Origin: Amoeboradix gromovi X-113
Lineage: Eukaryota; Fungi; Sanchytriomycota
Length of the DNA stretch: 6,200 nucleotides
Direction: 5' to 3'
NCBI GenBank assembly: GCA_018985225.1
Contig: JADGIF010000600.1
Span: 1 to 6,200 of the forward strand
In this document: positions 1 to 6,200 of the stretch, piece after piece
Numbering within the stretch: the stretch's first letter is position 1
Layout: every line of letters begins with the position of its first letter
Made by a program: the position numbers and the translations under genes
The notes under the pieces: model-generated
Databases searched by the model: none
Seen by the model: the letters and a program-made list of their open reading frames with translations, nothing else
What the model was told of the DNA's origin: nothing

Positions 1-303
1 CTGCAAAGTGTTGAATGGTGACAAAATACCAGTACCAATAAAAAGAAGTCCTATGATATTGAGAGTTGTTTATTTTTGTCTTTTTCACTTTCACGTCAAC
101 GGTTACTGAATACAAATTTGTCATCTGTAGCATAAGTGATATATTTTGGGAAATTTCTAATAAGCGATTTACTTTTGAAGCATTTGGGACACCAAATATA
201 AAAGCTAGACCAAGTGGTTTTTAAAAGAGGTGCTCTATAGGGAGGAAATACTATTATTAATAAAAGTCCTTCTTTCAAACCAATTTTCTTTCATTGATGC
301 CAT
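1..303 (-). CDS. Possible 5' part of a divergent spliced gene running off the window
   Basis: There are ATGs at 303 and 294 and a minus-strand frame open from about 220 to the window edge. They can be joined by one 47-nt intron (251-205) or by two 19-nt GT-AG segments (251-233 and 106-88). No recognisable product; a plus-strand gene end at 2-109 is an alternative. Confidence 0.2.
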
Positions 304-527
304 TTCTCTCTTTAAAATAAAACAAGATGACCCACTATCTCTTTCAAATATGAGGTCTTTGGGTGTCTAGGCAAAAGTTGCAACCAATAAGATTAATTTA
401 ATTTACTATCGGTTAATACACACCTGAAATGGTGATTCAAACTATTTCAGAAAGTTAGTCTAGTGTTTATATTTGATGTCCCATTTGTTTTAAAGATGTT
501 TCCCAAATTCCCTTGAGACTAATTTTA

Positions 528-1991
528 ATGCATGTTGCTGGACAACTTCTACTAAAGGCGCAGCTGGATTTAGATGAAGCCTTGTATGCAAAAATTTTGC
601 AGAAATTAAATGATATCGAGAAACCAGAGTGGGATCTAATTAAACCTATAATTATGTCTGGTTTAAATTTTACGAATACTAGAACGGTGGCACTATATAT
701 TAGATATATGTGCAACTTCAGCTATGTATTTAATGCGGATTCATATTTGGATCATCCGGATGCTGGTATTAGAGGTGCAGCGCTGTTCTATTGTCTTCAA
801 AAGCGAATAGATATCCCAAATATATGTGTCTTGATGAAAGAAACATGCTTATATAACCAAAAATATGTTGCAGAAATGCTACTGAACTCCAACGTAGTCA
901 ATGACTCTATTTTTGCGAACATTACAGGTAGAGAAACTATTTGTCTTTATTTTATTGAAATGCTACCATTTAATCAATTTTGGAATCATCCGTATTATTT
1001 TCGTCACCTTGTTAAATGCTGTTTTCACGAAAATTCGATTATTAAAAGACTTGCATGTAATGTGGTCATTGGAATATGCAATTTTCAAAAAAAAGAAGTA
1101 TTTAAGAAGGTGAAGGACTATATATATAGTCCTATACAATTTACATATGATCTAGAATGTAAATTGTTAATCGCAACTGCCTTAATCGGCTGCGATGTTC
1201 GGCCCGAATTGAAATATAGTATAATAGAAAATTGGCCGGTTAAAATGGTGTATATGCTAGTTGGTCGTTTAAAAGAGAGGGGCAGCATGTTTATTAATGT
1301 TTACCCTATCTGTATATGTCTAGAGGTTATGCCTGTCGTTCACTATTTTAATGAAATGCAACAACAAAATATAATTTTGCAACTGCTGGAGAGTTTTGGA
1401 TTTGATAGCATCGTGCATGTCAACTTAGATCTTCTTCAGAAAAGCGCTCAGTCAAAGGCGACTCAATATGCCGTATACTTACTGTCTGGTGATTTAGAAA
1501 GTGTCTCACTCGGGCTTGCGATTTTTAGTAAGCTACCAGTTCCTTTCTCTAGATTTCATATGTTGCTACTGTACACTCAATCTGAATATCTAATGAACAT
1601 CAGAAATGCGGCTTACAAGTGCATTAGCTTGTATTTAACTGCAAATCATTCGAGTGTCGATTTGGCAATGTTTGACGATATATTCAGAAAAGGTTTGAAT
1701 GATGAGGCGGACATCAGACTAACCTGTGCTCAATCTTTGTTATTTCTCAAGGAAAATCACCAAATGTTAATGGAGTATGATTTTGTTTACTCAACTATTT
1801 ACAAGGAGGATTCTGACCAAGTAGCATATCTATTAAGTCAATGCGCTCCGAAAGTTGAAGGCAAGTTATTAGAGCTGTTGGCTTCATTCAACGATGAGAA
1901 TATCAATAACAAGTATAACATTTGCAACAAAACAGATCAGGTCGAATGGCTTCTGTCTGTTGAAAACGTGGTTCATCAAGACTGCTATTAA
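528..1991 (+). CDS. HEAT/ARM-repeat alpha-solenoid protein (about 487 aa from the first in-frame ATG; a short upstream exon is possible)
   Basis: Long uninterrupted ORF ending in TAA at 1989-1991. It contains recurring HEAT-like turn motifs: YLDHPDAGIRGAA, CFHENSIIKRLAC, SEYLMNIRNAAYKCI and GLNDEADIRLTCAQSL. The track's TTG start at 513 is unlikely in a eukaryote, and the first in-frame ATG is at 528. An alternative start is ATG 429 plus a 42-nt GTTAGT..AAG intron (454-495), which keeps frame. Coding status is well supported; the family call is motif-based inference. Confidence 0.8.
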   Translation: MHVAGQLLLKAQLDLDEALYAKILQKLNDIEKPEWDLIKPIIMSGLNFTNTRTVALYIRYMCNFSYVFNADSYLDHPDAGIRGAALFYCLQKRIDIPNICVLMKETCLYNQKYVAEMLLNSNVVNDSIFANITGRETICLYFIEMLPFNQFWNHPYYFRHLVKCCFHENSIIKRLACNVVIGICNFQKKEVFKKVKDYIYSPIQFTYDLECKLLIATALIGCDVRPELKYSIIENWPVKMVYMLVGRLKERGSMFINVYPICICLEVMPVVHYFNEMQQQNIILQLLESFGFDSIVHVNLDLLQKSAQSKATQYAVYLLSGDLESVSLGLAIFSKLPVPFSRFHMLLLYTQSEYLMNIRNAAYKCISLYLTANHSSVDLAMFDDIFRKGLNDEADIRLTCAQSLLFLKENHQMLMEYDFVYSTIYKEDSDQVAYLLSQCAPKVEGKLLELLASFNDENINNKYNICNKTDQVEWLLSVENVVHQDCY

Positions 1992-1998
1992 AGAATCA

Positions 1999-2032
1999 AA
2001 TAAAATAAAAATTTATCTTCACAATTAATAAA
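1999..2032 (+). terminator. Cluster of AATAAA polyadenylation-signal-like hexamers in the 46-bp gap between convergent genes
   Basis: AATAAA occurs at 1999-2004, 2004-2009 and 2027-2032, directly after the HEAT gene stop. Function is inferred and the background is AT-rich. Confidence 0.45.
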
Positions 2033-2037
2033 ACAGT

Positions 2038-3016
2038 TTACTGGGGAGCATGATTAAACAAATAGCTAACACTCTCGCCATTATGAGTACGACGGATGGC
2101 CTCAGATATTGTAGCCGAAAGATCAATTAGTTCAATTTTAGGGCAACTAGACAAATTGCCAGATTGGGGGATAGTATTAGTAACAACAAGTTTAGTTATT
2201 GGTGAATTCATGATTTTTTCCAGAGCATTTCCAGACAAGATTCCGTGAGTTACCATAGCCATAACATACCTTGCGCCACCTTCTTTTAATCGAGTTGCTG
2301 CCAATGCCATTGTGCCACAGGTGTCAGCCTAAATTACTAAAAAATACCATGTCATCTACAAGGATTGCAATTTTATCATTGACATCTCCGATCAGCACCA
2401 TTCTAGCTACTTCGTTGGCCTTCTTTCTTTCCTTGTGAATAATAGCAAAGTCTACATTTAATCGATCTGCAATAGCAGTAGCTCTCTTCGCTCCTCCAGC
2501 ATCTGGGGAAACAATAACAACACTTTGCAAGTCTTCAATGTTTTGTCTAATCCAATATAAATATGAAGGTTCACCGTAAAGATTGTCTACTGGGATATTG
2601 AAAAATCCTTGAATTTGGGATGCATGAAGATCTACCGTAATGACATGATCCGCGCCAGCTACTGTCAACATATTGGCGACTAGCTTTGAGGTAATAGGTG
2701 CCCTGCTTTTGTCTTTTTTGTCCTGTCTGGCATATGGAAAACACGGAATAACCGCAGTTATTCTTCTTGCCGATGCGGTCTTGCATGCACTTATCATAAT
2801 CAGCAGCTCCATTAAATGATCATTGATTTCACCACATCCACTCTGAATAATGTATACATCTTCGTCTCTTACACTCTCACCAATACTAACAGACGTTTCT
2901 TTATTTGCAAACTTAGTAACCCCGCATTTTCCTAATGGCAGTCCTAAGCGTGTAGCTATTAATTCCGCAAATTGACGATGCGAATTTCCTGCAAATATTT
3001 TGATGTTATTTGACAT
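2038..3016 (-). CDS. PRS2: Ribose-phosphate pyrophosphokinase (PRPP synthetase, class I, fungal Prs2/Prs4-like); two exons, 3016-2348 and 2328-2038, 319 aa
   Basis: Hallmark motifs [67 protein letters not shown] and [16 protein letters not shown]. Splicing out 2329-2347 joins LVDDM to ADTCGT, restoring the PRPP-binding loop, and fuses ORFs 2324-3016 and 2038-2310 into 223+96=319 aa, the normal length for the family. The exact paralogue assignment is less certain than the function. Confidence 0.97.
2329..2347 (-). other. 19-nt GT-AG spliceosomal intron (phase 0) in the PRS gene
   Basis: The minus strand reads GAT GAC ATG|GTATTTTTTAGTAATTTAG|GCT GAC ACC TGT GGC ACA. Removal rebuilds the conserved DDMADTCGT motif with no gain or loss of residues. 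Confidence 0.95.
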
Positions 3017-3020
3017 CTCC

Positions 3021-3047
3021 TTACTTTGGGGTTTTGGTCAACCCCAT
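3021..3047 (-). promoter_or_regulatory. Candidate uORF (MGLTKTPK*) overlapping a 7-bp hairpin, ending 4 nt before the PRS ATG
   Basis: The minus strand reads ATG GGG TTG ACC AAA ACC CCA AAG TAA GGAG ATG. The inverted repeat TGGGGTT/AACCCCA spans 3027-3046. Whether this lies within the transcript is unknown. Confidence 0.3.
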
Positions 3048-3422
3048 CGTAAAAAACTACACTGATTTTTGCAAACCTACGCAGGTATTTCATCACTTAC
3101 GCTGCTGGCGAATAGCTGAATTATAGTTTCTTCTTTGTCGACTTGTCTTTTATTAATTCTTTACAAATACTAGATGGCTTGAAAATTTGGGTTGTGGTAC
3201 TTTTACTCTTTGTGAAGTTAATTTAATATGGTGACTGCTTAAGCCACATTGTATAGTTTGACAAGATTTATGTACGTGTATTCGATGTCTTTTTTTGAGG
3301 TTCATTGTTAGTTCCATGGTCTGTTATTTCTTTACTTGTAAAAAATCTCGATGTTAATTGAACAAGCTATTTTTCGTGGTTACATGTGCCATATCACTAC
3401 AAAATTCTTTTATTTTCGGCTA

Positions 3423-3854
3423 ATGAAACTGCATAAAAACATTTCTAGAAACTGGTGCATGAATGAGGCAGAAGTGCACATAAAGAGGAAAGATACTAAC
3501 GGAATATATTGAAACGTTTACAGGTTGAGCCTGTACAAGGTGCGATACTCCAAAGAAAGTCAACTTGGAGACATATACATCCACAAACTGTCATTTGGAG
3601 GTAGATATATACCATATTGCAGCAAAGAGAATATATCTGAAGTACACGCATCTCCATTAAATCTCACTTCGGGCTAATTAAAGCAAGAGCGACCATTTCG
3701 ACGGAGCTATTGGCTTTGTCAGTTTCTCAGTGGAGAATTATGGTTTTCTCCAAAATCAGGACTTTTAACGAGTAGCATATACATGGCAATCAAGAGATTA
3801 ATAAGAACTGCTGCACAAACTTGTAAAAATTTAGCAAAACTACCATGCTCATAG
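3423..3854 (+). other. Possible small spliced gene or pseudogene: 144-codon frame with only two internal stops
   Basis: ATG 3423 to TAG 3852-3854, with internal TGA at 3510 and TAA at 3675. Each stop falls in a frame-preserving GT-AG segment: 3455-3523 (with TACTAAC) and 3642-3683 (with GCTAAT). No recognisable homology. Confidence 0.25.
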
Positions 3855-4042
3855 TCTTATTTATGTCATGTATAAATTTACAATATAACAGCATAACTCA
3901 CAGCACCCTAATTACGAAATATATAGCAATGAATAAATTTACTGTTACATTTTATCAAATACCTACCACATTTACTGAAATCATCAGTCTACATTTTTAT
4001 AATTTGTAATTATTTTTTTCAGTGACGTCGTAAACTCGTTCA

Positions 4043-6011
4043 ATGAGACAACAAACTGTGAAAATGAAAGCTTTCAAGTTCATATTAAAAAACCACGAAA
4101 ATCTTGTCGCTGTTGAACTAAGAAACGACGAGTTGTATCTTCATGTCAACAATTATTGTAAGTTGTCAAATAAACAGGAAATTTCAGATCATTTTGAAAA
4201 CAAATGGCATTGGGAACCTTATTTCATAAACGGGCCGGTAGAAGTCAGTATCCTAGAGTTTCTTACAGACAGCGTTAGTAACACTCAATGCTGTATCACT
4301 TCCAAACTGCCTTGGATTGAAAAAAAACTGCAAAACCAAAAACATCTAGAGCAAATTGACCATAAGTTTAAACATAGCTTTGACGACTTAAAGCGTAAGT
4401 CTGATCTCTTCATGACGCCAAAAAAGAAGAAAAAGTTAAACTCTCCATTACCAGACCAGTTAAGTGGTCTCCCAAACGAGAACAAGTCTCGTGCTGTCAA
4501 TATTTTCAAGAATCAGTTGAACGCGGCTACGCCATTAAGCTCTAATCACGGCACTCCTGTTAAATATGGGGTTCCACTCTCTGTTCCTTACAAATCTCTT
4601 CAAACCCCGATATCTCCCAAGAAGAAATACGCATACAAGCAACCTTCGGCAATGCCCATTATCGCTAGTTTTAGCGACAGCTTTTCGCCTAAGAACGAGG
4701 AATTTGAGTTCAGTATCATTTCAAAAGGAAAAATCAAAGCATTAGCCTGCGTTCCAATCCCGGTTGCAAAAGCCAGTCGATCTTCATCCATGACCAGTAG
4801 AATAACATTTGCTACTAATGCCATTTCTAATAACTCTGGAAGATCTGAGACTTTATATAGCTTGTCAAATCTCCTCCAAGACTCTGACATAACGCCACGC
4901 AAAGAGAACCATTCAGCCACATTGGAGGAAATTCCATGCAATCCTGTCGAAACCAGACTGGCTTCTAGTCCGCTGAGAGATTTATCATCTGAAACCATTA
5001 AGCTATCATTGCTGGATGATCAACCGTATTCAACAACATATGAAAATAAACCAGCAGACAATATCCACAGCCCCATACCATCACCTGCCAAAAACACAGT
5101 AACTAAGACACCATTACAAATCATTTCTCAGACTTCATCTATAAGTAAAGAAATAGTAGATCACAATAAATCACAGATTTCAAAGATCAATGAGTACCAG
5201 TGCCCAATTGGTGGCTCGAAACCTGCTATTACTACGCCTAGTGCCCATCTTAGCGATGCATCAATATCTCGAGATGGGGAGAATGTAATTGAACCCGTGC
5301 TGCTGGCGCTCGTAAAAGAATCGAATGAATTGAGTGTTGCAGTCTCAAATTCAGACTCTGCTTTAGTGGGATCACAGCTACTCAAGATATCGCAGGTGTT
5401 TGGTAGCAGCGAGTACCAGAGTGACTGTGAAATGACGGTAAATTGTCCTTGTTTGAAAGAAATGGTATTTAGCGCTAAATTAGAACACTGCTACTACAAA
5501 TTGCTTCTCGTGTAAAGAGCTGGTACACATGTATTGCTGCAGATACTATAGATGTGGATCCATGTGTCATTTATGTGCTTTTAAATCATTGAAGACATTA
5601 AGAAACGTCAAGATACCGCTGACCTTGTTTGCACAATATCTTTCTCTGGCGTCGCACTTTTGTCATTTACTAATGGGAAAAGTCTTGAGCGTGGAAGGGG
5701 CAATACAATTTTTTAGCGGGATGCCGATTAGTGGTGAGGCAGCATTGCAAGTGTTATTAGATAAGCAAGTATGTGAAATGAAAGAAGATAAAGTCAAGTC
5801 GAGCAACATTACGCGCAAATTTGTGAACAACAAATGCTATCAATCTATGAGACTATTAAAAGAGAAATTAGAAACGGCATGGTTAGGTGCAAATGTAAGA
5901 TCAAAAGTAAGAAATATGTATATGGATGCAAACATACCAATTAAGTCGAAGCACGCACTAGTTAACATACCATTAAAATCCCGATATGCAAAAGTCTTGA
6001 TAAATCTATAA
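4043..6011 (+). CDS. Nuclear PHD-finger (C4HC3) protein with a long S/T/P-rich disordered middle; two exons, 4043-5464 and 5484-6011, 649 aa
   Basis: Removing 5465-5483 fuses ORFs 4043-5515 and 5529-6011 in frame (474+175 aa). The join creates CPC-LKEMNTATTN-CFSC-KELV-H-MY-C-CRYYRCGSM-CHLC, that is C-x-C-x10-C-x2-C-x4-H-x2-C-x9-C-x2-C. A basic NLS-like segment KRK..TPKKKKK lies at 4391-4435, and AATAAA follows the stop at 6020-6025. Confidence 0.88.
5465..5483 (+). other. 19-nt GT-AG spliceosomal intron (phase 0) inside the PHD finger
   Basis: The sequence reads AAA GAA ATG|GTATTTAGCGCTAAATTAG|AAC ACT GCT and contains a GCTAA branch-site-like element. It has the same length as the PRS intron and 13 of 19 identical positions. 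Removal completes the zinc finger. Confidence 0.9.
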
Positions 6012-6024
6012 TTTGCAAGAATAA

Positions 6025-6200
6025 ACATTTAATTGTGATGCCCTCTACGCGTGTACCCCAAAAACTCTTTACATCTTTGACAAACTCAAGTTAGCAACCA
6101 CGCACGATTGCGTTTTAGATCGTTTGTTTATATCCGGAGAGCATCTAGTTGAAACCGATGATTCCGTCACAATAATACGCCATCTGACCACGATATCCGA
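6025..6200 (+). CDS. Possible 5' part of a downstream gene (open frame running off the window, start unresolved)
   Basis: About 58 stop-free codons with protein-like composition (..KTLYIFDKLKLATTHDCVLDRLFISGEHLVETDDSVTIIRHLTTIS). There is no in-frame ATG, although ATG 6038 could join via a 38-nt GT-AG segment (6053-6090). The Ser/Val-rich antisense frame 6200-6069 is also open, so the strand is uncertain. Confidence 0.25.

Follow-up and report, generated by a model that had tools for sequence, protein, structure and literature searches.

Gene content of the window

The window (the whole stretch of 6,200 nt analysed here) belongs to Amoeboradix gromovi (Sanchytriomycota), a fungus that parasitises algae. 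Its minus strand carries a gene for ribose-phosphate pyrophosphokinase (PRS) at 3016-2038, arranged as exon 1, a 19-nt insert and exon 2. Divergent from it, two ORFs of 490 and 160 aa at 4043-6011 on the plus strand were read as one gene of 649 aa joined by a predicted 19-nt intron. The features of both genes were as follows:

2348-3016, minus strand: PRS exon 1, 223 codons (223 aa) ending in ILVDDM, the DDM of the PRPP-binding motif; Pfam PF13793 at 1-117 (complete) and PF00156
2329-2347, minus strand: predicted phase-0 GT-AG intron of 19 nt, GT at 2347-2346 and AG at 2330-2329; the environmental relatives L005/L006 and L007/L008 have introns of 20 nt at this site
2344-2347, minus strand: 5' splice site GTAT, predicted from the sequence; base 3 is A in most 19-nt matches genome-wide
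2333-2336, minus strand: putative branch motif TAAT; the A at intron base 14 (window 2334), sixth from the 3' end, is the putative branch point
2329-2331, minus strand: predicted 3' splice site TAG; the bases from branch to AG include no polypyrimidine tract
2324-2326, minus strand: premature stop upon intron retention, giving a 230-aa product as deposited in EukProt
2038-2328, minus strand: PRS exon 2, 96 codons plus stop, starting with ADTCGT; PF14572 at 97-183; pN/pS 0.115-0.134 against relatives
5465-5483, plus strand: second predicted 19-nt intron of the same class, between exons 4043-5464 and 5484-6011; the syntenic L005 orthologue has an intron of 20 nt there

The C-terminal part of the 4043-6011 product showed a cysteine/histidine pattern like that of a PHD-type zinc finger, which is split by the 5465-5483 intron. 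The product was 34% identical to that of the syntenic L005 gene, and no Pfam or Atlas name was obtained for it. A 492-aa ORF at 513-1991 (plus strand) had a weak Pfam match to TIP120 (CAND1-like HEAT; E 4e-6) and converges on the PRS gene, with 46 nt between their stops. In the 1-kb intergenic region, at about 3530-3780, the segments 3532-3571 and 3701-3778 had high-depth matches to numerous further contigs of the run, which points to a small dispersed repeat; Rfam gave no match within the window, this region included.

The 19-nt insert of the PRS gene

Removal of the 19 nt produced a PRS protein of 319 aa that was 75-82% identical to chytrid and blastoclad enzymes. It combines PF13793 with PF00156/PF14572 and an intact PRPP-binding motif, as in a class I PRPP synthetase (fungal PRS2/3/4-like). 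Exons were searched one by one, and joined translations were used for the tree and the substitution counts only. Deletions of all lengths from 8 to 79 nt were tried around the junction, and only that of 19 nt restored DDMADTCGT; three equivalent 19-nt registers yield the identical product, and one of the three has GT-AG ends. The intron-retaining frame runs through seven codons (VFFSNLG) to the stop at 2326-2324. The initial annotation had proposed a 19-nt insert between DDM and ADTCGT in a fungal housekeeping gene, with a stop after seven codons and loss of the C-terminal 96 aa in the unspliced frame, and each of these points held.

Overall, a genuine spliceosomal intron very probably splits this essential gene (probability about 0.93). 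As judged from genomic sequence, both PRS genes of the genome would obtain a complete PRPP-binding loop and their C-terminal 96 aa only through a splicing step that is itself predicted.

Relatives, paralogue and phylogeny of PRS

Two environmental relatives from four metagenome samples (L005/L006 and L007/L008) encoded PRS proteins 93% identical to that of the window. Both carried 20-nt GT-AG inserts, differing in sequence, at the same codon boundary. Synonymous sites between the window PRS and the relatives were near saturation (pS 0.76-0.87), while exon 2 was under purifying selection with the pN/pS listed above, though somewhat faster than exon 1 (pN 0.10 vs 0.03-0.04). The six ADTCGT codons upstream of the first Met of exon 2 showed synonymous differences only among the relatives, and in L005 a Leu replaces the Met at which a separate exon-2 protein might begin.

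The only other PRS copy in the genome was a distant PRS5-like paralogue, in which a separate 19-nt intron lies 5 nt beyond the window site, and no uninterrupted PRS copy was found in the genome. The read-through product of this second gene was identical to EukProt EP00835 Amoeboradix gromovi P002764. The paralogue intron measured 19 nt here and 20 and 21 nt in two relatives, that is three frames at one site, which rules out programmed ribosomal frameshifting. The position of the introns was thus kept between species while their interior sequence was free, as expected for U2-type introns.

In EukProt, the window PRS protein clustered with a protein of Sanchytrium tribonematis, which ends in DDMVVDAHLG, seven codons after DDM as in the window. 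If the Sanchytrium intron also has 19 nt, the His codon would place an A at base 14, as far as can be told from the protein. The initial annotation had called for a PRS phylogeny to place the organism; in the resulting tree the window, the two metagenome relatives and Sanchytrium formed a clade with support of 98/86. A further metagenome sequence, L004 (PRS 76% identical), was sister to this sanchytrid clade with support of 100/100; both branches were long and attraction is possible. L004 possibly represents an undescribed sanchytrid lineage. Its predicted 19-nt intron (positions 1674-1692 of L004) lies 13 nt further on than the window site, begins unusually with GTCC and has TGAT as branch motif at unchanged spacing. 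Tiny introns would be an old trait of sanchytrids, given that L004 shares the 19-nt length and the branch spacing although its intron sits elsewhere.

A genome-wide class of 19-21-nt introns

Genome-wide counts were made with motif patterns rather than gene models on the assembly of 10.55 Mb in 1,319 contigs, and neighbouring lengths served as background; a reversed-pattern control was unfair, ranging from 67 to 193 between adjacent lengths. Matches to GTAT-N-TAANNTAG numbered 47 at 18 nt, 218 at 19 nt, 142 at 20 nt and 139 at 21-23 nt together, against a background of about 39 per length (Poisson p ~1e-87 at 19 nt). The broader pattern GT-N-TAAYNTAG had 689 matches at 19 nt vs 172 at 18 nt, an excess of about 520. 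The layout was therefore enriched 4 to 5.6 times over neighbouring lengths. A pyrimidine followed TAA in 85 of the 100 19-mers listed (85%) vs 14 of the 47 18-mers (30%), so the 18-nt matches look like chance; TAAY was also found in 27 of the 35 21-mers listed.

Scaling the excess of about 520 by the 20- and 21-nt ratios suggests roughly 900 introns of 19-21 nt in the genome, about one per eight genes, with a sharp floor at 19 nt. Five candidate introns in 56 kb of unselected DNA agreed with this estimate. In addition, Pfam domains continued across candidates of 19 nt, PSP1 with matches at 2-48 and then 50-86 and RRM_2 with matches at 1-39 and then 41-96. The TAAY-type motif showed no excess at 22-42 nt, the range surveyed. 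The genome thus has the narrow peak at or below about 21 nt and the sharp lower limit of ultra-short fixed-length systems, which supports the earlier suggestion that near-minimal introns evolved independently in this fungus-like lineage.

Other observations concern the edges of this class. A candidate intron of 25 nt was seen in L007 (2974-2998, minus strand) where the L005 orthologue has 19 nt, and longer exceptions may exist. Among the first 100 matches listed, one identical 19-mer in intron format occurred six times (C55, C65, C194, C294 and twice in C392), and one identical 20-mer occurred four times among the matches listed (C442, C576, C620, C672); these may reflect a multicopy gene family or hint at intron spreading. 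A reference-free scan of 65 kb that joined ORFs without a motif filter was too noisy and gave no length peak.

Spliceosomal RNAs and a possible splicing mechanism

Genes for U2 (102 bits), U5 (82.5 bits) and U6 (65 bits) scored above the Rfam cut-offs, and a full-length but weak U1 was found below the cut-off (37.8 bits, E 2e-7). The U2 gene (L029, 1501-1695) keeps the GUAGUA box, with one extra base just upstream of it, and near U2/U6 helix I it carries UU where AA is usual. By inspection, the box can form five of six pairs with intron bases 9-15, leaving A14 bulged. The distance from branch to intron end was fixed and total length varied solely on the 5' side. On this evidence the element is, with high confidence, a U2-type (major) spliceosomal intron whose branch point is predicted from the motif.

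In the proposed mechanism, the GUA 5' end would be read by U1 and then by U6, A14 would attack G1 to give a lariat loop of 14 bases, and the AG five bases past the branch would serve directly as the acceptor, a polypyrimidine tract being absent. From branch to AG the length would be fixed at 6 nt, and the distance from the 5' end to the branch would range from 13 to about 15 nt. In the simplest view, the 19-nt floor would be the shortest loop that the spliceosome can hold, presumably for steric reasons, and deletion bias would press intron lengths down to it. A model of deletion bias acting against a threshold has been described for mikrocytids (PMC10245619) and fits the one-sided length spectrum found here. 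In Stentor the branch A is base 10 of 15 (PMC9505925), and the 6-nt tail may be a minimum common to Stentor and sanchytrids, with a loop minimum of 14 here vs 10 there.

Alternative explanations for the insert

The genome was obtained from whole-genome-amplified sporangia, a single-cell source (PMC8371127), which raises the question of an assembly or amplification artefact. The only run that contains this DNA is probably the source of the assembly itself; an assembly of that run agreed letter for letter at depth 27 and showed no form without the insert, but is not independent. However, at exactly this codon boundary independent metagenomes have 20-nt inserts of other sequence, the Sanchytrium protein likewise stops seven codons past DDM, and hundreds of elements of the same format occur in the genome, so that an artefact, which the initial annotation had set out as a possible refutation, is excluded by the independent metagenomes for all practical purposes. 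A pseudogene, or a split gene whose exon 2 is translated from its own Met, would accord with the in-frame ATG seven codons into exon 2, with the separate 90-aa ORF given by gene callers and with the faster evolution of exon 2. Against it stand the low pN/pS of exon 2 (0.12-0.13), the ADTCGT codons before the Met, which are conserved with synonymous changes only, the absence of that Met in L005 and a genome without an uninterrupted PRS. This reading is extremely improbable, and the earlier concern about a pseudogene with an intact paralogue elsewhere fell away with purifying selection and the lack of an intact second copy.

Such short introns strain the standard model of the spliceosome, and translational recoding (a frameshift or ribosome bypass) or a non-spliceosomal excision was therefore weighed. 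Orthologous inserts of 19, 20 or 21 nt would require three different shifts, GT, TAAY and TAG are invariant while the middle is free, and the U2, U5 and U6 genes are intact, all of which makes recoding very improbable. Real introns that are only partly spliced, with retention near the 3' end as a regulatory or tolerated leak, would be compatible with a spliceosomal intron in PRS. Small microsporidian introns are spliced at about 20-55% (PMC10542269) and the 16-nt introns of Mikrocytos at 63% (PMC10245619). The active site of both PRS genes is intact only after the splice, which argues for reasonable efficiency, and partial splicing is regarded as possible but somewhat unlikely.

Position along genes and origin of the introns

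For introns read in context, in about 65 kb of the genome, each motif match of 19-20 nt lies where a long ORF ends and a shorter one begins, except for one antisense overlap (matches were taken with no ORF condition). In 11 of 11 independent genes the intron lay at 0.61-0.97 of the coding length, that is in the last 40% (KS p = 2e-4), and a kinase in L119 was a twelfth case. In microsporidia and yeasts, introns favour the 5' ends of genes (PMC10245619).

Intron positions were compared with outgroups in the PRS family only, with the Catenaria exons mapped locally at three sites. The intron at CDS 68 common to Paraphysoderma, Allomyces, Catenaria and a chytrid was absent here, as was that at CDS 539 common to Paraphysoderma and Catenaria. 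The initial annotation had suggested looking for a longer intron at the same phase-0 site in other fungi; none was found at that site in the five outgroups compared (Paraphysoderma, Allomyces, Catenaria, a chytrid and the aphelid Amoeboaphelidium), and hence the comparison does not establish the window intron as a shrunken form of an ancestral one. The introns of the three sanchytrid-type PRS genes lie at 0 (window), +5 (paralogue) and +13 (L004) within the same motif, and 91-96 codons remain downstream of each.

An old fungal intron that shrank and slid by a few bases could account for the proximity of four positions within 18 nt of the motif, namely those three and -5 in Catenaria, whose PRS has a 68-nt intron 5 nt upstream of the window site. 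On the other hand, no nearby intron was found in Paraphysoderma, Allomyces, a chytrid, an aphelid or five metagenomic fungal-like loci, and the Catenaria PRS has many introns, so that a near miss is not rare. Intron slides of 5-13 nt are moreover unusual, and this origin is considered unlikely. For the three PRS positions, introns gained independently at some favoured distance from the 3' end are preferred over sliding, and sanchytrid introns are rather probably lineage-specific gains that followed loss of the ancestral set.

Confinement to the rear of genes could arise if gain by mRNA-templated recombination starts from the 3' end, or if short introns are recognised well only near the 3'-end processing site. 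The wider scenario, with chances about even, is that the ancestral introns were lost, about 900 near-minimal introns were acquired almost only in the rear of coding sequences, and the spliceosome, whose U2 has the extra base noted above, adapted to a 14-base lariat. If true, this would be the shortest intron system in Fungi, with introns placed contrary to the rule in other intron-poor genomes.

Comparison with known short-intron systems

The nucleomorph of the chlorarachniophyte Bigelowiella natans has more than 800 introns of 18-21 nt (PMC10245619) and resembles A. gromovi in a near-identical length band and number, GT-AG ends and AT-richness. The sanchytrid introns, however, belong to the main nuclear genome of a fungus (10.5 Mb), and number about one per eight genes with a 3' bias where the nucleomorph has several per gene. 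Introns measure 15-16 nt in the heterotrich ciliate Stentor coeruleus (PMC9505925) and 16-17 nt in mikrocytids (PMC10245619); these share with sanchytrids a narrow length band, a hard floor, a GUA start and a UAG end, and in Stentor the branch A is likewise sixth from last, as predicted for sanchytrids, although the sanchytrid lariat loop would be four bases longer (14 vs 10). Both belong to unrelated supergroups and the likeness is therefore convergent. Mikrocytos has no introns in metabolic enzyme genes, whereas both sanchytrid PRS genes carry one. The earlier list of lineages with tiny introns, which named nucleomorphs and Stentor, should be extended by Mikrocytos and the myxobolids (median 22 nt).

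Microsporidia are also parasitic holomycotans with short introns (22-76 nt in Encephalitozoon cuniculi; PMC3629993) and a TAAY branch motif close to AG (TAAYTT; PMC2483917). Their introns number in the tens, vary in length and often lie at the 5' ends of ribosomal protein genes (PMC10245619), whereas sanchytrid introns occur in hundreds, are shorter and of near-fixed length, and lie in the rear parts of genes. Yarrowia, Trichomonas and Giardia (PMC2483917) share a branch motif at a set short distance from AG without a polypyrimidine tract, but their introns are not near-minimal in total length. Short-intron lineages have been described as having weak signals (PMC2483917), unlike the strong and fixed branch motif of sanchytrids. 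Myxobolid myxozoans and dicyemids (median 22-27 nt; PMC13644364) offer another parasite-linked extreme shortening within opisthokonts, but these are animals with longer introns and reduced splice-site motifs.

Novelty and consequences for sanchytrid annotation

No report of fungal introns shorter than 22 nt was found, the shortest range being that of E. cuniculi. In the literature outside subscription journals, including PMC8371127 and PMC10459994, no description of sanchytrid introns or splicing was found, and the text of PMC8371127 mentions introns only within a reference title. Ultra-short introns are known as a kind; new are the lineage and the combination of hundreds of introns, a fixed format, a strong branch motif, 3' confinement and apparently new positions. 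The PRS locus contributes the series of 19, 20 and 21 nt at a single site and the occurrence of introns at three places in one motif. The introns would represent an independent origin of near-minimal size, and the first of such size found in Fungi. Sanchytrids are the sister group of blastoclad fungi, in which PRS introns measure 68-398 nt, so that the states before and after are directly comparable. The 19-nt floor and the fixed 6-nt tail would set a limit on the geometry of the spliceosome that can be measured, and the confinement of introns to the 3' part of genes is relevant to modes of intron gain and recognition.

The published A. gromovi proteins were predicted by TransDecoder on contigs, which ignores introns (PMC8371127). 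Public sanchytrid proteomes were thus built with an ORF-only tool, and on the order of a tenth of their proteins would be truncated; what has been concluded about gene loss and metabolic reduction in the phylum should be rechecked. Finally, a scan of JGI metagenomes gave no further sanchytrids, its matches being mostly bacterial PRS genes, and public metagenome assemblies hold at least three or four further sanchytrid species (L005, L007, L116-L119). These include one contig of 104 kb and one species also present in NCBI GCA_043777775.1, and are usable for comparing introns between species.
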